Source of the DNA: a virus
Taxonomy: Duplodnaviria > Heunggongvirae > Uroviricota > Caudoviricetes
Virus record (IMG/VR): IMGVR_UViG_2648501839_000008
Reading direction: 5' to 3' (one strand)
DNA: 64,000 bases
The first letter of the stretch is position 1, and the number at the start of each line of letters is the position of its first letter. A program made the position numbers and the translations under genes. This document shows positions 1 to 64,000 of this stretch, one piece after another. The notes under the pieces were generated by a model. The model worked only from the letters and a program-made list of their open reading frames with translations. It had not been told where the DNA came from and searched no databases.

Positions 1-982
1 CGTAGTCGACAACAACCATGTCAGGCACCATGCCGTTGGCTTTCATGCTGTTAAGCATACGGTCCAGATCTGCCGGTGACATACTTCCTGACGGACGCTC
101 AACCACCCACAAACTACCAATCCCCTTCGTGGCTCCCAACTCTGCCAACTTACGATGAACCTCATCGCGCCGTTCCACCAGCTTGGACATTTCCGTCTCC
201 GACAATCTTGCATCAAAACGGTCGGATAAAATGGTGGTGTGAACCTCCAGCGAGAGATACAGAACATTGTAGCCAGCAAGCGTTGCGTTTATGGAAAACT
301 CACCCATTGCGGTCGATTTACCGGATTTAGCGAACCCCATGAAGAGCACCATTTCTCGCTTCGCCCAGCCTTTTTGGTACAGCAACCTATCGAGCAGAGG
401 GAGTCCAGTTGTAATGCTGTTTGGCACATACTCCTCTGAAGCCTCATATTCACGCGCTTTCAATCGCTCACTTGCGGAGGTGTAGTAGTCATAGATTCCG
501 GTCGCTTCGTTCGATCCAATCTGCTGAACCTTGGCCATGATTGCCATCGCCCCCTGAAAGTCGCCTTTCTCTTTCAGTTCAGCAGCCTTAATCAGAGCAT
601 CATCAAACGCTACGCTTTTTGCGAAGGTTGATACTTGGTCAACCATGTACGAGGTATCGGACAATTTTTCTGCAAGGATGCGCTTAAACGCAGCAACAAC
701 ATCGGCGAATAGTTCCTCACGGATAGTCTTATCGCGTTTCGCACGCTTAAGCATATCCAGAATCGCAGATGAAGAGGGCGCGCTCTTGTACATACGGTAA
801 TAGCCCGAAACCATATTAACCAATATGGCATTGGCCGCATTGGCAAATTGGCTAGGCACAACCAGATCTCCCGCACGAGTAAGAAACTCGTGATCACGAC
901 AAAAATATGCCGTCAGTCTGTTCTGGAAATCTTCATCAAACTCTTCGGACAGCCCGCGTCCTGTATGGCAAAGTTCGGTCAT
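1..982 (-). CDS. DnaB-like replicative helicase, N-terminal part (3' end runs off the window)
   Basis: Minus-strand frame open from ATG at 980-982 to position 1; translation MTELCHTGRG... contains a Walker A-like MGFAKSGKST about 225 aa in; RBS AAAGGAAAG upstream. Confidence 0.5.
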   Translation of the reverse strand, partial: MTELCHTGRGLSEEFDEDFQNRLTAYFCRDHEFLTRAGDLVVPSQFANAANAILVNMVSGYYRMYKSAPSSSAILDMLKRAKRDKTIREELFADVVAAFKRILAEKLSDTSYMVDQVSTFAKSVAFDDALIKAAELKEKGDFQGAMAIMAKVQQIGSNEATGIYDYYTSASERLKAREYEASEEYVPNSITTGLPLLDRLLYQKGWAKREMVLFMGFAKSGKSTAMGEFSINATLAGYNVLYLSLEVHTTILSDRFDARLSETEMSKLVERRDEVHRKLAELGATKGIGSLWVVERPSGSMSPADLDRMLNSMKANGMVPDMVVVDY

Positions 983-1002
983 GTGCTTTCCTTTGTTTTT
1001 TT

Positions 1003-1034
1003 AAACAAATTGTTTTCTAGTATTAGTTAATTAG
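1003..1034 (-). promoter_or_regulatory. Class-A palindromic site (AAACAAnTTGTTTTCT) upstream of the helicase gene
   Basis: aaacaaattgttttct followed by gttaattag, about 20 nt upstream of the ATG at 982. Confidence 0.5.
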
Positions 1035-1776
1035 ATAGGGGATCAATAAACCGCCGTGCTTCTTCCAGTTCTTCTGGAAAGTGGGCGGAAATAAGGCGCT
1101 CTGGAACGATTTCCATTAGCCAGATAGCGGAGAAAATTGCGCGTATGCGCTTGCTGCGGGGGATGGCGCGTAAACGCTCCAGAATCCACTCAAAATAGCT
1201 TTCCTGAATCGGGTTGAACTGCATGTCTCCCATATGCTTAAAGCTAACCAGAGAGTCATCCAGACGGGTTGTTGCGCGTCTGGCTAATTTCTCTTCAAAT
1301 ATCTCAATCAGTTCTGGCTGCCACAAATGCTGTGGGCGAGGCAGCTTGTCCCACAAACGTCGTGCAGCTGCGGAAAGCACGGTGGAGATAAAGTAGTCGT
1401 ATGAGCAACAATAGCGGTCAGCAAACTGGCGTGCTTTCCATAGCGACGTTTTATTGGCAGTCGACAACTCCTGATAAGGCAGGCGTTTTAACCCGGTGGT
1501 GAACGGAGCTGTTTCAAAGTGTTCGCGACCGTGCGTCAGCATGATATTTGAGTACTGACGTTTGTATGCCTCCGTAAACAGACAGGTGGCCATAAGAGGA
1601 TGCATGTCGCGGTAATCAAACCACTTCGTATCGAAGAGTTCAGCCTCGTCTTTGCAGCGCGACAAACCAATGTTTTCAGCAACCCACTTATCCATAACAG
1701 CGGTATTCCACTCTGTCATGAAGTCGTACTGGTCGTTGTCGATGGTGTCGAAAAAGATTTGGCTCATGTGGCTCAC
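1027..1776 (-). CDS. Hypothetical protein (249 aa), upstream of the helicase
   Basis: ORF track; track start is GTG, probable ATG at 1765-1767; no recognisable motif. Confidence 0.4.
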   Translation of the reverse strand: MSHMSQIFFDTIDNDQYDFMTEWNTAVMDKWVAENIGLSRCKDEAELFDTKWFDYRDMHPLMATCLFTEAYKRQYSNIMLTHGREHFETAPFTTGLKRLPYQELSTANKTSLWKARQFADRYCCSYDYFISTVLSAAARRLWDKLPRPQHLWQPELIEIFEEKLARRATTRLDDSLVSFKHMGDMQFNPIQESYFEWILERLRAIPRSKRIRAIFSAIWLMEIVPERLISAHFPEELEEARRFIDPLSN

Positions 1777-1779
1777 CTG

Positions 1780-1800
1780 GTAGGTAGTTACTTACTTATC
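1780..1800 (-). promoter_or_regulatory. Class-B palindromic site (TAAGTAAGTA..TACTTACTTA family)
   Basis: gtaggtagttacttacttatc immediately upstream of the gene starting at 1776. Confidence 0.45.
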
Positions 1801-1884
1801 ACAATGAGCTGATGATAGCGATTGGTGGCAGTTTTTGGAAGTGGAAACGGAAGGGAGTTGTTCTGGTGGGTATCTTTTGAAAGA

Positions 1885-1939
1885 CCTGCTTCCGTATATT
1901 TAATAAGTTACTTATTATTTATATATATACAGAAACAGG
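1885..1939. repeat. 55-bp AT-rich palindrome, copy 1 (near-identical to 35506-35560)
   Basis: cctgcttccgtatatttaataagttacttattatttatatatatacagaaacagg; outer arms CCTGCTTC/GAAGCAGG-like, directly 3' of the KAP NTPase gene. Confidence 0.7.
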
Positions 1940-1949
1940 TCATGAATAC

Positions 1950-3644
1950 TTAATTATTAAGCAATCTGCTCACACGTAGTTTGTTAAGACTTGATCTAGA
2001 GGCCAGTTTCGTTAATGCACCTATTGCTTTATTCGTGATTTTTTGCTGTTCTTCTGTTAGTTCTTGCATACTTTTGAATCTGAGCAACCCCTTTCTCACT
2101 AAATCCAAAGCATCCTGATTGCGGGATAGTATCCACTTTAAATAATCATCTTCAGAGAAACTGTTAAGATATGCTATGTCACTATGATTAAATTTGCCTT
2201 CAATTATTTTGTATAAAACATTCTCTAAATTAGTCTCTTCAGGCTTCTTATCCATCAATTTTTTTTGAATTAGCAGACCTAACTTTTCGTTACCAAATAT
2301 CTCTACATACAAATTCCGAAAAGCAGTATAAGCATCATCTTGGCTAACAAAGGCATCTGCATATGCCTCTATATAACTATCACAATCAATCTCCAATCTA
2401 TTTAAGATATCAATCAAGCCTATGAAGTGAGCAACAGGTATGTGTGAAAGATTGTCGTTAATTACACATTTTATCTTAGAAATAAACTCAGATTCATTGT
2501 CCTTGAATGAGTCACTAAAAATATCCCAAACATTGTTAACATCACATAAAGCCTTGTGTTCTTTATATTGTTTATTTTTTTCTTCTATTATACCTCGAAT
2601 ATTGCTTTCAGTAGAAAGATAACCATTCTTGAGATAAAAATCTATGTCATCATCGAAAGCAATTTCCGCTCGTTCATAAATAACATCAAGACTATTAATA
2701 AATGAATATACAGAATCATCCTTTTTATCATCTAACATGTAATCAAATACATGTATGTTTTTAATTGATTCTTTAAACAAGGCATAATCAACACCTGGAA
2801 CACCAGAATAGTAAACCACTGAAAACAGAACCAATCTATTGATAAAACTTTCTCTAACCTTATCCTCTGCCAAGCTTAGCTCATTCCTAAGATTAACCAG
2901 AGATGTTTTTATTTTATTTAATATACGGATATTTTTAATGCCTAAGTCATTTGCTAAGACTTTTAACAAAAGAAAATCAGAATCAGTTTCATAAAAAACT
3001 TTACGTAAGTTCTTCTCAGGCGTAGGATCGTATTTTATTTCGACATCAATTACTTTTTCTCTGTACTCTAAAAACTGTTTTTTTGCAGTTTCATCATGTA
3101 AATTATCTTCATTTAAAATTAGAACAACTTTGCAACCTTTTCTTCTTGCTAATTCATCAATTACCCCCATAATTTCTTTAACTTCTAGCGAATTACCTTT
3201 TCTTTCAACATCATCAATACAAACCAAATAATTATTAACAAATTTATACTCAAGAGATGACAGCAGGTTATCTGTTTTGAACCCAAAAAAATCGTTCTTT
3301 CCGAAATGTATTAAAAATTTTGACAAGGAGTTGTATTTCAACCATCCCCAAAACCCATTTCTATAACGAATCATAGTTCGATCCGTTTCAGATAAAATTA
3401 GTTCTTTATATTTCTTTTCATTAATTGGTGTGGCACAATGATAAAGAGCTTTTTTAATATCACCAATAGAGTTAACCCCAAACAAAGAAACATACGAATA
3501 TGCATTAAAATCTAATCCTTCAGAATGCTTAGTATAAAAACTATTCCAATAATGAGTTTTACCAACGCCCCAATCTCCTTTTATGACGGCAACCCGATGA
3601 TCTGAAACTAGAAAATTTTTTAGAAATGATTCTATCGATTCCAT
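1950..3644 (-). CDS. KAP-family P-loop NTPase (candidate defence or abortive-infection protein), AT-rich cargo gene
   Basis: N-terminal Walker A VIKGDWGVGKTH, Walker B-like LVCIDDVERKG about 140 aa later, long helical C-terminal region; AT-rich codon usage unlike neighbours; probable ATG at 3644 with AAAGGA RBS (track start 3653 is TTG). Confidence 0.55.
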   Translation of the reverse strand: MESIESFLKNFLVSDHRVAVIKGDWGVGKTHYWNSFYTKHSEGLDFNAYSYVSLFGVNSIGDIKKALYHCATPINEKKYKELILSETDRTMIRYRNGFWGWLKYNSLSKFLIHFGKNDFFGFKTDNLLSSLEYKFVNNYLVCIDDVERKGNSLEVKEIMGVIDELARRKGCKVVLILNEDNLHDETAKKQFLEYREKVIDVEIKYDPTPEKNLRKVFYETDSDFLLLKVLANDLGIKNIRILNKIKTSLVNLRNELSLAEDKVRESFINRLVLFSVVYYSGVPGVDYALFKESIKNIHVFDYMLDDKKDDSVYSFINSLDVIYERAEIAFDDDIDFYLKNGYLSTESNIRGIIEEKNKQYKEHKALCDVNNVWDIFSDSFKDNESEFISKIKCVINDNLSHIPVAHFIGLIDILNRLEIDCDSYIEAYADAFVSQDDAYTAFRNLYVEIFGNEKLGLLIQKKLMDKKPEETNLENVLYKIIEGKFNHSDIAYLNSFSEDDYLKWILSRNQDALDLVRKGLLRFKSMQELTEEQQKITNKAIGALTKLASRSSLNKLRVSRLLNN

Positions 3645-3695
3645 TAGTATCAATCCTTTAATTCATATATTGGGCGTAACAAACGCCCAATATAA

Positions 3696-4055
3696 TCAAC
3701 CTTTCTTCATCAACTCTCGTTTAATTTCATCGGTACGCATCGTAACGTCGGCAGCTGTGATCGCCTCGTTAAGCTTCACGATGTCCTCGATTTCCTGCGG
3801 TGACTTCTCTGCCAGATGGAAAATGGCTGCTCGAATCACGTCAGAACGAGTGAACTTCTCGAAGCGAGGGATGAACTTCATCATCTCCAGCAGTTCGAAG
3901 TATTCGTCTTCCAGTGACATTGTGCGGCTTTTAATTTTCTCTTTGCCACGAGTCGGGCGTCCCTGTGGTCTGACTGGTTGGCGCAAAGGAGTTGTGTTCT
4001 TAGCCGGTGCATCAGGCTCTTTGCGCTTTGCTAGGTCACCCATTTTCATGGACAT
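3696..4055 (-). CDS. ParG-like ribbon-helix-helix partition protein
   Basis: 119 aa, basic disordered N-terminus plus C-terminal RHH-like segment; start overlaps parA stop (TAATG coupling). Confidence 0.45.
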   Translation of the reverse strand: MSMKMGDLAKRKEPDAPAKNTTPLRQPVRPQGRPTRGKEKIKSRTMSLEDEYFELLEMMKFIPRFEKFTRSDVIRAAIFHLAEKSPQEIEDIVKLNEAITAADVTMRTDEIKRELMKKG

Positions 4056-4723
4056 TATTCTTCTTCCTCCAGACTCAACAGATAATCTACAAATTCTTCA
4101 AACTCGGCTTCAGCCTTTTTGTCGCGCTCGCTACCGGTCATTTCGAAGATAGAACGACCAGACTCTTCCGCATCATCGTAGACGTTGCGGTTATATAGAT
4201 TGACTGGCGCAGACTCGATGCCAAACGTCTCGACAATCTCTTTAGCCGCCAGAATGCGAGACACTTGTGATGGCAAAGCCGGGCACTGGTTCATGACCGC
4301 GCGGACCTTCACTTTATCGTTTACATTACGAACATTGTCGATAATAGGATCGATGTCACGCAGAGATTTCAAATCACGACGCTTAGGACGAAGCGGGATA
4401 ATGATAACGTCGGCCATCAGCATCGCTTGTCGCTGAATTTCGGAGTCAAAGCCACCAGCATCTACCACTACAAACTCAGCTCTACCCTGAAGCGATTTTA
4501 GGTGCTTAATGATGTCATCCTGGACGTATGCAAAAGGAATCAGCTCAAGGTCTTCGTTCTGTCGACGGTCTTCACACCAGCTCGTTGTCGTGCGCTGAAT
4601 ATCTATATCGGTAATATAAACCTTCTTCTTCTTTTTGACTTTCAGGCAAACGGCAATTTGCTGGGCAACGGTGGATTTGCCAGGCCCGCCCTTTGTGCCG
4701 CCAACCACAAAGATCTTGGTCAT
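4055..4723 (-). CDS. parA: ParA/MinD-family partition ATPase
   Basis: Deviant Walker A GGTKGGPGKST at the N-terminus; 222 aa, small type-Ib ParA size; RBS AAGGGA. Confidence 0.7.
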   Translation of the reverse strand: MTKIFVVGGTKGGPGKSTVAQQIAVCLKVKKKKKVYITDIDIQRTTTSWCEDRRQNEDLELIPFAYVQDDIIKHLKSLQGRAEFVVVDAGGFDSEIQRQAMLMADVIIIPLRPKRRDLKSLRDIDPIIDNVRNVNDKVKVRAVMNQCPALPSQVSRILAAKEIVETFGIESAPVNLYNRNVYDDAEESGRSIFEMTGSERDKKAEAEFEEFVDYLLSLEEEE

Positions 4724-4742
4724 TAGAGAGTTCCCTTTGCGT

Positions 4743-4774
4743 ATATAATTATCGTCTGAAACAACTTGTTTTCT
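4743..4774 (-). promoter_or_regulatory. Class-A palindromic site upstream of parA
   Basis: tataattatcg + gaaacaacttgttttct. Confidence 0.5.
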
Positions 4775-4871
4775 TATATGTGATATAGCCTAAATGCCTA
4801 CGGCTGCGGTGTAAAGGTTAAATGGTAGGTGCTGCCTTAGAATTTTTAGGCGAGAATCAATGGCTGTTAAC

Positions 4872-4893
4872 AAAAAAGGCGACCGAAGTCGCC
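4872..4893 (-). terminator. Rho-independent terminator (minus strand)
   Basis: GGCGACTTCGGTCGCC stem followed by TTTTTT on the minus strand, just 3' of the gene ending at 4900. Confidence 0.6.
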
Positions 4894-4899
4894 TAATTG

Positions 4900-5652
4900 T
4901 TAATCTTTTAGATATAAACCAACTGGGGTTCTTGTTTTGCGGGAGATGATAAGTACGATAAATTTCTCAACGTTAACTTGCACCTTATTTGGAAACCAAG
5001 AGCTTAATTCTGGATCAAGTAACAATCCTCTGTTCCACGGCAAAAAGCCGGTTTCTTTTCCCATCCCATATTCGCCTAACACATCCTCGAACGTCTCAGT
5101 TTTTGCGTTGTAAATTCTTACATCACCTGTTCGCATTAATGGACCGGCCCAGATTTTTGCGCCAGGAATGGTCTGATTGTAATCACAGACAAGATGTTCG
5201 TACCAATGAAGGAGGAAGCGATACGTGAGGTTGCACAGTCCCCTTTGCCTTATTGCTCTTTCTGTCTCAACACCTGCAATCTGATAGCAGTCAATCTCTA
5301 CCCCATCCTCGATGAATGTGTATTCACGCAATGCAATTCTGCCTGCTATCGTGTTTCTGCTCTGATCGAGCATGTCGGAACGCAGAATTGCTTGAATAAT
5401 GTCCGAATCAGACATTCCATCTTCGCCTCTGTCCAGAATGAAGTCCATCAGTTCACCCTGATCTCGTGCTCCAACTTTCTCCATCAGGATATACAGACAG
5501 ATATCATCATCAGGCTCGATAATGGTTATTTCGGATATTTTGAAAAGCGATGCTTCGTTGATGAGGTAGCCAAAACGTGAAACGCGAGTTTCCCCACGGT
5601 GAGGAAACTCATAAAGATTTTTAGAGTATGTGCGTTCTAGTGTAGGTGCCAT
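4900..5652 (-). CDS. Hypothetical protein (250 aa)
   Basis: ORF track; ATG at 5650-5652; overlaps the upstream gene by 16 nt (coupled pair). Confidence 0.4.
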   Translation of the reverse strand: MAPTLERTYSKNLYEFPHRGETRVSRFGYLINEASLFKISEITIIEPDDDICLYILMEKVGARDQGELMDFILDRGEDGMSDSDIIQAILRSDMLDQSRNTIAGRIALREYTFIEDGVEIDCYQIAGVETERAIRQRGLCNLTYRFLLHWYEHLVCDYNQTIPGAKIWAGPLMRTGDVRIYNAKTETFEDVLGEYGMGKETGFLPWNRGLLLDPELSSWFPNKVQVNVEKFIVLIISRKTRTPVGLYLKD

Positions 5653-6020
5653 CTTAGAGCAGTACCATCAGCAGTTGTATTGCTGACAATGCTACCATGA
5701 GTATTAAGAAAGCGGCGAATTGCACTCTCAATAATTTCAGAGAATTGGTCACTAAACCGTGCTAATTCAGGGTATTGTTTTGCTGGCTTCACAATGAAAC
5801 GAACACGATCGTTCAGGAAAATCGCTTCAGCCAACGGTTTTACACTGGCACCAGCATTCTCAACATCGTCTTTGAAAGTTACGATGAAGCGAGTGTCTTT
5901 TGGCGCAGTCGCATCGTTGTTAAGTTTACGCACCTCAAGTTTGCGCTTATTCAGCACATGAGTTGCGATAACACTCGTGCAATCGCGAATTGTTTGTATA
6001 GAACGTTTTTCGTTCAGCAT
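5637..6020 (-). CDS. Hypothetical protein (127 aa)
   Basis: ORF track; ATG at 6018-6020. Confidence 0.4.
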   Translation of the reverse strand: MLNEKRSIQTIRDCTSVIATHVLNKRKLEVRKLNNDATAPKDTRFIVTFKDDVENAGASVKPLAEAIFLNDRVRFIVKPAKQYPELARFSDQFSEIIESAIRRFLNTHGSIVSNTTADGTALRWHLH

Positions 6021-6197
6021 GTGTCCACCTTAGCCGGTATTAACTTAATGTCATAGCGGCGACCCTTGTCAGGGTTTAGAGGCTACGAGTATGCGTCGCA
6101 GCATTAATGCAAGGGATGATTTACTTGACATCCATGTGCCAAATCTACCTTGTGCTCTAATAATATGCAAATTTTATGTTAGAAAACTCCTCTTCTG

Positions 6198-6428
6198 TTA
6201 TGGTACTTTTCTGCCCCATCCACACAATCGCTCCCCTATCATATTGTGAAAAAGTACCTCTCTTTCAGTCTCTTCGGTCATGAGATCATCACGGCTGATG
6301 TATAGCGGTGTAGCCGCATCGCAGAAAAGCACACCAGCGGGTTGAGGCTTAATCACGCAACCACTTATTGTGCAACTCATGATGAACAGTAGAAGCATCC
6401 TTGCTCCGTAACTCATCAAGTGTTTCAT
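6198..6428 (-). CDS. o-spanin (Rz1-like outer-membrane lipoprotein), overlapped with the i-spanin gene
   Basis: Alternative frame across the Rz-like gene; signal peptide with lipobox ...FIMSCTISGC; start placed at internal Met (track ORF is 6198-6506). Confidence 0.4.
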   Translation of the reverse strand: MKHLMSYGARMLLLFIMSCTISGCVIKPQPAGVLFCDAATPLYISRDDLMTEETEREVLFHNMIGERLCGWGRKVP

Positions 6429-6600
6429 TTTTGACGTCCAATGTGCTTTGAAGTCGTTTCCTGTCTTCCTGTTTTGCCTTCTCTTCCATTGCTCGTCGCG
6501 CCGCATTTCCGCCCATCGTGTAAGCGCCGACCAGAACGAAAAGAACGGCAGCCAGCGTAATCAAAGCAACTTTTAGCTTTGTCATCAGGCTGCCTAGCAT
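6349..6600 (-). CDS. i-spanin (Rz-like)
   Basis: N-terminal TM segment (LKVALITLAAVLFVLVGAY) followed by a charged coiled-coil region; contains the Rz1-like ORF in another frame. Confidence 0.5.
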   Translation of the reverse strand: MLGSLMTKLKVALITLAAVLFVLVGAYTMGGNAARRAMEEKAKQEDRKRLQSTLDVKNETLDELRSKDASTVHHELHNKWLRD

Positions 6601-6601
6601 A

Positions 6602-7321
6602 TTAGACCATCCCTTTCTGGTGTCTTCTTACCTGCGACCAGGCAATGAATCCGGCCACAACAATAGTGGCAATGCCGAAGATGATGCGTACTGTATCCCC
6701 GCTAGAGATATGACCTTGTGCCTTATCCATAGCAGCGGAAACCTGCGGCATAACATCGGCCAGCTGCGCCAGACCAATACCTGCTGTAACAGTTGCGCCT
6801 GCAGTTTCTTTAGTTACAGGAACAGCCTTCACGGTTTTCACCGGCTTAACGACGCCAGCTCGACGCAGACCTTCCTCAATAACTTCTGCCGCATACCAGG
6901 TGTTCAGCGTTTTTAGCGGACCTCGCCCATTCTCATGGCGAATGATTGCCTCAACCAAAGGTCGAAGAATGTCGTAATCATGCAGATCGATGATCATGTC
7001 TGCGGTTACACCAACGGCTTTAGACACCTCATTAATGTAGGCGTCAGTGTTGTTTTCATTCGGCGGTGCCCAACGTTCAATAACTTCACGAATGGTATCG
7101 ATACTTGAGCCGTCTTTTGCGCGACGTTTGTCGTGGTAGGTAATTAGAGTCACCGCCAGCGCACGAATCCCCCAAACAGGGTCTTTAAACGTGCAAAAGC
7201 GCGGTTCGTCTGGATTCGCAATCAGACCTTGCCACGGTGATCCTTTATCAAGATTACCGGGGTTATTATTACGAATGCCTCTCGGAGTCTTCATCCTTGA
7301 TCTCCTGTTATTGCAGTCCAT
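6602..7321 (-). CDS. Putative lysis protein / peptidoglycan hydrolase candidate with C-terminal membrane anchor
   Basis: Lies between the holin-like and spanin genes; conserved-looking RNNNPGNL motif; C-terminal hydrophobic segment IIFGIATIVVAGFIAW; family not recognised. Confidence 0.35.
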   Translation of the reverse strand: MDCNNRRSRMKTPRGIRNNNPGNLDKGSPWQGLIANPDEPRFCTFKDPVWGIRALAVTLITYHDKRRAKDGSSIDTIREVIERWAPPNENNTDAYINEVSKAVGVTADMIIDLHDYDILRPLVEAIIRHENGRGPLKTLNTWYAAEVIEEGLRRAGVVKPVKTVKAVPVTKETAGATVTAGIGLAQLADVMPQVSAAMDKAQGHISSGDTVRIIFGIATIVVAGFIAWSQVRRHQKGMV

Positions 7322-7643
7322 TTTTTACGCCATACGCGGCTAACCCCAAAAGCAGTGCAGTAATAATGAACGACGTTATTTTAGAAACAATGCCGCCAAA
7401 GAACCCACTGGAGATGGAATCTAACCGGTTAAGGAGTTTGTCCAGGTTGGAGTGTTGAATACTATGTTGCGCCGGGGTCATATCACCAAAGTAGGTTTTC
7501 AGCTGATCATTGACCTCCTGGCCAATTTCTTCACGTAGCTCTTTACCTAATTTGCCAACAACCTCCCGAGCAACGATCGCGGCAATACGCTCAACTTGCT
7601 CTGTTGTAACGCCCGCCATCTCGTTCGACATGTTTTCCTCCAT
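7308..7643 (-). CDS. Small membrane protein (holin candidate)
   Basis: 111 aa with a single C-terminal TM segment; first gene of the putative lysis cassette. Confidence 0.3.
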   Translation of the reverse strand: MEENMSNEMAGVTTEQVERIAAIVAREVVGKLGKELREEIGQEVNDQLKTYFGDMTPAQHSIQHSNLDKLLNRLDSISSGFFGGIVSKITSFIITALLLGLAAYGVKNGLQ

Positions 7644-7693
7644 GAAAAGTCAAATCGGGATGGCGGATTTATATCACATTTCACCTTCTTGTT

Positions 7694-7714
7694 GTAGGTG
7701 TGTACTTACTTATC
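7694..7714 (-). promoter_or_regulatory. Class-B palindromic site
   Basis: gtaggtgtgtacttacttatc about 50 nt upstream of the gene starting at 7643. Confidence 0.45.
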
Positions 7715-7943
7715 ATTCAACATTGCAACGGACTGATGAGAAAGCACCTACTCCAACCCATCGCCAGTTATAGATGCTACCCGCTTTGTATAAGGTATAG
7801 TCGTTCACTTTTTTAACAGCATATATGGGTATGACTGTCTCCTGTCCACCAATGATAGCCTCACCATAACATATGGGTGTCGGCAATTTCTGACAGCCAG
7901 TAAGAGAGAGAACAACAGCTATTGTTAGAAATAATCTTTTCAT
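7713..7943 (-). CDS. Small lipoprotein (Cor-like superinfection-exclusion candidate)
   Basis: Signal peptide plus lipobox LSLTGC, 76 aa, located just after the tail fiber genes. Confidence 0.4.
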   Translation of the reverse strand: MKRLFLTIAVVLSLTGCQKLPTPICYGEAIIGGQETVIPIYAVKKVNDYTLYKAGSIYNWRWVGVGAFSSVRCNVE

Positions 7944-7953
7944 CGTTTACTCA

Positions 7954-8562
7954 TCAGTTATACAGATTTCTATTTATTACCGGTACTCTGCCATTTACGC
8001 TAAAACTATGGCCGCCATTAAGTTGGTTTACGAATATGGAACTAACAGTATTTCCATATGCCGCATATCCATAAACCATTGTCATGGCCCCGCCCGGTAC
8101 TGGAACCGCGAACACATTTGCATATGTTGGGATTATCGCTGGCGGGTAATCAAAAACATGCCCTCCAGAACTGTTCCACTCCGTATTATTAAGAAAGGTA
8201 AATGAAAGTGGGATATTTGCCGTATTATAGATCTCCTCTCCTCGCGCATTGAAAAAACTCATGCCCCAAGTTTCTTTTTTGGCTATACCTTTCGAAAATA
8301 CGTATATCGTGGCACTAGAGTCGCTACCCTGACCTCCGAAACTGTAAATCACCTGGTTGTTACGCACTATTCTGTTGGCTATTAATGAAACAGCTTTCGA
8401 ATAGGCAACAAAAATCATCGGTGAACGATCTGGAGATATTTGGGTGTTAAACTCTGTCCCGCCAGACAAAGAAACAACCTGCTTTCTCTGAAAAACGATA
8501 GGAGACAAAGAAGGAGACATCCAGACCTTCCCGTCAGATCGATATATCTTGCTTCCGTACAT
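7954..8562 (-). CDS. Hypothetical protein (202 aa), tail-fiber associated
   Basis: ORF track; start overlaps the upstream stop (TAATG). Confidence 0.35.
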   Translation of the reverse strand: MYGSKIYRSDGKVWMSPSLSPIVFQRKQVVSLSGGTEFNTQISPDRSPMIFVAYSKAVSLIANRIVRNNQVIYSFGGQGSDSSATIYVFSKGIAKKETWGMSFFNARGEEIYNTANIPLSFTFLNNTEWNSSGGHVFDYPPAIIPTYANVFAVPVPGGAMTMVYGYAAYGNTVSSIFVNQLNGGHSFSVNGRVPVINRNLYN

Positions 8563-8816
8563 TATTTTTGAAAAACCAATATGTTTAAATTGCCACTAGC
8601 TCCAGACCATGAAATGGTATTTCCAGAAACCGTAAGACTTGTGTATTTCCCATTGGTTACGTCCATTATGTAATAGTCGATTCCCAATCCCGCCTCAACC
8701 TCATATGTTCTACTTCCAGAACCAGAGGGAGTAAAATAATCGAGGTAATAAACAGGGGCCAACGCATCGACCATCTCCTGTCTTGATGGCGACCATACCT
8801 GTGCACCATAGCTCAT
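8562..8816 (-). CDS. Hypothetical protein (84 aa)
   Basis: ORF track; coupled to the downstream gene. Confidence 0.35.
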   Translation of the reverse strand: MSYGAQVWSPSRQEMVDALAPVYYLDYFTPSGSGSRTYEVEAGLGIDYYIMDVTNGKYTSLTVSGNTISWSGASGNLNILVFQK

Positions 8817-8876
8817 AAATATATCCTTATACTTTTAAGCAGGGGCTGGTTTAGTTCCAGCCCCGATTGAAGTTGT

Positions 8877-10499
8877 TTATTCTTTAGGTGAATTTAACTT
8901 CGTTTCAAGCTCCTCAACCCTTTTGGTCAATTGCTGAATATGATGAATGAGTGGTACAACCAAACGCTCATACATCACTCCTTCAGCGACCATACCATTT
9001 GAGGAAATATCTTCTGGAGAATCATTATTTGTTGGTTCACGCCAATGGACATATTGCGGGGCAATCTCACCAACCTCTTCAGCAATAAGGCCGTAATACC
9101 CCCAATCCTTTCGGTCACCTCGACAAATTGAACGATACCAAACAGGTCTTAATGACAAAAGTTCATCAGCATATCGATCTTGTAATGTTTCAATATCCTT
9201 TTTATAGCGCCTTGAAGATGTTGAACGCCAAACTGTATTGATACCTGGGTTTGGATCAATGTACATATTGGCACCGCTAGTAGTTGTGCCAATATCCCAT
9301 ATAGCAAACCCTCCACTACCGCCTGATTTGACAACCAGTGTTTCAGCAATAATATCCAGGTTGCCACTATAGCCTGTCAGTGATGATCTGCTTGCATAGG
9401 AACTTAGAAGGTTTGTTACCTCTGTTTTCGTATAAGCATTAAGGTTAGCCGCAGTCAAAGTAATATCGGCAGAGCCATCAAACGCCACACCAGCAATTTT
9501 CCTTGCTGTCTGCAATTTTGTGGCTGTTGCGGCATTACCAGTAGTATTCTGATTACCGGTTGTATTCACACCAGGGATTGAATCCTTAGCAGTATATACC
9601 TGCGCCCACGCTGACCATGCCGCATCTGTGGTATCTCTTCGTGAGCGAATGAAAACTGGCGCATGTGCACCGCTCGTACCACTCCAGCCAATAAGCAACT
9701 CGCCCTCACCAGCAGCACTCGCACCTTTCATGTGCAATACGTTGCCATACGTGGTCGGGTAGCTATTGTTGTACGCCTCGTACATTTGAATGCCAGCAGT
9801 GCCTTGAGTAGAGCCGCTTAATGCCGTAACTCGGCCACGAGATACCAGTGTATTAATGTTGATATCGCCTGAGCCATCAAACTTAACACCATTGATGTTT
9901 CTCGCTGTTTGCAACTTCGTAGCTGTTGAAGCATTACCGTTCAAACTACCATTTACGCCACCAGTCACATTTAGTCCATTACCAATTGATACCGCACCGC
10001 TGGTATTATTAATTGTAATAGGTCGCAAACCGTTCCATGAACCTAATGTGTCTCCTGATGCTGTTAGCATGAAATATGTGTTCGATCCATCATTACGGAT
10101 AAAGAACCCAAAGCTACCGTAAGCAATGCGGAAACCATTTGCATATTTTGAAATGATCTCGCCAGAAGATGTCAAACCTCCAGATAATGTACCACCGGTA
10201 AGAGGTAATGCACCGACATCAGAGGCTGTTGGTTTGTTTTTCGTGTTATATACTCTTCGCCATCCCGGAGAATAATCTGTGCCATTAAATACATAGATAA
10301 ACTCCGCATTAGTGAGAGCACCAGAGACACTCGTCGTTGTGGCCGTTGTTATACGGATCGTATAATTGTTTGAGCTACTACCGTTATTAAATACCTCTAT
10401 AACAGCTCCTGCCAATGGAATAACGCCACAACCAGTTTCACTATTTGGTATGGTTGCACTATTGGCATAGGCCCACGCACTTTGTGTTAAATGCTCCAT
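8877..10499 (-). CDS. Tail fiber/spike protein with C-terminal intramolecular-chaperone (peptidase S74-like) domain
   Basis: GNASTATKLQTAR tail-fiber repeat motifs; C-terminal ...RRYKKDIETL...GLIAEEV... resembling self-cleaving chaperone domains. Confidence 0.6.
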   Translation of the reverse strand: MEHLTQSAWAYANSATIPNSETGCGVIPLAGAVIEVFNNGSSSNNYTIRITTATTTSVSGALTNAEFIYVFNGTDYSPGWRRVYNTKNKPTASDVGALPLTGGTLSGGLTSSGEIISKYANGFRIAYGSFGFFIRNDGSNTYFMLTASGDTLGSWNGLRPITINNTSGAVSIGNGLNVTGGVNGSLNGNASTATKLQTARNINGVKFDGSGDININTLVSRGRVTALSGSTQGTAGIQMYEAYNNSYPTTYGNVLHMKGASAAGEGELLIGWSGTSGAHAPVFIRSRRDTTDAAWSAWAQVYTAKDSIPGVNTTGNQNTTGNAATATKLQTARKIAGVAFDGSADITLTAANLNAYTKTEVTNLLSSYASRSSLTGYSGNLDIIAETLVVKSGGSGGFAIWDIGTTTSGANMYIDPNPGINTVWRSTSSRRYKKDIETLQDRYADELLSLRPVWYRSICRGDRKDWGYYGLIAEEVGEIAPQYVHWREPTNNDSPEDISSNGMVAEGVMYERLVVPLIHHIQQLTKRVEELETKLNSPKE

Positions 10500-13017
10500 T
10501 ATTTTGCAATAACGTCACTAACTGTGCTGTTGTTATTGCTCCGCCATTACTTCCTGTAGTTAACCAACCAGTAGGAGATGCCGGGCAACCTATATTTGCT
10601 GGCGACAAGGAAATATTTGCCGAGCCGTCAAACGACACCCCATTGATAGTACGCGCAGTCTGCAACTTCGTTGCAGTAGCCGCGTTGCCCGTTGTATTCT
10701 GATTACCAGTCGTATTAACACCTGGCAAATTAATATTCGCAGTACCATCAAAGCTCACGCCGCCGATAGTTCTTGCCGTCTGAAGTTTTGTAGCAGTTGC
10801 AGCATTACCAGTGGTGTTCTGATTACCCGTAGTATTTACACCTGGAAGGTTGATATTTGCAGAACCGTCGAAACCAACTCCACCGATAGATCTTGCCGTC
10901 TGCAATTTCGTTGCTGTACTTGCATTACCATTTAATGTTCCGGTGATCCCACCAGTAACAGACAACGGACCTGAAACTGTTCCTCCGGTTGTTGGCAGTG
11001 CTCCAATATCTAACGGCGTCGGTTTCTGATGTGTGCTATACATCGTATAAACAACACCATCGGTAACGCTGGAAGGCTTACTCGCTGAATATGTTGGCGA
11101 TGTATAAATAGAAACTGTCGCATTTGCAGTACAATCCCAATGGATATTTACACTAGTCGCATAATTGCCAATCTCAACGTAAATATCATATGTATCGCCG
11201 GATGTGTTGATCCAGGCGAAATTCGTTAATCCGACGGCTGTACGCTTCCACAAAGCACCGGTAATCCCTTTGGGGTTTCCATTGCCTGCTCGTAGAACCA
11301 GTTCTGAAATGCCTGCCTGATGTGGGGAGCCGACGTTGTAACCAGCGCCACCAATCAATGCGATGTAAACGATGGAACTCGCTTGTGGCATGGTAACCGT
11401 AGCCAGTTTGAACCACCCAGCCCCGCCAGAGAAAGACATCGTTACTGAATTTAAAGTACCAATATCTTTCGGCGTTAATGTGATATCCGCAGTCAGTGCT
11501 TTACCGTTAACTTTTCGGTTAGATGGCACCCTGCTATTCGCATTGTCATTGGCTGCTTTAACTGCTTTTGGCGTTGCGGCCAGCGATTCACTGGTGCTGT
11601 CGACAGCACTGCTAAGTTTCACAACACCTTTGGTGGTAAGGCTTGCGTCTTCCATCGCAACGGCACCGGCAATCTCTTCAGCACGATCAGCGGCAGCTTC
11701 TGCACGGGTCGCAGCGGATTCAGCAGCAGCTTTGCTCTGAGATGCAGCCGTCGCACTGCCTGCCGCCTCTGTTGCTTTCGTGGATGCCGTTGAAGCACTC
11801 CCCTTCGCAGCTGATGCCTGCTTGGTCGCCTCATCTTTTGAAGCGGATGCCGAGGTGGCTGATGCAGACGCAGAACTTGCAGATTCAGCAGCTGCCTCTT
11901 TAGAGGAAGCGGCATTATCTTCAGAAGCCTTTGCATTTGTTTCAGAGGATTTTGCTGCCGATGCTGAATTTTTAGCGGCTGTAGCCTGATTCGTCGCCTC
12001 AGTCGCTTTTGCGGTAGCTGTTGTCGCTGACGACGACGCGCTTTCCGCAGATTTTCCTGCCGCAGTTGCACTTGATGAAGCACTATCCGCACTTGCTGAG
12101 GCTGCGCTTGCTGACGCTTCTGCCGCAGATTTCGAACTGTTTGCAGACGATGCACTCTGCCCGGCTGCCGTTTCAGATGCTTTTGCGTTTGTCTCTGACG
12201 CTTTTGCTGCCTTAGACGAATTTTCAGCTTCTGTTGCAAATGATGCAGCCGCGTTTGCACTCGATGAAGCGTTAGTCTCTGATGCTTTGGCTGCATCCTT
12301 AGATGCAGAGGCACTGGACGCAGATGTTGCTGCCTCCGATGCTTTGGTCGACGCTACAGACGCTGATTCTGCTGCCGCTAGATATGCTGATTCTGCGTTC
12401 GTTTCAGATTTTTTCGCAGCAGTTGCACTCGCACTTGCGGCACTTTGTGAGGATGCCGCAGCGGATGCACTTTGAGACGCTTGAGAGGCTTTTTCTCCAG
12501 CGGTATTGGCGCTTTCTGCTGCTGCGGCAGCACTGGCCGCCGCCTCACGAGCTTTGTCACCAGCGGCATCAATCGCGTCAGTGTTATTTTTATACCACTC
12601 AACGTTTTCGTTGTGCTCGTTGACGATCTGCATCAGCGGCTTAACGGTCACTTCTGTACCGTCTTCACGCTCGATTGTCACCTCATCCAGAGCAGTCAAC
12701 CAACTACGCATGGACTTGGAATCAGCCGACATACGCGACATTAGCGCGGTAAAGCGCGCGCTAAACTGTGTTAAGTCGCCTTCATAGGTAGTAATGATTC
12801 GGCACGGAACTTCAGACTGAGTTTCACCGGTATAAGGTTCTGAGAGAACAATGTTCGTATCGCTTGTTACGCGCTTGATCTCATACAGCTTATTGTCGGG
12901 GCCAATGACGATCATCCCCGGCAACACACCATTAGCTGTTACGTTCCAGGCTGTCCCAACCCCAACCAGAGTATTACTACCCTGTGTAAATGTGATAGTA
13001 CCTTCCCTGTACCACAT
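10459..13017 (-). CDS. Side tail fiber protein (852 aa)
   Basis: Conserved tail-fiber N-terminal region, long Ala/Ser-rich repetitive shaft, repeated GNASTATKLQTAR...FDGSANI motifs. Confidence 0.7.
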   Translation of the reverse strand: MWYREGTITFTQGSNTLVGVGTAWNVTANGVLPGMIVIGPDNKLYEIKRVTSDTNIVLSEPYTGETQSEVPCRIITTYEGDLTQFSARFTALMSRMSADSKSMRSWLTALDEVTIEREDGTEVTVKPLMQIVNEHNENVEWYKNNTDAIDAAGDKAREAAASAAAAAESANTAGEKASQASQSASAAASSQSAASASATAAKKSETNAESAYLAAAESASVASTKASEAATSASSASASKDAAKASETNASSSANAAASFATEAENSSKAAKASETNAKASETAAGQSASSANSSKSAAEASASAASASADSASSSATAAGKSAESASSSATTATAKATEATNQATAAKNSASAAKSSETNAKASEDNAASSKEAAAESASSASASATSASASKDEATKQASAAKGSASTASTKATEAAGSATAASQSKAAAESAATRAEAAADRAEEIAGAVAMEDASLTTKGVVKLSSAVDSTSESLAATPKAVKAANDNANSRVPSNRKVNGKALTADITLTPKDIGTLNSVTMSFSGGAGWFKLATVTMPQASSIVYIALIGGAGYNVGSPHQAGISELVLRAGNGNPKGITGALWKRTAVGLTNFAWINTSGDTYDIYVEIGNYATSVNIHWDCTANATVSIYTSPTYSASKPSSVTDGVVYTMYSTHQKPTPLDIGALPTTGGTVSGPLSVTGGITGTLNGNASTATKLQTARSIGGVGFDGSANINLPGVNTTGNQNTTGNAATATKLQTARTIGGVSFDGTANINLPGVNTTGNQNTTGNAATATKLQTARTINGVSFDGSANISLSPANIGCPASPTGWLTTGSNGGAITTAQLVTLLQNNGAFNTKCVGLCQ

Positions 13018-13061
13018 GTTGAATATGCTCCTTGATTTGGTGGGCTATCCTTGCCCACCAT

Positions 13062-13080
13062 TAAGTAAGTACATACTTAT
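13062..13080 (-). promoter_or_regulatory. Class-B palindromic site
   Basis: taagtaagtacatacttat between the J-like gene and the tail fiber gene. Confidence 0.45.
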
Positions 13081-13110
13081 TTTTACCGATATAAATATTT
13101 TTTTCTACCA

Positions 13111-16100
13111 TCACAGAAGGCCAATTCTTACTCGTAAGACGTTGTTATCGTCATAAACGTCAATCCGCTGACCATTTATAACCAATCGCCCATTGCCGCC
13201 GCTATTACCGTTGATCTCAAGCGTTCCATTTTTGCCGAACCGCCATCCAGATCTACCGCTAACAAAATTGGTAGATTGCAGATCGCCTACTTTTGCATTG
13301 GTGATTGTGCCATCCTTGATATACGCACCATTCATATAGGCGATACTGTTTTCGATAACAAATGGCGTGGTGATCTTCCCGTTAACAGAGTTGACCAAAC
13401 CAAATCTGTCCGCCTGCACCAAAAACTGAGAAAGACCGGTGGTGTCGATACCAAGCGCAATACCGGCAACATACTTCTGCCCTCCGCTCGTTGAAGTCTC
13501 CATTTTCAACGTCCACGCGGTTGAGACTTTTTTGTTGGTATCAGCAATGGCTGTTGCCTGCTGTTGAATTGTCGCGGTATTTCCATCCACCTCTGCTTTC
13601 AGAGTATCGATTCGCCCACTTAGAGCATTATCTGCCTGCGTTCTCGCTGTCGTTTCAGTTGTGACCGCCGCAGAAATGTTGGCTGCTGTTTGAGACTCTA
13701 AGTTTGTGATTTGAGTCGCCAATGCCGCATCTTGCTCTGTACGCGTTTTCGTTTCGGTTGCTACAGCCGCTTTAATATCCTCTTTGTATTGAGAGGTCAG
13801 CTTGGTGATCTGAGATGACAACGCCGAGTCAGCATCAGTTCGAGCCTGCGTTTCCACTGCAACGGCCGCACTAATATCTTTCGCAGTCTGTGCTTTTAAA
13901 CTTGAAACCTCTTTTGTTAAAGCGGTATCGCCATCTGCACGAGCCGTTGTTTCTTTGGCAAGAGACGCCTCGAGATCATTAGCTTTTGCTGTAAGAGATG
14001 TAATCTGGCTGGACAATGCACTATCGGCGTCAGTCCTTGCCTTTGTCTCTACAGCAACGGCTGCGACAATGTCAGTTCCGGTCTGCGCCCGCAGGCTGTT
14101 AATTTCTCGTGAGAGCGCCTCGTCAGCACTTGCTCTAGCCTCCTGCTCCTGAGTGATGGCGGCGGATATATCACCGTCAACCTTTGCTTGAAGCTGGTTT
14201 ATTTGTTTAGCTAACGCAGAGTCTCCGCTCGCACGCGCCTCCTGCTCACTGCGTATTGCAGCAGAAATATCATCATCAACTTTTGCCTGAAGTTGGGTGA
14301 TCTGGCTTGCCAGAGCCGAATCTTCCGTTGCTCGGGCTTCTTGCTCTTCCTTAATGGCTGCGACAATATCGTTGCTTACTTTCGACTCAAGCTGAGTTAT
14401 TTGTTTCGTCAAAGCTTCATCGGCAGATGTACGAGCCTCCTGTTCTGTACTAATCGCCGCGCTGATATCTCCTTCAAACTTAGATTGCAGCTGAGTGACA
14501 CGCTTTGCCAACGCTTCATCGCCATCGGCACGAGCGGTGGACTCTTCCAGAATACTGGCCTTAATGTCTTCGCCAATTTCTACGCGAATTTCCTCAACCT
14601 TCGTGGCCATTGCAGACATATCATCAGCAAAGGTTTTCTGTGTTGTTGCGATCTTCGCGTTATTGACCATCTGCTTGTGCTGGTCTTCATCTTGACGAAG
14701 AGCCAGGTCAATATTTGTTTTAGCTAACGCCTCAATGTTCGTAGTCAGTTCTGCACTGGCACGATCGACCTCTGCAACCGTCTTTTTCATTTCTTCAACG
14801 GCTGCGGAACTTTCCTCTACCGTCGACTGCAACACTTCCAGTTGTTTAGCGTTTGCGGCATCACCTTCAACACGAGCCTCGCTTTCCTTAGCAATAAGAG
14901 CCGCCGCTTCGTCTCTTGCAGCCTTTATTGCCTCGACTGTATTAGCGAGAGCTTTATCGTGTTCAGATACGGTGTTTTCGATTTCAACAATTGCAGCATC
15001 AGTAGCATCAATTTTTTCAAACGCTTCATTGACCTTGTCGATCGTTGCCGAAACCTCACCTTTAAGCTCGGTTTGTGCGTTCTCCAAAGCATCGCTACGC
15101 TCGTTGAATTTTATTTCAAAACCCGCGAGGTTATCGCTGAACTGCTTATCTAATTCAGCTATATCTTCCTTAACGTCGTTTACCGCCCCCTCCAAAGATT
15201 CGACGCTCTGGTTGATATGCTCATTTAACTCGTCAACTGCTTCTTGAGAGGCTTTGCTGTTGATGTCCTCAAGCAGAGCCTGACCAAGCTCGGAAGATGT
15301 AATTTTGCCAGCCAGGAACGACAGTACATCGCGAGTTGTCGCCTCTGTACCCAAGTTTGAGTTCGGAGGGCTTAACATACCTCGCTTGTTCGATGCTCGA
15401 ACCCAGTAATACCACGTTTCGCTATCCCCAAGACCAGCATGTGTAAAGGTGGTGCTTGCAGACTCTGCGATCAGTTTCGCCGTATCCAGATTGTTGGTCT
15501 GGGATGCGTAAACATTAATGTGATCAAGGTCTACCGAATCTGGATTAACCCAATTCAGTATCACATTACGATAGTCTCCAACGGCCGTTAATGACGTTGG
15601 TGCATCCGGCGGTGTCATTGTGCCCAGCACCTGATAAACGGTACTGATAATTTCTGTTTTTTTACCGTTGAATGAAACCGCATACAGTTGGAAGTCGTAG
15701 CGTCCATTCTCCGCGACATTAACGATTTCGTATTGCTCTTCGGTTACACGCGCCGATTGCCAGTTCGATACATTGTTTTCATCAGAACGTCGCCAACTGA
15801 TCCAATACTCTGGAGATTTCCCTTCCCATGTTGCAGTCAGTTTTACTGACAGGTTGCCCGGGCTTGAGAGGTAAGTCCCTTCAGTGATTTGCAAATTAGA
15901 CGGCTTGGAGTAAGTCGGGTCCAATACCGTCGTATTCTGCGGGATAAGCGTTGCACCATTGTCGATCGCCTCATATTTAGACGGATTGTTTTCAACAGCG
16001 GTGATGTCAAAGCTACCCGACGTTTCCCCCTGAGCGATGTTAACGATGCGAACGCGCATAGGTTCGAGATCTGGTTCTGTAATTGTCCAGACACCGTTCA

Positions 16101-17835
16101 AAACAGGCGTTTCCGCTGACGACAGAGCTTTTGAAAACGTAACCTTTGTTATGTTTTCGCCAGTTTCAAGAACATCGCGCTCAACGATTTTGCCTTCCTG
16201 ATTCAATATCCGAATAAAGCTGCCGCTTTTAGCTAACGACACAGGCGCATCGAGAGTGATGCTGTTTTTGGTAAACTCCACAATTCGACCGGAGTTACGT
16301 TTACCTGCACGATATTTGTTCTGAATCAGAACGGTTTCACCGGGCATCAGAAATGAGGCGTCTAAGCCGGCAGTAAATGTAATTACATCCGACTCCATTC
16401 TGGCGGTATACAAAAGCCACAAACCAACTCGGTGAGCCTGGCCTCGGCTTGTACATCCAAATGCTACGACTTCTGTTTTACGCTCACCATAACGGCGCAT
16501 TGCGTCCTGATCTTCAACGTACTCGATGTTTTGCTTATAACCGTCCTCCTTGTTGTTGTAGGTTACGAGCGCAACGGATGGGCGATCTTTACGCGCAGAA
16601 CCTTTATAGGTAAACAGTCCATCTTTGACGTTGGAGTTGGTAAACATCATTACTGGATCTGATGGGCTATCCTGCATGATGTTAACCATGCCACCAGCCC
16701 AAAACACCATGCCGCGGAATGCACCGGCAATATCCTGAATTAATCGGTATGCGTCTTGTCGACTGGTGATCTGCGTATTGATTGCAAAGCGTTTCTCTTT
16801 ACCCCCAAAGCCATCATCGACCTCTTCGTCACAATATCGACCAATCTGGTAGAGCTGGCCGAGGTCAATCATGGATTCCGACACAAATTGCCCAAGACCA
16901 TACCGAGTATTGGTAAGCAAATCGTAGAGAATCCACGCAGGGTTTGAAGAAGACAACAGCTTAAAAGTACCGTCCCATACGCCGACATAAGTATTGGTGT
17001 ATTCGTTGTAGTTTGACGGCACTCGAATTTTGATACCGCGCACCAAATACGAACGGGAAGGCATTGTGCTACCAAACTGCTCTGAATTGACCTTTAAGCC
17101 AACAAGTGCAGAGTTAGGGTAGTTCATGGGGGTATCTACAATCTCACCGATGGAATCAACCCAAGTATCGTTGTAGAGGTACTGGCTACTGTTATCATCC
17201 GTAAGACGAATCACCCGAACCTTGTATGCACGGCCAGGTTTAGGCAGTTTCAGCTCATAGCTACGGTAATACACGCCGGTTTTCTTTGCCGTTAGCGTGA
17301 TATCAACGCTTTTCTCACCTTCTGCCACTACATCAGAAAATGTTGCGTCTCCGTTGGCGATCTGGAATTTGTACTTCACCGTAGTGCCATTTGTATCGCC
17401 AGAGCTTTTATCAACGCTACGTAAAGAGGGGAATTTCATGATGACACGAACGCGATCAGCTTCATCGTTATCGATTGAAACCGTAACGTCGTGTGTTTTT
17501 TTAAGCTGAATATTTACGGACTTAGGCGTTTCGACAAAATCAAAACCAGCCATTGGCGTCTGGTCTTGTGAGCCGTCACGAAAATCCCATGTAATACCGC
17601 TGAAGTTGGAAGAGCCATCTTCATTCAAGATCGGTAAATCGTCGATGAAGATCGACTTTGCGCCATTTACCAGGCCACCGATAACCCCCTCGCCAAGAAG
17701 GTCGAGGATGGCTGCCATAGCACGAGAATTTACAGTATCATCAGCTTCAACCGGGGTACGGCTGGAGCTTTTACTTTTCTTGCCACCAGCACCGGCAATA
17801 AGAAGCGGTAATTTTTTCTTCTTGAACTGTTCCAT
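13111..17835 (-). CDS. Tail tip / central fiber protein, lambda J-like (host specificity protein)
   Basis: N-terminal about 800 aa align motif-by-motif with lambda gpJ (e.g. ...NYPNSALVGLKVNSEQFGS..., ...AFGCTSRGQAHRVGLWLL...); C-terminal GQKYVAGIALGIDTTGLSQFLV matches the J fiber region; probable ATG at 17835. Confidence 0.85.
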   Translation of the reverse strand: MEQFKKKKLPLLIAGAGGKKSKSSSRTPVEADDTVNSRAMAAILDLLGEGVIGGLVNGAKSIFIDDLPILNEDGSSNFSGITWDFRDGSQDQTPMAGFDFVETPKSVNIQLKKTHDVTVSIDNDEADRVRVIMKFPSLRSVDKSSGDTNGTTVKYKFQIANGDATFSDVVAEGEKSVDITLTAKKTGVYYRSYELKLPKPGRAYKVRVIRLTDDNSSQYLYNDTWVDSIGEIVDTPMNYPNSALVGLKVNSEQFGSTMPSRSYLVRGIKIRVPSNYNEYTNTYVGVWDGTFKLLSSSNPAWILYDLLTNTRYGLGQFVSESMIDLGQLYQIGRYCDEEVDDGFGGKEKRFAINTQITSRQDAYRLIQDIAGAFRGMVFWAGGMVNIMQDSPSDPVMMFTNSNVKDGLFTYKGSARKDRPSVALVTYNNKEDGYKQNIEYVEDQDAMRRYGERKTEVVAFGCTSRGQAHRVGLWLLYTARMESDVITFTAGLDASFLMPGETVLIQNKYRAGKRNSGRIVEFTKNSITLDAPVSLAKSGSFIRILNQEGKIVERDVLETGENITKVTFSKALSSAETPVLNGVWTITEPDLEPMRVRIVNIAQGETSGSFDITAVENNPSKYEAIDNGATLIPQNTTVLDPTYSKPSNLQITEGTYLSSPGNLSVKLTATWEGKSPEYWISWRRSDENNVSNWQSARVTEEQYEIVNVAENGRYDFQLYAVSFNGKKTEIISTVYQVLGTMTPPDAPTSLTAVGDYRNVILNWVNPDSVDLDHINVYASQTNNLDTAKLIAESASTTFTHAGLGDSETWYYWVRASNKRGMLSPPNSNLGTEATTRDVLSFLAGKITSSELGQALLEDINSKASQEAVDELNEHINQSVESLEGAVNDVKEDIAELDKQFSDNLAGFEIKFNERSDALENAQTELKGEVSATIDKVNEAFEKIDATDAAIVEIENTVSEHDKALANTVEAIKAARDEAAALIAKESEARVEGDAANAKQLEVLQSTVEESSAAVEEMKKTVAEVDRASAELTTNIEALAKTNIDLALRQDEDQHKQMVNNAKIATTQKTFADDMSAMATKVEEIRVEIGEDIKASILEESTARADGDEALAKRVTQLQSKFEGDISAAISTEQEARTSADEALTKQITQLESKVSNDIVAAIKEEQEARATEDSALASQITQLQAKVDDDISAAIRSEQEARASGDSALAKQINQLQAKVDGDISAAITQEQEARASADEALSREINSLRAQTGTDIVAAVAVETKARTDADSALSSQITSLTAKANDLEASLAKETTARADGDTALTKEVSSLKAQTAKDISAAVAVETQARTDADSALSSQITKLTSQYKEDIKAAVATETKTRTEQDAALATQITNLESQTAANISAAVTTETTARTQADNALSGRIDTLKAEVDGNTATIQQQATAIADTNKKVSTAWTLKMETSTSGGQKYVAGIALGIDTTGLSQFLVQADRFGLVNSVNGKITTPFVIENSIAYMNGAYIKDGTITNAKVGDLQSTNFVSGRSGWRFGKNGTLEINGNSGGNGRLVINGQRIDVYDDNNVLRVRIGLL
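13850..14850 (-). repeat. Tandem coding repeats (~84 bp, ~28-aa units) inside the J-like gene
   Basis: About 12 units of the form EQEARASADEALTKQITQLQAKVDGDISAAI...; coordinates approximate. Confidence 0.6.
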
Positions 17836-17852
17836 GTCCAAAAAATCCTTGA

Positions 17853-18443
17853 TTACATAAGCTGGTCGATGGTGATAGAAGAACTCACGACCTGTGAGCC
17901 AACTAAAATTTCCTCACCATAGATAAGCTGTACAGGGTTCCCCTGGTTTGTTGTGTTTTGAGGTCCATCGAAGTAATAAGAGTTCGAGTTATCCGCCTGC
18001 CTCACACTTTCGTTAGTGGCTTGCGGAGATATGATTTGCGCTATACCACCCATCATCAGTGACAAACCGAGAGGCGCAAGAGCGGGCACCCATATCGAGG
18101 CAACCATTAATACTGCTCCAACAACCGTCTGAAACCACCCAAAAGCAGATCCACCACTTCCTCGCGGAACAGGGGTAATGCGGATTTTGGCAATGTTGTC
18201 AGACTGCCCCATCATCTGATATTCACTCTCGTCCACAGACCACTTGTGGCCCTGTTTATTGGTGATCTGGATGTGGTATCTGTCATAGGTTTTGATGTTG
18301 CGCTTCATCCATGCTTTAAACCCAGGCTTGTTGGCCTCAATTAAATCCAGAGCCTGTTTTGTATTGCGCACCTTTAAATGCCAGTGGCGGCCAAAATGTT
18401 TGGCCATAGGGCCGCCAAGCTGCACATGAACTAACTCAGACAC
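17853..18443 (-). CDS. Tail assembly protein I-like
   Basis: Position after K and before J; hydrophobic C-terminal half like lambda gpI. Confidence 0.65.
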   Translation of the reverse strand: MSELVHVQLGGPMAKHFGRHWHLKVRNTKQALDLIEANKPGFKAWMKRNIKTYDRYHIQITNKQGHKWSVDESEYQMMGQSDNIAKIRITPVPRGSGGSAFGWFQTVVGAVLMVASIWVPALAPLGLSLMMGGIAQIISPQATNESVRQADNSNSYYFDGPQNTTNQGNPVQLIYGEEILVGSQVVSSSITIDQLM

Positions 18444-19228
18444 GTCTCATCTCCCTTGAGCAAGTCTCTGTGACGCAAGTGATGCGTCGTATGTTTCTGA
18501 TACATTCCGCCGTAATAAGCACGACAACTAAGGCGGTCGATCTGGTGATGAAGAATCATTCCATCGCCGATATAAACCGCGCAGTGGTCAGGCATTTTCC
18601 CGTATTGGATAAAGAAGATGTCCCCACGTTGAGGCTCTGTTCCGGGCGCAAGCCGTACCAATCCTTCGTTTCGGTAGTTCTGGTCGAGAATGTCGTTATC
18701 GCCGGTGTACCACGATGGAATATGCAGGTGTGCGTTCGGGTTTAGTTCGACGTTAAACTCACGCTTCAAATAGTCCCGACACAACATCCAGCAATCGAAT
18801 ACGCCAAATACATACGGTCTGCCCAGGTATGGCATTTCGAAACCATCAGGTGTGATCACATTCATCTCGCTAAAATGGAAAGGGGCATCTCCCTCAACAT
18901 TCTTGCGAATAGCCAGAATCATCCACGGAACTTCCGTCGCTTCGCAGCCTGCACGATCGGCATCAGATGCTTCTGCTGATTCATCAGTATGTGAATGCCA
19001 GATTGCGATAACATCACCCGCATCCTCTGCCGCCATAATGTCGTCAACGTGCATTACAAAAGTGTTCTGCGGGTTCTCCGAAACATTCCGCGCTTCCATA
19101 AAGCGATATTTGTCGCCATTAGTTCTAACCAGAAAGCCACACGCTTCATTAGGGTAGCGATTTATGGCGCAGAGATAGATTTGCTGCATAACGTCAGAGC
19201 CAAGCTCAGGGATTGCTTTATTACCCAT
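18431..19228 (-). CDS. Tail assembly protein K-like (MPN/JAB plus NlpC/P60 domains)
   Basis: Lambda gpK-like architecture and position; probable ATG at 19228 (track start is TTG). Confidence 0.7.
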   Translation of the reverse strand: MGNKAIPELGSDVMQQIYLCAINRYPNEACGFLVRTNGDKYRFMEARNVSENPQNTFVMHVDDIMAAEDAGDVIAIWHSHTDESAEASDADRAGCEATEVPWMILAIRKNVEGDAPFHFSEMNVITPDGFEMPYLGRPYVFGVFDCWMLCRDYLKREFNVELNPNAHLHIPSWYTGDNDILDQNYRNEGLVRLAPGTEPQRGDIFFIQYGKMPDHCAVYIGDGMILHHQIDRLSCRAYYGGMYQKHTTHHLRHRDLLKGDETCLS

Positions 19229-19919
19229 ACCGCGTAGCTCCAATAAATCCGCCAAAATGGATCACACCGTCGGCAAAATAATTCCGACGCGCATTACAGG
19301 CGTCATAACGTTTTGTGCAGTAATCCGCACCAGACATAGACGTCTGCTGGTTATTTTTGTCGAAATATGGACCGGTATATCCGCATTCTGGCCCTCGGTA
19401 TTTCCACGGGCAGGTGTTTTTAATGATCTGACGATACGGCAGTTGCACCCCCATCAAATCGAACACACTGGACAATTCAAACTCGACAACCTGATGAGTT
19501 TCGAGAGTTTTCTGTTCGATAAACCACATTTCATCAGGGAAATGTTGGTTTGGATCTGCTGTTGGGTTGCCGTCTTTAAAATTAACGGCATCGAGGAAGC
19601 GAGCCAGCGTCATCTTGCGAATAATGCGGCAGCCAACAAGATCGTCGTTCGCCTGAACTTCCGCAGAGACGGTTCCGGCAAAGTTCGATACCTGAATTTT
19701 TGGACGTGGCAACGTTCCCTGGCCCGTTTTGTCAAAGCCTGATGCTTTGATTGGCCACGGCTCGTATGTCACCCCTTGCCAGACGACCGGTTGCATCAGT
19801 TCGTTTGTTCCGGCGTGGAAGAATAGCTTCCCCCCTGAAGTTGTGTTCGACATATCCAGTACGAACAACTCAATGAGTGCAGAGGGAGATAAGCTCTGAA
19901 TATCAGCTTTAATTCCCAT
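19221..19919 (-). CDS. Minor tail protein L-like
   Basis: Shares with lambda gpL the ...ARFLDAVNF... and C-terminal Cys cluster (CPWKYRGPECGY...C...C); start at internal ATG with AAGGA RBS. Confidence 0.8.
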   Translation of the reverse strand: MGIKADIQSLSPSALIELFVLDMSNTTSGGKLFFHAGTNELMQPVVWQGVTYEPWPIKASGFDKTGQGTLPRPKIQVSNFAGTVSAEVQANDDLVGCRIIRKMTLARFLDAVNFKDGNPTADPNQHFPDEMWFIEQKTLETHQVVEFELSSVFDLMGVQLPYRQIIKNTCPWKYRGPECGYTGPYFDKNNQQTSMSGADYCTKRYDACNARRNYFADGVIHFGGFIGATRYG

Positions 19920-19981
19920 TGTTTCATCCTTGAAATAAGTAGGCGCTAACATCCTGTCAGCGCCACAATGATAGTAAATTA

Positions 19982-20004
19982 GTACTTACTTATCCAGATA
20001 CTTA
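19982..20004 (-). promoter_or_regulatory. Class-B palindromic site
   Basis: agtaaattagtacttacttatcc overlapping the M stop, upstream of L. Confidence 0.45.
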
Positions 20005-20337
20005 AGCCTCAAATACTTGTCTGAATGTAGCAGTTAAGACACAGTGCCCCTGATATCGCTTGACCGTATGACTGTCACATACAACTACAATCTGCTTGCC
20101 TCTTGGATTAACCCAATAGAACGATTCAACGCCTGATCGCTCAGTCAGGAAGTCATCGATTGCATTAATTTCGTTGTATGATCTGGTAAAGGTTAACGAC
20201 CATTCTTCTTTAATACGATTAAGACCTTGAGCCTGTCGCTGCTCGTAGTCATCACCAAAATTAAGTACCGTTACATTCGGTTTTACGCTTTTTTCAGATT
20301 CGTAATCTGGATACCAATTAAACGTTTGTCTTTCCAT
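20002..20337 (-). CDS. Minor tail protein M-like
   Basis: 111 aa with lambda gpM-like FGDDYEQR and FL.ERSGVESFYW motifs. Confidence 0.75.
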   Translation of the reverse strand: MERQTFNWYPDYESEKSVKPNVTVLNFGDDYEQRQAQGLNRIKEEWSLTFTRSYNEINAIDDFLTERSGVESFYWVNPRGKQIVVVCDSHTVKRYQGHCVLTATFRQVFEA

Positions 20338-20379
20338 CTCACATCCTTGTGAGACTGCCCCGACCGGGGCAGTCGATAG

Positions 20380-23300
20380 TTAGTTACGTTGAGTGTTTGG
20401 GTTGAGTGATCCGCCAGGGCGTTTCTCTTGAGCGATAGTCTCAAGCGCGATTGCTTTCATCCGTTGAGCGGCATTGTTCCATATGCTTTCTGTATCGCCG
20501 GATTCAGTTGTGCTACCGTCACTATGGACGTTGATCTCAATTGATACCGGAGAAAGAACATTTCCTCCTCCACTCATACCATCGGTACTGAGCGTTACAG
20601 GGATTGTTCGACCATCAGGCAATGGAACATACGCCTCATTCATATCGCCTTCCCCAAACAACGCCAATTGAGGTGAGTTGGCGATACCGCCTTTCTGGTA
20701 TGCCCGGAGCGGGATCACGCCGTCTTTTCCAAATATGCCACCATTTGCAAACTTCGGAATTGCAGGAATACCATTCGTGCCATCGGCAGCAGAACTGGTC
20801 AGATTGTTGAAGCCGGAAGTTGAGCCAGAAGAACCGGACATCAATCCATCGAATCCACCACCAGCCCATACTGAAACCAAACCAGATGCAACTGTCGCGC
20901 CGAAATTCAACCACTTATTACCAGAGCCGGAAGCATTAGCTCCAAGCATTGCAAACGCGGCTGACAGAGCGCCGGTAACAGAGCTGAGATTCTGCATCGA
21001 GAAGATGGAGTCCTTCACTGCTTTTGTCTCAGCATCTTTGGCTTCGGTGCTATCAAATAGCCCCGATACCCAGCTACCAATCGCATTTGTTGCTGTGCCA
21101 ATTGCGCTGGTGGTCTGCTGTGTTGTTTGCCCCAATCCAGTTACCGAACTGGACGTCTCCTTCGTGGCTTCTCCTACCGACTTGTCGCCATTAACAGTGT
21201 TGCCCATTCGTACACCTTGATTGGCAACGGCAGAAGCAACCCCGGTCAGCAAATTGCCACTCTGTGAACTACCAGCTGCGGTGGTTCCCATCCCCAACAT
21301 GTTCATTAGAGGCAGCGTGATTTGCGACTTCACGACCATATTGGTGATATCTTTCAAAATGGACTGAGATAGGCTGGAGAAGCTCATCTTCCCGTTAATA
21401 ACGAAATCAGTCAGGACATCAGTTAAGCCACTAAACAAATCAGTCCAGGTGCTTTCAATCTGCTCTGCCAGGTTTTCGTATTCCAGTGCCAACTTCTGCG
21501 TCGCAGTCCCCGTCTCTTTAATAAGCGCGGTATTGCCAGCAGCAATAAGTTGATTGATTTTCTTTGTATAAAGCGCCACGACTTTAGGATCAGACGCCTT
21601 ATCACGAAGTTCTATCAACGCTTTGAGATTGCGGTTGTAGGTGTCTTCGAAATCAGCAACTTTCTCTTCACGAGACGGCGTATAGCCAGCACTAATAATG
21701 GAATCCGCCTCCGGTGCCCAAGTGGAGATCATCTGCTCAACATTGCGGCGATTAAACATCTCGCGATATTCAGGTGTCGCATTTTTGAGGTCTTCAAGAC
21801 GTTTTTTCGCCTTGTCGATCATCTCTTGAGTGATGAACTCGTTAGGAACCGCATTAGCCAAATCAGTTAGCGATTTCGTTGTATCGCGAAGAGACTGATC
21901 AAACGATACCGTAGCCTTAGAGCTTTCACCCATTTGCCCCATAAGCTGATCGGCTTTATCCAGAGCCTTCTGATATCCGGCCGCCAGTTTCTGTTGCGCT
22001 GCCTGTTCTTTCTTGGCCGCACGCTGCGAGGCATTAGCTGATCGTTGGGCTGCTTTCTCGGCGGCTGCGGCATCCTGTTCACGAGCTTTAGTCAGTGCGG
22101 CAATGGCTGCGGCACGCTCTTCATCGCTCATTTTCTCCAGAGAGCTGGCACTGGATGCTTTCTGCAAATTAAGCTGCGTCTTGAGTTGTTTAGGCCCAAT
22201 AATCGGCTTACCTTCGAAGTCCTTCATCGGAGTGCCATCAGGCAAAGTACGCTGATAAGTCGCAGAATCCATCTGGTTTCGCATATATTGCGCCAGCGCC
22301 TTCTGAGCAGCTTTATCAGTTGTACCTAACCCAAGAACCGTCCCCTGGTTTGACATTACGCCCTTACCAGTTTTGGCCGCGTTATCTCTCTCGAACTCTG
22401 CCTGTGTCAGTTCCTGAGCAACGGCTTCCAAATGCTCCTGATAACCACGAATACTGCCTTGCAGTTTCTGGATTTGCTCGGTATTGCCATCTTTTTTGGC
22501 TTTTTCAAGCTGATCATTAAGAGTCGCTATTTGCTTCTCGGTAGCATTCTTACGAGAAGAAAGTGAATCAACCAGTTTTTGCGCAGGCTCCAGATAGCTT
22601 TTGTTTACCGTTTCACGTAACGGTGCCAATAGCTTGTTCTTTTCGTCATCTGAAAGTGAACCGTCATCATTGATTTTCTGGATCTTATCCAGAGCCTCCT
22701 GCCGGGCTTTCACGAATGTTGCCGCGAAAATCTGGTTTTCCGCTCGAATTTTCTCAATCTGAGATTCGGCAGCCTCTTTAGCCAAACGCTTTGCTACAGC
22801 GCCGTCACCAAGAGCTATCGTGCCGGTTATCTTTTGATACTCTTCCTGATTTTTTTTCAGGCGTGCTTCGATGTCAGCCTTCGACTCTTTGTGAGTAATA
22901 ACACCGGCAGAGTTAGATACGTAATTAACACCCTCACCAGTTTTTAATGCTCGTTGATCAGCAAGAATCTGCTTTTCGAGCTTTTCTGCGCGGTCGGCCA
23001 TTTGTGCACGTTTGGCCGCTGTCATCGCTTCTGGTATTTTCCTAATCTCGTCAACGACCTTTGAAGTTTCGCTGCGGAGCATGGTCATGTACGTGATTAG
23101 GCCAGCAACAGCTACAGTGGCAACTGTAAATGCTGCCCCTATAGGGTTTGCTGCAATGAACGCCGTTAATCCTGCAAAAGCGCCTTTCAGCCCCGTAATC
23201 GCCCCACGGATGGCGAAAATGAGAGAGGGGATCGGAGCCAACCCCATACGTGCCGCACGATTGAATCGAGTTACTGCTGTAGCGCCGAGGTTAAATGGAG

Positions 23301-24948
23301 TCTGTATGGCGGTTGCCATCGTGGCGAAGGTACTAACCATCTGGCCGCCAGCACCAACTACGCCCATAATCCCTGCACGCATCAGTTTGAACGCAACCAT
23401 CGCGGCCACGACCTTACCGAGATTAATTACCAGCTCTTGGTTCTTTGCTAACCATTGAGCAAGCTGACGCAACCCATCGATTGCCGTCGTTAACCCCGAA
23501 CCTAAAGAATTAGCAAACGAAATCCCTTCGGCGCTATTCATGATTGAAGCCAGTTCTTTCATCCCCTTCGATAGAGAATCCAGATATCCGGCCTGACCAA
23601 CCCGATCAGCAAATAACGTGAATGACGTCTGAAGTTGCGCCAGCGCACCTGTGTAGGTTTGCATCATGTCTTTCGCTGCGTTCTCATTCTCCGCACGCAG
23701 ACCAACAAACATCAGAGACAACGCCTGTTTTGCCTCAACCGTACCGCTGGCAACGGCTTTAGTCAGTTCCCCCATAGTGATGCCTGCGGCGTCTGCCATT
23801 GCCTGCATCGCGTTAGGAACGGCTTCACCTAATTGCTGACGTAGCTCTTCCATTGACACGACGCCCTTACCGGACATCTGCTGAACGGCCACAGCCGCAC
23901 GTTTCAACAGCTCACTATCACCACCAAAACGAGCAACGGAGTCCACCAGCGCCTTCAGAGAGCCATCGGTTGGATCTAAGCCAGCAGAACGAAACTTCAC
24001 GAAGGAATCTGTTAACGCCTGCATCGCGAACGGCGCATTTTGAGCCATGTCTACGATGTACTTCATGTCATCGGCGGCAGCCTGGCCAGGGTTAGACTTC
24101 TCCTTATTCAACCCACGAAGCATCACCCGCATACGTTCCATTTCGGCCGCAGCTTCAACAATAGGCTTCTGCCATCCAAACATGATGTCAGTAACCGTTC
24201 TGGCTGCATCTCCGATCTCGCCAAGCAGGAAAATGTTGCCACGAAGGCCAGAGAACATACCTCCTTCGTTACTTTTACCGCTATGGCCAGAGCCGCTACG
24301 CCGCCCGCTGCCACCATCGCCACTGCCAGATGTACGAACGCGTACCGGCTTGCTAATCAGTTGCTGACGTCCGATAACTTCGTCCATCTGCTCACGAACC
24401 TTTTTCAGTCCCTCGGCAGCCTGGCTCGTTGTGACACCCCAATTACTGAGTCGCTTCGTCGTGGTATTAAGGCGCGTATTCATGCCACTCACGGACGCAG
24501 AGGCCTCTTTGACCTCCGTACCAAAGCGGCTTGCGCTTTTGCTTGCATAGGTCGACCAATCAGAGAAATCATTTAGCTCTGATTGCACTTTACGTAATGA
24601 CGCGGTGAGTTTATCTACTGAAGAAGTTGTCGTATCGACGCGCTCAATCAGGGCTTTAAGACCAGAATTGAGGCTGGTGATGTTACCACGCATTTTACGC
24701 GTAGCATCTGAAGCAAGCTCAAAACCGGCAGCTACATCCTGTAGTTTATCTGCCGTAGAATCGAGCTTGCTTTCCAGAACGCGAATGATACGGGCGACCG
24801 AACCCAAAGAGCGTTCAAAGGTTTGGATTTTTTGAGCAGGCTTTGTTACCTGCTCACCAAATCGAGTAAGCAGTTTCCCCGCACGATCGATTGACGCTGT
24901 AAACTGTTTGTCTTCCAGCGACAGGATAAACTCTACGTTTTGTGACAT
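20380..24948 (-). CDS. Tail tape measure protein (~1520 aa)
   Basis: Very long helical protein between GT and M with a Gly-rich C-terminal segment; probable ATG at 24948, 8 nt after the T stop. Confidence 0.8.
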   Translation of the reverse strand: MSQNVEFILSLEDKQFTASIDRAGKLLTRFGEQVTKPAQKIQTFERSLGSVARIIRVLESKLDSTADKLQDVAAGFELASDATRKMRGNITSLNSGLKALIERVDTTTSSVDKLTASLRKVQSELNDFSDWSTYASKSASRFGTEVKEASASVSGMNTRLNTTTKRLSNWGVTTSQAAEGLKKVREQMDEVIGRQQLISKPVRVRTSGSGDGGSGRRSGSGHSGKSNEGGMFSGLRGNIFLLGEIGDAARTVTDIMFGWQKPIVEAAAEMERMRVMLRGLNKEKSNPGQAAADDMKYIVDMAQNAPFAMQALTDSFVKFRSAGLDPTDGSLKALVDSVARFGGDSELLKRAAVAVQQMSGKGVVSMEELRQQLGEAVPNAMQAMADAAGITMGELTKAVASGTVEAKQALSLMFVGLRAENENAAKDMMQTYTGALAQLQTSFTLFADRVGQAGYLDSLSKGMKELASIMNSAEGISFANSLGSGLTTAIDGLRQLAQWLAKNQELVINLGKVVAAMVAFKLMRAGIMGVVGAGGQMVSTFATMATAIQTPFNLGATAVTRFNRAARMGLAPIPSLIFAIRGAITGLKGAFAGLTAFIAANPIGAAFTVATVAVAGLITYMTMLRSETSKVVDEIRKIPEAMTAAKRAQMADRAEKLEKQILADQRALKTGEGVNYVSNSAGVITHKESKADIEARLKKNQEEYQKITGTIALGDGAVAKRLAKEAAESQIEKIRAENQIFAATFVKARQEALDKIQKINDDGSLSDDEKNKLLAPLRETVNKSYLEPAQKLVDSLSSRKNATEKQIATLNDQLEKAKKDGNTEQIQKLQGSIRGYQEHLEAVAQELTQAEFERDNAAKTGKGVMSNQGTVLGLGTTDKAAQKALAQYMRNQMDSATYQRTLPDGTPMKDFEGKPIIGPKQLKTQLNLQKASSASSLEKMSDEERAAAIAALTKAREQDAAAAEKAAQRSANASQRAAKKEQAAQQKLAAGYQKALDKADQLMGQMGESSKATVSFDQSLRDTTKSLTDLANAVPNEFITQEMIDKAKKRLEDLKNATPEYREMFNRRNVEQMISTWAPEADSIISAGYTPSREEKVADFEDTYNRNLKALIELRDKASDPKVVALYTKKINQLIAAGNTALIKETGTATQKLALEYENLAEQIESTWTDLFSGLTDVLTDFVINGKMSFSSLSQSILKDITNMVVKSQITLPLMNMLGMGTTAAGSSQSGNLLTGVASAVANQGVRMGNTVNGDKSVGEATKETSSSVTGLGQTTQQTTSAIGTATNAIGSWVSGLFDSTEAKDAETKAVKDSIFSMQNLSSVTGALSAAFAMLGANASGSGNKWLNFGATVASGLVSVWAGGGFDGLMSGSSGSTSGFNNLTSSAADGTNGIPAIPKFANGGIFGKDGVIPLRAYQKGGIANSPQLALFGEGDMNEAYVPLPDGRTIPVTLSTDGMSGGGNVLSPVSIEINVHSDGSTTESGDTESIWNNAAQRMKAIALETIAQEKRPGGSLNPNTQRN

Positions 24949-24955
24949 TCCCTTG

Positions 24956-25225
24956 TCATCCTCTGCCAAATATTTGCATCAGTTGCTCTTTGGCGTCAGG
25001 GTCTGCCTTATCCTGGCTTGGATCGTAGACTTTATCTGTTACGACTGGTCTTCCAATCCTGAGTTGCAAACCCTCCATGAACGCCTTCACAGCCTCGCCA
25101 TCCGCCTGGGACGCACGAGCGACTTGTAAGTTGCGGACATCCTCTTCCGCACGCAGACGGTCTATATTGCGACTGAGCATCCAGAACATCGTGAGAGGAA
25201 CGTTCAGTAGCTCTAATGGCGACAC
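24956..25225 (-). CDS. Tail assembly chaperone T segment (probable G-T -1 frameshift product)
   Basis: The T frame stays open across the 3' end of G and is -1 relative to G. Confidence 0.5.
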   Translation of the reverse strand: MSPLELLNVPLTMFWMLSRNIDRLRAEEDVRNLQVARASQADGEAVKAFMEGLQLRIGRPVVTDKVYDPSQDKADPDAKEQLMQIFGRG

Positions 25226-25305
25226 GGCGTAGTGAGCAACTACACGACTGAAATAGAATCCGAGATCTATTGAGACGGTCCTTGTCCCGGATTCATCACG
25301 GGAAA

Positions 25306-25623
25306 TTACTTTGCCCCTTCGCCAGCCGCTTTTTCGTTTTCTTCATCAATCACTTCCATAGCGAAGGTGAAGATCTGCTGGAGTTGCGGAACAGTCAGTT
25401 TTTCAAGAACTTCATCAGGCACTGAAGGGATAACCTTACGAACCAGATCTGCATAAGCTGTCACTTGCTCAACAGGAGACATGTTCATGAGATCTTTGCC
25501 TTCCATCTGCTTGATGGAAACGAACAAACCTACCGTCATTTCAACGATGGGATATTCCTGACCGCCAAATTTGATGCTTTTCTTCGGAGGCAGAATGGAA
25601 TCGAGATCGAGTAATTTGGTCAT
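25306..25623 (-). CDS. Tail assembly chaperone G-like
   Basis: 105 aa acidic protein between the major tail protein and tape measure genes. Confidence 0.55.
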   Translation of the reverse strand: MTKLLDLDSILPPKKSIKFGGQEYPIVEMTVGLFVSIKQMEGKDLMNMSPVEQVTAYADLVRKVIPSVPDEVLEKLTVPQLQQIFTFAMEVIDEENEKAAGEGAK

Positions 25624-25678
25624 TGGTTAAAATCCTTTTAAAAGAGAGGCTCATCCTGAGCCTCTGCTTAATTACTGA

Positions 25679-26425
25679 TTAACCTGCGGAGTTAATCGTT
25701 ACTGACTTAGTAGCCTTCTTAGAACCGCTATTGCTGGTGAAGGAGATGTTTGCAGTACCCTGCGCCACACCGCGCACAAGACCCGTTTGATCTACCGTGG
25801 CCTTTTCCTGGTCTTCGGATTCCCAAACACCGGTTTTGTCTGCGGCATCAGCTGGAGTGATTTCGGCTGTCAGTTGCACAGTTTCTCCAGCTTTTACGGT
25901 TGGAGATTCCGGTGCGATCGACACAGTTTTTACCGGTTTAGGGCCGCTCATTCTTCCCAGAACGCCTTCGTCATCAGGGTATGCGCTGAACTGAACAGAG
26001 AACACACGAACATCATCAGACTGGTAGGTCATAGTGAAGTTGCCCGCGGTTGCCGCTTTCGGGATGGTCAACACATAGTCGGTGGTGTCCTGCGGAGTCA
26101 GAACCAGCTCCTTCGCCACATCAATCAGGTTAACGCCCTGTGCAGATGTGATCGTGACAGAGTTGTCATCTTCGCTCAGAGTAGAACCAGGCATCAGGTC
26201 AACCATGTTTTGGAGTACAGACTCAGCCAGAGGCGCGGTGATGGTAATGTTGCGCCCCTGAACTAATTCGGAAATTACGGTCTGCCCCAACTGATCGACG
26301 GTGACTTTCAGCGTTTCAGTGGCTACTTCAACCTGAACACCACCTTTGGTGTAACCCAAATCCACACCACCAAACGACACCTTACAGGCACCAAGTTTGA
26401 TGTTTTTTACATGGGTATTAGACAT
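25679..26425 (-). CDS. Major tail protein with C-terminal Ig-like (Big_2-type) domain
   Basis: Position; C-terminal ...TVKAGETVQLTAEITPADAADKTGVWESEDQEKATVDQTGLVRGV... Ig-like domain; probable ATG at 26425 with AAAGGAG RBS. Confidence 0.6.
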   Translation of the reverse strand: MSNTHVKNIKLGACKVSFGGVDLGYTKGGVQVEVATETLKVTVDQLGQTVISELVQGRNITITAPLAESVLQNMVDLMPGSTLSEDDNSVTITSAQGVNLIDVAKELVLTPQDTTDYVLTIPKAATAGNFTMTYQSDDVRVFSVQFSAYPDDEGVLGRMSGPKPVKTVSIAPESPTVKAGETVQLTAEITPADAADKTGVWESEDQEKATVDQTGLVRGVAQGTANISFTSNSGSKKATKSVTINSAG

Positions 26426-26473
26426 TGATGGAAAACTCCTTTTTCCGTTAATTCTACGCATTCATTGCGCTAA

Positions 26474-26493
26474 TAGTAAGTATATACTTACTA
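26474..26493 (-). promoter_or_regulatory. Class-B palindromic site
   Basis: tagtaagtatatacttacta upstream of the major tail protein gene. Confidence 0.45.
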
Positions 26494-26499
26494 ATTGAG

Positions 26500-26856
26500 T
26501 TAATTCAATAAATAGCCAGCAAATTCAACAGGAATGCCTGCTTCTATTAATGCCCCATCATTTTTGGGATAAATGATTGGCATCGCCATCGGTCGTACAA
26601 GTCGAAAATAAACACCACCAGATTCCGTTTCCTCTACTGGAAACATCTCAATGATTTTATTGGCTTTCTCAACCGTCGTAGTAATTGACGAACCACGCAC
26701 AATGATTGTGAATGATTCGAGATAAAAGCCCTGTAGCTCATGATCGATGCTGATACCGGTATTTGGGTTAATAAGCAGGACGCCAGATTTCACATTGGCA
26801 GGCAAGTAGTGACAGAAAATGTCAGTCCCGACCGTGCCAATCTTTGCCTTCTGCAT
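26500..26856 (-). CDS. Tail terminator candidate (gpU-position)
   Basis: Gene order only; start trimmed to an internal ATG to avoid overlap. Confidence 0.35.
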   Translation of the reverse strand: MQKAKIGTVGTDIFCHYLPANVKSGVLLINPNTGISIDHELQGFYLESFTIIVRGSSITTTVEKANKIIEMFPVEETESGGVYFRLVRPMAMPIIYPKNDGALIEAGIPVEFAGYLLN

Positions 26857-26884
26857 CAAACTTGCAAACGCTTCAATAAACACA

Positions 26885-27358
26885 TTAACCTCTCGTAAAT
26901 CCGGCTTTTCTGGCAGCCTCAAGAATCGCTTCTGAGAACTGCTTCTCGCTAATTTCCACCGCTCTTTCCAGAAAGTGTGGCCCAACACGGGGTTTAACAC
27001 CGGCAATTGGTGGGTTTGTCACGTTCTTCATTCGAGAAAGATAACCGAGTCGGTATTTACCCAGCTCCATGTACTTAGCATAGTCACCTACTTCTACGCC
27101 CGGATGCCCCTGACGTGGTTTTGCTCCAGACACAGAAAGCTCAATACGCAGCCCTGAATAACCTTCTTTAATCACCCTGGCAAAGATGGCTGTCTCCAGA
27201 GATCCGGTTTCCAGCGGGGCCATTGCACGGCTGAGACGCTCAACCAAACGCGCCAGCTTTTCCATGTCCCGAATAAGATATCGCTTAAATGCTTTCTGGC
27301 TGTTGTTGAGTCTATTCCCCGCACGTTTGAACTGATGCGCATCGTATTTCAGACCCAT
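26885..27358 (-). CDS. Tail completion / HK97 gp10-like candidate
   Basis: Gene order and size (157 aa). Confidence 0.4.
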   Translation of the reverse strand: MGLKYDAHQFKRAGNRLNNSQKAFKRYLIRDMEKLARLVERLSRAMAPLETGSLETAIFARVIKEGYSGLRIELSVSGAKPRQGHPGVEVGDYAKYMELGKYRLGYLSRMKNVTNPPIAGVKPRVGPHFLERAVEISEKQFSEAILEAARKAGFTRG

Positions 27359-27693
27359 ATATTCGCCCCTACTTCAAGATGCCCAGGTCTTCCTCGTAGC
27401 CCCCAGCGGCGATGAACACTGGACACCTTTAATTTTTGACCTTCAAGGATCAGTACATCATCAAGTTGTACAGCCGCTTCCAAAGGGACAACTAACACAG
27501 CATCAAACAGCTCCAGACTCGCCTTACCACGACTACCAGAGCTATCAGCACGAACTGACGATTTCTCATTACTCTGTTCGAACTTAACCACGCCGACATT
27601 CGTCTTCCTGACGAATTGTAATTGCGCCTCACCGTAAACGTTCTTTGCGCCAAAGCGGTAGATCGCAATTTCTGTTTGCCATGAAATATTCAT
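27349..27693 (-). CDS. Head-tail adaptor candidate
   Basis: Gene order; start trimmed to an internal ATG. Confidence 0.35.
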   Translation of the reverse strand: MNISWQTEIAIYRFGAKNVYGEAQLQFVRKTNVGVVKFEQSNEKSSVRADSSGSRGKASLELFDAVLVVPLEAAVQLDDVLILEGQKLKVSSVHRRWGLRGRPGHLEVGANIWV

Positions 27694-27772
27694 GCTCTCT
27701 CCCTGTTGTTGTCGGTCGCTCTCATTACTGGCCAAAAACCCTTTAGACCAAAAGTAAATAATGCGACTGGCG

Positions 27773-28606
27773 TTACGCACGGCGAACAATCATACGGTTG
27801 TTGATGTAACTGACCAGCAAGCGCCAGGTACTACGAGCCACATGCACGTTTGCAGCTTTACCGGTACGGTACATGTTGGTTGTTTCACCGATGGACTCTG
27901 ACAAAATGCCATCCTCTCGTGCTGCGGCTACATCATTGCCATTTGCGATCTCACACGCTTCGTTGACAACGGCAAGCATCAACGCTTCTTTGAAGTAGTC
28001 AGGGAACTCTTCAAACTTCTCCTGCGTCATCTTTTCCCAATCGACTAAATCATGCCGGTACGCTCCATCTGCTCCCCACGGAATGTCATACACATTCAGC
28101 ATATTTTGAGGGCGATCGTATCGGTCAAAGTCGATACGTAGAATTTTGCGGATTGAGAACGGTAAAGTTTTAATTCGTCTGGTAGCCTCAATGAGACGCT
28201 TGCGCATTAAGCCTTCACCATCCGACAGCAAAGTGTCCCCATTCAGCATATCGATCGCCTGCATTTGAGCATCAGCGACAGTTGCAAACGACTGTTCTGG
28301 TATCGACAGTTCAAAACTATTCAGCAGAACATACATTTGCCGCTCTTCATGCGTCAGACCCGATGCAACAGCCTTCACAATGACGTACCGCAGATCTCGC
28401 TCTTTCACAGAGAGCTGGTTATATTCAGCCGACACGACAACCGGAATCGACATTTGACCGCTGGTAATTTCTAGCGGCTCGCCATCAACGAGAATAGCCC
28501 CGGTGCTGTCCTTTACTGTGTAGGTGGCAGATTCGATATCCAGCACGTTGAAGGCAAATGAAAGAGAAACAGCTTCACCGCTACGATACGAGTCGATCTG
28601 CGCCAT
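27773..28606 (-). CDS. Hypothetical structural protein (277 aa)
   Basis: ORF track; lies within the head-tail joining block. Confidence 0.4.
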   Translation of the reverse strand: MAQIDSYRSGEAVSLSFAFNVLDIESATYTVKDSTGAILVDGEPLEITSGQMSIPVVVSAEYNQLSVKERDLRYVIVKAVASGLTHEERQMYVLLNSFELSIPEQSFATVADAQMQAIDMLNGDTLLSDGEGLMRKRLIEATRRIKTLPFSIRKILRIDFDRYDRPQNMLNVYDIPWGADGAYRHDLVDWEKMTQEKFEEFPDYFKEALMLAVVNEACEIANGNDVAAAREDGILSESIGETTNMYRTGKAANVHVARSTWRLLVSYINNRMIVRRA

Positions 28607-29040
28607 TACTCACCGCCTTGTGCTTTCAGGATGCCGTCAATCATTTCGACAATTCCTTTCGCTTTGACACCAACCTGATTACCAATAACTCGTAGACCGG
28701 CAATACCTTCGTTGTCTGCAATTGACTCCAGCTCTTCTCGTGTGAAAGTCTGGATCTGTTTGGCCGGTTCATCTGGTGTCCCACGTTTCATTGGCACAAT
28801 GTCAGGCGCTGCTGGCTCGGTAATCAGGTCTGCTGTCAATTCACCACGATCACTGTATGCGGCAGACGGAGAAACATTTTTGCCCTCTACTGTTGACGCT
28901 CGCATTGAAGCACAAATCCTCTGCTGATCGATAAAAGGCAACTCCGCTACGGATACCCCGTTCTCGAACTGAACGCCACACAGCATTCCCGAATAACCGG
29001 AAAATTGCGGTTCTAATAAAACAATTTTTGCTGGTTTCAT
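28606..29040 (-). CDS. Hypothetical structural protein (144 aa)
   Basis: ORF track; coupled to the downstream gene. Confidence 0.4.
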   Translation of the reverse strand: MKPAKIVLLEPQFSGYSGMLCGVQFENGVSVAELPFIDQQRICASMRASTVEGKNVSPSAAYSDRGELTADLITEPAAPDIVPMKRGTPDEPAKQIQTFTREELESIADNEGIAGLRVIGNQVGVKAKGIVEMIDGILKAQGGE

Positions 29041-29084
29041 AACGCTTTCTCTCCACTTGGGCGGCGAAAGCCGCCCAATATCGG

Positions 29085-30005
29085 TTATTCCTGTGCGGCA
29101 GTAACTTCTACAGTTGCTGTCGCTTTGTGGCTACCATCTTGGGTAGTAACCTCGATTGTGGCAGTACCAGCCGCAACACCAGTTACAACACCGGTTTCGC
29201 TGTCAACCGTTGCAAACTCGGTATTTTTGGATTCCCAAGTAACGGTTTTATTTGTGGCTCCTGCCGGCTCGACATTTGCTGTCAGCTGAACAGTTTTGTT
29301 TGCCTCAACGGTTGTGCTATTTGGGTCGATTTCGACGCCGGTAACAGCCACAACAGGCGCAGTTACTTCCACCGTTGCAGTTGCCTTTTTGCTGCCATCT
29401 TGGGAAACGATCTCAATCGTCGCAGTGCCAACTTCTACACCAGTAACGTTCCCGCTCTGGTCTACCGTTGCCTTATCTTCATTTTTGGAAGACCAGGTAA
29501 CAGCCTTATTCGTCGCATTTGACGGCTGAACATTCGCTTTCAGACTGACTGATTTCCCTTTCTCAACAGACGTTGATTCTGGCGTTACCGTTACGGATTG
29601 AACGGCTACCGGATTTACGGTGACTTCCACTGAAGCGGAAAGCTGGGTTTCCTGATCAGTTGCAGTAATTTTTACTTTGCCTGGTGCTACGCCAGTTACT
29701 AATCCAGTGCCGTTAACGGTTGCAATTTGGTCATTGGCTGACTTCCAGGTGAATGAACTGGCACTCTTACCCATACTAATACCTGCACTAAGTTGAACAG
29801 TTTTCCCAACCAAAACTGACGGTGAAGCCGGGGTTATGTTTACGGATTGGGAGAGGGGAACCGCCTGCAAACAAGCAGATAGCTGACTTTGTTGCCGCTC
29901 GGTTAAAGGTTCATCGGAGATAGAATTGGTAAATCCGGCACGGCACATATGCCCCGTAAAATCCGAAAATGCCTCTTCCGTAATCTTCATCTTTTGTTCT
30001 GGCAT
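29085..30005 (-). CDS. Ig-like (Big_2) repeat protein, head decoration/fiber candidate
   Basis: Three tandem Ig-like repeats (...VTPESTSVEKGKSVSLKANVQPSNATNKAVTWSSKNEDKATVD...); directly follows the capsid gene. Confidence 0.55.
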   Translation of the reverse strand: MPEQKMKITEEAFSDFTGHMCRAGFTNSISDEPLTERQQSQLSACLQAVPLSQSVNITPASPSVLVGKTVQLSAGISMGKSASSFTWKSANDQIATVNGTGLVTGVAPGKVKITATDQETQLSASVEVTVNPVAVQSVTVTPESTSVEKGKSVSLKANVQPSNATNKAVTWSSKNEDKATVDQSGNVTGVEVGTATIEIVSQDGSKKATATVEVTAPVVAVTGVEIDPNSTTVEANKTVQLTANVEPAGATNKTVTWESKNTEFATVDSETGVVTGVAAGTATIEVTTQDGSHKATATVEVTAAQE

Positions 30006-30016
30006 TTCTCGCTCCT

Positions 30017-30044
30017 ACAAAAAGGGTGGGCGTATAGCCCACCC
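30017..30044 (-). terminator. Rho-independent terminator/attenuator between capsid and decoration genes
   Basis: GGGTGGGC...GCCCACCC stem followed by TTTTTGT on the minus strand, about 15 nt before the downstream RBS. Confidence 0.55.
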
Positions 30045-30053
30045 TTTAACATA

Positions 30054-30070
30054 GATAACTACTTATCTAC
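30054..30070 (-). promoter_or_regulatory. Class-B palindromic site
   Basis: gataactacttatctac. Confidence 0.4.
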
Positions 30071-30078
30071 TGCACTGA

Positions 30079-30954
30079 TTAAATTTTTACATTGGTCAGT
30101 GCAGCGATAGCCTTATCGTGCTTATTCGCCAGAGAGCAGTACCACTTCACACGGGTACGTACTGCGTCTTTGTTCTGTACAGTACCAATGTTTTCAACAA
30201 CGATACCTGCGTTATCGCCGCCATACAGACCAGTAACGCCGTTCTCTTCTGACAGATGCAAGCAGTAGATGCTTGCTTTGCCAGAATCAGTCGGGATGAA
30301 GTCGTTGATGATGAACGGAACGCCGTTATGACACAGCATCGGACGACCGAAGTTCTCCATCATGATTTCAGACGGACCTACGTTTACTGTACGCAGCAGC
30401 GCACGGTAAGCACGAAGGTGCTCTGAACGCATCATGATGCAGTCAGCACCAAGATCTTTCACCGCATCGACCAGTTCGTCGAACATAGAGAAAGTCATAG
30501 ATGCACCGGCGATATCGATCTTCTGATCTGCGTGCATCAGGCGTGGAATGCCGTCAAACGCTTTGTTGTTGGTGCTGGAGTCACCCAAAATCAGATTGCG
30601 ACGGAACGCACGAGCCAGACCTTTAACTTTCTGACGAACCTGAATAGCCAACTGGTTATTGGTGTCGGCCATAGTGGTTGCCAGGAATTTATCAACGTCT
30701 ACGTCACCAGCCAGAATACGCAGTTTCGCAACGCATTCTTCGAAGGTTGCTGCACCTTCCGGGATGGTGTCGTTAACGTCGATGAAGGTAGCTTCACTCA
30801 GCGTTTTTTCACGGTTGTACAGATATGCCTTTGAAGTAATTTTCATAAAAGGCAGGATGGCAAACAGGTCATCGCGATCGATGATGGTTTCAATCACGCC
30901 CTGTTCAAGTTCGTTGTTAGACAGCTTTTCAGCTTCTTCACGCAGTAATGGCAT
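30079..30954 (-). CDS. Major capsid protein candidate
   Basis: 291 aa, located after portal and scaffold, followed by a terminator/attenuator typical of highly expressed capsid genes. Confidence 0.55.
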   Translation of the reverse strand: MPLLREEAEKLSNNELEQGVIETIIDRDDLFAILPFMKITSKAYLYNREKTLSEATFIDVNDTIPEGAATFEECVAKLRILAGDVDVDKFLATTMADTNNQLAIQVRQKVKGLARAFRRNLILGDSSTNNKAFDGIPRLMHADQKIDIAGASMTFSMFDELVDAVKDLGADCIMMRSEHLRAYRALLRTVNVGPSEIMMENFGRPMLCHNGVPFIINDFIPTDSGKASIYCLHLSEENGVTGLYGGDNAGIVVENIGTVQNKDAVRTRVKWYCSLANKHDKAIAALTNVKI

Positions 30955-30979
30955 CTATCAATTCCCTTTGATTTAGATG

Positions 30980-31867
30980 TTACTTAAGTCCAATTTTCCC
31001 CAGACCGGAGGCCAACTTATCCATAGTCGACTTGTTCTTCGGTTGGGATATTGTGTAGGTCGATTTGGAATGTGAGCCTACACCCTGCTTGGCTTCGCTA
31101 CGCATCAATGCGTCAGCTTCCGGATCTGCCCGCACAATGCGTTCAATCGCGGATTCAAACGGCAACGGCTTACCTTCACCGTCAACCAGAACAGCTCGTT
31201 CTTTATGACCTGCCGGTTTGTCATAACCCACTACGCTACCGTCTTCACCCACTTCAAAATGAGAACCGTAGATCACGCGGGCTTTTGCCGGAGTCATCAG
31301 AACTTTGTCACGTAGGAAGAGAGAGTTACTGAAGGAAGCGCCCACGGTCATCTCGACTAATTGAGATTTCAGTGATGCGTTTTCACTTTCCAGTGCTGCA
31401 TAACGTTCGTCACGCTGTGCCAGCTCTGCCTGGTGTGCTTCGATCATCTGTTTTTTAACAGCATCGAACTCACCACGACGCTCCAGTTCAGCTTGCTCCG
31501 CCTCACGACGTGCGTTTTCTGCGGCCTGTTCAGCTTCTAAAAGCTGGCGAGCACGCGCCGGGTCGATTTCACCGTACTGAGCAAGCTGATCGGCCAATGT
31601 GCGCTCTTTCTCTTTGCGCTTCATGTTCTCTTTCAGCAGTTCAGCACCAGCTTTCTTGGTTTTGCGAAGTTCGGCCAGTAACTCTTCATGAGTCATGCCA
31701 GCGTATTCGTCATCACCCTTCGGCTGCTCTTTTTGTTCACCCTGCTTGTCAGGATCTTGTGTACTCTGCTCATTATCAGCAGCTACACCGCCAGCGCCCC
31801 CACGCTCATGCGCTTCAGCAACATCCATCAGACCACGACGGGCCAAAAGCATTTGCCACAGTTTCAT
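30980..31867 (-). CDS. Scaffolding protein candidate
   Basis: Glu/Ala/Arg-rich coiled-coil protein between portal and capsid. Confidence 0.55.
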   Translation of the reverse strand: MKLWQMLLARRGLMDVAEAHERGGAGGVAADNEQSTQDPDKQGEQKEQPKGDDEYAGMTHEELLAELRKTKKAGAELLKENMKRKEKERTLADQLAQYGEIDPARARQLLEAEQAAENARREAEQAELERRGEFDAVKKQMIEAHQAELAQRDERYAALESENASLKSQLVEMTVGASFSNSLFLRDKVLMTPAKARVIYGSHFEVGEDGSVVGYDKPAGHKERAVLVDGEGKPLPFESAIERIVRADPEADALMRSEAKQGVGSHSKSTYTISQPKNKSTMDKLASGLGKIGLK

Positions 31868-31888
31868 AAAAATTCCCTTTGTTACTTA

Positions 31889-33463
31889 TCACTCGTTCTC
31901 TTGAGTAGATGAGTCCCCATTCCCTCGGGGTTGATCTTGCCCGCTTTCTTGGGCTGCACCACGATCATAAGTAAGTACTGACTTATTTTCAAGGGTATTT
32001 AGATCATTTTTTGGCGGAAAATTCAAGAGATCTTTATCAAATTCCTTTTTCATCGCCTCAGTAATGTTCGGGAAAATCTTCTCAATAAGCATTTCCATCT
32101 GGTGACGACGTACAGAGTCCGGTGCCTGAAGTAATGACAGTTTCTCGGCAACAGAAAATTCATCTGTAAGGCCACGAATATCGAAACTTTCTGGATACGC
32201 AATTAAAGAGTGGTCTTCGTCCAGATCTACCCCCATCCATTTCGCAACCAGTAGCATGATTTGGCGTTCAGCCCTTTCCAGACGCTCTGCTTTTGTGACA
32301 AGCAAGCTATTTACACGCTGGAAGTCATACATTTTTGCGGCACCAGATGAGTTATCAATTCCCTGTGCGTTGTCCTGCTTCGTTCGCTCACCAGCGACAC
32401 CAACTGAATGGTAGATTTCGTTAATCACCGTCTTAATCGTAGTGATGATCATCTGAGCTTGTTTCGGGTCTGGTGACAAATAAAACGGCTGGTTTCCACC
32501 TTCAGAATCGTAGGTGAAGACTCGCTTTGTGCCCATTTCAAGCACTTTAGTGTGGTTTTCATCACCAGGTAAAAGCGACTGTACCGGTATAGCCAACTGG
32601 CTAAATGTCTGATCCTGAATAATGGCATCAAGGTTTGACAGATAGTTTGCAACCGCACGATCAAGATAAGCGATATCATCGATCAACGATGGGCTGAAAT
32701 ACGGTGATTCACTTTCTCCAATACAATCAACAGGAAACACAGGAACTACGCCGAGATTATGCTCACCGCTATCCTCTAAAATAACTTTTGCCTGACGGCG
32801 ACCTGCTCCACCAGCGCCCTTCTTCACTTCCTCACGGAACAGATACCACTCGTTTTGTGTCCACAGACGATAACGTTGGTATTCCTGACCTGTAGAAGTA
32901 AAAGGATCTGCGTCATCACGAGCGACTTCCACAATTAACGCCCACAACATATTCCCGTCGTCGTCCCATGCCACATCCAGCATTTGCTGAGGTGAAATCC
33001 AGTAGGCGTAGGCGCGAGCATCTTTCTTTTTCTCGTCAGCTACTGACTCAACATCACCACTCATCGTGCTATCGACAACAACCCATATGCGACCGTAAAT
33101 AGACGACTGCAAATCAATAGCGGCCATAAATGAGTCAATAGAGGCATTCTGGCGAGTCGCACGTTTCCAGAAATTGCGGATCTGCTCTGGTGCCTCTTCG
33201 ATATTTCTATGAATGTCTTCTTTAAAGAGATATTTGTTGATGAGGTTTACCACCTCACGAGTGTGGTTGAAGCGATAAGCACGCTCAACTCGCTCCTTAA
33301 ACTCCTGATCTCCCTCTTTAAAGTAACGAAAGATATTGTCTGTAAACCAACCACGCCCGCCAGCGTAAGTGCTGGCGAGGAAGTCCCAATGTTCTTTTTT
33401 CTTTTCGTATTCCGGGTGGCGTCGCGCCACCAGATCCTTAATTTGTTTGTCGTTCAATTCCAT
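31889..33463 (-). CDS. Portal protein
   Basis: 524 aa, immediately downstream of TerL; size and position typical. Confidence 0.7.
   Translation of the reverse strand: MELNDKQIKDLVARRHPEYEKKKEHWDFLASTYAGGRGWFTDNIFRYFKEGDQEFKERVERAYRFNHTREVVNLINKYLFKEDIHRNIEEAPEQIRNFWKRATRQNASIDSFMAAIDLQSSIYGRIWVVVDSTMSGDVESVADEKKKDARAYAYWISPQQMLDVAWDDDGNMLWALIVEVARDDADPFTSTGQEYQRYRLWTQNEWYLFREEVKKGAGGAGRRQAKVILEDSGEHNLGVVPVFPVDCIGESESPYFSPSLIDDIAYLDRAVANYLSNLDAIIQDQTFSQLAIPVQSLLPGDENHTKVLEMGTKRVFTYDSEGGNQPFYLSPDPKQAQMIITTIKTVINEIYHSVGVAGERTKQDNAQGIDNSSGAAKMYDFQRVNSLLVTKAERLERAERQIMLLVAKWMGVDLDEDHSLIAYPESFDIRGLTDEFSVAEKLSLLQAPDSVRRHQMEMLIEKIFPNITEAMKKEFDKDLLNFPPKNDLNTLENKSVLTYDRGAAQESGQDQPRGNGDSSTQENE
31966..31989 (-). 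promoter_or_regulatory. Class-B palindromic site (inside the portal 3' end)
   Basis: cataagtaagtactgacttatttt. Confidence 0.4.
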
Positions 33464-33475
33464 TTGAATAACCTT

Positions 33476-33497
33476 AGATAATTACTTACCTATCTAG
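33476..33497 (-). promoter_or_regulatory. Class-B palindromic site (overlaps the TerL stop / portal RBS)
   Basis: agataattacttacctatctag. Confidence 0.4.
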
Positions 33498-34746
33498 AAC
33501 CACCAAGAATAACACGGTTTTTGACTGGATACCTACGATGTACTGGATAGCCCAATGCGTCTGCACTATGCTCAATGCCACCTGTCTTATCCATATCTCG
33601 TGTTCCAGGCTTGTAGATGACTTTTTCCAGTGAATCAATCAAATGCTTGCACTTCGGATCGATATACAACCGGATATCTCCAGATGCGGTCATCAGCATT
33701 CGGTTAACAGCATTAACACGATCCGCAATTGGCGGGTGCTTTTTCGAATAATCGACACGTAAGAATCCCTTCTCTTTGAATATGTCGACGTCAGACTCCC
33801 CGCGAGCATGTTGGCGATAAGCACCTGCCGGATCTGGAAATACCGTTATCTGTGATTTCCAGCGCCAGAAGCGTCTCTCAAGCTCATCACAAACCTCTGC
33901 CGTGTTAGAGGAAAAGAGCACCAATTCATCAATTGCCCATAGCTCACCATTTGGCTGAGGTTGCAAAATTACTGAAGACATCGGGTCAATGTTGAAGTCC
34001 TGCCCTACCCATATAGGCAACCGAGGGTTGAACTGAAGCGGTTTTACATGCACGTTACGATCGAACGGGTAGTAAACGCGCCCGGACATGTTCTCAAAGC
34101 TCGCCAGGTACTCCTGAGCGAACGATTTCGGGTCCATATCGTTCTTAGCAGCTTCAATTTCCGCCGTAGGCACAAACGGAGAATCGGCAGTTACAAACTG
34201 CCAGCTCTTCCACTGTCCCTTTCTTTGCAGCTCTACGTTCTGGCCTATAGTCCACAGTTTGTGAAATTCCGAGAAACCTTTTGGCGTACCAATGATAAGT
34301 GCACCGCCGCGTGTCGATGAAAGAGTAGGTCGTAACACCTTGTACCAGGTGTCAGCCTTCATATCCTGAAATTCATCAAGCACTACAAAATGCAACGCTA
34401 CGCCGCGCAGAGTGTCAGGCTTATCAGCACCTTTGAGGGCGATCTCCGAACCGTTCTTCAACACGATTGTCATCGTGGTGTCGTTCTTTTTCCTAACCCA
34501 CTTACGAGGCAGAACTTCCTGTAGATCGTCCCACAAAATCTGGCGAGCCATCTGGTAAGTAGGAGCGACATACCAGACCCTTTGCTTTTTTTCCTTTGCC
34601 GCCGCACGAATAATAGTGGAGATCGACAACCGGGATTTTCCCCAGCGTCGACCAGCACAAACAACTTTAAATCGATGCGGAGACTGGAAGACTTTCATCT
34701 GTCCAGAATGCAGTTGCACAAGACTGAGCGAGGACGGGATTGCCAT
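33490..34746 (-). CDS. Terminase large subunit
   Basis: Walker A-like CAGRRWGKS, Walker B VVLDEF, C-terminal nuclease-like half; 418 aa. Confidence 0.85.
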   Translation of the reverse strand: MAIPSSLSLVQLHSGQMKVFQSPHRFKVVCAGRRWGKSRLSISTIIRAAAKEKKQRVWYVAPTYQMARQILWDDLQEVLPRKWVRKKNDTTMTIVLKNGSEIALKGADKPDTLRGVALHFVVLDEFQDMKADTWYKVLRPTLSSTRGGALIIGTPKGFSEFHKLWTIGQNVELQRKGQWKSWQFVTADSPFVPTAEIEAAKNDMDPKSFAQEYLASFENMSGRVYYPFDRNVHVKPLQFNPRLPIWVGQDFNIDPMSSVILQPQPNGELWAIDELVLFSSNTAEVCDELERRFWRWKSQITVFPDPAGAYRQHARGESDVDIFKEKGFLRVDYSKKHPPIADRVNAVNRMLMTASGDIRLYIDPKCKHLIDSLEKVIYKPGTRDMDKTGGIEHSADALGYPVHRRYPVKNRVILGGSR

Positions 34747-35378
34747 TATTCGTCCTCCCCTTCACTTCCATCATCTGTCGCATCAAATTCGCTTAGAGCT
34801 TCTTCTTCCAACGTCTCAAGCAATTCGTCATCGATGATTTCAGGCTCGTCGTCTTCCTGACGTAATTTCGCCACCTGGGAAGGCGTAAGCTCACCAAATA
34901 CCAGGTTCGGAATTTCTTCCTCGTCATTTTCCGCATGATCCATGCCCAATGCTTTGGACGAAACTTCAAAGCATTTTGCAAGGGTATTACTGGCTCTCTG
35001 TAAGCTCTTGAGAGAATCCTCAATCGCCCCTAAAGGCTTACCCTCACGTTTGGCCGTAGTGACTTCGACCATCACCATCTGCCCCAACGCATACGCCCAG
35101 CCGTCATAACGTGTACGACGTTCTTCTATCTTTTCCGCACGGGCTTTAGCGCGAAGCTCTGCGTCAGATTTAAGAGACTCACGAACCATCTTCCCAACAG
35201 AGTCCGCGCCTTTCTCTAATCCTCGCTTTTTGAAATGTCTGGAGAGTGTTTCACGACGAATGCCGTACTCTTCCTCCAGCTTTGAGAGTGTATATTCGCC
35301 TGACGTCCATTTGGCTTCAGCTTCGGCCCACTCCGCTGGTGTCAGGCGAGTTTTTACCTCGTCTTTTTCGACCGTCAT
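34746..35378 (-). CDS. Terminase small subunit candidate
   Basis: 210 aa, HTH-like N-terminus, acidic C-terminal tail; stop overlaps the TerL start. Confidence 0.55.
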   Translation of the reverse strand: MTVEKDEVKTRLTPAEWAEAEAKWTSGEYTLSKLEEEYGIRRETLSRHFKKRGLEKGADSVGKMVRESLKSDAELRAKARAEKIEERRTRYDGWAYALGQMVMVEVTTAKREGKPLGAIEDSLKSLQRASNTLAKCFEVSSKALGMDHAENDEEEIPNLVFGELTPSQVAKLRQEDDEPEIIDDELLETLEEEALSEFDATDDGSEGEDE

Positions 35379-35417
35379 AGATCCCTCTAAAACACACAGA
35401 GCGCGTCCATGCGCTCT

Positions 35418-35475
35418 AAAACAACTTGTTTACTGCATTTTCTAACCAACTTGTTTTCTGGGTTGTTTAATTAGG
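35418..35475 (-). promoter_or_regulatory. Class-A palindromic sites (two) upstream of the packaging operon
   Basis: aaaacaacttgtttact and aaccaacttgttttct + ggttgtttaattagg. Confidence 0.5.
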
Positions 35476-35505
35476 TCTGGGCATGTCTTATTAAGCCTGC
35501 TTCCG

Positions 35506-35560
35506 TATATATTTAATAAGTTACTTATTATTTATATATACAGAAGCAGGTCTTTAAATA
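35506..35560. repeat. 55-bp AT-rich palindrome, copy 2
   Basis: cctgcttccgtatatatttaataagttacttattatttatatatacagaagcagg, directly 3' of the wHTH gene. Confidence 0.7.
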
Positions 35561-35574
35561 AGCTCCCAGACCGA

Positions 35575-35841
35575 TTACATCACCAGTAACTTCGCTTTGG
35601 CTCGACCTAAAGTGGTTAACCCAAGAGTTCGGCGGTGATAGCGATTGTCACTGCGTTGGCGCGTATGCCCTTTCTCCACAAGCCCCTTTTTTATCAGAGC
35701 GCGAATTGAGAACTGGATACTTTGCTTGGTTGTCTTGTACGGCAAAACTTCAAGCAATTCGTCCAGATCAAGTAGATGACCTCGCTCATAACCGAGATTG
35801 AGCGTTTTGATGATGTCCTTTTGTTTATCGGTTAACGTCAT
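35575..35841 (-). CDS. Small winged-helix-like DNA-binding protein (last gene of the five-gene operon)
   Basis: 88 aa, basic; ATG at 35841, 9 nt after the GNAT stop. Confidence 0.4.
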   Translation of the reverse strand: MTLTDKQKDIIKTLNLGYERGHLLDLDELLEVLPYKTTKQSIQFSIRALIKKGLVEKGHTRQRSDNRYHRRTLGLTTLGRAKAKLLVM

Positions 35842-35850
35842 GGCAAATCC

Positions 35851-36741
35851 TTATGCCGGTAAAGCAATTTCTAACGGTTTATCCAAAGGTTGTTTGTCGA
35901 ATGCCAGCAGTGGCAGCGTGTCAGGCAGTCGACGACCAAAGTCAGGGTTTCGATACACCCCATACAACGGAGACGTAAAGCTCAGGTTGTGAATGTCCTT
36001 GAGCAACTTCACAATGCTGGCCTCGTCCACCAGACTGTCGGCAATGTCCTGAATCGTCGTGCCACGATTCCGCCCAGCTTTTGCCAGGGAACTGTTCTTG
36101 TGGTAGTCCGCCACCAGATCACGCAGTGCACGGCGACGACGAGACTCGCTCATTGCGAACAACTCTTTGACGATCGCCTCGTTATCACCCGGGTCGGAAC
36201 GGAAATGGCGCTGGAATACACGCAGTGCACTTTCATAGCTCTTCGGTCGCTCAGGGCGGATGAACTTAAACCCTGCTTTCATGGCGAAGGGATTGTATTT
36301 ACTCATCGAGGACTGGATCTCAATGATTGGCCGGTCATGCATCCTGCTAACCAGGTTAATCATTCGATAAGAGACGCCTACGCCACGATACTGAGTATCC
36401 ACAACTGAGCGACTGATCACCGCAAAGTTGTTATTCACGTACCGACCCCAGTACTGGTTAGCCACGGTGGTATTAGTGGTTGGTTTCAACTTAGGAAACA
36501 TGCGGTGGCGAGGTGCCAACAGTAGTTTCGGGTAAGCCATAACCACGACGCCCACCAGACGGTCATCAAGTTCGCAGCGATAGTAAGTTGGCGCGAAAGG
36601 TTTGCCGTCTGTTTTGTAGTGAAGCGACTTAAGAGCGTGCCAGTCCTCTACAGTTCCCTTTGTAACAGTCATTCGCTCCAGAAAGTCCAGATGACGCGGA
36701 AACTCTTCAGGGCGGTAGCGTTTAATGATGATGTCCGTCAT
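35851..36741 (-). CDS. GNAT-like acetyltransferase-fold protein with C-terminal extension
   Basis: ...AVISRSVVDTQYRGVGVSYRMINL... resembles GNAT motif A (acetyl-CoA binding); 296 aa. Confidence 0.45.
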   Translation of the reverse strand: MTDIIIKRYRPEEFPRHLDFLERMTVTKGTVEDWHALKSLHYKTDGKPFAPTYYRCELDDRLVGVVVMAYPKLLLAPRHRMFPKLKPTTNTTVANQYWGRYVNNNFAVISRSVVDTQYRGVGVSYRMINLVSRMHDRPIIEIQSSMSKYNPFAMKAGFKFIRPERPKSYESALRVFQRHFRSDPGDNEAIVKELFAMSESRRRRALRDLVADYHKNSSLAKAGRNRGTTIQDIADSLVDEASIVKLLKDIHNLSFTSPLYGVYRNPDFGRRLPDTLPLLAFDKQPLDKPLEIALPA

Positions 36742-37403
36742 GAATGGACCTCATCGTGACTACCATTGTGATATTCCACCTTCACGCGTTCTTTGTAGTG
36801 CTTGGTGATCTGCATATCCGGGCGCAGCGCGTTCTTCAGGTCTTCGTGAGTCGTCGCCACCATTACCGTCGCACCAACCTTTCGAGCGGCACGCTGGAGG
36901 TTAGACGCCACAACCTGAGCGGTTACACGGTCGAGAACAGCGCCGAACTCGTCAGCAGCCCACACTTTAGCGCCTGACTCAATCAGTTTGGCAATCTTGA
37001 GACGATATTTCTGGCCGTCTGACATTTCAGAAGGCTTGCGAACAAACAGATATGCATCGTTCAGACCAGCCATAGATAACAACCCAAGCGCATCACTGGT
37101 CGTTTTGCCCAACTGATCGATGACGTTAACCTCATTATCGAAGGTAAAATCATCGATGGAGGCTACAGACAGCCCTTCATCCTTCATCTGTCGTTGCAAC
37201 TCGCGCAGCACAACGGATTTGCCGGAACCGGATTGGCCGGTGATGTACACCACATCGCCCTGCTTCACTTCCAGCTCCAGATTGTCGTAAAGCGTCCACT
37301 CTTTTTCGTCCAGGCCAAGCCCGAACGACTCAGCGATTTCCAACGTGCGCGTGGTTTTATTTACGCGTGTCTGAAACGATACGTTGATGATGTATTTGCT
37401 CAT
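36738..37403 (-). CDS. ABC-type ATPase (stand-alone nucleotide-binding domain)
   Basis: Walker A GQSGSGKS, signature-like SDGQKYR, Walker B VWAADEF, H-loop TTHE; 221 aa. Confidence 0.65.
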   Translation of the reverse strand: MSKYIINVSFQTRVNKTTRTLEIAESFGLGLDEKEWTLYDNLELEVKQGDVVYITGQSGSGKSVVLRELQRQMKDEGLSVASIDDFTFDNEVNVIDQLGKTTSDALGLLSMAGLNDAYLFVRKPSEMSDGQKYRLKIAKLIESGAKVWAADEFGAVLDRVTAQVVASNLQRAARKVGATVMVATTHEDLKNALRPDMQITKHYKERVKVEYHNGSHDEVHS

Positions 37404-38068
37404 GCAGCCATCTCCCCGGAAGAGATCTTCTCCGCATATGCCACAAATGCGTCTACCCCGCTTTCTCCCGTCATTTCTTCCATGTGGGCAAGCAAATCAC
37501 CAACAACAATGGCAGAGCCAGCAGGGAGCGTTTTAAAGCCCAATACGTCGACAACACGTACTTCTTCCGCTGCAACTTCACGACTGATCTCGGTGTGTTC
37601 ATCCTTCTGTCGTTTAGTTTCTTCGCCAAGATCGATAACTAGCGAGTCGGTGTCCATTTCTTCTGTCATACTGCCAACGAGAACATTCAACTCACGCTCT
37701 TCAAAGCCGAAAACCTCGATATCGTCCAGAACAAGCGACTCAAGCTCTTTCTGTAGCTTAATTGCATCGTAATCAATGCTGGCAAGTCGGTTATCTTCAA
37801 GGCGCTTCGCACGAACCTCGTCATCACTGAGATCATCGCGAACAATAACCGGTACGCGCTCAAGTCCAGCAAAAATTGCAGCCTCACGGCGGCCGTGGCC
37901 AGTAATAATTACGTCGTTCTTATCGACCGTAATTGGCTGGTCAAATCCGCGCTTTTTAATGGCTGCGGCTAGATCTCGGATCTGCTGTTCATCATGCTTT
38001 TTGGCATTCATCTCATAGGGAATAAGATCTGCCGGGTCGCGATATACGATTTCAAACTTTTTGGTCAT
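37400..38068 (-). CDS. ParB-like nuclease-domain protein 1
   Basis: ParB-box-like ITGHGRREAA; start trimmed to ATG 38066-38068, overlapping the upstream stop (TAATG). Confidence 0.6.
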   Translation of the reverse strand: MTKKFEIVYRDPADLIPYEMNAKKHDEQQIRDLAAAIKKRGFDQPITVDKNDVIITGHGRREAAIFAGLERVPVIVRDDLSDDEVRAKRLEDNRLASIDYDAIKLQKELESLVLDDIEVFGFEERELNVLVGSMTEEMDTDSLVIDLGEETKRQKDEHTEISREVAAEEVRVVDVLGFKTLPAGSAIVVGDLLAHMEEMTGESGVDAFVAYAEKISSGEMAA

Positions 38069-38748
38069 TACATACGCTCCTTGTAGTAGTCGACCAGCCA
38101 CACCAGAGCCTCACCAGCGTTCTCCATTTCATTACCGGTGTTAATAGCCTGCTCTTTGATGATGTTTTTTATGGTTTCTGCAACACGATCTGACGCATCG
38201 AAAGTTACTTTGAAGCGCATGGTCTGATGTTCCGCACCCACACGTTCGGTTTTCTCTCGTTTGTCGGTATCGACAGGCTCATCACTACCACGAGACAACG
38301 CCTCCAGTGCTTCAAGGTCGATTGCCGCCTCTTTTGCTAAAACCATCGAGATTTCGTCGTCATACGGGGCGATTTCAGACAGTTGATAGTCAAGTTCTGA
38401 CTGAATTTCTTCAATGAAGCGTTGCAATGCGATTTGGTCGTCTTCACCGTATCGCTCGTTGTCCACCAGTGACATCTGTTTAGCTACGACATCGCTAATT
38501 TTGCCCACAGAAAGCACCGGAACCGTTGAAATTCCTTGCTCAATAGCAGCACGCCAGCGATGTTCGCCGCCGAGGATTTCAAAAAATCCATCTTCAAGTT
38601 CACGAGCCAAAATTGGCTTAAAAAAGCCCAATTTTTCGATAGAACCTTTCAGTTTTTCAAAATTCTGCGCACCAACCGAATTGGTGTTCCAGGTATTCGG
38701 GCGAAGGTTGGCAACATCAACCTGCAAAATCGTGATTTTTACATCCAT
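38068..38748 (-). CDS. ParB-like nuclease-domain protein 2
   Basis: ParB-box-like EILGGEHRWRAA; 226 aa. Confidence 0.6.
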   Translation of the reverse strand: MDVKITILQVDVANLRPNTWNTNSVGAQNFEKLKGSIEKLGFFKPILARELEDGFFEILGGEHRWRAAIEQGISTVPVLSVGKISDVVAKQMSLVDNERYGEDDQIALQRFIEEIQSELDYQLSEIAPYDDEISMVLAKEAAIDLEALEALSRGSDEPVDTDKREKTERVGAEHQTMRFKVTFDASDRVAETIKNIIKEQAINTGNEMENAGEALVWLVDYYKERM

Positions 38749-38767
38749 TTTATTGCTACAATCTACT

Positions 38768-38791
38768 AGGTATTCACTTACTTATTATAAT
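38768..38791. promoter_or_regulatory. Class-B-like site in the divergent region between the ParB operon and the helicase module
   Basis: aggtattcacttacttattataat; contains a perfect TATAAT on the plus strand. Confidence 0.4.
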
Positions 38792-38830
38792 AGCCAAATA
38801 ACATACAAAAGGCACTAAGGAAAGAGGTTT

Positions 38831-40390
38831 ATGACTGTTCGGATTGTATCTAACGCAGTAAATGCGCTTATTTCTGGCGCAGATGACAAGGTAAAGCAAC
38901 TGGTGCAGCAAATGTTGAGCTACGAAGTCGAGACTGGCGACTGGAAGGGCACAAGCACGATGTTCAACTGGAGTAAAAACTCGTTCCCTGCTGGCTTTGC
39001 CAAGCCTGTAGCGGCGAACTTGAACAAGGCGGGCATCAAATGTGTTCATATCCGCAAAGACAAAGCCCCGGCGCTTGGTAAACCAAATCCGGCGGTTAAC
39101 CCATTCCCATACAATCCTGATTATGCGTATCAGGATCAGACTGTGGAAACACTGGTTCGAGAGGGAATGATGATTGCGCAGATCGCTACTGGTGGCGGGA
39201 AATCTAACGTTGCCTGCAAAGCAGCTGCACGTATCGGTCGAATGACATTATTTTTAACAACCCGCTCTGTTCTGATGTTTCAAATGGCCGAAAACTTCCA
39301 GAGATCCATCGACTACCGCGCCGAAAATGGCGAACCGTGGTTAAAAGACCAAAAGGTTGGAGTCATTGGCTCGGGTGAGTTCCAGGTATCACGACATATC
39401 AACGTCGCTACAGTTCAAACTCTTGCAAGTTTCCTCGAAGAACCACCACGCGATGCAACACCAGATAAGAAAAGCTACCACCTCAAACGTCGGGAGTTGG
39501 TGAAACGCTTCCTTTCAAGTGTCTCTCTTCTTATTCTGGAAGAGGCGCATGAGTCTTCAGGCTCAAATTTCTATGACATCGCCAGATTATGTGTGAACGC
39601 GGACTATCGTCTGGCGCTTACAGCCACGCCGTTCATGAAGGATTCGACGGAAGCCAACATGCGCCTGATGGCGGTGGCCGGGCGAATTGAAATTAAAGTC
39701 ACAGAAAAGTACCTGATTGATCGAGGCATTCTGGCAAAGCCGTACTTCCTTTATCATAAAGTTGCCTACAAGCCAGACGAGGCCAGAATCAAGGCCGAAC
39801 TTGCCAACAAACACCTCAATTTTAGAGTTGGTATGAGCACCGCCTACCAAAAGGCTTATCAGTTGGGGATCGTGTATAATTTGGGACGTAACGAGGCCAT
39901 TGTTCGCGAAGCATTGCTCTATAAGCAACATTCTCTCAATTGTATGACTCTGGTTCGTCTTAAACGCCACGGGCAAATCCTGATGGAAATGATGAAAGAG
40001 TCCGGCCTTAGAGTTGACTTCATCTATGGGGAATCTAACCAGGCGACAAGGCAAGCAAAGCTGAACAGTTTAGCGTCTGGAGAAATAGATGTTTTAATAG
40101 GCTCGACTATTCTGGATGTCGGTGTTGATGTGCCAAGCGTTGGTGCGGTCATTCTTGCTGGTGGTGGGAAAGCAGAAGTTGAAATGAGGCAGCGTGTCGG
40201 TCGTGGCTTACGAGCCAAAAAAAATCAGGCAAACGTGTGTTTTATCACTGATTTCATTGACATTAGCAACAAATACCTGTTGTCTCACTCTTATGAGCGA
40301 AAACACATCATCGACACCACACCTGGCTTTGCAGAAGGTGTATTGCCTATTGATGGAGCATTCGATTTTGGAGTTCTGAAACGAGATTAG
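38831..40390 (+). CDS. SF2 (DEAD/DEAH-box type) helicase
   Basis: Motif I ATGGGKS, motif II ILEEAHES, motif III LTATP, motif VI QRVGRGLR; RBS AAAGAGG. Confidence 0.7.
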   Translation: MTVRIVSNAVNALISGADDKVKQLVQQMLSYEVETGDWKGTSTMFNWSKNSFPAGFAKPVAANLNKAGIKCVHIRKDKAPALGKPNPAVNPFPYNPDYAYQDQTVETLVREGMMIAQIATGGGKSNVACKAAARIGRMTLFLTTRSVLMFQMAENFQRSIDYRAENGEPWLKDQKVGVIGSGEFQVSRHINVATVQTLASFLEEPPRDATPDKKSYHLKRRELVKRFLSSVSLLILEEAHESSGSNFYDIARLCVNADYRLALTATPFMKDSTEANMRLMAVAGRIEIKVTEKYLIDRGILAKPYFLYHKVAYKPDEARIKAELANKHLNFRVGMSTAYQKAYQLGIVYNLGRNEAIVREALLYKQHSLNCMTLVRLKRHGQILMEMMKESGLRVDFIYGESNQATRQAKLNSLASGEIDVLIGSTILDVGVDVPSVGAVILAGGGKAEVEMRQRVGRGLRAKKNQANVCFITDFIDISNKYLLSHSYERKHIIDTTPGFAEGVLPIDGAFDFGVLKRD

Positions 40391-40392
40391 TT

Positions 40393-40671
40393 ATGAGCGA
40401 AAAGAAAACAACTTATTGTCAGGTAGCATTGTCTGATAAGGCCAATGACAAACTTGGAAAGTTTCAAGTGAAACTAAAAGAAAAAAATATCAAAATGTCT
40501 AAGGCTGAAGTCATAAATACCATTCTGGAACAATTGACAATGGCCGACTTTGACAAGGTTATATCTTCTGTCGGGGCTTCCGCTAAGACTCGTGAGAAAA
40601 TCATGCGTATCTATGAGAACTCTAATATGACAAAGGAAGATCTCGAAACGCTATTAAGCAGATTAAAATAA
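40393..40671 (+). CDS. Small ribbon-helix-helix-like DNA-binding protein
   Basis: 92 aa; predicted beta-strand then two helices (TYCQVAL...KLKEKNIKMSKAEVINTILEQL). Confidence 0.4.
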   Translation: MSEKKTTYCQVALSDKANDKLGKFQVKLKEKNIKMSKAEVINTILEQLTMADFDKVISSVGASAKTREKIMRIYENSNMTKEDLETLLSRLK

Positions 40672-40697
40672 TCACGCTATCAATTAGGGAGACAAAG

Positions 40698-41162
40698 ATG
40701 AAGTCTCCCATACTGTTCACTTTCTGTTCTAAAACTATCATGAAATACTCGCTTCTCCCTCTACTAACGTTACCAGTGTTGATGCTTACCGCGTGCCAAT
40801 CACGCCCAATATCAATCCATGACGCCAAACCAGCACCGCAGGCCAAAGTGTTCAAGTATCAAAGCGCAGCGCCAGCTACGTTGGTGGTAATGAGAGACAC
40901 AGGTTTTGTAGGAGCTGGATGTGATGCTTCCATTTTCATCAACGGCGAAACTGTCGCAAAACTGGCTACAGGCGAAAAAGCGACTTTCCATTTAAATGCC
41001 GGAGAATTAATTGTGGGTGCATCTCTTGAAGGTGCAGGTTTATGTGCTCTAAACCCCGCTCGTCAAGAGCGAGAAACGACTCTGAAGAATGGAGACACAA
41101 AAGCGTTCAGGGTGTTCACCAGCAATTCTGGTGACATCGACATTCTGCCAACAACTCTGTGA
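40698..41162 (+). CDS. Lipoprotein
   Basis: Signal peptide with lipobox LMLTAC; GGGAG RBS. Confidence 0.5.
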   Translation: MKSPILFTFCSKTIMKYSLLPLLTLPVLMLTACQSRPISIHDAKPAPQAKVFKYQSAAPATLVVMRDTGFVGAGCDASIFINGETVAKLATGEKATFHLNAGELIVGASLEGAGLCALNPARQERETTLKNGDTKAFRVFTSNSGDIDILPTTL

Positions 41163-41166
41163 TGAC

Positions 41167-41691
41167 ATGACAACCAAAGATATTACCTACGGTATCCAAG
41201 CTGAACTCTGGCCGCGAGATTACACTAACGTTGAAAAACTACTGATGTTCTGGCGCAGAGAACAAATTCCTGTAAGGGTCACTCTCGAAGATGGCCAGGC
41301 GTTTTGCATGTACGTTTATGGCCTCATGCCATCTCGTAACAAAGTTGACCTTTGCCCAGCCCCTTTTGACAAAGAAAATCGTATAAGGCTCCCACTTGAA
41401 CGCATTAGTACAATTGAATCAGGTGTGGTTGACAGTATCGCTCACGATTTCAAAGGTCGACTAACAGTTCACCCTGATTATGTCGATAATCGGCCATCAC
41501 GCCGCGATTTTTTTGCAATTTGCAACCAAGCCTACAAAGCAAACAAATCTATAAGGGTGTACATGGCGGATGGCCGTGAAATTGAGGGGGTGTCAGCAGG
41601 CGCAGATGCTTGTCAGGTTACACTACGTGTCGAGAACGGTAGAAAAATAGTTGTTTTGTTCGATTGGGTTGAACGAATTTTGCCTTTTTGA
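41167..41691 (+). CDS. Hypothetical protein (174 aa)
   Basis: ORF track trimmed to the ATG at 41167 after the upstream stop. Confidence 0.4.
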   Translation: MTTKDITYGIQAELWPRDYTNVEKLLMFWRREQIPVRVTLEDGQAFCMYVYGLMPSRNKVDLCPAPFDKENRIRLPLERISTIESGVVDSIAHDFKGRLTVHPDYVDNRPSRRDFFAICNQAYKANKSIRVYMADGREIEGVSAGADACQVTLRVENGRKIVVLFDWVERILPF

Positions 41692-41694
41692 GTT

Positions 41695-42003
41695 ATGAAA
41701 TCGATATTGTTACCACCATTATTTTTACTTTGCTCAGTTGCGGCAAATGCAATGGACTATAAGCCTGTCATTCAGTCGCTGATGAATGACGTGTGCTCAA
41801 CGTCTCAGAATGTATCAGTTTGCATGTATCAATTTTCGGCAGCCGTAAAAGCAGGAAAAGCGATAGGTGAGAATGTGGAACTGTGTAAGAAAGTGGCAAA
41901 TGAAGAAAGGGCAATGTTGGATTGCGAATCTAGCGAGTCATCGGCACAGTTCGTTGATGCGCTATTTGACACCAATCGTAAGGCTGTAGAGTCTGTTCAA
42001 TAA
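41695..42003 (+). CDS. Small secreted Cys-containing protein
   Basis: Signal peptide MKSILLPPLFLLCSVAANA; 102 aa. Confidence 0.45.
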   Translation: MKSILLPPLFLLCSVAANAMDYKPVIQSLMNDVCSTSQNVSVCMYQFSAAVKAGKAIGENVELCKKVANEERAMLDCESSESSAQFVDALFDTNRKAVESVQ

Positions 42004-42194
42004 ATCTATAAGGTTAATAACCGGCTAAGTCCGGTTATTATTTTTCACATCACTTCTTTATATCTACAAATCAAATAACCTAAATATATATAAGGTCTAA
42101 AGCCGCAATCGATTATTTATTTAGGGAACACCTTCGACGATCTCGCTTTTATTTCTAGGACTTTCATCCCTGCAAAAAATTTTAAAAAAAACAC

Positions 42195-42222
42195 TTGCAA
42201 TCTTTTTTCGCGTATCGATAAT
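42195..42222 (+). promoter_or_regulatory. Sigma70-type promoter of the AT-rich moron
   Basis: TTGCAA-16 bp-GATAAT with an upstream A-tract (UP-like), about 65 nt before the ATG at 42288. Confidence 0.55.
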
Positions 42223-42287
42223 TGAACTCGTCGAAAGCGAAGACGCTAACGACAATAAATTTTAAATTTACATAAGGAAAAATTATC

Positions 42288-42938
42288 ATGGCTAACATTA
42301 TCATTTCTAAAAAATCCATCATTGAAGCTGCTTCCATTGTATCCGATGAACTGCGCGAAAAAGCAGATCTGGCAACTCAAACATATAACGAACATTATAA
42401 AAATGGTACGCACACTAAAGCAGACAAAGCAAATATGCAAGCTGCGACCACTAAACTTGCTTACTTCATCAACAACGTCGTAAACGCAGTAGAAGACGAA
42501 AAATTATGCTCTGTTTTCTACTATGCGATTAAAGCAAGCAAACAAGCGCCAGAAGTATTTTTCCGTGATGCAATGACTAATAGTTATTCTCTGGAAAAAC
42601 TGGTTTATCTGGTTAAATCAATTAAATCTGGTAAATGCGTTTATTCCATCGCTGATATGTCAGGATCTCGTGTATTCGCTTTAATCGATATGATTAACGA
42701 CGAGATCGACACGTTCACCAATGGCGCTGTTTTCGATTTAATGAATGAAGCTAAAAAAGCGTGTGAAATTAAATTGGACGCTGGCTATACTCAAGCCAAC
42801 CAGTTGATCAATCTTTGCGAACGTCTTGGACTTGTTGAAAAAGTCAAAGGAGCTGGGAGCGCGAAAGCTGGTACTCAGCAATATCGCTTCATTAAAAATG
42901 ATTTCTACAATTATTTAGCTGATGCTTTCAAAGCGTAA
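42288..42938 (+). CDS. Hypothetical protein (216 aa), AT-rich moron gene 1
   Basis: ORF track; RBS AAGGAAAAA; codon usage much more AT-rich than the flanks. Confidence 0.5.
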   Translation: MANIIISKKSIIEAASIVSDELREKADLATQTYNEHYKNGTHTKADKANMQAATTKLAYFINNVVNAVEDEKLCSVFYYAIKASKQAPEVFFRDAMTNSYSLEKLVYLVKSIKSGKCVYSIADMSGSRVFALIDMINDEIDTFTNGAVFDLMNEAKKACEIKLDAGYTQANQLINLCERLGLVEKVKGAGSAKAGTQQYRFIKNDFYNYLADAFKA

Positions 42939-42986
42939 TAAATGGAATCAAGCGCCCATAGTGGGCGCTTTAAAGGAGCTTTAAAG

Positions 42987-43190
42987 ATGGTCAGCTATGA
43001 CAAGATCCGCGCGGAATATCGCGCAAAGTATCGCGCTTATAAACTGGAATTAATCGATGATTTGATCGCGCAACGCGACCAATTAAATTTTACGTTTTCT
43101 GATTTGCTTAACAGCAAGCGAGATTGCAAGCGCAAACGTGAATACTTACGTTTAAGCGCATTAATCGGAAAACTTCAAAATTCTATTTAA
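42987..43190 (+). CDS. Small basic coiled-coil protein (67 aa), moron gene 2
   Basis: ATG at 42987 with AAAGGAG RBS; preceded by hairpin AGCGCCCATAGTGGGCGCT. Confidence 0.4.
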   Translation: MVSYDKIRAEYRAKYRAYKLELIDDLIAQRDQLNFTFSDLLNSKRDCKRKREYLRLSALIGKLQNSI

Positions 43191-43209
43191 TTTTTTAAGG
43201 AGCTTAATC

Positions 43210-43440
43210 ATGTTTGTTCTTATCGCTGGCGTTAACGTCCATAATGAATATTATGTTAATCGCATCGCTGGGATCGCTGGTTACGCTGGGCGCGCAGTCG
43301 AGCTTATAGATGAAACGACGCGCAAAATTGACTTATTGAGCGACCAGGAGCGAAAAAAAGCAGACGTGAACGACGCTGATATATTTTTAATGTTAAAAGC
43401 GTTTGTAGAAATGGGATTTAAAATCAGTTTACACAAATAA
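43210..43440 (+). CDS. Small protein (76 aa), moron gene 3
   Basis: ORF track; RBS AAGGAG. Confidence 0.4.
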   Translation: MFVLIAGVNVHNEYYVNRIAGIAGYAGRAVELIDETTRKIDLLSDQERKKADVNDADIFLMLKAFVEMGFKISLHK

Positions 43441-43445
43441 AATCG

Positions 43446-43470
43446 AGCGCCCACTATGGGCGCTTTTTTC
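43446..43470 (+). terminator. Rho-independent terminator of the moron
   Basis: AGCGCCCACTATGGGCGCT followed by TTTTTT. Confidence 0.7.
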
Positions 43471-43924
43471 GTTTCCAATACTCCCACCATAACGCGCCAT
43501 CATTAGCGCGTTTTTTATTGTCTTTAACTCACTCCAACAACATAAAAATAAGCGCCAAAATAACGCCATAGACGCGCTTTTATATCCTTACCAGTACATA
43601 CCCATTACTTAACACATTAACGCGCTTAAAACGCGTTATATTGCGCTATAGAGTATGGTTAATCATTGGCTTTTAGTCTTGCTTTATGATCCGCGTTTAT
43701 TTGTCGGCGCGGATCGGCATTTTGTTTTGTTCCGTATCCGCTCGCGTATTATGTGCGCGTGATTTTTCACATAATCACACCACTTAATCACGTATGTGAT
43801 TATGCTACGAAAGAAATCTGGATGTCTCAGGCGACGAAAGTCATCATAATTTTCGCCGCTCACCTGTCCGACAACCGCTGGTTGGATTCCACCAGCTTCC
43901 CGATGTTTTTTCTACATAAAGGCG

Positions 43925-44048
43925 AATGCAGCCGTTTCCCGAAAAAATCCTGGCCGTTTCCCGTCGGCTCATGAATGCTTTCCTCGCCGTTTCTGAAAAT
44001 TTCCCTGCGGCAGCTGGTGGCTATAGATAAAGGGCCGTTTCTGGCCCT
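43925..44048. repeat. Iteron-like direct repeats (GCCGTTTCCCG/GCCGTTTCTG family), cluster 1
   Basis: At least 4 copies (about 43930, 43953, 43985, 44033); same repeat family as 46820-46960. Confidence 0.5.
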
Positions 44049-44056
44049 CTTCTCAG

Positions 44057-44539
44057 TTACACGCCATCAAGGATGTGGATGCGGTTGCTTGCGTATACAT
44101 TCAGCATAAAGTTAGCGCAAAACAGTTTCCATGTGTCAACGCCAGCGGTATACGTAATGTTTTTGCATTTAATCGCATTGTTGGCGATCCGCATCCCCTG
44201 CGATACTGCTTCATCGTCGGAAAATTTGAACGACGATTGAGTTTTAATCCAGAAAGAAATCTGCGTAGCGAACTCAATCAGCTTGGACTGGCAGAATCGC
44301 CCGGAGCGCACCGGAAAGACGAACGTTCCGAATCCAGAATTTACCACATACGCTTTCTCAAATACCCGCGAGTAACGACGATTGCCAATGATGTCGCGTG
44401 CAATAATGCATTTTTCTTGTGCTGACAGTTCTACCGTCTCATTGTCGCGCCATGCACCAAGTACTCGTTTTTCAATGTCAGAGAACGTTACAGCGATATT
44501 GCCATGTGCGGGTGCGTTTACAGTAGCGATAAAATTCAT
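44057..44539 (-). CDS. Hypothetical early protein (160 aa)
   Basis: ORF track; terminator hairpin GGGCCAGAAACGGCCC just 3' of the stop. Confidence 0.4.
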   Translation of the reverse strand: MNFIATVNAPAHGNIAVTFSDIEKRVLGAWRDNETVELSAQEKCIIARDIIGNRRYSRVFEKAYVVNSGFGTFVFPVRSGRFCQSKLIEFATQISFWIKTQSSFKFSDDEAVSQGMRIANNAIKCKNITYTAGVDTWKLFCANFMLNVYASNRIHILDGV

Positions 44540-44560
44540 GATTAATTCCTTATCGTAAAT

Positions 44561-44593
44561 AACAAATTGTTTTCTTGTTTGTGTTAATTATCG
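44561..44593 (-). promoter_or_regulatory. Class-A site (palindrome plus extended -10-like element)
   Basis: aacaaattgttttct + gtgttaattatcg. Confidence 0.5.
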
Positions 44594-44743
44594 TTGTACG
44601 AATAAGGCGTCAAAGTGGAAAGTTGCGGTAGCCGGACGGGAACAGGTGGGTTTGTCGGTTGCCTGGAGGTAAGAGGTTGGTGTTTTTAGCCTGAGGGAAG
44701 CAGGATGGTCATTTAAGGCCACCAGCATTGGTGACCTTATTCT

Positions 44744-45031
44744 TCAGTGGAGCAGACCGATGTCGATGGTATCCCCTGAATCATCCACACGGATCATCAG
44801 CATGGCAAAGGCGTTTAGTGGATAGCTTGCGTGCCATTCAGGGAAGCGGTCATCTCGCATGAAGTCGGCAATGTCGTAAACGCATCCCTCAAAGTGGAAG
44901 AATCGCGTGCTTACCTGCTCATCATAATCCACATGATCCATTTCTTGCTGTTCTGTTTCCGGCAAGTCCAGCCATGATTCGAGGAATACATTTTGTGCTT
45001 TGGTGGTAATGGTGAAATCAGTCATGAGCAT
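44744..45031 (-). CDS. Small highly acidic early protein (95 aa)
   Basis: ORF track; about 20 Asp/Glu versus 5 Lys/Arg. Confidence 0.4.
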   Translation of the reverse strand: MLMTDFTITTKAQNVFLESWLDLPETEQQEMDHVDYDEQVSTRFFHFEGCVYDIADFMRDDRFPEWHASYPLNAFAMLMIRVDDSGDTIDIGLLH

Positions 45032-45044
45032 ATCCTCACTGCGT

Positions 45045-45110
45045 AAACATGTTGTTTTCTTGTTGTTGTAATTATCGCAGCGAGATAAAGGCAGAAAACA
45101 AATTGTTATC
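45045..45110 (-). promoter_or_regulatory. Class-A sites (two palindromes flanking TGCGATAATTA)
   Basis: aaacatgttgttttct + tgttgtaattatcgca + gaaaacaaattgttatc. Confidence 0.5.
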
Positions 45111-45153
45111 GGGCATAAGAAAATGGCGCGGTTTACGCGCCATTCAAAGAGGA

Positions 45154-45549
45154 TTAAGCGAATACGCTTTCAGGGATTAAGGTGCCGGCAGGAATGCCAG
45201 AGGTAATGCGCAGACCGTACTGGCCAATCCAGGTGGTGCTGGTGTTCAGGCTGGAGGCGAATACGGTGTTAACCATATTCATCATGGTTTCAAACACCTC
45301 TTCATCAACCTGGCGGAAGTAGTTCTCGATTTTCAGCAGCAGCGGGTCAGTTGCATCGAGAATGGACTGGTATTGAGTCGCGTACTCGCCGCCGGAGGCA
45401 TCACCTTTACGCACGATCGTACTGGCCTGGACTTCGGCACCAGTTTCGGTGTTGTACGTAACAACGGTGATTTTTGCCACATTCTTACCTTCGGCGGTTT
45501 CAGAGGCATAGTAAACATCAACTGTCAGTTTTTCGCGTTTAACGGTCAT
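45154..45549 (-). CDS. Hypothetical early protein
   Basis: ORF track trimmed to the internal ATG at 45549. Confidence 0.4.
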   Translation of the reverse strand: MTVKREKLTVDVYYASETAEGKNVAKITVVTYNTETGAEVQASTIVRKGDASGGEYATQYQSILDATDPLLLKIENYFRQVDEEVFETMMNMVNTVFASSLNTSTTWIGQYGLRITSGIPAGTLIPESVFA

Positions 45550-45591
45550 TTCACTCTCCGTAGTGTATTGGTTATTTTTATATTCTATGAT

Positions 45592-45613
45592 CGTAAGTAT
45601 GTACTTACAATAC
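45592..45613 (-). promoter_or_regulatory. Class-B palindromic site preceded by a terminator hairpin (45615-45641)
   Basis: cgtaagtatgtacttacaatac; adjacent GCCCCG...CGGGGC hairpin with a T-run on the minus strand. Confidence 0.4.
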
Positions 45614-45675
45614 AAAAAAGCCCCGTAAGGATGGCGGGGCTGTCGTACTGTCGACTAATTACCACTTGCACATTA

Positions 45676-45987
45676 TCAGGCTATTGCCATCACTGATGCT
45701 CTCTGAATTTCTTGCTGGGCCACGCGGTTAACTTCCATCAAGGCCAGTTCGAGCTGATGTTCCGGCCACATTCTTTGAAATGCCACCCATCCTTTTCCAC
45801 GCTGGCGACGAACATTCATTACATAACGAGTAAAGGTGTTTTTATCGAAAGACACCGCTGTTTCACGGAACAGACGAATAGAAGTTCCATTGGCAACGAT
45901 GTCTAGCAAAGTTAATTGAGCAACCAGTGCAGGCTTCTCTTTTCTCTTCTGGTCTTTGTCCAGACCAAGAACCAATGATTTTTTCAT
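45676..45987 (-). CDS. Hypothetical early protein
   Basis: ORF track trimmed to the ATG at 45987. Confidence 0.4.
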   Translation of the reverse strand: MKKSLVLGLDKDQKRKEKPALVAQLTLLDIVANGTSIRLFRETAVSFDKNTFTRYVMNVRRQRGKGWVAFQRMWPEHQLELALMEVNRVAQQEIQRASVMAIA

Positions 45988-45997
45988 CACAACTCCG

Positions 45998-46040
45998 TAA
46001 ACAACTTGTTTTCTCAATGGCGTAAATAATACCAGTAAGA
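45998..46040 (-). promoter_or_regulatory. Class-A site
   Basis: taaacaacttgttttct. Confidence 0.5.
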
Positions 46041-46140
46041 AAACGGCTACAAAGCATAATGATCAGGTGCATGATCGATATGCAGGTTCCTCCCAGCGGC
46101 TATAGAGAAATTAAGCCAGCAATGCTGGCTTTGGTTGGGA

Positions 46141-46470
46141 TTACGCGAATACCTCAAGAAACTCCTGAACGTCCCAATGCTGGACGAGGTGAAGATAGAC
46201 CTTAGAAATCACGTCATTTTCGCTATCGCATGTGAAGTAGTACTTCTGGCTGCGGTTGTATGTGTCCACACAAAATTCGCTCATATCCATAAAGTCAGCA
46301 TCTTCACCCATGTCGCAAATCATCAAAGCAGGTGCGTCATCACGAGTCATCAGCTCAAGCACCCACCGCGAATTGATCAGAGTGGAAGACCAACCTTCTA
46401 ACTCATAAAACTGATCAAACTCTTTTTGAGTTAATTTCTTGATTTGGTTGATGTCGATATTTGCAAACAT
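46141..46470 (-). CDS. Small acidic early protein
   Basis: ORF track trimmed to the ATG at 46470 (AAGGA RBS); the track start lies inside the class-A palindrome. Confidence 0.4.
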   Translation of the reverse strand: MFANIDINQIKKLTQKEFDQFYELEGWSSTLINSRWVLELMTRDDAPALMICDMGEDADFMDMSEFCVDTYNRSQKYYFTCDSENDVISKVYLHLVQHWDVQEFLEVFA

Positions 46471-46482
46471 AAAGCAATCCTT

Positions 46483-46520
46483 AAACAACATGTTTTCTTG
46501 ATGGTGTTATTATCGCAATA
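46483..46520 (-). promoter_or_regulatory. Class-A site
   Basis: aaacaacatgttttct + gatggtgttattatcgcaat (TGcGATAAT on the minus strand). Confidence 0.5.
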
Positions 46521-46819
46521 ACGCACAGGCGAAAAAGGATTTTATTCCGGTGAATGTGGTTTTGGCAGTGAGTTTTCAGGTTCAGTACCGAGTACACTTT
46601 TTACATTATTCTGATTTAGTGGCTGGTGGGCAGAATAATCCTCTCCCCGAAAACCTACTGAAATCGATTGTGACCCGTTGGCTGTCTGGCACAATTACGC
46701 TGTAGCTGGGCATTCAGAGGGAATCCAGCGGTAAGCAAGTCCGCCTACGTGAGCGCCTCTCTTCTTCCCGCACATTACAGGTGGGTAGCCGCAACTCTCC
46801 CTCTCGCTATACCGGTACG

Positions 46820-46960
46820 CCACCTTTCCTGAACCGGCATCGAGCCTTCTCCCGAAATCCACACAGGCAACTCGACCGTTTCCCTGAAAACCTCCAGCCG
46901 TTCCCCGAAGGCAACCCAGCCGTTTCTGTAGCGGGATGCAGCCTTTTCCCTGTATGGACC
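46820..46960. repeat. Iteron-like direct repeats with ~21-22 bp periodicity, cluster 2
   Basis: Five to six copies of cAGCCgTTtCCCtGaa-like units (46842, 46873, 46895, 46917, 46938). Confidence 0.55.
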
Positions 46961-46999
46961 GAAGGCTGACCGTAGGGGTGTTACGGGGGATAAAATCAG

Positions 47000-47960
47000 G
47001 AGTTGAATAAATACGAAAAAGGAGGCGACACCCCTCCTTCCCTCCCCACTTATACATACCTGGCTTCTTCGCTATGCATGTTGTGTTTTATCTGTCTCAA
47101 CCTCTCTATAGGCGTTAATGCTCACTCCTTCCAGAATGTTCTATACGGCGACTATTTCTGTTGGTGAATTGGGTGTGTTGTTTTCTCTGTCGGTGTATGT
47201 GGTTTCGTTCGTTTTGCGGTGGTTCTTCTATGGGGTGTTCTCGTCGTTTTGGTGATTGTTCTTCTCCATGTATGGAGTAATGGCAGGTGGGCGAATCCTT
47301 TCGTTATTGTGTTTGAGTTGTTTGTCTGGAGTGTGTGAAGGGCTTTTGTAGTTATTCGTGTATTGGGTAATGGCGTTTCCCGTGATTGTTATGTTTCGTG
47401 TCTTTTGGGATTGAGAGAATCCTTGCGGTTACAGGCTTCGTTGGGTTTTCAGTGATTCTGGTGTTTCTTCGCTGTTTGGGGAATGGCGTGTCGTGGGTAT
47501 CGCGCGTATGAATGTTTTCGGATTGCCTGTGAAAGTTAGGTTGGCTGTCCGGTAGCCTGGGGAGAAGAGGTGGGTCTTTTCGGTAGCCTGCCATAAAGAG
47601 GTTGGTTGTTTTGGGGAATGGCATGTGTGTTATTTAGTTGTTTTGTTATAGCTGAAAATAAGTTGTTTATATAGTTATGTAACGCAATGGGAGTGATTTT
47701 GAGCGTGTGTTTTTTCTTGGTAGTGTGTTGGGTCGTCTGTGGTGAAAATTGGACGCTGTGGCGCTGTCTGCTGCGTAGAATTACGGGTATAAGAAGTGAT
47801 GTGTGAATACGTCAATTTTTTAGACCAAATCGGGTGAAAGCGTTGACGTTTCGTTGATCTGTTATTTAGTTGTTTTCTTATTGGTATAAACAACGTTAAC
47901 CTATTGATATTTAAAGGTGTGATTGCAGGTATGGAAGAAGAGTAGTGGCGATCAACGGAT
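47000..47960. repeat. Noncoding, strand-biased (G+T-rich on plus) degenerate repeat region
   Basis: No credible ORF; recurrent GGGGAATGGCGTGT-like and CGGTAGCCTGG..GAGGTGGGT-like units; the latter also occur at 44615-44690. Confidence 0.5.
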
Positions 47961-48022
47961 TCTTATAGAAAAGAATCAAATTGTGACCGCCATTATCAAC
48001 TGATTGATTAAGCTAATTACAC

Positions 48023-49252
48023 TCAAACATCCCCGTTCTTAATCCACTGCCTGACTTGCTCGTCTTGTGCGACTTCTTTCTCATGTTTGGCAATATACAA
48101 GTCTGGCAATAGGGGTGGAGCGAATTCAGGCTCTGTCGCACGCCACTTTTCATATGCGTCACGCATGGATTTCTCAACATTCCAATGCTCCAACTCTTGG
48201 TATTCAATCGGCCAGTTATCCTGCAATCTCTTCACTGCATTAGCCAGGTCGTATCGGAAGTAAGGATTAAGACCAATGAAATTACCAGCCAGCATGTCAT
48301 CAACCTCCTTCACTCTGGCAATCTTAGAAAACTTACCAATAGCAATGTTGAGGTCCCAATCTGACACGAACAACAAAAGTGCTGCAAATGCCAGAAACTT
48401 AGCTTCCCCGTATGCTCTGTCGCTAACCGTTTTTGTCTGAAACTCAATGTAATTGCCCATCACAAAACTAGTAAGCTTACAGGTATTACTTATCTCGTCC
48501 TCCAAATGCGATGGATCGAGAATTGTGCGGTCACGATTATTGTTTATGTGTTCTAAGATTACAGCAATGTCTCTATGTGAGACTGAAATTTCACGCAATT
48601 GCTGGAGAGTCTTGATGTGAACTCTTAGCACCTCTTTGTCAATCGCACGCTTCCAAGAAAAACCAGGCACAGTAACCTGAATGGGCGCGAAAGGTAGAAT
48701 ATCAGGAGTTGTCCATGCTAGATATGCATCACGTAACCCACTAATATAATAAAGCCAGTCTAAATGCTCGCTTTCTAACCATATTTCAAATGTGGAATCC
48801 TTTCGCTTATTGAAGAACCATTCCCTCATCTGCCACATTTTTTCTTGAGTAAATATCCCTTCCTGTATGCCGGCACAGACCAGCTTTCGTATTACCTGCG
48901 AATACTTTGTTCGATCTTTTGTGAATGAGACAAGGTGCTGCTTCACCTCAGATGTTAGTCTATCTCCATAGAAATCACATGATGGATGATGGCCTTGACC
49001 ATCTTCACCGGTAAATCTGAAATGCGCCTTCTTGTGATAGCCACCATTCCTAGTGGCTCTAACGAACGAACCACCTCCAACTTTGCAAATGGGGCAGATG
49101 ATATCGTCACGGGCAATAGCATGAACCGAGCTGTCATCTAAATTCTTTAGCGCCAAGTACTGCTCAGGATCGACTTCTTTTTGTAACGATTTTGAAAAAG
49201 CGGTATCAGTCATTCCAAGCTCCGAGCAAGGGGTTATTTGTTCAATTATCAT
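48023..49252 (-). CDS. Hypothetical protein (409 aa) with N-terminal Cys/His cluster
   Basis: ORF track; ...CPICKVGGG...HHPSCDF... possible zinc-binding motif; AT-richer than the structural genes. Confidence 0.45.
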   Translation of the reverse strand: MIIEQITPCSELGMTDTAFSKSLQKEVDPEQYLALKNLDDSSVHAIARDDIICPICKVGGGSFVRATRNGGYHKKAHFRFTGEDGQGHHPSCDFYGDRLTSEVKQHLVSFTKDRTKYSQVIRKLVCAGIQEGIFTQEKMWQMREWFFNKRKDSTFEIWLESEHLDWLYYISGLRDAYLAWTTPDILPFAPIQVTVPGFSWKRAIDKEVLRVHIKTLQQLREISVSHRDIAVILEHINNNRDRTILDPSHLEDEISNTCKLTSFVMGNYIEFQTKTVSDRAYGEAKFLAFAALLLFVSDWDLNIAIGKFSKIARVKEVDDMLAGNFIGLNPYFRYDLANAVKRLQDNWPIEYQELEHWNVEKSMRDAYEKWRATEPEFAPPLLPDLYIAKHEKEVAQDEQVRQWIKNGDV

Positions 49253-49383
49253 TCGGAATTATTTACTGTCTCGCCCAGTTTCACGTCATTTTATTCCCTA
49301 GTCTAGCTTTTCTAGGGTATACAGCTTATTACAAGCTCCTCATTATTAACTGTTTCCGTAACTCATTGATCCGCTTATACACT

Positions 49384-49683
49384 CTACCAACACCAGCACT
49401 CAAGCCCTTCAACGATCGGCGCACCACAATCAAAATGTACAGAGTCAAAGCCTACATCAAGTACTTTCTGAATGTTAGCAATCGCGCCTTCGGATATACC
49501 ATATCGACGCAAGTCGTCTTTCCAGACATCATCCTGTAACCCGGCGTGGACAATACAACCGCCATCAATTTGTGAAACCCAATCCAGCTCATTGCTTGCG
49601 ATCATGAATCGGCGAGCATCTTCCTCTGATGTATGAGATGAACTGATCAATGCCACCTGGTAGGCTTGGGTAATGTTCAACAT
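49384..49683 (-). CDS. Hypothetical early protein
   Basis: ORF track trimmed to the ATG at 49683 with GGAG RBS. Confidence 0.4.
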   Translation of the reverse strand: MLNITQAYQVALISSSHTSEEDARRFMIASNELDWVSQIDGGCIVHAGLQDDVWKDDLRRYGISEGAIANIQKVLDVGFDSVHFDCGAPIVEGLECWCW

Positions 49684-49695
49684 TTCAACCACTCC

Positions 49696-49762
49696 GAAAC
49701 AATTTGTTTTCTTATGTGGCTTATTATCTCAATCAACAAAAGGTAGAAAACAAATTGTTTTA
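49696..49762 (-). promoter_or_regulatory. Class-A sites (two palindromes)
   Basis: gaaacaatttgttttct ... ttattatctc ... gaaaacaaattgtttta. Confidence 0.5.
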
Positions 49763-49797
49763 GGGCTTGTGTAAATCAGGAGGGATTGTGTCTATAT

Positions 49798-49825
49798 GAA
49801 AAATGCCCAGCGTGTTGCCGGGCAT
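49798..49825 (-). terminator. Rho-independent terminator of metG
   Basis: ATGCCCGG...CTGGGCAT stem plus TTTTT on the minus strand, 20 nt after the metG stop. Confidence 0.7.
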
Positions 49826-49845
49826 TGCGAACAGAGGTTGCTTAA

Positions 49846-51879
49846 TTACTTAACCTGGTGGCCAGGTTTAGCACCAGCATCCGGGCTTAACAGGAAGATA
49901 TCTTTCCCGCCGGGGCCAGCAGCCATCACCATACCTTCGGAGATGCCGAAGCGCATCTTACGCGGAGCCAGGTTAGCCACCATAATGGTGTGACGACCAA
50001 TCAGTGCCTGTGGGTCTGGATAAGCAGAACGGATGCCTGAGAAGACATTGCGTTTTTCACCGCCGAGATCCAGCGTCAGGCGCAGCAGTTTGTCAGAACC
50101 TTCAACAAACTCTGCGTTTTCGATCAGTGCCACGCGCAGGTCAACTTTGGCAAAGTCGTCAAAGGTGATGGTTTCCTGAATCGGGTCGTCTGCCAGCGGG
50201 CCAGTAACTGGCGCGGCAGTAGCTTTCACTTCTTCTTTAGACGCTTCCACCAATGCTTCCACCTGTTTCATGTCGATACGGTTATACAGTGCTTTGAACG
50301 GATTCACTTTATGGCCCAGCAGCGGTTGCTGGATGCCATCCCAGGTCAGTTCCGTATTCAGGAATGCTTCCGCACGTTCTGTCAGTTTCGGCAGTACCGG
50401 TTTCAGGTAAGTCATCAGCACGCGGAACAGGTTGATGCCCATTGAGCAAATCGCCTGCAGGTCAGCATCGCGACCTTCCTGTTTTGCGACTACCCAAGGA
50501 GCCTGCTCGTCGACATAGCGGTTAGCCAGGTCAGCCAGTGCCATGATTTCACGGATAGCTTTACCAAATTCGCGGCTTTCCCACGCTTCACCAATCACTT
50601 CAGCGGCATCAGTGAAGGTTTTGTACAACTGCGGGTCAGCCAGCTCGCTTGCCAGCACACCGTCAAAACGCTTATTGATAAAGCCAGCGTTACGGGACGC
50701 CAGGTTAACCACTTTGTTCACGATATCGGCATTCACACGCTGAACGAAATCCTCCAGGTTGAGATCGATATCATCAATGCGCGAAGAGAGTTTCGCAGTG
50801 TAGTAGTAACGCAGGCTGTCAGCGTCAAAATGATTCAACCAGGTGCTGGCTTTAATAAAGGTGCCGCGAGACTTGGACATCTTCGCGCCGTTCACCGTCA
50901 CATAGCCGTGAACAAACAGGTTGGTCGGCTTGCGGAAGTTGCTGCCTTCCAGCATGGCAGGCCAGAACAGGCTGTGGAAGTAAACGATATCTTTACCGAT
51001 GAAGTGGTACAGCTCGGCGGTGGAGTCTTTCTTCCAGTATTCATCGAAGCTGGTAGTGTCGCCGCGCTTGTCGCACAGATTCTTGAAGGAACCCATGTAG
51101 CCAATCGGTGCGTCCAGCCAGACGTAGAAATATTTACCCGGCGCGTTCGGAATTTCAAAACCGAAGTAAGGTGCGTCGCGGGAGATATCCCACTGTTGCA
51201 GACCAGATTCAAACCACTCCTGCATTTTGTTTGCCACCTGCTCCTGCAACGCACCGCTGCGGGTCCATGCCTGCAACATTTCGCTGAAAGAGGGCAGATC
51301 AAAGAAGAAGTGTTCAGAATCACGCATTACCGGGGTAGCACCAGAAACCACCGATTTCGGCTCGATCAGTTCAGTCGGGCTGTAGGTCGCGCCGCAAACT
51401 TCACAGTTATCGCCGTATTGATCTGGCGCTTTACATTTCGGGCAGGTGCCTTTCACAAAACGATCCGGCAGGAACATGCCTTTTTCCGGGTCGTACAACT
51501 GAGAGATAGTGCGATTTTTAATAAAACCGTTCTCTTTCAGGCGAGTATAGATAAGCTCAGACAACTGACGGTTCTCTTCGCTGTGCGTCGAGTGATAGTT
51601 GTCATAGCTGATGTTAAAGCCTGCGAAATCAGTCTGGTGTTCCTGACTCATTTCGCCAATCATCTGCTCCGGTGTGATACCAAGTTGCTGTGCTTTCAGC
51701 ATGATCGGCGTACCGTGGGCATCGTCGGCACAGATGAAATTAACCTCGTGGCCGCGCATTCGCTGGTAACGAACCCAGACATCAGCCTGGATGTGCTCCA
51801 GCATATGGCCGAGGTGGATTGAGCCGTTAGCGTACGGCAGCGCGCACGTCACCAGAATTTTCTTCGCGACTTGGGTCAT
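49846..51879 (-). CDS. metG: Methionyl-tRNA synthetase
   Basis: 677-aa translation from [26 protein letters not shown] (HIGH-type motif) through KMSKS to the C-terminal tRNA-binding domain; enterobacterial MetRS; true ATG at 51877-51879 (track ORF extended upstream). Confidence 0.95.
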
Positions 51880-52036
51880 AGTAGGCATTACTTCTTTGTA
51901 GTGAAAAGGGGCTTGATAGTAACAAAATGGCCTTATGTCTGCCATGTGATAACAGCATTTCTCATAAATGATTAAATGTCGCAGCTGGAGTACACTACAA
52001 GGCGACAATTGCGCAAATTAAAATAAAGGAGACGGG

Positions 52037-53137
52037 ATGAGCGAGTCCAAATCGCCGGATGCCCTGAGAGCAATGGTAGCCGGTACGCTGGCTAATTTTC
52101 AGCACCCAACCCTGAAACACAACCTGACTACGCTTAAAGCGTTACACCATGTTGCGTTGATGGATGACACACTGCATGTCGAACTAATCATGCCTTTCGT
52201 GTGGAATAAGCCTTTTGAAGACCTGAAAGAGCAATGTAGTGGTGATCTGCTCCGTATCACTGGCGCAAAGGCTATTGACTGGAAGCTGTCGTACAACATT
52301 GCCACGCTTAAGCGCGTCAAAAACCAACCAGGCATTAATGGTGTTAAGAATATTATCGCCGTAAGCTCAGGCAAGGGCGGTGTAGGCAAATCGTCCACAG
52401 CAGTAAACTTGGCACTGGCTTTGGCTGCTGAAGGTGCGAAAGTTGGTATTTTGGATGCCGATATCTATGGTCCATCAATTCCAACCATGCTGGGCGCGGA
52501 AAACCAACGTCCAACCTCACCTGACGGTACTCACATGGCACCTATCATGTCTCATGGCCTGGCAACCAACTCTATTGGTTATCTGGTCACCGACGACAAT
52601 GCAATGGTGTGGCGTGGACCGATGGCCAGCAAGGCGCTGATGCAGATGTTGCAGGAAACTCTATGGCCTGATCTGGACTATCTCGTTCTCGATATGCCGC
52701 CGGGCACTGGTGATATTCAGTTGACGCTGGCGCAGAACATTCCTGTAACTGGTGCGGTTGTGGTAACTACGCCGCAAGACATCGCGCTGATCGATGCGAA
52801 GAAAGGCATTGTGATGTTCGAAAAAGTCGAAGTGCCGGTACTAGGTATCGTCGAAAACATGAGTGTGCATATTTGCAGTAACTGCGGTCATCACGAGCCA
52901 ATTTTTGGCACCGGTGGCGCACAGAAACTGGCCGAGAAATACAACACGCAGTTGTTAGGCCAAATGCCACTTCATATCTCTCTTCGTGAAGATCTGGATA
53001 ACGGAACACCAACCGTTATTAGTCGTCCAGATAGCGAATTTACGGCTATTTATCGTGACCTCGCAGATCGCGTTGCTGCCCAAATGTATTGGCAAGGTGA
53101 AGTAATACCTGGCGAAATCGCATTCCGCGCAGTGTGA
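52037..53137 (+). CDS. apbC: Fe-S cluster carrier ATPase ApbC/Mrp
   Basis: Deviant Walker A SGKGGVGKSS, CxxC motif ...HICSNCGHH..., divergent from metG as in enterobacterial chromosomes; RBS AAGGAG. Confidence 0.9.
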   Translation: MSESKSPDALRAMVAGTLANFQHPTLKHNLTTLKALHHVALMDDTLHVELIMPFVWNKPFEDLKEQCSGDLLRITGAKAIDWKLSYNIATLKRVKNQPGINGVKNIIAVSSGKGGVGKSSTAVNLALALAAEGAKVGILDADIYGPSIPTMLGAENQRPTSPDGTHMAPIMSHGLATNSIGYLVTDDNAMVWRGPMASKALMQMLQETLWPDLDYLVLDMPPGTGDIQLTLAQNIPVTGAVVVTTPQDIALIDAKKGIVMFEKVEVPVLGIVENMSVHICSNCGHHEPIFGTGGAQKLAEKYNTQLLGQMPLHISLREDLDNGTPTVISRPDSEFTAIYRDLADRVAAQMYWQGEVIPGEIAFRAV

Positions 53138-53174
53138 TAAAAAGGTGGTGCAATGCACCACCTAAACAGTTCTC

Positions 53175-53564
53175 CTACATCACAGGACAATCATCAAACT
53201 CGCCACTTCTTGCGTCGTTGATAATGTGAGTGATCACACCAAACACGGCATTGCTGCCCGTGCATCCATCATCATCCTTTGGCAATGCTTCCTTCTTACC
53301 AGTTCTTAAATCCTCCAGATGCTGACGTGGATACTTCCGGTATCTTTTTACGCGATATTCCCCATCCAGAGCACATACAAGAAGAGATCCATCAACAGGA
53401 GTCAGTGAGGAATCGACCACCAGCAATGCACCCTGCAATATTCCCTCACGATGATGACTATCAGCCGCCCTCATGAAGTAGGTCGCTGAAGGATGTCTAA
53501 TTATCTGCTGATCAAGAGAAATACGGCTCTCAGCATAATCCGCCGCAGGAGAAGGGAAGCCCAT
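53175..53564 (-). CDS. UmuD-like (LexA/S24 peptidase family) protein
   Basis: C-terminal domain aligns with the UmuD/LexA catalytic core (Ser in ...AADSHH..., Lys in ...RVKRYRK...); SOS box immediately upstream. Confidence 0.65.
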   Translation of the reverse strand: MGFPSPAADYAESRISLDQQIIRHPSATYFMRAADSHHREGILQGALLVVDSSLTPVDGSLLVCALDGEYRVKRYRKYPRQHLEDLRTGKKEALPKDDDGCTGSNAVFGVITHIINDARSGEFDDCPVM

Positions 53565-53580
53565 AATACTCGCCTCTTAA

Positions 53581-53600
53581 TACTGTATATGCATACAGTA
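53581..53600. promoter_or_regulatory. LexA (SOS) box
   Basis: TACTGTATATGCATACAGTA = CTGT-N8-ACAG consensus, about 17 nt upstream of the UmuD-like start. Confidence 0.75.
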
Positions 53601-53894
53601 TATGTTGAAGCTATATATTTTTGAACTCTATCTCTTAAAAAAGATGTTAATAAGATGCTAACTATTGAAAGGCATAAATATATACAATTCCAACAAACGT
53701 TATTTTTAACAAATTTTTACTTCCCATTGACTTTCCCAGACTCCTTGTCTGAACTAATGTCCGCGGAAACCACTTTTTCCTTTACGAGTTATCCACAAAG
53801 TTATGCACTTGCACATAGTCTCTATAAATCCTATCTTAATTCGCAAGACACTGATGTTGCGGTATTGTGGGTACATTTGGTTAAAAACGGACAT

Positions 53895-53928
53895 TAAAAA
53901 AGCCCAGTTGACTAGGCTGGGCTTTTTA
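53895..53928. terminator. Bidirectional rho-independent terminator
   Basis: AAAAAAGCCCAG...CTGGGCTTTTT. Confidence 0.6.
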
Positions 53929-53959
53929 AAAGGAAACAGAGTTTGCGCCTCTGTTCCTG

Positions 53960-54157
53960 AGCCATAAGTATCTGGCGACTGAGCTAAGATTAACCGAATG
54001 TACTGGATTCATCAAGAAACGTTGAGCCGTCATGCTAGGTAATAATGACCATTTACCAAACATCGTTGTTCTCAAAGAAGATTTAAGTCCAGGTTTTTGG
54101 TGACTCTAAAACCTTACCTTAACTCGAAATCGTGCCGTAAGTATCTGGCGACTACAG
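53960..54157. repeat. Direct repeats (gtaagtatctggcgact x2; aaatcgtgccg x2) in a noncoding region
   Basis: Copies at 53965/54136 and 54126/54246. Confidence 0.5.
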
Positions 54158-54325
54158 ATATTGCAACTGCAAAGGCAAGCTCAAAGGTATTTGCAGCTAG
54201 GTGCGATAAAACTAAGTGAGGCCTATAGTGCTTAACTTACTTTTCAAAATCGTGCCGCCTATGTTCGCAATCATCGAAGCGATCATTGAGTACGTCAACC
54301 AGCGCCCATAATGCTAGTTGTTACC

Positions 54326-54350
54326 GGCCCCATCCAAATGGGGCCATTTT
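54326..54350 (+). terminator. Hairpin terminator
   Basis: GGCCCCATCCAAATGGGGCC followed by ATTTTATT. Confidence 0.5.
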
Positions 54351-54360
54351 ATTGTATTGA

Positions 54361-55032
54361 CTACATACTTTCTGATCTAATTGAGTTGTTCACTGCTCTG
54401 GCAATTTTCTCCCGCAATTGCTGCGTTCCGTGGTACTGAACCGCAATATCCCGCAACTCATTCACCAGTTCTCTAATCTGGTGATCTTTAAGCTCATTAT
54501 TTGGGTGATGGGCAACAACTCTGGTTAATTCACCCTTGTCTTTTGCTCTTACGTATGCAGCTCTTGTGCATTCGACCCATGTATTACCGCCTACATTAAC
54601 TTCGTAGATTAGGCTGGACTTATCTGTCAATTCGGAACAAATACGGGCCGTGGTCTGGCAACTAGAGCATTCGCAGTTATCGCGGAAACCGTGATCTACT
54701 GGCTTCGGTTTCACATCATCAACTTTTTCTACCCTATCGGAATTTAAATACTTCGAAGCCTTGCTATGCCAATCGCTGGTTTTAGGATCTTGTCCATCCA
54801 TCAAACGCCAGGCTTCAGCGATTAACTCATAACTAGTGACTGTAGCTTCCTGCGCATCACCAATAAGTCGTGTAATCTCTCTTTCAAGCCGACCGCCTAA
54901 CTCCGTTTTAGTGCAATGTTCTGACCAATCGCCAGCCTCAAGAAGCGCGAGAATGCTTAAAATATCGTCCAATAGAACGGTAGTATTATCGACTTCCTTC
55001 TGAAACTCACCGGCTACTGATTTATGCATCAT
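54361..55032 (-). CDS. Hypothetical protein (223 aa)
   Basis: ORF track; last gene of a coupled nine-gene operon. Confidence 0.4.
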   Translation of the reverse strand: MMHKSVAGEFQKEVDNTTVLLDDILSILALLEAGDWSEHCTKTELGGRLEREITRLIGDAQEATVTSYELIAEAWRLMDGQDPKTSDWHSKASKYLNSDRVEKVDDVKPKPVDHGFRDNCECSSCQTTARICSELTDKSSLIYEVNVGGNTWVECTRAAYVRAKDKGELTRVVAHHPNNELKDHQIRELVNELRDIAVQYHGTQQLREKIARAVNNSIRSESM

Positions 55033-55682
55033 TCGTCATCCTCATCCGAGTCATCCTCATCACAGGATGAGAGTAGTGGGTTAGTCATTCGCCCTACTTG
55101 AGTGGCGTAGCCACGCCGACAGAGATTGCGCAGCACACTGTATATTTCGAACATCTCGGTTCGTTCATCGCCAACATCAAGCTCAGATGCTATAGCGTGG
55201 CATTCAGTCGCGAGAGCCGATATTTTCTGAAATAACTCTGCATTATTCACTGTTCGACTCCTGCGGCGTTCTGGTAGTGGCATCCAGTGTGTGACATTGC
55301 TAATCAGACCATATTCATTAGTTTGAGGATGGTTGCCGTTATCGTCTCCGTATTTAAGACTCTCCATAAAGCCATAATGCCTATTACCATTAACGCTCAC
55401 AAAGCCGTAATAAGCAGGTATAACGCCGATCTCACACGTAACCAGTAAAGGAAAACTAGTTCTCCAATTTAGCTCGCCAATTACAGGCATTCGCTCACTA
55501 CAGCTTATCCAACCATCCTTAGATGCGGCTGTATTGGCATAGGCCTTACGGTGCTTCTGTAGCTCTGCTGCAATCGCTCTCACGACTTCAACTGGTGCCC
55601 TTGCAGCAAACTCAATGTTGGTGATCAGCTCATTAAGATATTTCTCGCTTGGGTAGCATTTCTTATTGTTAACGGTGGTCAT
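55029..55682 (-). CDS. Hypothetical prophage protein (DUF551-like WMPLPE motif, acidic C-terminal tail)
   Basis: ORF track; motif recognition only. Confidence 0.4.
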   Translation of the reverse strand: MTTVNNKKCYPSEKYLNELITNIEFAARAPVEVVRAIAAELQKHRKAYANTAASKDGWISCSERMPVIGELNWRTSFPLLVTCEIGVIPAYYGFVSVNGNRHYGFMESLKYGDDNGNHPQTNEYGLISNVTHWMPLPERRRSRTVNNAELFQKISALATECHAIASELDVGDERTEMFEIYSVLRNLCRRGYATQVGRMTNPLLSSCDEDDSDEDDE

Positions 55683-55867
55683 TAGGCAGCTCTCTCAACA
55701 ACAAGCAATTCGTCGTAGTCATAATCAGTTTCGGAACCATCCGTACCGAACAGAGTCACTTTGTCATTTTCCATCCAAAAAGATTTAACCGCACATTGTT
55801 GACCTTTAGATGTTATGAGCACATCACCAGGGATTACGTCTTCAGCGCGAACCTCTAGTGTTCTCAT
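55682..55867 (-). CDS. Small hypothetical protein (61 aa)
   Basis: ORF track; coupled overlaps on both sides. Confidence 0.3.
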
Positions 55868-56745
55868 CGTGCTGCCCCCTCTTTGGTGAAAATACCTGCT
55901 GCAATGCTGTTTATGATGCTGTCAGTGCATGGAGTAGAAAGCTGGGCATCTCCAGCAATTTTCATGACCTCAACATCCGCATATCGAATACCGAGGTGTA
56001 TCAGACCGGCTATACCTGACTTAAGTCGAACATTTTCCATAAACAGATCTTTTTCCCGCTGTTTAGCGGCTTCCAACTCCATCGACAATTTTTCCAACTG
56101 CTCTTTATGCTTCTTGTATTCCTGATACGCGTGCCAAGACTGACCTTTGCGCACACTATCAGTGATATCAGCAACCTGCTCTGGTGTTAGCGTGGTCAGT
56201 GGCTGTGATGGAAAAATCATCACTTGCCCGGCATCCCAATCAAAACCCGCCTTAATTGACTGAACCTCAACTGATGGTGTTGAACCGATGCGACCAGGCG
56301 AATGAACAACGATCGTTACATCCATATCGCGACGATGGCTGTGGTTGTTGGACAAAATACGATTCACCAACTCAGAAAATTTGGATAATTTCATGCTGAT
56401 CCCTCTTTCTCTCCCCGGATAATTCTGTTGCACACATCCACACTCGTCGCAGATGAAAACGGCGTCCCCAGCAATTAACTTTTTGACGGCGTACTGGGAT
56501 TTGTTGCAGAAGCTGCAACAAAGTGTTCGCCTGACTGATAAGGATGGAGCGCCAGATGTCAGCCGCTCCATATCGTTCTTGCGACGCAATATCACACGGC
56601 TGAACTCAACCAGTTTCTCCGGGGATATCTCCTCCTCCGTAGCGAGCGTCTCTAGTCGTTCGAGTATGTTGAAGGCTTTTTCTTGGTAATAGCAGAGTGC
56701 GATGTGGTCATTTTCTTTCACCTTCAATGTTCGTGGCGCTGGCAA
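55864..56745 (-). CDS. Protein with ClpX-type C4 zinc ribbon
   Basis: ...[29 protein letters not shown]... resembles the ClpX N-terminal zinc-binding domain. Confidence 0.4.
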
Positions 56746-57109
56746 GATTGTCCTTGCGAAGAAGAGCGGCTATGCGCTTACTTCCATCCGAGATAACGCC
56801 CTCGTAATACTCACGCTGCTCGTTGAGTTTTGATTTTGCCAACTCCAGTTGTTTTGTTAGTTCCGCAATACGGCAAACATCGTTGATACGCGTTTCCTCT
56901 AATGCGTTGATCTCATCCAGTAGTGCCAGCACGGTTTCTGGTCCGGCCAGAAATTTGAAGGCGTTGAGGGCATCAATATCAACACCGCTATCTTTAAGTT
57001 CCTGTTCGCTTATCAGATCATCATCAACTGGCAACATTAACAGGCGTTCCATTGCCGGAATTGCACGCTCTGCCGCCTCACGCAGTGCCTGATAGTCAAT
57101 CTTGCTCAC
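56708..57109 (-). CDS. Hypothetical coiled-coil protein (133 aa)
   Basis: ORF track. Confidence 0.35.
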
Positions 57110-57606
57110 TGGATGACTCCTTTACGAAGCTGTTCAGCAATACTTACGCATATCTCTGCGCCTCTAATCAGCCCCGGAACGTTCTTGTTTGGCCCAACTT
57201 CACCATCAACAAAATCAATCATCGCGTTACGAGCCATATCCACGCCCTGCGCACGTACTTCAGCCAGAAAAGCATCGGTGGCTGGAGTCTCCGTTAATTC
57301 GCTAACCCAATTATCTCCGTGTTCCTCGGCACACATCGCATCGAATGCTCGCTCAGATTCTTTCAGGGCTGCATTCTCCGCCGCTAATGCGTCTCTCTGC
57401 GCTCGCAACTTCTCAATTTCGGCAGCCATGTAGTAACCAACCATAGCGAAAGTGGCGAAAGGGTAGTCAGAATCATCAGGAGATACGGAGGCCATTAGCA
57501 GACCATCGTGCATGTTCTGGCTTCCATCAGTGATGGATACCGCATAAGAATCGCTGGTTTCCCGTTTATACAATACGACGACCGGGTTCTTGATTTTCTC
57601 TCTCAT
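57106..57606 (-). CDS. Hypothetical protein (166 aa)
   Basis: ORF track. Confidence 0.35.
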   Translation of the reverse strand: MREKIKNPVVVLYKRETSDSYAVSITDGSQNMHDGLLMASVSPDDSDYPFATFAMVGYYMAAEIEKLRAQRDALAAENAALKESERAFDAMCAEEHGDNWVSELTETPATDAFLAEVRAQGVDMARNAMIDFVDGEVGPNKNVPGLIRGAEICVSIAEQLRKGVIQ

Positions 57607-58160
57607 TACGATGCCTCTAACTTATCTAACTCTTTCAGCCCTTCACGTACCGCGTTCACAATGCGTTCCAGATACTGGTATTTCGGGTTTGGTACCGTTG
57701 GCCAGTCGGCATACCACGGATCATCACCAAAGAGATTCAGCAGTTTGTTACCGACGCCGAAACAACAGCAGCTTTCTTTTACGTCATCGGCGTTTTCCGC
57801 CTCGTCCCACATTTCACGAGCCAGTACGGCGTCGATTTCTCTCTCTCTTCGTAACTTTATGATTTCTGACTTCACGAAAAGCAGATTTGCATCGTTGTCA
57901 TCGTCGACCGTGCTTCGCAGTTGAGAGTCGAAATAGCCGATTAGATACTCGTTGCTGACCCGCTTAATGAACGTCTGCACATCATCACCGCCCATAGCAA
58001 ACCAAGCCGCAGTCCACGCTTTTCCGTAGCAGATGATGGTGATTCTTCCCTTACCAGGTTCGTAGTTTTCAATCATTACTCGAACCGGATCGAGGCGTTC
58101 CAGATCCGTCAGCACAAAGGAAAGAACATCTATTTTTTCGACCTTCATGCAGCCTCCCAC
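57606..58160 (-). CDS. Hypothetical protein (184 aa)
   Basis: ORF track. Confidence 0.35.
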   Translation of the reverse strand: MGGCMKVEKIDVLSFVLTDLERLDPVRVMIENYEPGKGRITIICYGKAWTAAWFAMGGDDVQTFIKRVSNEYLIGYFDSQLRSTVDDDNDANLLFVKSEIIKLRREREIDAVLAREMWDEAENADDVKESCCCFGVGNKLLNLFGDDPWYADWPTVPNPKYQYLERIVNAVREGLKELDKLEAS

Positions 58161-58786
58161 GCGCTCCAGATCAGCGATTTGTGTTTTTCATAACGTTTGA
58201 TGTGTACCGGTTTCAGAAGCGCAATACCTTCAGTGACTTTCGCCATTGCGCTTAATAGCAACGGGTGTTCTATTCCTATCCTCTCCATGTACTCGACAAC
58301 ATCAGCGTTGGCACCAATCTCTTTGCCGTGAAAGAGTACGTCCAGCATCAGTTCTTTCTCTGCGAGGTAGACAGCTGAAAACTCGGGATCGCGACTCACG
58401 ATAGAAGAGGTATTGTCGAGCAGGTCAGCCAGCTTGATCATGCGCGTCTGCATGTCGAGATTTTGCTCCAGCTCCAGGACATTGATGATGAAACGCTGTA
58501 TTCGATTGCCGTCTTCTGGCCTTGCAATGTTGGTCAGAGCCTGAACCATTTCAGCTACGCGCTCACCGAAGTGATCACGAACCATCTCTATGGTTACATG
58601 GGTGTCTTCGACCACATCATGCAGAAGCGCCGCGATTTGCATCTCCACGGTTCCGTCATGCAATGCAACAATCTCTCGGACAGCAACCGGGTGGTTGATG
58701 TAGTCTTCGCCGGTATATTTTCTTTTCTGACCAACGCCACCATGAGCGCCAGCGGCGAACATATGAGCTTCGGAAATACTAGACAT
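58145..58786 (-). CDS. HD-domain hydrolase, SpoT/RelA-hydrolase-like (small alarmone hydrolase candidate)
   Basis: ...HPVAVREIVALHDGTVEMQIAALLHDVVEDT... matches the HD motif arrangement of (p)ppGpp hydrolase domains. Confidence 0.55.
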   Translation of the reverse strand: MSSISEAHMFAAGAHGGVGQKRKYTGEDYINHPVAVREIVALHDGTVEMQIAALLHDVVEDTHVTIEMVRDHFGERVAEMVQALTNIARPEDGNRIQRFIINVLELEQNLDMQTRMIKLADLLDNTSSIVSRDPEFSAVYLAEKELMLDVLFHGKEIGANADVVEYMERIGIEHPLLLSAMAKVTEGIALLKPVHIKRYEKHKSLIWSAWEAA

Positions 58787-58795
58787 TCTTAACTC

Positions 58796-58854
58796 CGTTG
58801 TTTTCTAGTTGTGGTTATTTTCACAAATAAGAAAAGGTAGAAAACAATTTATTT
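58796..58854 (-). promoter_or_regulatory. Class-A sites upstream of the nine-gene early operon
   Basis: ccgttgttttct + gttgtggttattttcac + gaaaacaatttattt. Confidence 0.5.
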
Positions 58855-58905
58855 AAGGCCACAACTTATGGCCTTTATTTATTCATGCCGAAGGATTTGT
58901 AGCGT

Positions 58906-59286
58906 CTAATTGCCGGATAAAATGGGGTGAGGTGCTTGCCAGTAGGCTCCACCGGTCCATGTGAACCCCATGCGAATAAGAGTGTTTATTGCGGCTTTGG
59001 TAGACTCCGATTCGACACTGGCTTTTCGAAACTCTTGAACCTCTTTCGCCAACTTGTATGTAATTGTGCAGGGGACGATTGCAGCCCAGCCTTTCTCATG
59101 ACTGTTAATGACCATCTGGATGTGACCATCCAGAATAGGTTGATTAGGCATGTTATTGAAAATGTCTGCCTGTTTTTGAATGTGAAGAAAAAGCCTTGCC
59201 AGCTCCATTTGCTCACTACGAGACAAGGGATTATCAAGAGGGCTTTTTGCAAAAGCGGCTATACGCTGTGCGTCAATGCCAAACAT
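58906..59286 (-). CDS. Hypothetical protein (126 aa)
   Basis: ORF track. Confidence 0.35.
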   Translation of the reverse strand: MFGIDAQRIAAFAKSPLDNPLSRSEQMELARLFLHIQKQADIFNNMPNQPILDGHIQMVINSHEKGWAAIVPCTITYKLAKEVQEFRKASVESESTKAAINTLIRMGFTWTGGAYWQAPHPILSGN

Positions 59287-59990
59287 CAGCGCACCTCACC
59301 ATCTTTATGGCTGGAGTTAACTTCCGCCATTAAATGTCTGACGTAATCGACAAGAGAGCCACCTGGTGGAATCTGGCATTCCTCAACTAACTGGAAGTAG
59401 ATATCCGCTGCATTACGTGTATTGCTACCCGCACATATTCTTTCTTCCCGAAGTGCATGAAGCTCGTTGATCAAACGGTCACACTCTCCGTTACGCTGAT
59501 CCACAACGGCCTCAAGCTCTGCGACGCGTTCACCTGGCGTCTTACCTTCTTTGCGTTGGATGGTAACGACGAAATCGCCAATTGCAGAGACGTTGTAATC
59601 CAGCTCAAGGTAGTTTTTGGCACCGCTGCGGACGAACTCACCCGCGAACATGGTGGCGAACATCGCAGAGGCCACTTCGCCGTTGAAAAGTGACTCAAGA
59701 TCTAACGGAGTCCCGGCAGCAAGAGCCTCTTTTGCTGTATCCATTGCATCCATGAACCGATCAAACTCACTAGCGCGCTTTTCCAGGTCTTTCCATTGCT
59801 CGCTCCAACGTTTGGCAACGAAGTCTATGAATGTTTTCGCGGATTCATCAAAATTCCCCTCAAACTTAACGATGCCTTTATCAATAATGATCTGGCCTAC
59901 CGCATCCTCTGCATAACCTTTCAATGTAAACTTGAAAGGAAAATCAGAATGGCCTGTGACGTTAAAATGCTCTAACTGGAGGTTGTTCAT
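59286..59990 (-). CDS. Hypothetical protein (234 aa)
   Basis: ORF track. Confidence 0.35.
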   Translation of the reverse strand: MNNLQLEHFNVTGHSDFPFKFTLKGYAEDAVGQIIIDKGIVKFEGNFDESAKTFIDFVAKRWSEQWKDLEKRASEFDRFMDAMDTAKEALAAGTPLDLESLFNGEVASAMFATMFAGEFVRSGAKNYLELDYNVSAIGDFVVTIQRKEGKTPGERVAELEAVVDQRNGECDRLINELHALREERICAGSNTRNAADIYFQLVEECQIPPGGSLVDYVRHLMAEVNSSHKDGEVR

Positions 59991-60032
59991 GTGTTTTTCT
60001 CTTATCGTTTAGCCACTAAATTCTTACACAAA

Positions 60033-60053
60033 TTAAGTAAGTATTTACCTATC
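60033..60053 (-). promoter_or_regulatory. Class-B palindromic site
   Basis: ttaagtaagtatttacctatc. Confidence 0.4.
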
Positions 60054-61737
60054 ATTTAACGCGTTTGAAAACGTATACGCTGACTGTGATCCCTGTGTCT
60101 TCAAACTCGTTGGTAAACGACTTCCCTCTGGCATAAACGTAATTATCCATCGTCATCCAGTCCAGTATTGGCGCAGTGCCCGGCAATACTGCTACAAGAC
60201 GCCCGCCGACTTTCAGATGCCCCAGCGCAGCCATCGTGTGCTCTCTATGACGACCAAGCGAGTACGGCGGGTTCATAACGATTTTGTCGAACTGATAACC
60301 TGCGTTGTCCTCAGACCACTTTATGAAGTCGCAGCAAATCGTGTTCGTATACCCTTTTCCACGCAGGATATCAGCGAAGAGAGGTGCGATTTCTATGCAG
60401 GTAACATCTTCCAGATCGGCGTTAATATAGGCCAGAAGATCCCCACGTCCGGCTTGAGGCTCCAGCAGCTTCTCACCAGACTTCAATTCAGTGGCTCTGG
60501 CAACGTACTCAGCAATCAAGCGTGGGGTAGGGTAGAACTGGTGTGATTTAGTATCCGGTATTAAACCGGTAGCCACAATCGTATTTAGCGTATGGCCGAT
60601 GTCATACGGGAACTGCCAGTGCTTTTTCTCCTGCACGCCGCCAATGAAGCTCAGTGTGCGCTCAAGCTCTTCCACCTGCGACTTCTGGAGAGCTGAATCA
60701 GAGAAGTACCATACGCCTTTGTCTTTGCTCAATCGCCCGTCACGAAGCGCAGTGCGAACCGGCACAGAGATCGTCTTCTGGATTAACCCGAACTGCTTTG
60801 GTGCCCGTGTTTTTGGCGCAGTTCGGCATGGCGCGGGGATTGCAGCAGGCATACTGTAAGCCAGCACCTCATTCAACTTCCAGGCCACGTCAGGATGTAT
60901 TTCAAAGTGAACGTTGCCGTTCTTGAACATCTTCACGCGCATCAGATTTCCATCGACGTTCATCCAGTCACCGGTCTGGCAGTCGTTTGCCCTATACGCA
61001 GCTGATAGCACCTCAGCAGTGCGGTTGATGGTAATAAATTCTTTGTGCGCGAAGAAATGAAGCAAGACACGCAGATCGTCGATGTAGTCCTCTTTGCGAT
61101 AGTTCACGCTAACGCTGTCCCGCCAGAAATCAGAAATGCAGTCAGCGATTATCAGCCGCTCGCTGAAACCGTTTGTCTTATTTGTCTTGTGCGCAGGACT
61201 CAGCGCCTTAAACAAGCCATACACGCGCTCAGAGAGATATTTGTGCCTGTCATTCAGCAAATTAAGCATCGTGGGTATGACCGTTTCTGCTTTGAACTCC
61301 GGTACACCAACGAACTCTTTAACCTTCATCTGGTAGCCGGTTCTGTCAGTTTTGATGACTTCCTGTTTGCCCTCTATAAACTGCTCGCGCCACTCATCTC
61401 GACGGGAAGCTGGCATGATCAGCAAAACGTTAGTCATGTCCGTGACCTTCCTCCAGTACTCGGCCCAAATATTCTGTTTCACCCATTCCAGATCGACTTT
61501 ATCCAACCAACCTCGATTTAAACGCGAGCGATCTTCATCTGGTCGATGGTTTAGTCTCAGCAGGCGATTAATCATGTTGTGGCGTTCGTCGCCATAAACG
61601 AAGTCGTGTACCTGATACATGAAGGCGATCTCTTTCTCGCACTCGGCCACGATTTCGTGGATGACATTCATTTCCTGACGATAGTCGATAGCCGTGTTTG
61701 AGCTGGCATCGTCGATGATAGAAAGGGCTGTATTCAT
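60052..61737 (-). CDS. N6-adenine DNA methyltransferase with large N-terminal domain
   Basis: Motif I-like LEPQAGRGDLL and motif IV NPPY in the C-terminal about 200 aa; 561 aa. Confidence 0.65.
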   Translation of the reverse strand: MNTALSIIDDASSNTAIDYRQEMNVIHEIVAECEKEIAFMYQVHDFVYGDERHNMINRLLRLNHRPDEDRSRLNRGWLDKVDLEWVKQNIWAEYWRKVTDMTNVLLIMPASRRDEWREQFIEGKQEVIKTDRTGYQMKVKEFVGVPEFKAETVIPTMLNLLNDRHKYLSERVYGLFKALSPAHKTNKTNGFSERLIIADCISDFWRDSVSVNYRKEDYIDDLRVLLHFFAHKEFITINRTAEVLSAAYRANDCQTGDWMNVDGNLMRVKMFKNGNVHFEIHPDVAWKLNEVLAYSMPAAIPAPCRTAPKTRAPKQFGLIQKTISVPVRTALRDGRLSKDKGVWYFSDSALQKSQVEELERTLSFIGGVQEKKHWQFPYDIGHTLNTIVATGLIPDTKSHQFYPTPRLIAEYVARATELKSGEKLLEPQAGRGDLLAYINADLEDVTCIEIAPLFADILRGKGYTNTICCDFIKWSEDNAGYQFDKIVMNPPYSLGRHREHTMAALGHLKVGGRLVAVLPGTAPILDWMTMDNYVYARGKSFTNEFEDTGITVSVYVFKRVK

Positions 61738-61750
61738 AATTACACCATTA

Positions 61751-61784
61751 AATAATTTGTTTTCTGATTGGTGTAATTATCGCA
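61751..61784 (-). promoter_or_regulatory. Class-A site
   Basis: aataatttgttttct + gtgtaattatcgca (TGCGATAAT on the minus strand). Confidence 0.5.
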
Positions 61785-61839
61785 AACTTGAAAAGGCATA
61801 AAAGCTGCATTCATAGGCGTTACAGCAGATTTAAGGCGT

Positions 61840-61861
61840 AAAAATGGGGGCTTTCGCCCCC
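61840..61861 (-). terminator. Rho-independent terminator (minus strand)
   Basis: GGGGGCGAAAGCCCCC followed by ATTTTT on the minus strand. Confidence 0.6.
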
Positions 61862-61878
61862 TGTCGACTGGTGCAGTA

Positions 61879-62445
61879 TTAGAGTGCGTATTGCGTTTTG
61901 TGCGGCTGCTTATTCAAGTCATGGCGATGCGTGAGCTCCCGCATCATGTCTTCAAGGCGACTCTTTGTGTCGTCGAGCTGGTCGGCCATTGCACCTAAAA
62001 GCTGGCGAACGGCCATCGGATCGTCGCTGTTTAGTGATGGCATTTTATAACCTGCTTTAGAAGACATAAGGTTGATTGCAGACATCAACATCGTTAGAGA
62101 GGATTTAAGCCCGGCAATTTCACGATCTTTGCTGGCAATAATCGTCTCACTTTTGTTACCGTCATCAGTTCCTTGAGTCTCGCTCACCATATCCAAAGTC
62201 GCTTGCAACTTATCAGCTCTCTCTTTTTCAGCAAGGTAATGAACACCGAAATGGTGTGCCAAAGCTACAATCTGAGTTGGCTCTTCAAAGGTGGAATTAA
62301 AATTAAGTATTGTAAACAGTCTCTCAAATATGGAAACGTCTTCTATTCCTCGAAGAATGGATAACATTTTGACAAGTTCATTAGCATCCATTTCTTCGAA
62401 TAGGGCGTTTTGTTCATCAGCTATTGCTTTGCATTTCTCGCACAT
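61879..62445 (-). CDS. Hypothetical protein (188 aa)
   Basis: ORF track. Confidence 0.35.
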   Translation of the reverse strand: MCEKCKAIADEQNALFEEMDANELVKMLSILRGIEDVSIFERLFTILNFNSTFEEPTQIVALAHHFGVHYLAEKERADKLQATLDMVSETQGTDDGNKSETIIASKDREIAGLKSSLTMLMSAINLMSSKAGYKMPSLNSDDPMAVRQLLGAMADQLDDTKSRLEDMMRELTHRHDLNKQPHKTQYAL

Positions 62446-62463
62446 GTGTTTTCCTTAATGCTT

Positions 62464-62499
62464 AAACAAGTTGTTTTCTTATTGGTTTTATTGTGATGT
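62464..62499 (-). promoter_or_regulatory. Class-A site
   Basis: aaacaagttgttttct + ttggttttattgtgatg. Confidence 0.5.
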
Positions 62500-62584
62500 G
62501 GCATATAAGGGGAGCAAGCTAAACGTAAAGGTGCAAACTCTCTATTTCGGTCAACGAAACACAAGGGCCAAATGGCCCTTGTCA

Positions 62585-62743
62585 TTAACACTTTGCTTTA
62601 CGAACTAACGGATAAGCGAAGTAGATCGCCAAACCAATGAGGACGCCATCAGAAATGACAGACATCATCTTTCCCGTAAAATCCACCAACACCGCCATCA
62701 CCAGAAGAGCAATGACGATCACAAGCCGGAATCTCTCAAGCAT
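62585..62743 (-). CDS. Small hydrophobic peptide (52 aa, two predicted TM segments), not in the ORF track
   Basis: Hand translation MLERFRLVIVIALLVMAVLVDFTGKMMSVISDGVLIGLAIYFAYPLVRKAKC; ATG overlaps the TerB-like stop (TAATG). Confidence 0.35.
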   Translation of the reverse strand: MLERFRLVIVIALLVMAVLVDFTGKMMSVISDGVLIGLAIYFAYPLVRKAKC

Positions 62744-63168
62744 TAGAGATAAGCATCCAGTGACAACTGAAGCGCCTGGGCGATCTTTTTCAGTGCCTGC
62801 TCTTCTTGTTCACCAATGCCGTCCTGATCGGCAATATCAAGGCACAGACACAGAACATCGACCGCCTCTGGAGTACCCGCAATATCAGACAGCTCACGAA
62901 TAGCCTGTGCATTAGCAGAACGAGGGGACGCTTCGTAACGAGCACGGATATTGGCGCTCATTTGGGCAATTTCACCAGCAAACGGAGAAAACGCAGGCAG
63001 AGCTGCAATTGTCTTCTCAAGAATGGCAATTTCTTTTGCGTCACATGTGCCGTCGGCATAGGAGATCATGTACGCGCCCCACACGGTGGCCTCAACCGCA
63101 TCACGGTTCTCCATTTTTTTGACTTCGATAACTGCTTTACGAGTTTTCTTTTTGAAGAAACCTAACAT
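62743..63168 (-). CDS. TerB-like domain protein
   Basis: 141 aa with TerB-like paired acidic helices (...YADGTCDAKEIAILE... and ...DIADQDGIGEQEEQALKKIAQ...). Confidence 0.45.
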   Translation of the reverse strand: MLGFFKKKTRKAVIEVKKMENRDAVEATVWGAYMISYADGTCDAKEIAILEKTIAALPAFSPFAGEIAQMSANIRARYEASPRSANAQAIRELSDIAGTPEAVDVLCLCLDIADQDGIGEQEEQALKKIAQALQLSLDAYL

Positions 63169-63191
63169 GTGTTTTCCTTTTGTTATTTGTC

Positions 63192-63208
63192 AAAACAAGT
63201 TGTTTTCT
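63192..63208 (-). promoter_or_regulatory. Class-A site
   Basis: aaaacaagttgttttct. Confidence 0.5.
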
Positions 63209-63261
63209 AGTTAAATAAATTGCTTACGCAAAGACGGTCAATGCATATGCACTAACAACCG

Positions 63262-63450
63262 TCAGAAATAACCAAGTACCGAACCGACTGGAAAAATAAA
63301 AATCCCAACTACACGAGCCAAGGTCATGCCAGCCTGAAACTGGAGATCGCCAGAGCAAACAAGTTTTATAATGTTCGATACCCAACCGGCGGCCATGAGG
63401 GCAAGAATTGCCAGCCAAATTTTTCCAAAGTGATTTGAAAACCAGTTCAT
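63262..63450 (-). CDS. Small membrane protein (62 aa)
   Basis: ORF track; two hydrophobic segments. Confidence 0.35.
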   Translation of the reverse strand: MNWFSNHFGKIWLAILALMAAGWVSNIIKLVCSGDLQFQAGMTLARVVGIFIFPVGSVLGYF

Positions 63451-63698
63451 ACAACCGCCTTAGTCACAGCATGATCCTGAGTAACTGGATGAACTTGAGG
63501 TATCGCATCCACCGCCATCCCATCCAGAGTGACAGGACGCTCCACTGGAGTGGTGGTAATTGTCGTCGACGAAGGTGTGGTGATGGATGAATCCGGCATC
63601 AAAAGGCTCTGACCGGCTGGAACGGCTACCGTCGCCAGTGAAACTATAATGAGAACGTAGGCCATTGGTTTCAGCCTCTTTCTTTGAAAATTTTCCAT
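63447..63698 (-). CDS. Small secreted/Thr-rich protein (frame uncertain)
   Basis: ORF track; coupled (ATGA) to the downstream gene; overlaps 63460-63954 in another frame. Confidence 0.25.
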   Translation of the reverse strand: MENFQRKRLKPMAYVLIIVSLATVAVPAGQSLLMPDSSITTPSSTTITTTPVERPVTLDGMAVDAIPQVHPVTQDHAVTKAVV

Positions 63699-63954
63699 TC
63701 GAACTGTCCTTGTTGTTTTTCTCCTTCACTAAAGGCCGTGCATTTTTCGCTTCGCGTGAAGAACCAGAGGCAACAATCGCCCCCACGTTCGCAACAACTG
63801 ACGCTTGATTATCTAAACGTTCATTCAGCAACCGAACGGTAGTCTCTAGTTCATCAAGACGTGACATAACACGACCGCTAAATAATTCGGCCAAAATTTG
63901 ACGTAAAGAACGAGGACGTTTAGTTACAGAAGTGAAATAGGTTTGACGTGCCAT
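63460..63954 (-). CDS. Hypothetical protein (frame conflict with 63447-63698 over the 3' half)
   Basis: ORF track; the N-terminal about 85 codons are unique to this frame. Confidence 0.3.
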   Translation of the reverse strand: MARQTYFTSVTKRPRSLRQILAELFSGRVMSRLDELETTVRLLNERLDNQASVVANVGAIVASGSSREAKNARPLVKEKNNKDSSNGKFSKKEAETNGLRSHYSFTGDGSRSSRSEPFDAGFIHHHTFVDDNYHHSSGASCHSGWDGGGCDTSSSSSYSGSCCD

Positions 63955-64000
63955 GTGGACTCCATCCAGTGTCAGAAAGAGTTGCGGCTGGCGATTGCCA

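Follow-up and report, generated by a model that had tools for sequence, protein, structure and literature searches.

The 64,000-nucleotide stretch of viral DNA analysed here (the window) carries on its minus strand a 293-codon open reading frame (ORF) that contains a zinc ribbon of the kind found at the N-terminus of ClpX, and raises the question of whether a novel multidomain protein is encoded at this locus, and of what a virus might gain from a copy of this domain. The zinc-finger motif of ClpX type is genuine, and its match lies far beyond what chance would produce. [quoted passage not shown] All four zinc-ligand cysteines are kept (C77, C80, C99 and C102). Searches of the ORF gave no AAA+ Pfam match, whilst the NCBIfam ClpX models TIGR00382 and NF003745 scored 39-42 bits against cut-offs of 359-371, with residues 62-104 alone being matched. 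The preliminary description of this locus, which had reported both a resemblance to the ClpX N-terminal C4 zinc-binding domain and the absence of an AAA+ module, was correct in these respects.

Its further statement that the domain closely mirrors that of ClpX held for the four ligands and the beta-hairpins, but not for the C-terminal end. Positions 2-29 of the 39 in PF06689 were covered by the window ORF, compared with 2-38 of 39 in an intact relative, and the corresponding scores were 40.8 bits for the window ORF, 57.5 bits for the intact relative and 76.3 bits for the E. coli ClpX N-terminus. The helix that follows the second CxxC, to which the domain owes its hydrophobic core and dimer interface, is replaced in the window by a frameshift peptide, leaving positions 30-39 of the profile unmatched, and the final two residues of the motif as it had been quoted (ending in CDECGC) are themselves a product of the frameshift; the native protein reads differently at this point and then stops. 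The features of the locus are as follows.

55864..56745, minus strand: the 293-codon ORF, a mechanical ORF call with a TTG start, in which upstream sequence read out of frame is followed by the ZBD gene body, a linker in a shifted frame and the 176-aa gene.
56708..57109, minus strand: Ead/Ea22-like gene encoding 133 aa (Pfam PF13935, 81 bits), whose TGA and the native ATG of the ZBD gene overlap as ATGA.
56652..56711, minus strand: remnant of the native reading frame, with its ATG at 56711-56709, 19 codons, then a TAG at 56654-56652.
56685-56686, minus strand: 1-bp deletion, CCC to CC on the coding strand, nine codons past the family ATG.
56557..56685, minus strand: N-terminal helical-hairpin module, ORF residues 21-63, defined by alignment and AlphaFold2 helices.
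56440..56532, minus strand: truncated ClpX-type ZBD, ORF residues 72-102, with C77, C80, C99, C102 and the beta-hairpins kept and the C-terminal helix gone.
About 56439-56444, minus strand: 2-bp deletion, by which a GT repeat changes from GAGTGTGTGG to GAGTGTGG, immediately behind the fourth cysteine codon.
56395..56439, minus strand: frameshifted remnant of the region coding for the ZBD helix, reading an altered peptide where relatives read the helix and then a stop.
55864..56394, minus strand: downstream 176-aa gene, with its own Shine-Dalgarno sequence (AAGAGGG, 56401-56407) and ATG (56394-56392).
55682..55867, minus strand: the next gene, encoding 61 aa, with an ATGA overlap with the 176-aa gene.

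Megablast searches found the region to be 97-99.4% identical in pECOH89/SSU5-type phage-plasmids of approximately 110 kb from E. coli, Shigella and E. albertii as well as in the phages CMS-2020a and PhiR41_1, and the query was 3 nt shorter than every full-length match. The plasmid pAVS0225-A is 99.1% identical to the window over 27.5 kb, and the locus itself is 99.4% identical over 882/885 nt to both pAVS0225-A and pECOH89, in which the neighbouring genes are the same. These alignments place the window within an E. coli phage-plasmid of the SSU5/pECOH89 kind. In RefSeq the locus is split into two genes, for a 107-aa protein (WP_053882148) and a 176-aa hypothetical protein, which are joined by an ATGA stop/start overlap. 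The window locus is orthologous to WP_053882148, a member of PHROG 6797, in that the DNA and the flanking genes (Ead/Ea22-like on one side and the 176-aa gene on the other) are the same, yet it bears two frameshifts and yields no 107-aa product.

Both deletions were seen against every close relative, and the alignment with PhiR41_1 and D6 also displayed the native stop/start overlap. Beyond the 2-bp deletion the frame runs on into the start of the downstream 176-aa gene (MKLSKF...). The 1-bp deletion is the reason why the native ATG, which overlaps the TGA of the Ead/Ea22-like gene, now opens only 19 codons, and the long ORF exists because an in-frame TTG (56745) within that upstream gene happens to precede the shifted body. 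The TTG is present in intact relatives as well, which ruled it out as a compensatory mutation. The 293-aa ORF is almost certainly a frameshift chimera with the anatomy listed above, and the earlier view of a zinc ribbon embedded in a 293-aa protein must be abandoned, since two frameshifts gave rise to the ORF and the 176 attached residues belong to a separate, unrelated gene.

The product of the 176-aa gene is identical to WP_024269804 of pAVS0225-A, and this gene should stay expressible from its own ribosome-binding site. The protein belongs to phrog_6026/368, with more than 2,400 homologue clusters that form mosaics with Ead/Ea22, DUF551 and other modules, and an AlphaFold2 model of low confidence (pLDDT 56.5) shows a small beta domain together with a long helix, of coiled-coil type, at residues 71-149. 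In other strains, the 176-aa and 61-aa genes are themselves joined by a frameshift into a fusion (P0124) found on 38 contigs. The recurrence of such fusions between neighbours shows that chimeras of this kind are a normal by-product of the tightly overlapping genes in the Ea22-region block. The position of the ZBD gene in this block is compatible with early or accessory expression.

The deleted alleles are rare. Across 5,426 complete E. coli genomes, a 40-nt probe over either deletion junction had no match, whilst an undeleted control probe matched 62 genomes. Within IMG/VR, the intact junction was present on 15 contigs and the 2-bp-deleted junction on two, and no deleted junction was found among metagenome contigs. 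One IMG/VR contig (L006) is the window bar one substitution and contains both deletions; another (L005) differs from the window at nine positions and contains the 2-bp deletion in the absence of the 1-bp deletion, such that its product from the native ATG is a 282-aa fusion. This 282-aa fusion occurs on 8 contigs, with NCBI entries CTT15493.1 and CTZ67108.1 under the name ‘ClpX’, compared with 900 contigs that carry the exact intact 107-aa sequence. The long products of the window from any plausible start codon were absent from a set of 15 billion proteins. A total of 76 IMG/VR loci encode the N-terminal module of the family, 73 of them intact, two fused and one cut by a contig end; a single ORF of 102-128 aa comprising N-module, ZBD and helix was therefore present at 73 of the 75 complete loci.

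The most economical history, reconstructed from these sequences, is a stepwise decay in one rare lineage. Slippage in the GT repeat deleted 2 bp after the fourth zinc cysteine, abolishing the helix and fusing the frame to the downstream gene. The intermediate was the ATG-initiated 282-aa fusion, as found in L005 and the 8 public contigs, and a subsequent 1-bp deletion severed the gene body from its own ATG, giving the state seen in the window and L006. This order of events is indicated by L005, which has the 2-bp deletion alone.

It is improbable that either deletion, or both, arose by error during the sequencing or assembly of a genome that in reality has two intact genes. Both indels do fall within repeats of a few bases (CCC and GTGTGT), where errors typically arise, and the 1-bp deletion is confined to the window and the near-identical L006; but repeats of three and six bases are short for systematic errors, and the 2-bp deletion recurs in independent records, namely L005 with its nine differences and CTT15493.1 and CTZ67108.1 on 8 contigs. 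Relative to pAVS0225-A, the gap list for positions 52-64 kb of the window holds these two indels and no others, which shows that the assembly is not noisy in general, the 12 kb of coding sequence being otherwise free of indels. General sequencing noise was ruled out by this count of two indels in 12 kb against a 99%-identical plasmid, together with the independent records of the 2-bp deletion. The 1-bp deletion taken by itself could be a base-calling error, as the window and L006 are perhaps the same or sister assemblies; the real allele would then be the 282-aa fusion, in which the helix is likewise missing. It is scarcely credible that the 1-bp deletion is instead bypassed by -1 ribosomal frameshifting at AAG AAA AAG, a tandem-lysine run resembling that of dnaX. 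AAA AAG is slippery in E. coli, and in the ATG frame (ACC AAG AAA AAG CCT) a -1 slip would return ribosomes to the family frame. The heptamer G AAA AAG is nonetheless imperfect when compared with X XXY YYZ, no upstream stimulator resembling a Shine-Dalgarno sequence is present, and the 77 nt downstream fold no better than shuffled sequence (z=0.08). Moreover, the slippery run was born of a random deletion, and the bypass product would retain the 2-bp deletion that destroys the helix. A programmed -1 frameshift site was accordingly ruled out on the grounds of the imperfect heptamer and the lack of a stimulatory downstream structure (z=0.08).

What remains of the domain in the window is unlikely to fold or dimerise normally, since the ClpX ZBD dimer is formed by the C-terminal helices and beta-hairpins, according to the account in PMC5890618 (which cites Donaldson 2003 and Park 2007). 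With the dimerisation helix gone and the native translation start lost, the window allele is quite likely non-functional as a ZBD protein, that is, an inactivated allele. Some translation of the chimera from the TTG, which has a weak Shine-Dalgarno sequence (AAGGA) five nucleotides upstream, is possible, and a partially folded zinc knuckle formed by the four surviving ligands is conceivable. One could go further and regard the chimera as an expressed neo-protein, a functional innovation whose downstream coiled coil takes over from the dimerisation helix that was lost; this we consider very improbable. The 293 open codons behind AAGGA and TTG, the persistence of the ATG-initiated 282-aa version on 8 public contigs and the recurrence of neighbour-gene fusions in a region of module shuffling (P0124, on 38 contigs) are in its favour. 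Conversely, the second deletion kills the native start of the very fusion made by the first, a sign of decay and not of refinement; the TTG pre-exists in intact relatives and was therefore not selected; the deleted alleles are very rare; and the downstream partners of the ZBD gene are unrelated in three phage backbones, with no conserved pairing. It was also on account of the unrelated downstream neighbours in D6 and P88 that the fusion was ruled out as a ‘Rosetta stone’ sign of partnership between the ZBD protein and the 176-aa protein. The explanation that we consider likely overall is that the ORF is a frameshift chimera, that the window carries an inactivated allele, and that the intact family to which it belongs may serve as a mimic of the ClpX N-domain.

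This intact family is PHROG 6797, for which RefSeq uses the name ‘ClpX C4-type zinc finger protein’ (WP_053882148), whilst older records misname its members as ‘carboxylate--amine ligase’, for instance D6 orf93 and P88 gp19. Its members are encoded by one ORF of approximately 102-128 aa that runs from its own ATG to its own stop, an arrangement the window copy lacks. Across the 25 homologue clusters, which come from Escherichia and Salmonella, the proteins align over their full length. Their four zinc cysteines, on whose conservation in homologues the preliminary description had staked its reading, are invariant in these 25 clusters and at 73 IMG/VR loci, and many invariant positions are also found across the clusters in the N-terminal 55 residues.

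An AlphaFold2 model of the intact protein, built on the alignment of the 25 clusters (mean pLDDT 73), has helices at residues 10-26 and 31-52; a flexible linker of low confidence then leads to a ZBD made up of two short hairpins and a helix at residues 89-105. When this model was utilized in Foldseek searches, the only structures retrieved were those of the E. coli ClpX ZBD (2DS5/6/8), at 1.1-1.2 A over 38 residues with 74% identity; the ZBD part alone was matched, and the hairpin part was unmatched. In BLASTP comparisons, 28/41 residues (68%) of the intact ZBD were identical to E. coli ClpX residues 11-51, with 83% positives. The family is, to judge by these comparisons, clearly derived from ClpX. 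It shares with the E. coli ClpX ZBD the C4 treble-clef zinc ribbon, the four ligands and the core of beta-hairpin and helix, the window copy having lost the C-terminal dimerisation helix through its frameshift, and it differs from ClpX in having neither an AAA+ module nor a linker to one, and in possessing an N-terminal helical hairpin of its own instead. Outside the family this N-module was not encountered: an exhaustive phmmer search over 1.84 billion representatives returned 7 proteins, all of which were family members or truncated versions of them, and a scan of genome contigs with the N-module gave no confirmed locus.

The gene is carried by three unrelated temperate backbones, these being the SSU5-like phage-plasmids, the P1-like phage D6 and P2-like phages such as P88. 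In P88-type phages its place is at the end of the early operon, behind the genes for the replication endonuclease and ParM/partition. The downstream neighbours differ across the SSU5-like, D6 and P88 backbones and are non-homologous to one another, which argues that the ZBD gene is an autonomous module. Comparison with P88 gave a dN/dS of 0.22-0.26 (dS approximately 1.5-1.9), indicating purifying selection on the family. The ZBDs of divergent members are 76% identical to that of E. coli ClpX, compared with 59-68% to the pAVS-type ZBD and 61% to each other, whilst the N-modules share 43-60%. This star-like similarity to ClpX fits selection to stay ClpX-like but is not decisive, as plain divergence from a ClpX-derived ancestor, with ClpX itself remaining near-constant, would equally be expected to produce it. 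None of the defence models of PADLOC-DB matched the ZBD protein or nine neighbouring proteins, and our search of the literature on characterised stand-alone or phage-encoded ClpX-type zinc fingers found no publication on this family.

In ClpX, the N-domain is the docking site for adaptors and for auxiliary tags on substrates, whilst ssrA substrates do not require it (PMC12383707). [quoted passage not shown] By analogy, the intact 107-aa protein, as a free and probably dimeric ZBD, would mimic the N-domain of host ClpX and bind its ligands, which include the tails of the adaptors SspB and RssB, UmuD, and lambda O-like or MuA-like substrates that depend on the N-domain. These ligands would be titrated off ClpXP in a decoy or anti-adaptor action, and the family-specific helical hairpin would confer target specificity or oligomerisation. 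A decoy is the simplest reading, as a near-copy of the ClpX N-domain would compete for the same ligands, and it is a serious possibility for the intact family, though one to which we do not commit. The proposal that the protein serves as a ClpXP adaptor, decoy or inhibitor, originally made for the 293-aa ORF, therefore survives as a reasonable hypothesis for the intact 107-aa family, for which the inhibition by free ZBD (PMC7226468) is a precedent, and is unlikely for the damaged copy in the window. In its full form, the proposal would make this family the first virus-encoded mimic of the ClpX N-domain, a host ZBD captured and fused to a hairpin by enterobacterial temperate phages and phage-plasmids and titrating adaptors or N-domain-dependent substrates; the sequence comparisons allow us to advance this only tentatively.

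The main alternative to a decoy is that the intact protein is a degradation adaptor, whose ZBD either heterodimerises with the ClpX N-domain or docks on ClpX-bound adaptors whilst the hairpin delivers a phage or host protein to ClpXP. The retention of the family-specific N-module at 40-80% identity, in a design that combines cargo binding with docking as in adaptors, is in keeping with such a role, as is the ZBD being a dimerisation domain (PMC5890618, PMC7226468). On the other hand, the ZBDs of ClpX are tethered at high local concentration as stable homodimers, so that there is no obvious reason for them to exchange with a free ZBD, and neither a candidate cargo nor a conserved neighbouring gene was found across the three backbones. 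We regard the adaptor role as unlikely.

Several known systems resemble the intact family in part. Small proteins that block a host ATP-dependent protease pathway by way of its adaptor, its substrate or the protease itself include IraM/IraP, T4 PinA, T7 Gp4.5, lambda CIII and RexB, several of which are phage-encoded. IraD is likewise an anti-adaptor (PMC7226468). The protease-blocking activity of these anti-adaptors and phage protease inhibitors is hypothetical in the ZBD family; none of them copies a domain of the protease itself, and there is no kinship of sequence or fold. The clearest precedent for a decoy comes from mycobacteria, whose ClpC2 is homologous to the N-terminal domain of ClpC1 but stands alone, and binds what the full-length ATPase would otherwise bind (PMC10030653). 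Like the phage family, it is the free, ligand-binding N-domain of a Clp unfoldase, but the unfoldase is a different one (ClpC), the fold is different, the protein is bacterial and not viral, and it sequesters an antibiotic instead of adaptors or substrates, such that the two resemble each other in function alone. Besides the ClpX ZBD, the Bacillus subtilis anti-sigma factor CsfB (Gin) has the sole dimeric treble-clef zinc finger known (PMC5890618). It too is a small stand-alone regulator, yet its identity to the ClpX ZBD is approximately 20% and its interface is patterned differently; it binds sigma factors and is probably not homologous.

For annotators and those who scan viral genomes, the 293-aa ORF is a matter of correction, as it should not be taken for a new multidomain protein; the 282-aa fusion already appears in one public record under the name ‘ClpX’. 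The window copy is a decaying member of a small and already catalogued phage gene family, one that is approximately 70% identical to the adaptor-docking domain of host ClpX, is under purifying selection and resides in the accessory regions of three unrelated temperate backbones. If the mimic reading is true, replication initiators, antitoxins or a UmuD'-like protein encoded nearby would be stabilised, and the rare frameshift alleles would provide natural loss-of-function variants for comparison. Should the family indeed block or redirect N-domain-dependent proteolysis by ClpXP, it would represent a new ‘domain-mimic’ class of phage control over host proteases, and would make available a selective, genetically encoded means of inhibiting adaptor-dependent ClpXP activity.

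The ATGA junctions of the Ea22-like cassette block were found to be a repeated site of frameshift fusions. One such product, P0124, is a 237-aa protein containing ...[13 protein letters not shown]..., in which the 176-aa gene and the 61-aa gene that follows it are joined by a frameshift; it was present on 38 public contigs (window equivalent 55682..56394, minus strand). The Ead/Ea22-like gene upstream of the ClpX-type zinc-binding domain (ZBD) gene (56708..57109, minus strand) is intact in the window, encoding 133 aa, and the annotation of the otherwise intact plasmid pAVS0225-A marks its counterpart (L004:19694-19984) as a pseudogene truncated at the C-terminus. Decay of the Ea22-like block strikes different genes in different lineages. 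In the subfamily resembling the P2-like phage P88, the representatives P0256, P0258 and P0259 also carried a truncation or frameshift inside or ahead of the ZBD, indicating that this domain has been lost more than once.

Many NCBI records, along with orf93 of phage D6 (L002:3033-3353) and gp19 of P88 (L023:5004-5336), name the ZBD family 'carboxylate--amine ligase'; as proteins of the family lack a ligase domain, this widespread wrong name has apparently been passed on from one annotation to the next in error. A misnomer was also seen for one 282-aa fusion of the ZBD gene with the 176-aa gene, recorded as 'ATP-dependent protease ATP-binding subunit ClpX'. ClpX-type zinc ribbons were also identified in unrelated phages, namely Caulobacter phage Cr30 (81449-81649), phage G (gp258) and the jumbo phages Atu_ph07 and Phosso, some as small stand-alone proteins (Cr30) and others within full phage-encoded ClpX homologues. 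Stand-alone ZBD proteins of 65-190 aa are numerous in metagenomes.

Two further genes of the window encode proteins with recognizable domains:

53175..53564, minus strand, S24 peptidase of 129 aa, N-terminus MGFPSPAADY...
58145..58786, minus strand, HD_4 domain protein of 213 aa, domain score 63 bits

HD_4 is a (p)ppGpp hydrolase domain of the RelA/SpoT type, and this phage-plasmid protein may be a small alarmone hydrolase. Host-like housekeeping genes, comprising apbC/mrp, metG, nrdA, nrdB, thymidylate synthase, dfrA51 and rnhA, are also carried (window ~49846..53137 and pAVS0225-A annotation), a metabolic cargo unusually rich for a temperate element.

The N-terminus of the S24 peptidase gives it the appearance of a pre-cleaved UmuD', resembling HumD of P1, and a distance of 2.3 kb separates its gene from that of the ZBD protein. 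ClpXP acts on UmuD/UmuD' as a substrate in a manner that depends on the ClpX N-domain. Were the intact ZBD family to act as a decoy, titrating adaptors or substrates from ClpXP, this UmuD'-like peptidase would be a candidate client.

Follow-up and report, generated by a model that had tools for sequence, protein, structure and literature searches.

We regard it as very probable that a 213-aa protein encoded in the window (the whole 64,000-nucleotide stretch of DNA analysed here) is the Escherichia phage-plasmid orthologue of PaSpo, a small alarmone hydrolase (SAH) of Salmonella phage SSU5, and that it works by the mechanism and in the counter-defence role set out below. A preliminary description of this DNA had proposed a stand-alone alarmone hydrolase that counters toxSAS-type defences. 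That interpretation is supported, yet it was already known, being backed by experiment for an orthologue with 87% identity. Papers of 2020–2021 already cover the family, its phage origin, the neutralisation of every tested toxSAS and the counter-defence hypothesis, and laboratories now use PaSpo routinely as a tool.

The window belongs to an SSU5-like phage-plasmid of Escherichia; the region matches phages CMS-2020a, PhiR41_1 and Cyrano as well as Salmonella phage SSU5, and terminase, tail fibre, helicase and S24-peptidase genes are also present. The 213-aa reading frame of the preliminary description was recovered with exactly the same limits, on the minus strand and with the quoted motif in place (Table 1), whereas the opposite (plus) strand of this interval is riddled with stops when translated. 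The peptide quoted at that stage, HPVAVREIVALHDGTVEMQIAALLHDVVEDT, represents residues 32–62 of the protein. A spacer of 119 nt separates the SAH gene from a 126-aa gene upstream, and the hairpin within it might serve as a weak terminator or in RNA processing. A promoter/terminator scan of positions 57000–62800 gave no excess over shuffled sequence (5 versus 7.3 expected; 5 versus 6.2) and is uninformative on operon structure or timing, because the sites are no more numerous than in shuffled sequence. Nothing in the DNA itself supports the early operon of the preliminary description.

Table 1. Features discussed in the text, numbered from the first nucleotide of the window.
Feature	Position	Strand	Remarks
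SAH CDS	58145..58786	minus	213 aa, ATG to stop; very probably the PaSpo orthologue
Ribosome-binding site GGAG	58793..58796	minus	read from sequence; 6 nt 5' of the SAH ATG
GC-rich palindromic hairpin	58855..58875	unassigned	terminator-like scan match on the + strand, in the 119-nt spacer
HD_4 (RSH hydrolase) core, residues 8–134	58385..58765	minus	Pfam envelope
R22 codon	58721-58723	minus	within HD_4 core
H32 codon	58691-58693	minus	within HD_4 core
H56-D57 codons	58616-58621	minus	within HD_4 core
E60-D61 codons	58604-58609	minus	within HD_4 core
D121 codon	58424-58426	minus	within HD_4 core
N125 codon	58412-58414	minus	within HD_4 core
C-terminal helical region, residues 135–213	58148..58384	minus	completes the helical fold in the AF2 model
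180-aa gene downstream of SAH	57606..58148	minus	PHROG 3451 'phiTE_072 family', E=7e-89
234-aa upstream protein	59286..59990	minus	
561-aa DUF4942 protein	60052..61737	minus	
293-aa zinc-finger protein	55864..56745	minus	
567-aa ORF	1950..3653	minus	
metG	49846..52008	minus	
apbC/mrp	52037..53137	plus	

Sequence profiles and the structural model together identify the 213-aa protein as a hydrolase-only enzyme of the RSH superfamily, that is, a small alarmone hydrolase. Pfam HD_4 matches residues 8–134 with 63 bits (E=3.4e-17), well over its curated gathering cut-off of 27.2 bits, and the NCBIfam model TIGR00691 (spoT_relA) matches with E=3.6e-24, through profile positions 1-123 of 687 only; the HMM scan for HD_4 and the SpoT hydrolase that had been suggested as a check thus bears the assignment out. 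PHROG 990 ('metal-dependent phosphohydrolase') also matches, with E=1.7e-54. HD_4 and the generic HD model are the only Pfam matches in the 213 aa, and synthetase, TGS and ACT domains are absent in the Pfam and NCBIfam profile searches of the protein, which agrees with its earlier characterization as stand-alone. In the PDB, all sequence matches above noise are RSH hydrolases: SpoT, the Rel proteins of M. tuberculosis and T. thermophilus, human and fly MESH1, Lmo0812, the SAHs of P. aeruginosa, C. glutamicum and Leptospira, and the (p)ppApp hydrolase Aph1. These matches end near residue 150.

The roles of the RSH motif residues are established from Rel-Seq and MESH1. In the window protein R22, H32, H56-D57, E60-D61, D121 and N125 align one-to-one with MESH1 (human, 3nr1), SpoT and Rel, and all of them are invariant in an alignment of 69 homologues that reaches down to ∼ 45% identity. 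The H...HD...D arrangement of the preliminary description holds in part. H32 and H56-D57 are indeed conserved, but the earlier HD of the quoted peptide (H43-D44) is coincidental, the SSU5 orthologue having HG at the same place, and D121 lies far outside that peptide.

An AF2 model built on the alignment of the 69 homologues is all-helical and of high confidence (mean pLDDT 97.2, pTM 0.93). Its C-terminal part consists of helices 134-152, 161-170, 175-189 and 193-212, each with pLDDT > 90, the last being a long extra helix that closes the C-terminus. The model superposes on solved RSH hydrolases, and every one of its 50 top-ranked Foldseek hits among PDB entries is a hydrolase domain of MESH1, SAH, Rel or SpoT, the list being headed by human MESH1 (3nr1_A; TM 0.82, target-normalised; rmsd 2.5 Å; 26% identity). 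The best homology, in PDB sequence and in fold, is therefore to RSH hydrolases and not to unrelated HD phosphohydrolases, the outcome that had been named beforehand as fatal to the RSH assignment. The dN/dS ratio against SSU5 is 0.10 in the catalytic core and 0.32 in the C-terminal 75 residues, and the region 135–213 is more diverged than the HD_4 core. By this measure the core is under purifying selection and the C-terminal part is less so.

These data bear on the proposal that the protein belongs to an unrelated group of HD phosphohydrolases (dNTPases, nucleotidases or phosphodiesterases) or is a relic without activity, which we judge extremely improbable. The generic Pfam HD model does match weakly (26 bits), and decayed relatives exist (P0009, P0010, P0012; see below), but HD_4 and spoT_relA far outscore generic HD, the PDB matches and the best 50 fold matches are RSH hydrolases throughout, and the present copy is intact, with every motif residue kept and a core under purifying selection. 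We rejected an assignment to an unrelated HD family, since both the profile scores and the fold matches point to RSH hydrolases.

The bacterial SAHs of P. aeruginosa (6yvc) and C. glutamicum (RelH, 7qod) and Aph1 (7smg) share its fold and motifs at 21-28% identity, but are chromosomal or toxin-linked. MESH1 of human and Drosophila, the closest solved fold, likewise rescues toxSAS toxicity and de-pyrophosphorylates tRNA; it is a eukaryotic protein of ∼ 179 aa, whereas the window SAH has ∼ 30 more C-terminal residues, which form a further helix. A role as an NADPH phosphatase has been proposed for human MESH1. By analogy, the natural substrate of the window SAH could be another 3'-phosphorylated metabolite such as NADPH or PAPS, with both of which MESH1 has been solved in complex (5vxa, 9chy), and RSH chemistry is known to be versatile. 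We consider this improbable: toxSAS rescue by the orthologue requires removal of the 3'-pyrophosphate from (pp)pApp and tRNA, and all residues that match the (p)ppGpp hydrolase motifs are kept.

The assignment to the PaSpo subfamily rests on identity and synteny with SSU5_099 (AFL47026.1 / YP_006906731.1), which is 87% identical to the window SAH over 213 of 213 residues without a gap. The two proteins have the same length and every catalytic residue in common, and 19 of the 28 substitutions between them fall within the last 75 residues. Gene order is shared as well: a DUF4942 methyltransferase, a ∼ 230-aa gene, one or more small genes, the SAH and an ATGA-coupled PHROG 3451 gene follow one another in both, although SSU5 has an additional Eaa gene upstream. 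Both elements are SSU5-like phage-plasmids, the host being Escherichia here and Salmonella for SSU5. In 2012 SSU5_099 was annotated as 'putative guanosine polyphosphate pyrophosphohydrolase/synthetase'. It is the sole RSH-type gene in the SSU5 annotation of 1-100 kb, and tblastn finds one place per record; the other nucleotide hydrolase of SSU5, SSU5_080, carries the annotation of a nucleotide pyrophosphohydrolase and not that of an RSH-type HD protein. Because the annotation holds no other RSH-type gene, SSU5_099 is, by elimination, almost certainly the 'PaSpo' of the literature.

Co-expressed in E. coli, PaSpo neutralised all five toxSAS tested, CapRel, PhRel2, FaRel2, PhRel and FaRel (Jimmy et al., 2020, Table 1; PMC7229694). 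The toxin-rescue experiment that the preliminary description had proposed is thus already positive in published work, for the 87%-identical SSU5 orthologue rather than for the window protein, and the idea that such an enzyme counters toxSAS is found in the same paper (PMC7229694), whose discussion proposes phage SAHs as counter-defence. PbcSpo of Salmonella phage PVP-SE1 is likewise a stand-alone phage SAH that neutralises five of five toxSAS tested (PMC7229694); its authors place it in an SAH subfamily separate from PaSpo, and we set it apart on that description. According to Kurata et al. [quoted passage not shown] PaSpo appears in that study solely as a co-expressed detoxifier, which also serves the expression of PhRel2, and it was co-expressed for the production of CapRel-SJ46 (Zhang et al., 2022). 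Merely leaky expression of PaSpo detoxifies FaRel2. Our literature searches found no in vitro assay of purified PaSpo (ppGpp, pppGpp, (p)ppApp or tRNA), no infection experiment with versus without any phage SAH and no study of the SAH in SSU5-like elements.

By homology, the window SAH would be a divalent-metal (Mn2+)-dependent hydrolase, with the metal held by H32, H56, D57 and D121 and the substrate positioned and activated by R22, E60-D61 and N125. We infer that it takes (p)ppGpp and (p)ppApp as substrates and removes their 3'-pyrophosphate; the pyrophosphorylated 3'-CCA end of tRNA is most likely a further substrate. Such an enzyme would be toxin-agnostic, a universal toxSAS neutraliser, because it would destroy the products and would not bind the toxins. 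CapRel-type abortive-infection effectors should be among the toxSAS that it neutralises, and an element equipped with the SAH would then replicate, or persist as a plasmid, in hosts that bear such defences. CapRel-type systems occur in Salmonella phage SJ46, in E. coli prophages, in Enterobacter and in Klebsiella. The SAH gene is found in these same genera, and the overlap renders counter-defence ecologically plausible.

The same chemistry would fit ordinary control of (p)ppGpp equally well, and it is possible, if short of probable, that the SAH lowers housekeeping (p)ppGpp, preventing or reversing the stringent response in lytic growth or tuning the growth of the host that carries the element as a plasmid prophage; this is compatible with counter-defence. 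Phage can be restricted by the stringent response, against which phages have other countermeasures (bioRxiv 10.64898/2026.01.27.700999), Jimmy et al. drew a link between phage infection and alarmone accumulation (PMC7229694), and the SAH is plasmid-borne in E. coli in every case, which makes expression during carriage conceivable. Yet E. coli already possesses SpoT, neutralisation of toxSAS is the sole phenotype demonstrated for the orthologue, and a patchy cassette in a mosaic accessory region resembles an arms-race gene more than a core takeover function.

Alternatively, the SAH could be the antitoxin or immunity protein for a synthetase toxin of its own element. Pairs of this kind (ATfaRel/FaRel, Aph1/MuF-Apk2) exist in phages and prophages (PMC12226406; PMC7229694), and Aph1 (7smg) is a detectable homologue of the window SAH. 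ATfaRel of Cellulomonas marina, a type IV antitoxin, is moreover like PaSpo a promiscuous neutraliser that degrades toxSAS products, but its gene adjoins that of its toxin, FaRel, whereas the window SAH has no adjacent synthetase. Profile searches of the genes flanking the SAH revealed no RelA_SpoT synthetase domain, and ten further ORFs of the window, head-module proteins included, contain neither a synthetase nor a toxin domain. Neither these parts of the 64-kb portion of the element nor the SSU5 annotation of 1-100 kb contains a toxSAS or Apk synthetase, and PaSpo is termed 'stand-alone' in the literature (PMC7229694). As no synthetase gene lies nearby, the SAH does not look like a cis antitoxin, and we think self-immunity very improbable. 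We return to counter-defence as the favoured role; what counts against it is that the gene is dispensable: Cyrano, PhiR41_1 and CMS-2020a lack it, and other elements have it in a decayed or chimeric form.

The SAH gene lies within a stretch of > 10 kb in which small accessory genes, among them those for Ead/Ea22, DUF551 and ClpX-zinc-finger proteins, all run in the same direction on the minus strand. The start codon of the 180-aa gene downstream overlaps the SAH stop codon (ATGA), as it does in SSU5, and the two genes are probably translationally coupled, to judge from this overlap. We considered the 180-aa protein as an obligate partner of the SAH and rejected it, as the PHROG 3451 family occurs in many phages that have no SAH match; it gave nothing in Pfam, NCBIfam or PADLOC searches. 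PHROG 3451 is split in the window, the 234-aa upstream protein corresponding to positions 13-101 and the 180-aa downstream protein to positions 105-282. Either the SAH and the 126-aa gene were inserted or recombined into an ancestral module, or the PHROG itself is chimeric.

Among the SAH and six neighbours, PADLOC returned only methyltransferase-type matches, all of the 561-aa protein (mad2/MTase_II-like). This protein, encoded two genes 5' of the SAH, combines an N-terminal DUF4942 domain with a C-terminal SAM-methyltransferase and matches PHROG 6263 'DNA methyltransferase'; it could act as an orphan methylase with an anti-restriction role. In the same accessory array, a 293-aa protein carries a ClpX-type C4 zinc finger (Pfam zf-C4_ClpX, E=2e-10). 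Elsewhere in the window, a 567-aa ORF matches Pfam KAP_NTPase weakly (E=1.5e-5, 24.9 bits versus a cut-off of 20). KAP NTPases turn up in defence contexts.

The SAH gene is patchily distributed. PLSDB holds it on 144 plasmids (49 Escherichia, 41 Enterobacter, 39 Salmonella, 14 Citrobacter), and the genes that adjoin it upstream on 271 (170 Escherichia). It occurs in 44 of 5,426 complete E. coli genomes, plasmid-borne each time; in the same genomes the metG of the element is found 222 times on plasmids. By these counts the SAH is present in between about a fifth and a third of the SSU5-like elements of E. coli. The window protein is 98% identical to a cluster of 705 member sequences (P0001), its gene has 99.7% DNA identity to E. 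coli plasmid genes named 'HD domain-containing protein', and among phage records SSU5 alone contains a close homologue. The name PaSpo-type SAH could be given to hundreds of database copies that now go under 'HD domain-containing protein', 'GTP pyrophosphokinase' or 'metal-dependent phosphohydrolase'.

In Cyrano (3030..4099) and PhiR41_1 (3348..4373), 'Eae-like/Ea22' genes replace the SAH and its coupled gene (window 57606..58905). The block of methyltransferase, 234-aa and 126-aa genes is kept in both phages, and the swap follows a spacer of ∼ 120-140 nt like that of the window. The spacer after the 126-aa gene is thus a clear cassette-swap point in a mosaic region.

Several homologues of the SAH from other SSU5-like elements are decayed or chimeric. 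In P0010, an E. coli protein that goes by the name 'AAA family ATPase', SAH residues ∼ 60-213 are joined to an N-terminus with a P-loop. In the Enterobacter types P0012-P0014, an N-terminus like that of the window's 234-aa upstream protein is fused to SAH residues ∼ 75-213, and in P0009 the HD dyad is changed to HG. Each of these types (P0009, P0010, P0012-P0014) lacks at least one metal ligand. Together with the patchy distribution, such naturally decayed variants form a comparative set that bears on whether an SAH allows a real phage to escape CapRel-type immunity.

A broader role can be imagined, although we think it rather unlikely: in SSU5-like phage-plasmids the SAH may be a mobile 'universal antidote', often gained and lost in conflicts between elements. 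With expression both in lytic growth and from the resident plasmid, it would shield element and host from product-based RSH toxins, among them CapRel of competing prophages (e.g. the P1-like SJ46), MuF-Apk2 and T6SS (p)ppApp synthetases. Alongside the element's diverged methionyl-tRNA synthetase, the SAH might be one component of a toolkit guarding the tRNA and translation pool. The gene for this full-length tRNA synthetase, metG, forms a divergent pair with apbC/mrp, and the same divergent pair is annotated in a closely related E. coli plasmid. The plasmid metG has ∼ 94% DNA identity to chromosomal metG and is a 100% match to a 113-kb plasmid of strain FMU073332.

Follow-up and report, generated by a model that had tools for sequence, protein, structure and literature searches.

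The gene at positions 60052-61737 on the minus strand of the 64,000-nucleotide window (the whole stretch of viral DNA that was analysed) is, judging by its sequence, a real, intact and solitary DNA adenine methyltransferase gene. The family to which it belongs is already catalogued as Pfam DUF4942, PHROG 6263 and SSU5 gp95, and an orphan phage methyltransferase as such is unsurprising to a specialist. What distinguishes the protein is the predicted combination of a gamma-type methyltransferase lacking the usual C-terminal recognition domain with a conserved N-terminal domain of no recognisable fold. The one new observation of our analysis is the exchange of its C-terminal cassette. We favour, with moderate confidence, the reading that the product is an orphan N6-adenine DNA methyltransferase that would modify the DNA of its element and so reduce restriction in new hosts. 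Taken alone, the assignment as a DNA m6A methyltransferase is probable and likelier than this combined statement, while the chances of an anti-restriction role by itself appear about even.

The gene is 99.9% nucleotide-identical to pECOH89 (NC_023916) and pAVS0225-A, 97.7-98.9% identical to four Escherichia phage records and 89.5% nucleotide-identical to SSU5_095 of Salmonella phage SSU5, indicating that the window is part of an SSU5/pHCM2-type phage-plasmid. The window holds tail, capsid, portal and terminase genes, ParB-like genes, metG and apbC. A long block of accessory genes and genes of DNA metabolism comes after them on the minus strand and includes the methyltransferase gene. SSU5 gp95 and its pECOH89 and pHCM2 orthologues are the same gene as that of the window, and nothing structural differs between them. 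PHROG 6263 ('DNA methyltransferase') matches over the full length, with aa 1-561 aligned to positions 1-548 of the 548-position profile (E 6e-300). The exact protein is public on 191 contigs, and its 90%-identity cluster has 1,384 members. Its public names are 'DUF4942 domain-containing protein' and 'DNA modification methylase', and 'putative DNA modification methylase' also occurs among the orthologue entries.

By megablast, the gene was found in 560 PLSDB plasmids. Comparison with the SSU5-type portal gene in the same collection gives nearly equal plasmid counts for Escherichia (205 methyltransferase vs 205 portal), Salmonella (45 vs 49), Enterobacter (81 vs 90) and Citrobacter (24 vs 25), indicating that the gene is close to core in these four genera. 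The counts are lower than those of the portal gene in Klebsiella (190 vs 307) and Yersinia (0 vs 62), at least partly because the sequences diverge. In E. coli and related bacteria, the methyltransferase gene is thus near-core for SSU5-type phage-plasmids.

The complete coding sequence comprises 561 codons and a stop, opens with ATG and occupies exactly 60052-61737 in the list of open reading frames of the window. At the G+C content of the window (46.5%), the computed chance of 561 codons without a stop is ~ 7e-14. The first-pass annotation had proposed an N6-adenine methyltransferase here on the strength of two motifs, and both are present as claimed. Motif I, EPQAGRGDLL, forms the putative SAM-binding loop at aa 426-435 (60433-60462, minus strand) and aligns to LEPACAHG of M.TaqI, while motif IV, the catalytic tetrapeptide NPPY at aa 489-492 (60262-60273, minus strand), aligns to NPPY of the same enzyme. 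We additionally located a TP motif, QFYPTP, at aa 400-405 (60523-60540, minus strand). In the TP motif Q400, Y402, P403 and T404 are at least 90% conserved, as are N489, P490 and P491 of motif IV among 155 representatives, and the family alignment displays conserved L425, E426, P427, A429, G430 and G432 around motif I. The order of TP motif with helix, motif I and NPPY aligns to M.TaqI and is conserved family-wide. A TP motif with helix and NPP(Y/F) is the signature of an EcoKI/TaqI-like clade that mobile elements employ (Iyer et al., PMC5512222). The catalytic part is somewhat smaller than the first estimate, with ~ 165 aa in place of ~ 200, leaving a remainder of ~ 395 aa instead of ~ 350.

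The C-terminal module has a class I Rossmann methyltransferase fold. When a profile of 27 family members was used, M.TaqI was the best solved relative (E 6e-4), and the adenine-specific DNA methyltransferase 7vru and EcoR124II HsdM were matched as well. PADLOC reported mad2 (E 1.5e-14) along with several Type II methyltransferase models. For the window protein, Pfam N6_Mtase (PF02384) reaches 13.8 bits vs a cut-off of 20.4, and it is matched by 8 of the 27 relatives with E-values down to 8e-6. The motifs, the fold and the family-profile and PADLOC matches point to a minimal gamma-type (EcoKI/TaqI-like) N6-adenine DNA methyltransferase domain at aa 397-561 (60055-60549, minus strand). A C-terminal target-recognition domain is absent, since the protein stops at aa 561 directly after the last core strand; family members of 500-580 aa share the same C-terminal end. 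The gamma-class enzymes M.TaqI, M.BseCI and CamA possess a large C-terminal recognition domain, whereas the window protein ends after strand 7 and has a 395-aa N-terminal extension instead. Without a recognition domain at the C-terminus, the segments ahead of the methyltransferase must be what binds DNA.

This N-terminal extension, which the first-pass annotation had left unassigned while proposing a domain search, can now be given a family and still no fold. Pfam DUF4942 (PF13708) matches aa 140-295 with 74 bits vs a gathering cut-off of 25, and does so in all 27 aligned family members. Modelling of the 395 aa alone yielded a confident structure (pLDDT 82.2) that had no match among solved or viral folds. 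The model divides into three pieces. The first, aa 1-88 (61474-61737, minus strand), is poorly conserved, mostly helical (AF2 helices at aa 15-62, low pLDDT at aa 1-17) and acidic (pI 5.05). Klebsiella plasmids gave matches to aa 1-68 alone, but in the one record examined the match is what is left of a truncated ORF that neighbours a Type I restriction gene, and the idea that aa 1-68 form an independent domain was rejected. The second piece, aa 89-310 (60808-61473, minus strand), is the conserved DUF4942 core, of mixed alpha/beta structure in the model and with the motifs HKTNK (aa 183-187), DDLR (aa 220-223), VDGN (aa 261-264) and HFEIHPD (aa 277-283). Its invariant polar residues include H183, T185, N186, D221, R223, D262, H277, E279, N289 and R305, and model and conservation together put several invariant acidic residues and histidines on a meander of three strands that leads into a helix. 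The third piece, aa 311-396 (60550-60807, minus strand), is a variable and basic subdomain (pI 9.5), predicted from AF2 secondary structure to be small and alpha/beta.

Specificity domains normally differ between enzymes of different specificity. The earlier suggestion that the N-terminus sets the target would make the N-terminal domain (~ 350-395 aa) a target-recognition domain and the C-terminal module a generic catalytic unit. The distribution of conserved positions argues against this. Counting positions at least 90% conserved among the 155 representatives, which are 32-46% identical overall, gives 38 near-invariant positions in the DUF4942 core and 25 in the methyltransferase domain, with only 4 in the subdomain at aa 311-396 and 1 in aa 1-88. 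The core is hence conserved at least as strictly as the catalytic domain, and such uniformity makes variable target recognition an unlikely role for it. Among SSU5-type elements, the core is 76-96% identical while the C-terminal cassette is down to ~ 50% and is recombined. Moreover, the methyltransferase module also exists without DUF4942, on IncF plasmids and in giant phage proteins. We therefore do not favour recognition by the N-terminal domain and regard it as unlikely.

The recombination of the cassette is evident from three proteins. Compared with the Klebsiella-type protein P0080, the window protein is 78% identical in the core, 51% in the subdomain and 48% in the methyltransferase. Protein P0044, the core of which is 95% identical to that of the window protein, is 100% identical to P0080 in aa 311-396 and 99% identical in aa 397-561. 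Protein P0046, from a cluster of 17 that comes with a 109-kb contig, displays the same mosaic as P0044. The crossover lies within the conserved HPDVAWKLNEVLA...AIPA stretch. These mosaics show that aa ~ 305-561 exist in strongly diverged allelic versions and move between elements in one piece. The 1259-aa profile PHROG 9133 also covers aa 328-560 in a single block. From these patterns of variation we infer that sequence preference, if any, resides in the C-terminal cassette (aa ~ 305-561), with the basic variable subdomain at aa 311-396 as its most likely seat. The cassette could also have diverged under pressures unrelated to target specificity.

A more far-reaching reading takes the DUF4942 core as a new conserved docking or clamp module that would link a minimal methyltransferase to DNA during replication or entry, or as a second activity, and aa ~ 305-561 as a self-contained unit of specificity and catalysis. 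We consider this rather improbable as a complete statement. If it were true, the family would represent a new architectural class of DNA methyltransferase, specific to mobile elements and acting against restriction in phage-plasmids, IncHI2 plasmids and prophages.

An exhaustive search retrieved 366 clusters (50% identity) at E < 1e-30. The best 150 of the 366 clusters are mostly 500-580 aa long and match from ~ aa 80-145 to the C-terminus, and this constant architecture indicates that the fusion of DUF4942 and methyltransferase is old and stable. Full-length relatives with ~ 31% identity reside on IncHI2 conjugative plasmids, where they adjoin a Dam gene. Others are found in the early-right operons of lambdoid prophages of Variovorax and of an Enterobacterales genome, and directly adjoin further orphan methyltransferases (N6_N4 and C5 types). 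Among the contexts examined, no neighbour is conserved across the IncHI2 and prophage settings and no nuclease occurs among the neighbours; the gene is always without a restriction partner and often stands beside other orphan methyltransferases in early regions. To judge from these matches, the DUF4942-methyltransferase family is widespread in phage-plasmids, conjugative plasmids and prophages. The literature searched contained no methylation or functional data for DUF4942, SSU5 or pHCM2 family members.

The catalytic module has relatives of quite different build. The 187-aa methyltransferase of the IncF leading region (WP_001311069, 'Adenine-specific DNA methylase' in UniRef, 90%-identity cluster n=5,718) is a full-length homologue of aa 398-554 (hhalign probability 99.6%, E 3e-24). 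Like the window gene, it is an orphan carried by a mobile element, positioned between a klcA-type anti-restriction gene and ssb/psiB, but it stands alone, without DUF4942, and is preceded by a DUF3560 gene. A split-gene arrangement, in which the IncF DUF3560 protein would correspond to the N-terminus of the window protein, was considered and rejected (hhalign probability 0.2%).

The methyltransferase module of P1 DarB is also related, as reflected by an hhalign match to DarB aa 81-228 (probability 94.8%, E 5e-8). In many phages, tblastn places further matches of the module within very large proteins named 'DarB-like antirestriction', 'PLxRFG' or 'structural', and PHROG matches of the module extend to profiles of 1,400-3,900 aa. 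The clade signature is common to the module and the DarB-like proteins. DarB-like proteins exceed 2,000 aa and harbor an SF2/SNF2 helicase C-terminal to the methyltransferase. In contrast, the window protein has 561 aa, with no family match to a helicase and no sequence after the methyltransferase core. Packaging into the virion is not indicated either, as the gene lies outside the structural module. The subdomain at aa 311-396 appears to differ from the four-helix LPD36 domain with its GxGU motif in being predicted alpha/beta with FIGGV, a comparison made with the description in PMC5512222 only.

The name 'YdiA' and the leading-region analogy led us to consider membership in the M.EcoGIX group. 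This was rejected, as M.EcoGIX is a beta-class enzyme with DPPY, whereas motif I precedes NPPY in the window protein. M.EcoGIX and M.BceJIII are beta-class, single-strand-specific plasmid methyltransferases with DPPY and a SAY motif (PMC7736820). Their likeness to the window protein is a functional analogy only, that of orphan m6A enzymes of mobile elements protecting incoming DNA from restriction. Neither their single-strand preference nor their SAY motif is transferable to the window protein, which is of a different family.

The solitary nature of the gene, as first annotated, holds over a wider range. In the plasmid with 99.9% identity, the annotation lists no restriction partner anywhere along the extent of the window, and the eight neighbouring ORFs (57106-59990 and 61879-63954) gave no PADLOC match. 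Pfam matches of these eight ORFs are limited to HD_4, TerB, Ead/Ea22 and a ClpX zinc finger. The element does possess a second orphan enzyme, a 197-aa Dam-like 'phage N-6-adenine-methyltransferase' located ~ 4 kb upstream, just beyond the end of the window, and methylome comparisons must therefore separate the activities of both enzymes.

The preferred reading, an orphan DNA methyltransferase that reduces restriction, would work as follows. The enzyme would take SAM and methylate adenines of the element's own DNA, and incidentally those of the host. This methylation would lower cleavage by restriction enzymes when the element replicates in a host or moves to a new one. The swappable C-terminal cassette, composed of the subdomain at aa 311-396 and the methyltransferase loops, might set the sequence preference, and the invariant DUF4942 core (aa 89-310) might supply a function common to the family, for example generic DNA clamping or docking. 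This reading is supported by the settings of the module's relatives, namely the IncF leading region, DarB and PLxRFG proteins, all of which are related to anti-restriction. Several points count against it. The top structural neighbour is an rRNA m6A enzyme, and the Pfam N6_Mtase score of the protein itself lies below the cut-off. For SSU5-group elements, DefenseFinder-based surveys name the Rad anti-retron system as the sole anti-defence system and do not include this gene, the Dam-like second methyltransferase could already protect the DNA of the element, and many orphan methyltransferases of plasmids and prophages are silent in laboratory growth (PMC7736820, PMC4659465).

A regulatory role would be a different use of the same activity. 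Here, methylation would be epigenetic and would govern how the element replicates, is packaged or switches between plasmid and lytic states, in the manner of the Dam sites of P1, instead of serving to evade restriction. The near-core status of the gene, which is kept in almost all SSU5-type plasmids of E. coli and Salmonella, fits such a housekeeping role, and so does its position within a long run of co-oriented genes for replication and nucleotide metabolism. P1 has annotated regulatory Dam sites, and plasmid methyltransferases can have regulatory roles (PMC11602122). A fixed regulatory target, however, predicts a stable specificity module, and the cassette alleles are only ~ 50% identical between close elements. 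Furthermore, the family also occurs in unrelated elements that are regulated differently (IncHI2 plasmids and lambdoid prophages), and the relatives of its catalytic module are found in anti-restriction settings. Hence, we consider regulation as the main function doubtful.

Far less support remains for a substrate other than DNA. The top structural neighbour of the window protein is METTL5, an rRNA m6A enzyme, although this likeness exists at the level of the fold only. A methyltransferase acting on the host translation machinery could target rRNA or tRNA (m6A or m2G) or a protein (glutamine-N5). All RNA-family scores, including those of the equivalog models for rRNA adenine methyltransferases (KsgA/Erm/METTL5), amount to 12-18 bits vs curated cut-offs of 171-350. 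In contrast, the profile comparison ranks DNA enzymes first (M.TaqI, 7vru and EcoR124II HsdM), the PADLOC matches are to Type II methyltransferase models, the TP motif with helix typifies EcoKI/TaqI-like DNA enzymes and the prophage copies adjoin other DNA methyltransferases. An RNA or protein substrate is thus very unlikely.

A fused Type IIG-like restriction-modification enzyme, with the core (D221, D262, H277, E279) as a divergent nuclease, is barely credible: the arrangement is similar, with an N-terminal domain joined by a linker to a gamma-type methyltransferase, the invariant acidic and histidine residues do sit on a meander followed by a helix, and there is a weak PADLOC match to REase_MTase_IIG (E 0.0011) that covers only aa 456-521 of the methyltransferase, but no nuclease fold or family (PD-(D/E)xK or other) was detected and the C-terminal recognition domain is absent.

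Clinical E. coli, Salmonella, Shigella and Klebsiella commonly harbour SSU5-type phage-plasmids, which bring along resistance genes such as CTX-M-15. If the gene is indeed their anti-restriction methyltransferase, it would help to explain their host range, and the catalogue of anti-defence proteins would gain a family with at least 366 clusters (50% identity). A small methyltransferase (~ 165-250 aa) with naturally exchanged cassettes might additionally be of use in work on DNA reading by minimal enzymes. Should the gene instead be silent or redundant with the neighbouring Dam-like gene, it would represent an ordinary orphan methyltransferase.

A promoter scan of the intergenic region upstream of the gene returned no sigma-70 consensus promoter. 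By eye, a TGcGATAAT extended -10-like element can be seen at 61784-61776, with GAAAAT in SSU5; it is too weak to claim. The consensus scan located a terminator-like GC hairpin with a T-run at 61861-61846 on the minus strand, between the upstream gene and the methyltransferase gene. Sequence comparison revealed this hairpin to be identical in phage SSU5, which suggests that the methyltransferase gene starts its own transcription unit.

Alignment of the family proteins (A1) offers a view of how alleles of the studied gene are assembled. When P0044, P0046 and P0080, the last being the Klebsiella-type allele, are compared with window 60055-60822, an N-terminus of the E. coli type is seen to continue into a Klebsiella-type C-terminal cassette (aa ~305-561), which constitutes intragenic mosaicism. 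Identity between P0044 and P0080 in this alignment is 99-100% across the C-terminal cassette, 77% in the DUF4942 core and 58% over aa 1-88.

On certain Klebsiella plasmids, only the start of the protein is represented. A 71-aa ORF on the 344-kb IncFIB plasmid OW968194.1 of Klebsiella pneumoniae (locus L011, 5001-5216) shares 65% identity with the first 68 aa of the studied protein and directly adjoins a Type I restriction R-subunit gene. This ORF has the look of a remnant of the studied gene. Two other Klebsiella plasmids among the matches listed (H67 and H86) likewise give short matches, covering aa 1-62 and 1-43, respectively.

The methyltransferase module also has a stand-alone homologue of 187 aa, encoded immediately 3' of a 453-aa DUF3560 gene in the leading region of the IncF plasmid pDM0133 (locus L004, 3750-5720). 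This gene pair is very widespread, and no characterisation of it was found in the literature searched. DUF3560 and DUF4942 display no relationship.

Outside the window, ~4 kb past its right end, the strand that carries the studied gene also encodes, upstream of it, a second orphan methyltransferase of 197 aa, annotated as 'phage N-6-adenine-methyltransferase' (locus L001, 7453-8046, corresponding to pAVS0225-A 95796-96389). Its counterpart in SSU5 is SSU5_088. The presence of this enzyme would confound any methylome comparison of a carrier with a cured strain.

Just upstream of the methyltransferase unit are genes for a small DUF3927 membrane protein (window 62585-62743, minus strand) and a TerB-domain protein annotated as 'tellurite/colicin resistance' (62743-63168, minus strand). 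Two genes downstream, a 213-aa HD_4/HD-domain protein is encoded on the minus strand (58145-58786; Pfam E 3e-17). The RelA/SpoT-type hydrolase domain is among the members of the HD_4 family, and this protein may act as a nucleotide-signal hydrolase.

Further from the studied gene, the phage-plasmid harbors a full-length methionyl-tRNA synthetase gene, metG, together with an ApbC-type iron-sulfur carrier gene (window ~49843-53134, from pAVS0225-A 79947-83238), which is unusual cargo in a phage; an S24 (LexA-like) peptidase gene adjoins the two. Near the other end of the window, the G+C content drops sharply at positions 2001-4000, to 33.5% as compared to ~47% elsewhere. Because the low-G+C stretch overlaps with small hypothetical genes as well as a DUF2971 gene, the segment is probably an accessory region of recent acquisition.

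Follow-up and report, generated by a model that had tools for sequence, protein, structure and literature searches.

A TerB-fold gene coupled to a small DUF3927 gene in an SSU5-like phage-plasmid, almost certainly the tciA-tciB accessory cassette known from phage P1

The closest described relative of the gene pair considered here is tciA-tciB of phage P1, which belongs there to a set of three genes, tciABC, situated between the C1-controlled ban promoters and ban, with C1 operators upstream and all on the same strand. Transcripts from the tciABC region are seen in P1vir infection and TciA peptides are contained in P1 virion preparations (PMC9024508), and the set is non-essential by CRISPRi (PMC10695390) and absent from about half of the P1 subgroup-1 elements (PMC9603915). 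TerB, the namesake of the fold, is described in the literature as membrane-associated or amphitropic and a TerC-TerB complex has been reported (PMC11003894, PMC12054061), while E. coli DjlA carries an N-terminal transmembrane helix followed by a TerB-like domain and a J domain (PMC11709261). What TerB domains sense or do is a question dating from the first description of the ter operons. A duplicated acidic A-D-G-x5-E motif, thought to bind metal, defines the TerB family.

The window, that is the whole 64,000-nucleotide stretch of the virus record IMGVR_UViG_2648501839_000008, holds on its minus strand a tciA-like gene (62743..63168, stop codon TAA at 62745..62743 included) for a 141-residue cytoplasmic TerB-fold protein and, directly 3' of it, a tciB-like gene (62585..62743, stop codon TAA at 62587..62585 included) for a 52-residue small hydrophobic protein of the DUF3927 family. 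The sequence shows them sharing a single base in a TAATG at 62741..62745, the TAA of tciA occupying 62745..62743 and the ATG of tciB 62743..62741. An initial annotation had proposed just such a one-nucleotide overlap, a TerB-like first gene and a peptide identical to the one encoded at 62585..62743, and all three proposals hold, the TerB assignment by a match of TciA residues 33-136 to Pfam TerB PF05099 at 31.5 bits (cut-off 24.4). TciB matches Pfam DUF3927 PF13064 over residues 4-50 at 46.6 bits (cut-off 25) and phrog_1470, named 'TciB-like', at E=1.4e-21, the pair as a whole being matched by PHROGs families 632 and 1470. The same annotation took the small ORF to be missing, and it was indeed absent from the gene track then used, but RefSeq lists this very protein as WP_000893470.1, a 'DUF3927 family protein', both in numerous E. 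coli genomes and in the E. coli plasmid pECOH89, which is 99.9% identical to the window and has both genes in its RefSeq annotation. As an overlooked gene the pair does not stand, given Pfam DUF3927, phrog_1470 and its routine RefSeq annotation; it is already known, having been named in the P1 genome annotation and assigned to families by Pfam and PHROGs; RefSeq marks it in hundreds of plasmids and prophages, and in phage Cyrano it is labelled P1 TciA-like and TciB-like.

It is near certain from sequence comparison that the pair is the copy, in an SSU5-like phage-plasmid, of the P1 tciA-tciB accessory cassette, so that the resemblance to TerB loci of phage-plasmids suggested at the outset turns out to be one of homology. 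P1 TciA has the same length as its counterpart here (141 aa) and is 79% identical to it; P1 TciB is 39% identical (E=1e-10) and shares the VDFT...SDG...P motif; the one-base stop/start overlap is the same in both, although written TGATG in P1 and TAATG here; and both elements are phage-plasmids. The settings differ, in that the P1 pair lies among tRNA genes and within the C1-repressed ban (dnaB-like helicase) operon, whereas the window is devoid of tRNA genes and its pair is found among small units sharing a palindrome on an SSU5-like backbone. P1 also has a third small gene overlapping tciB, the 35-residue tciC, which the window does not have, since tblastn with P1 TciC found it only in P1-like loci. 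A 56-residue ORF with a GTG start (62421..62591) was considered as the tciC equivalent and rejected, because it crosses the terminator hairpin and the regulatory region of the next gene and is without similarity to TciC. Two ORFs that run across the pair on the plus strand (62637..62903 and 62806..63165) were likewise set aside as unconserved antisense frames, public annotations all being on the minus strand.

Whether the 52 codons are a gene at all was a legitimate question for a frame that begins without a Shine-Dalgarno sequence and for which the literature searched yielded no direct protein or ribosome-profiling evidence. Conservation was followed in 176 loci, 96 retrieved with the TerB protein and 80 with a profile of the small peptide; a contig scan queried with one protein had yielded no more than 11 close relatives. 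A coupled ORF of about 50 residues with the same motif lies directly 3' of the TerB gene in 96/96 of the first set, one copy being disrupted, and a TerB gene lies directly 5' of the small ORF in all 80 of the second, so that adjacency is kept in 176/176. The tciB frame is intact in 175 of these loci despite saturated synonymous divergence, the 55 distinct peptide variants have an invariant motif in common, and median dN/dS is 0.24 for TciB as against 0.04 for the TerB gene. At the junction, which is always an overlap in the 96 loci, five sequence forms are used (TAATG in 53, GTGA in 25, ATGA in 10, TGATG in 7 and TTGA in 1). A DUF3927 profile search gave 141 clusters, mostly of stand-alone proteins and chiefly of 45-65 aa. 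Because of the curated Pfam and PHROG families, the unbroken adjacency, the five forms of overlap and the dN/dS of about 0.24, the small ORF is, on the comparative evidence, a genuine gene that encodes a hydrophobic peptide and is coupled to the TerB-like gene, as first proposed; the notion of an untranslated chance frame is effectively refuted by conservation and retains only a negligible probability.

The junction and the flanks bear on how the cassette is expressed. A Shine-Dalgarno AAGGA is read from the sequence 6 nt 5' of the tciA ATG (63175..63179, minus strand), in a AAGGAAAACACATG context that recurs before the next downstream gene at 62443-62456, while in 90/96 loci the 17 nt leading up to the tciB start contain no Shine-Dalgarno-like 4-mer. 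The genes are translationally coupled by their stop/start overlap, and tciB would be translated by re-initiation there. Three nucleotides past the tciB stop begins an intrinsic-terminator-like hairpin identified by a terminator scan (62552..62582, minus strand), its stem at 62582..62561 followed by GTTTCGTTGA; the RNA of 62540-62600 folds at -21.7 kcal/mol (z=-5.0 against shuffles). Each of the 77 distinct cassettes has a GC-rich hairpin 3' of tciB; the stems are of at least seven different sequences, and the median MFE is -18.9 versus -11.3 in control windows inside tciA. Upstream, 24 nt 5' of the tciA start, lies the palindrome AGAAAACAACTTGTTTT (63191..63207, minus strand) with the core AAACAA-N-TTGTTT, a motif matched 23 times when both strands are counted against 0.34 expected and preceding at least 12 minus-strand gene starts in the window by 4-35 nt. 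At five or more of the gene starts a GATAAT hexamer resembling a −10 element is placed 13 nt upstream of the palindrome, in several cases with TGn in front. By its pattern the palindrome is a putative operator or promoter-associated site common to many genes of the window, although a generic sigma-70 scan, which found no promoter upstream of tciA, speaks against this. The palindrome-bearing units of the window are marked by AGAAAACAAnTTGTTT. The cassette would thus look like a self-contained unit, with its regulatory palindrome and Shine-Dalgarno before tciA and its terminator hairpin right after tciB, and tciAB may be switched on together with the other genes bearing the same palindromic operator.

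For TciA the all-alpha TerB fold is found and the duplicated acidic motif is present as a putative metal-binding site, with D39, G40, E46, A113 and E122 invariant, and D116 and G117 nearly so, in ten phage TerB proteins of 35-79% identity. Its match to TerB-superfamily structures is at the level of the fold only, and a single-sequence search of PDB sequences with TciA gave nothing meaningful; NCBIfam gave no useful match for either protein. TciA is probably a soluble protein of the cytoplasm, acidic and TerB-folded, with an unstructured basic tail at its N-terminus. TciB is very hydrophobic (GRAVY 1.36) with conserved acidic residues in or near the putative membrane region, and by hydropathy residues 7-22 and 29-47 form two hydrophobic segments between basic N and C termini, a distribution of charge that fits an N-in/C-in orientation; R6, F22, S28, D32 and P45 are invariant and D21 nearly so. 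It would accordingly be a small inner-membrane protein, for which the simplest form is a helical hairpin whose two ends are cytoplasmic and whose turn is the conserved polar D-F-T-(S/G)-(K/R)..S...D-G. The double-transmembrane structure proposed in the initial annotation is plausible as such a hairpin, although the AlphaFold2 model, a single unbroken helix spanning residues 2-50 (pLDDT 92), counts against it.

The size of TciB, its two hydrophobic segments and its basic C-terminus recall small holins, a likeness drawn from what is generally known of class II holins, and lambdoid phages carry the cassette between their Q antiterminator and holin/endolysin genes. A lysis-timing accessory might then be envisaged, in which TciB would be holin- or antiholin-like and TciA would adjust the timing of membrane permeabilisation. 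These lambdoid carriers however possess a holin of their own immediately 3' of the cassette, which in the window, P1, D6, N4-like and jumbo phages lies away from the lysis genes; Pfam and PHROGs place the peptide only in DUF3927/TciB-like families and in no holin family; and knock-down of P1 tciABC is without a plaque-formation defect (PMC10695390). A role in lysis timing is consequently judged very improbable.

The distribution of the cassette speaks to what else it might do. Matches to the pair occur in about one in ten complete E. coli genomes, and the cassette is found also in P1-like, D6, lambdoid and N4-like phages and in more divergent versions in one jumbo and one Pseudomonas phage, the named carriers being P7, D6, the N4-like FSL SP-076 and SP-058, the jumbo phage ChrisDB and Pseudomonas phiK7B1. 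In Pseudomonas phage AF no DUF3927 partner can be recognised for the TerB homologue, and in Vibrio phage MS02 a TerC/Alx membrane-protein gene adjoins TerB and there is no DUF3927 gene. The cassette appears to be a mobile accessory unit, often in prophages, rather than a core phage function. The product name 'tellurite/colicin resistance protein', used by RefSeq and in the P1 annotation, implies lysogenic conversion, the pair conferring tellurite or colicin resistance on the host; TciA is after all homologous to TerB, and a review suggests that the operon shields hosts from tellurium salts and phage (PMC11652158). The name was nevertheless assigned by homology only, and ter resistance needs TerC and TerD-type proteins, TerC-TerD being reported as the minimal functional unit (PMC12054061). 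None of TerC, TerD, TerE, TerZ and TerA is annotated within 6 kb either side of the pair in pECOH89, and none of the neighbouring ORFs in the window matches TerC or TerD in Pfam. Carriage by lytic phages also ill suits a trait of benefit to the host, and conversion is held to be improbable.

A sensor joined to a membrane effector deserves a more serious hearing, although it too is on balance unlikely. Here TciB would damage membranes, as a pore-like or Hok/holin-like peptide acting in abortive infection or superinfection exclusion, and the TerB protein would restrain it, or trigger it on sensing a membrane perturbation by another phage or a colicin, in the manner supposed for TerB in Dionysus, Bunzi and Shango; this corresponds to the first half of the 'membrane-damaging effector or anchor' offered by the initial annotation. 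TerB domains do occur in validated defence systems, Dionysus pairing its TerB-like protein with a four-transmembrane pore-forming toxin, and ter operons have been connected with inhibition of phages and resistance to colicins; the conserved acidic residues in or near the membrane of so short and hydrophobic a peptide, and the frequent carriage of a mobile accessory cassette in prophages, are in keeping with an effector as well. But neither TciA nor TciB matches any PADLOC defence model at E<=1 (Dionysus, newer than the PADLOC library used, was compared by description only), and the cassette is present in strictly lytic N4-like and jumbo phages, for which an altruistic suicide module makes little sense. 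In P1 the position of the cassette, on the same strand between the C1-controlled ban promoters and ban, means that it may be repressed in the lysogen and not expressed. Gene order and re-initiation without a Shine-Dalgarno tie TciB synthesis to the translation of TciA, a coupling that we would expect of a complex more often than of a restrained toxin.

Indirect evidence leans to TciB as a partner or anchor rather than a toxin, because of the stoichiometric stop/start coupling, the strictly lytic carriers, the lack of a PADLOC match and the occurrence in the Vibrio phage of TerC-TerB without DUF3927. By analogy with TerC-TerB and with the transmembrane helix of DjlA, TciB as a dedicated anchor would bring TciA to the inner membrane, and the TciA-TciB complex would, as an accessory function, condition or monitor the state of the envelope or of the ions in the infected cell. 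We infer in this way a physical interaction of the two proteins, their topology, the timing of their expression and their physiological role, and consider the inner-membrane partner or anchor about evenly poised between being right and wrong. Some observations argue against it. In the N-in/C-in orientation the most conserved residues of TciB, being in the putative turn, would face the periplasm and so point away from a cytoplasmic TciA. Near-identical TciB proteins stand beside TerB proteins only about 35% identical (P1 vs P7, SP-076 vs SP-058), which argues against a tightly co-evolving interface. Among 1.84 billion representative proteins no genuine TerB-DUF3927 fusion was found, the few long matches being frameshift or chimeric artefacts, so that support for physical association from this side is wanting, and the partnerless TerB of phage AF also counts against it. 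P0221, a protein of 196 aa with both domains, was examined as a natural fusion and arises from a frameshift in the P1 pair on a single contig.

A bolder and unlikely proposal is that TciA-TciB is a minimal self-sufficient module of TerB plus membrane protein that serves as an anti-defence or exclusion device and not in 'tellurite resistance'. Lytic and temperate phages alike would then use it to keep the membrane of the infected cell energised or intact against membrane-targeting abortive-infection effectors, superinfecting phages or colicins. If so, these two genes, about 200 codons in all, would offer the easiest system in which to learn what TerB domains sense and do. The pair is in any event a compact experimental handle on TerB biology and not a new discovery; what the present analysis adds is that the TerB and DUF3927 genes are inseparable in the 176 loci, that their overlap couples them with no ribosome-binding site between, and that the cassette, closed by a terminator hairpin, moves as one unit among very different phage types.

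Set beside the known systems, tciA-tciB resembles the ter (terZABCDE) operons in that a TerB-fold cytoplasmic or amphitropic protein is encoded beside an integral membrane protein, with the differences that TciA is a divergent TerB and that TciB, at about 50 aa and with at most two membrane segments, has no TerC-family match in Pfam. DjlA offers the likeness of a short hydrophobic anchor holding a TerB-like domain at the cytoplasmic face of the inner membrane, as is proposed for TciA, although in DjlA the anchor is in the same polypeptide and a J domain provides an output, whereas tciAB encodes its putative anchor in a second, coupled gene and has no domain for output. Dionysus (DinA/DinB/DinC), Bunzi and Shango also combine a TerB-like with a membrane protein, and TerB is proposed there for membrane surveillance; the membrane component of Dionysus, as a four-transmembrane toxin, is nonetheless unlike TciB, and where these systems are host-encoded, with three genes or with helicase or ATPase partners, tciAB is a two-gene cassette carried by phages, lytic ones included.

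The two genes are near certain to be a pair of the P1 tciA-tciB type. The TerB-like gene tciA occupies 62743..63168 (-) and encodes 141 amino acids, and the small ORF tciB, at 62585..62743 (-), encodes 52; both ORFs were read from the sequence. At their TAATG junction the tciA stop codon TAA (62745..62743) and the tciB start codon ATG (62743..62741) have one base in common. The coordinates, peptide and one-base overlap given in the initial annotation match the window sequence exactly, and its TerB-like label for the first gene is borne out by a Pfam TerB match of 31.5 bits (curated threshold 24.4), alongside a match to phrog_632 'tellurite resistance' (E = 4.8e-63). The small ORF had been called unannotated, but was absent only from the gene track then in use: RefSeq has it in the E. 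coli plasmid pECOH89 as WP_000893470.1, 'DUF3927 family protein', and calls the TerB gene 'tellurite/colicin resistance protein'. The peptide matches Pfam DUF3927 (46.6 versus 25 bits) and phrog_1470, 'TciB-like inhibition of cell division or resistance to colicin' (E = 1.4e-21). The window region is 99.9% identical to pECOH89 over 2.2 kb, is matched as closely by many pECOH89-like non-mobilisable plasmids of ~110 kb, and is 95-97% identical to phages Cyrano, CMS-2020a and PhiR41_1; these plasmids and phages are SSU5-related phage-plasmids, and the Cyrano record itself names the pair 'P1 TciA-like' and 'P1 TciB-like'. Matches occur on plasmids and chromosomes in 554 of 5,426 complete E. coli genomes, 215 of them over 80% or more of the query, with both genes routinely annotated. 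The gene pair is real, but it is already named, annotated and widespread in phages.

Conservation of the pair, which the initial annotation had set as a check, was found from both directions. Retrieval with the TerB protein gave 96 loci, made up of 80 viral contigs, 11 genomes and 5 annotated records. In each of them an ORF of about 50 amino acids with the same motif stands directly 3' of the TerB gene, and the junction is an overlap throughout (TAATG in 53, GTGA in 25, ATGA in 10, TGATG in 7 and TTGA in one). The converse search, by a profile of the small peptide, placed a TerB gene immediately upstream and on the same strand in 80 of 80 loci. Since retrieval relies on conserved peptide patterns, these loci are biased to Enterobacterales phages. 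The sole disrupted tciB among the 176 loci is that of locus L088 (about 3420-3600), where the peptide turns into unrelated sequence after ...VEFTGR, as after an insertion or rearrangement breakpoint. The idea that tciB is a chance, non-coding ORF is refuted by this conservation and keeps next to no probability; that its frame stays open at saturating divergence is strong evidence for coding. Median dN/dS (Nei-Gojobori) is 0.24 for tciB versus 0.04 for tciA, values that are rough, since synonymous saturation affects many of the comparisons.

A Shine-Dalgarno sequence, AAGGA, lies 6 nt upstream of the tciA ATG, and none precedes the tciB ATG in the window sequence. In 90 of the 96 TerB-retrieved loci the 17 nt leading up to the tciB start contain no Shine-Dalgarno-like 4-mer, and so tciB is most likely translated by ribosomes that end tciA and then re-initiate. 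The 141 family clusters drawn from 1.84 billion representative proteins contain no genuine TerB-DUF3927 fusion; the candidates P0221, P0269, P0303 and P0329 proved to be frameshifted or chimeric calls from single contigs. Two distant DUF3927-like proteins, P0357 and P0385, are extended at the C-terminus by ~40 amino acids.

An AlphaFold2 model of TciA, built from a 48-homologue alignment, is a confident six-helix bundle (pLDDT 90.5) with which Foldseek agrees, and residues 1-20 are predicted to be a basic, unstructured tail. The net charge of -5 is made up of +6 in that tail and -11 in the body, no segment is hydrophobic enough for a membrane span by hydropathy, and a duplicated A-D-G...E motif is kept in phage homologues of 35-79% identity. 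TciB is very hydrophobic (GRAVY 1.36), with hydrophobic segments at 7-22 and 29-47 that flank a conserved polar stretch, and with basic residues at both ends. In 55 distinct TciB peptides R6, F22, S28, D32 and P45 are invariant and D21 nearly so.

The cassette is closed by a GC-rich hairpin of 9 bp that begins three bases after the tciB stop and is followed by GTTTCGTT in the terminator scan; its folding energy is -21.7 kcal/mol (z = -5.0 versus shuffles). Every one of the 77 distinct cassettes has a GC-rich hairpin 3' of tciB; the stems fall into at least seven unrelated sequences and the median MFE is -18.9 kcal/mol versus -11.3 in control windows, and so it is the predicted terminator function that is conserved and not its sequence. 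A palindrome, AGAAAACAACTTGTTTT, lies upstream of tciA; its core AAACAA-N-TTGTTT, which usually continues to AGAAAACAAnTTGTTT, has 23 matches in the window (both strands counted) versus 0.34 expected, at sites near 1003, 4759, 35419, 35444, 40406, 44560, 45045, 45096, 45999, 46483, 47656, 49697, 49748, 58842, 61750, 62464 and 63193. It lies 4-35 nt upstream of at least 12 minus-strand gene starts, and in at least five places (44560, 45045, 46483, 49697 and 61750) a GATAAT -10-like hexamer, in several cases preceded by TGn, is found 13 nt upstream of it. A generic promoter scan upstream of tciA gave nothing convincing. The palindrome looks like a putative operator common to a set of small phage-plasmid promoters; on that reading tciA-tciB would be one among many small transcription units under common regulation. 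An exact copy of the palindrome stands before tciA and another before the gene downstream of the pair (188 amino acids, phrog_5508), and the two genes have the identical ribosome binding and start context AAGGAAAACACATG (62443-62456 and 63166-63179, -), suggesting a duplicated regulatory cassette. PHROGs classes both families as moron (accessory), and the tciA-tciB unit looks like a mobile accessory cassette of this kind.

A further small hydrophobic protein, of 62 amino acids (63262..63450, -; phrog_6006), is encoded immediately 5' of the regulatory region of tciA; it comes after a 164-residue phrog_10411 protein whose gene is overlapped in another frame by an 83-residue ORF that RefSeq does not annotate (listed frames 63262..63450, 63447..63698 and 63460..63954, all -). 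Two units downstream of the pair, 60052..61737 (-) encodes 561 residues that include a DUF4942 domain (E=1.6e-20) and, at the C-terminus, a weak signal resembling N6-adenine methylases; this may be an accessory gene related to methyltransferases. In the pSLy3-like phage-plasmid pangenome 'DUF3927 family' and 'tellurite/colicin resistance' genes are the conserved flanks of an antibiotic-resistance insertion locus (PMC9600943), and so the pair may border a plastic region of the element.

Eight distant phage TerB homologues were checked, six at 35-41% identity and that of FSL SP-076 at 63%. P7, D6 and the N4-like Salmonella phages FSL SP-076 and SP-058 have a clear TciB-like ORF directly 3' of the TerB gene; in Pseudomonas phage phiK7B1 a recognisable one (LDSVSR..S..DG..WPLLKK) lies 34 nt downstream, and Erwinia jumbo phage ChrisDB has a hydrophobic ORF of 59 amino acids, without the acidic residues of TciB, that RefSeq also takes as TciB-like. 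Pseudomonas phage AF has a TerB homologue without a recognisable partner. Vibrio phage vB_VpaP-MS02 (L183, 75-1623) has no DUF3927 gene, and a TerC/Alx membrane protein directly upstream of TerB may be an alternative membrane partner. Near-identical TciB peptides stand beside very different TerB proteins in P1 (L003) versus P7 (L177) and in FSL SP-076 (L179) versus FSL SP-058 (L180), the TerB proteins of each pair being 35% versus 63-79% identical to that of the window. TciB is therefore not tied to a single TerB subtype, and it appears that the TerB gene has been swapped by recombination with tciB, plus tciC in P1 and P7, left in place. Lambdoid phages carry the pair between the Q antiterminator and holin genes; a role in lysis timing would suit that context, but it fits in lambdoid phages only and is very improbable.

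As to function, TciB would be the inner-membrane partner of a cytoplasmic TciA, coupling would have the two made in fixed proportion, and their complex may condition or monitor the infected cell's envelope as an accessory function. This mechanism is given about an even chance. It draws on the obligate pairing and coupling, on TerC adjoining TerB in the Vibrio phage, on the presence of the cassette in lytic phages and its non-essentiality in P1, and on two precedents: DjlA, with a TerB-like domain behind a TM anchor (PMC11709261), and a TerC-TerB complex reported at the inner membrane (PMC11003894, PMC12054061). TerB has also been described as membrane-associated or amphitropic. Pointing against it are the AlphaFold2 model of TciB, one long helix and not a hairpin, the lack of genuine fusions, the tolerance of TciB for very different TerB partners, and the location of its most conserved residues in a putative periplasmic turn, away from TciA. 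TerB components occur in the defence systems Shango, Bunzi and Dionysus, the last pairing a TerB-like protein with a pore-forming toxin; a module of the sensor-effector, exclusion or abortive kind, with TciB damaging the membrane, is nonetheless rather unlikely: neither protein has a PADLOC match, and a lytic phage would have little use for it. Genuine resistance to tellurite or colicin, as the database names have it, is improbable without TerC and TerD-type proteins. The new points are incremental: strict pairing, overlap coupling without a Shine-Dalgarno sequence, cassette boundaries with a terminator hairpin conserved across lineages, and the shared palindromic putative operator in the window's phage-plasmid. 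As a compact system of two genes, the cassette lends itself to testing the function of TerB domains.

In P1 tciA, tciB and tciC (141, 54 and 35 amino acids) are consecutive on one strand, each with a one-base overlap into the next; they lie between ban and its C1-operator-controlled promoters, with tRNA genes around them. All three scored non-essential by CRISPRi (PMC10695390), and the operon is absent from about half of P1 subgroup-1 phage-plasmids (PMC9603915). Transcripts are seen in P1vir infection, and two TciA peptides detected in purified P1 virion preparations, set aside as non-structural (PMC9024508), show at least that TciA is made during lytic growth. The window differs in having no tciC, for which tblastn matches are confined to P1-like loci, and no tRNA gene anywhere. 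Such genes, mainly Thr(tgt), Asn, Gly, Arg(tct) and Ile/Met(cat), often flank tciA-tciB elsewhere (L003, L004, L177, L178, L181, L182 and 16 of 50 sampled loci), in P1, P7, D6, lambdoid, jumbo and Pseudomonas phages. P1 TciA is 79% identical to the TerB protein of the window, and P1 TciB is 39% identical to its peptide (E = 1e-10), the VDFT...SDG...P motif being common to the two peptides.
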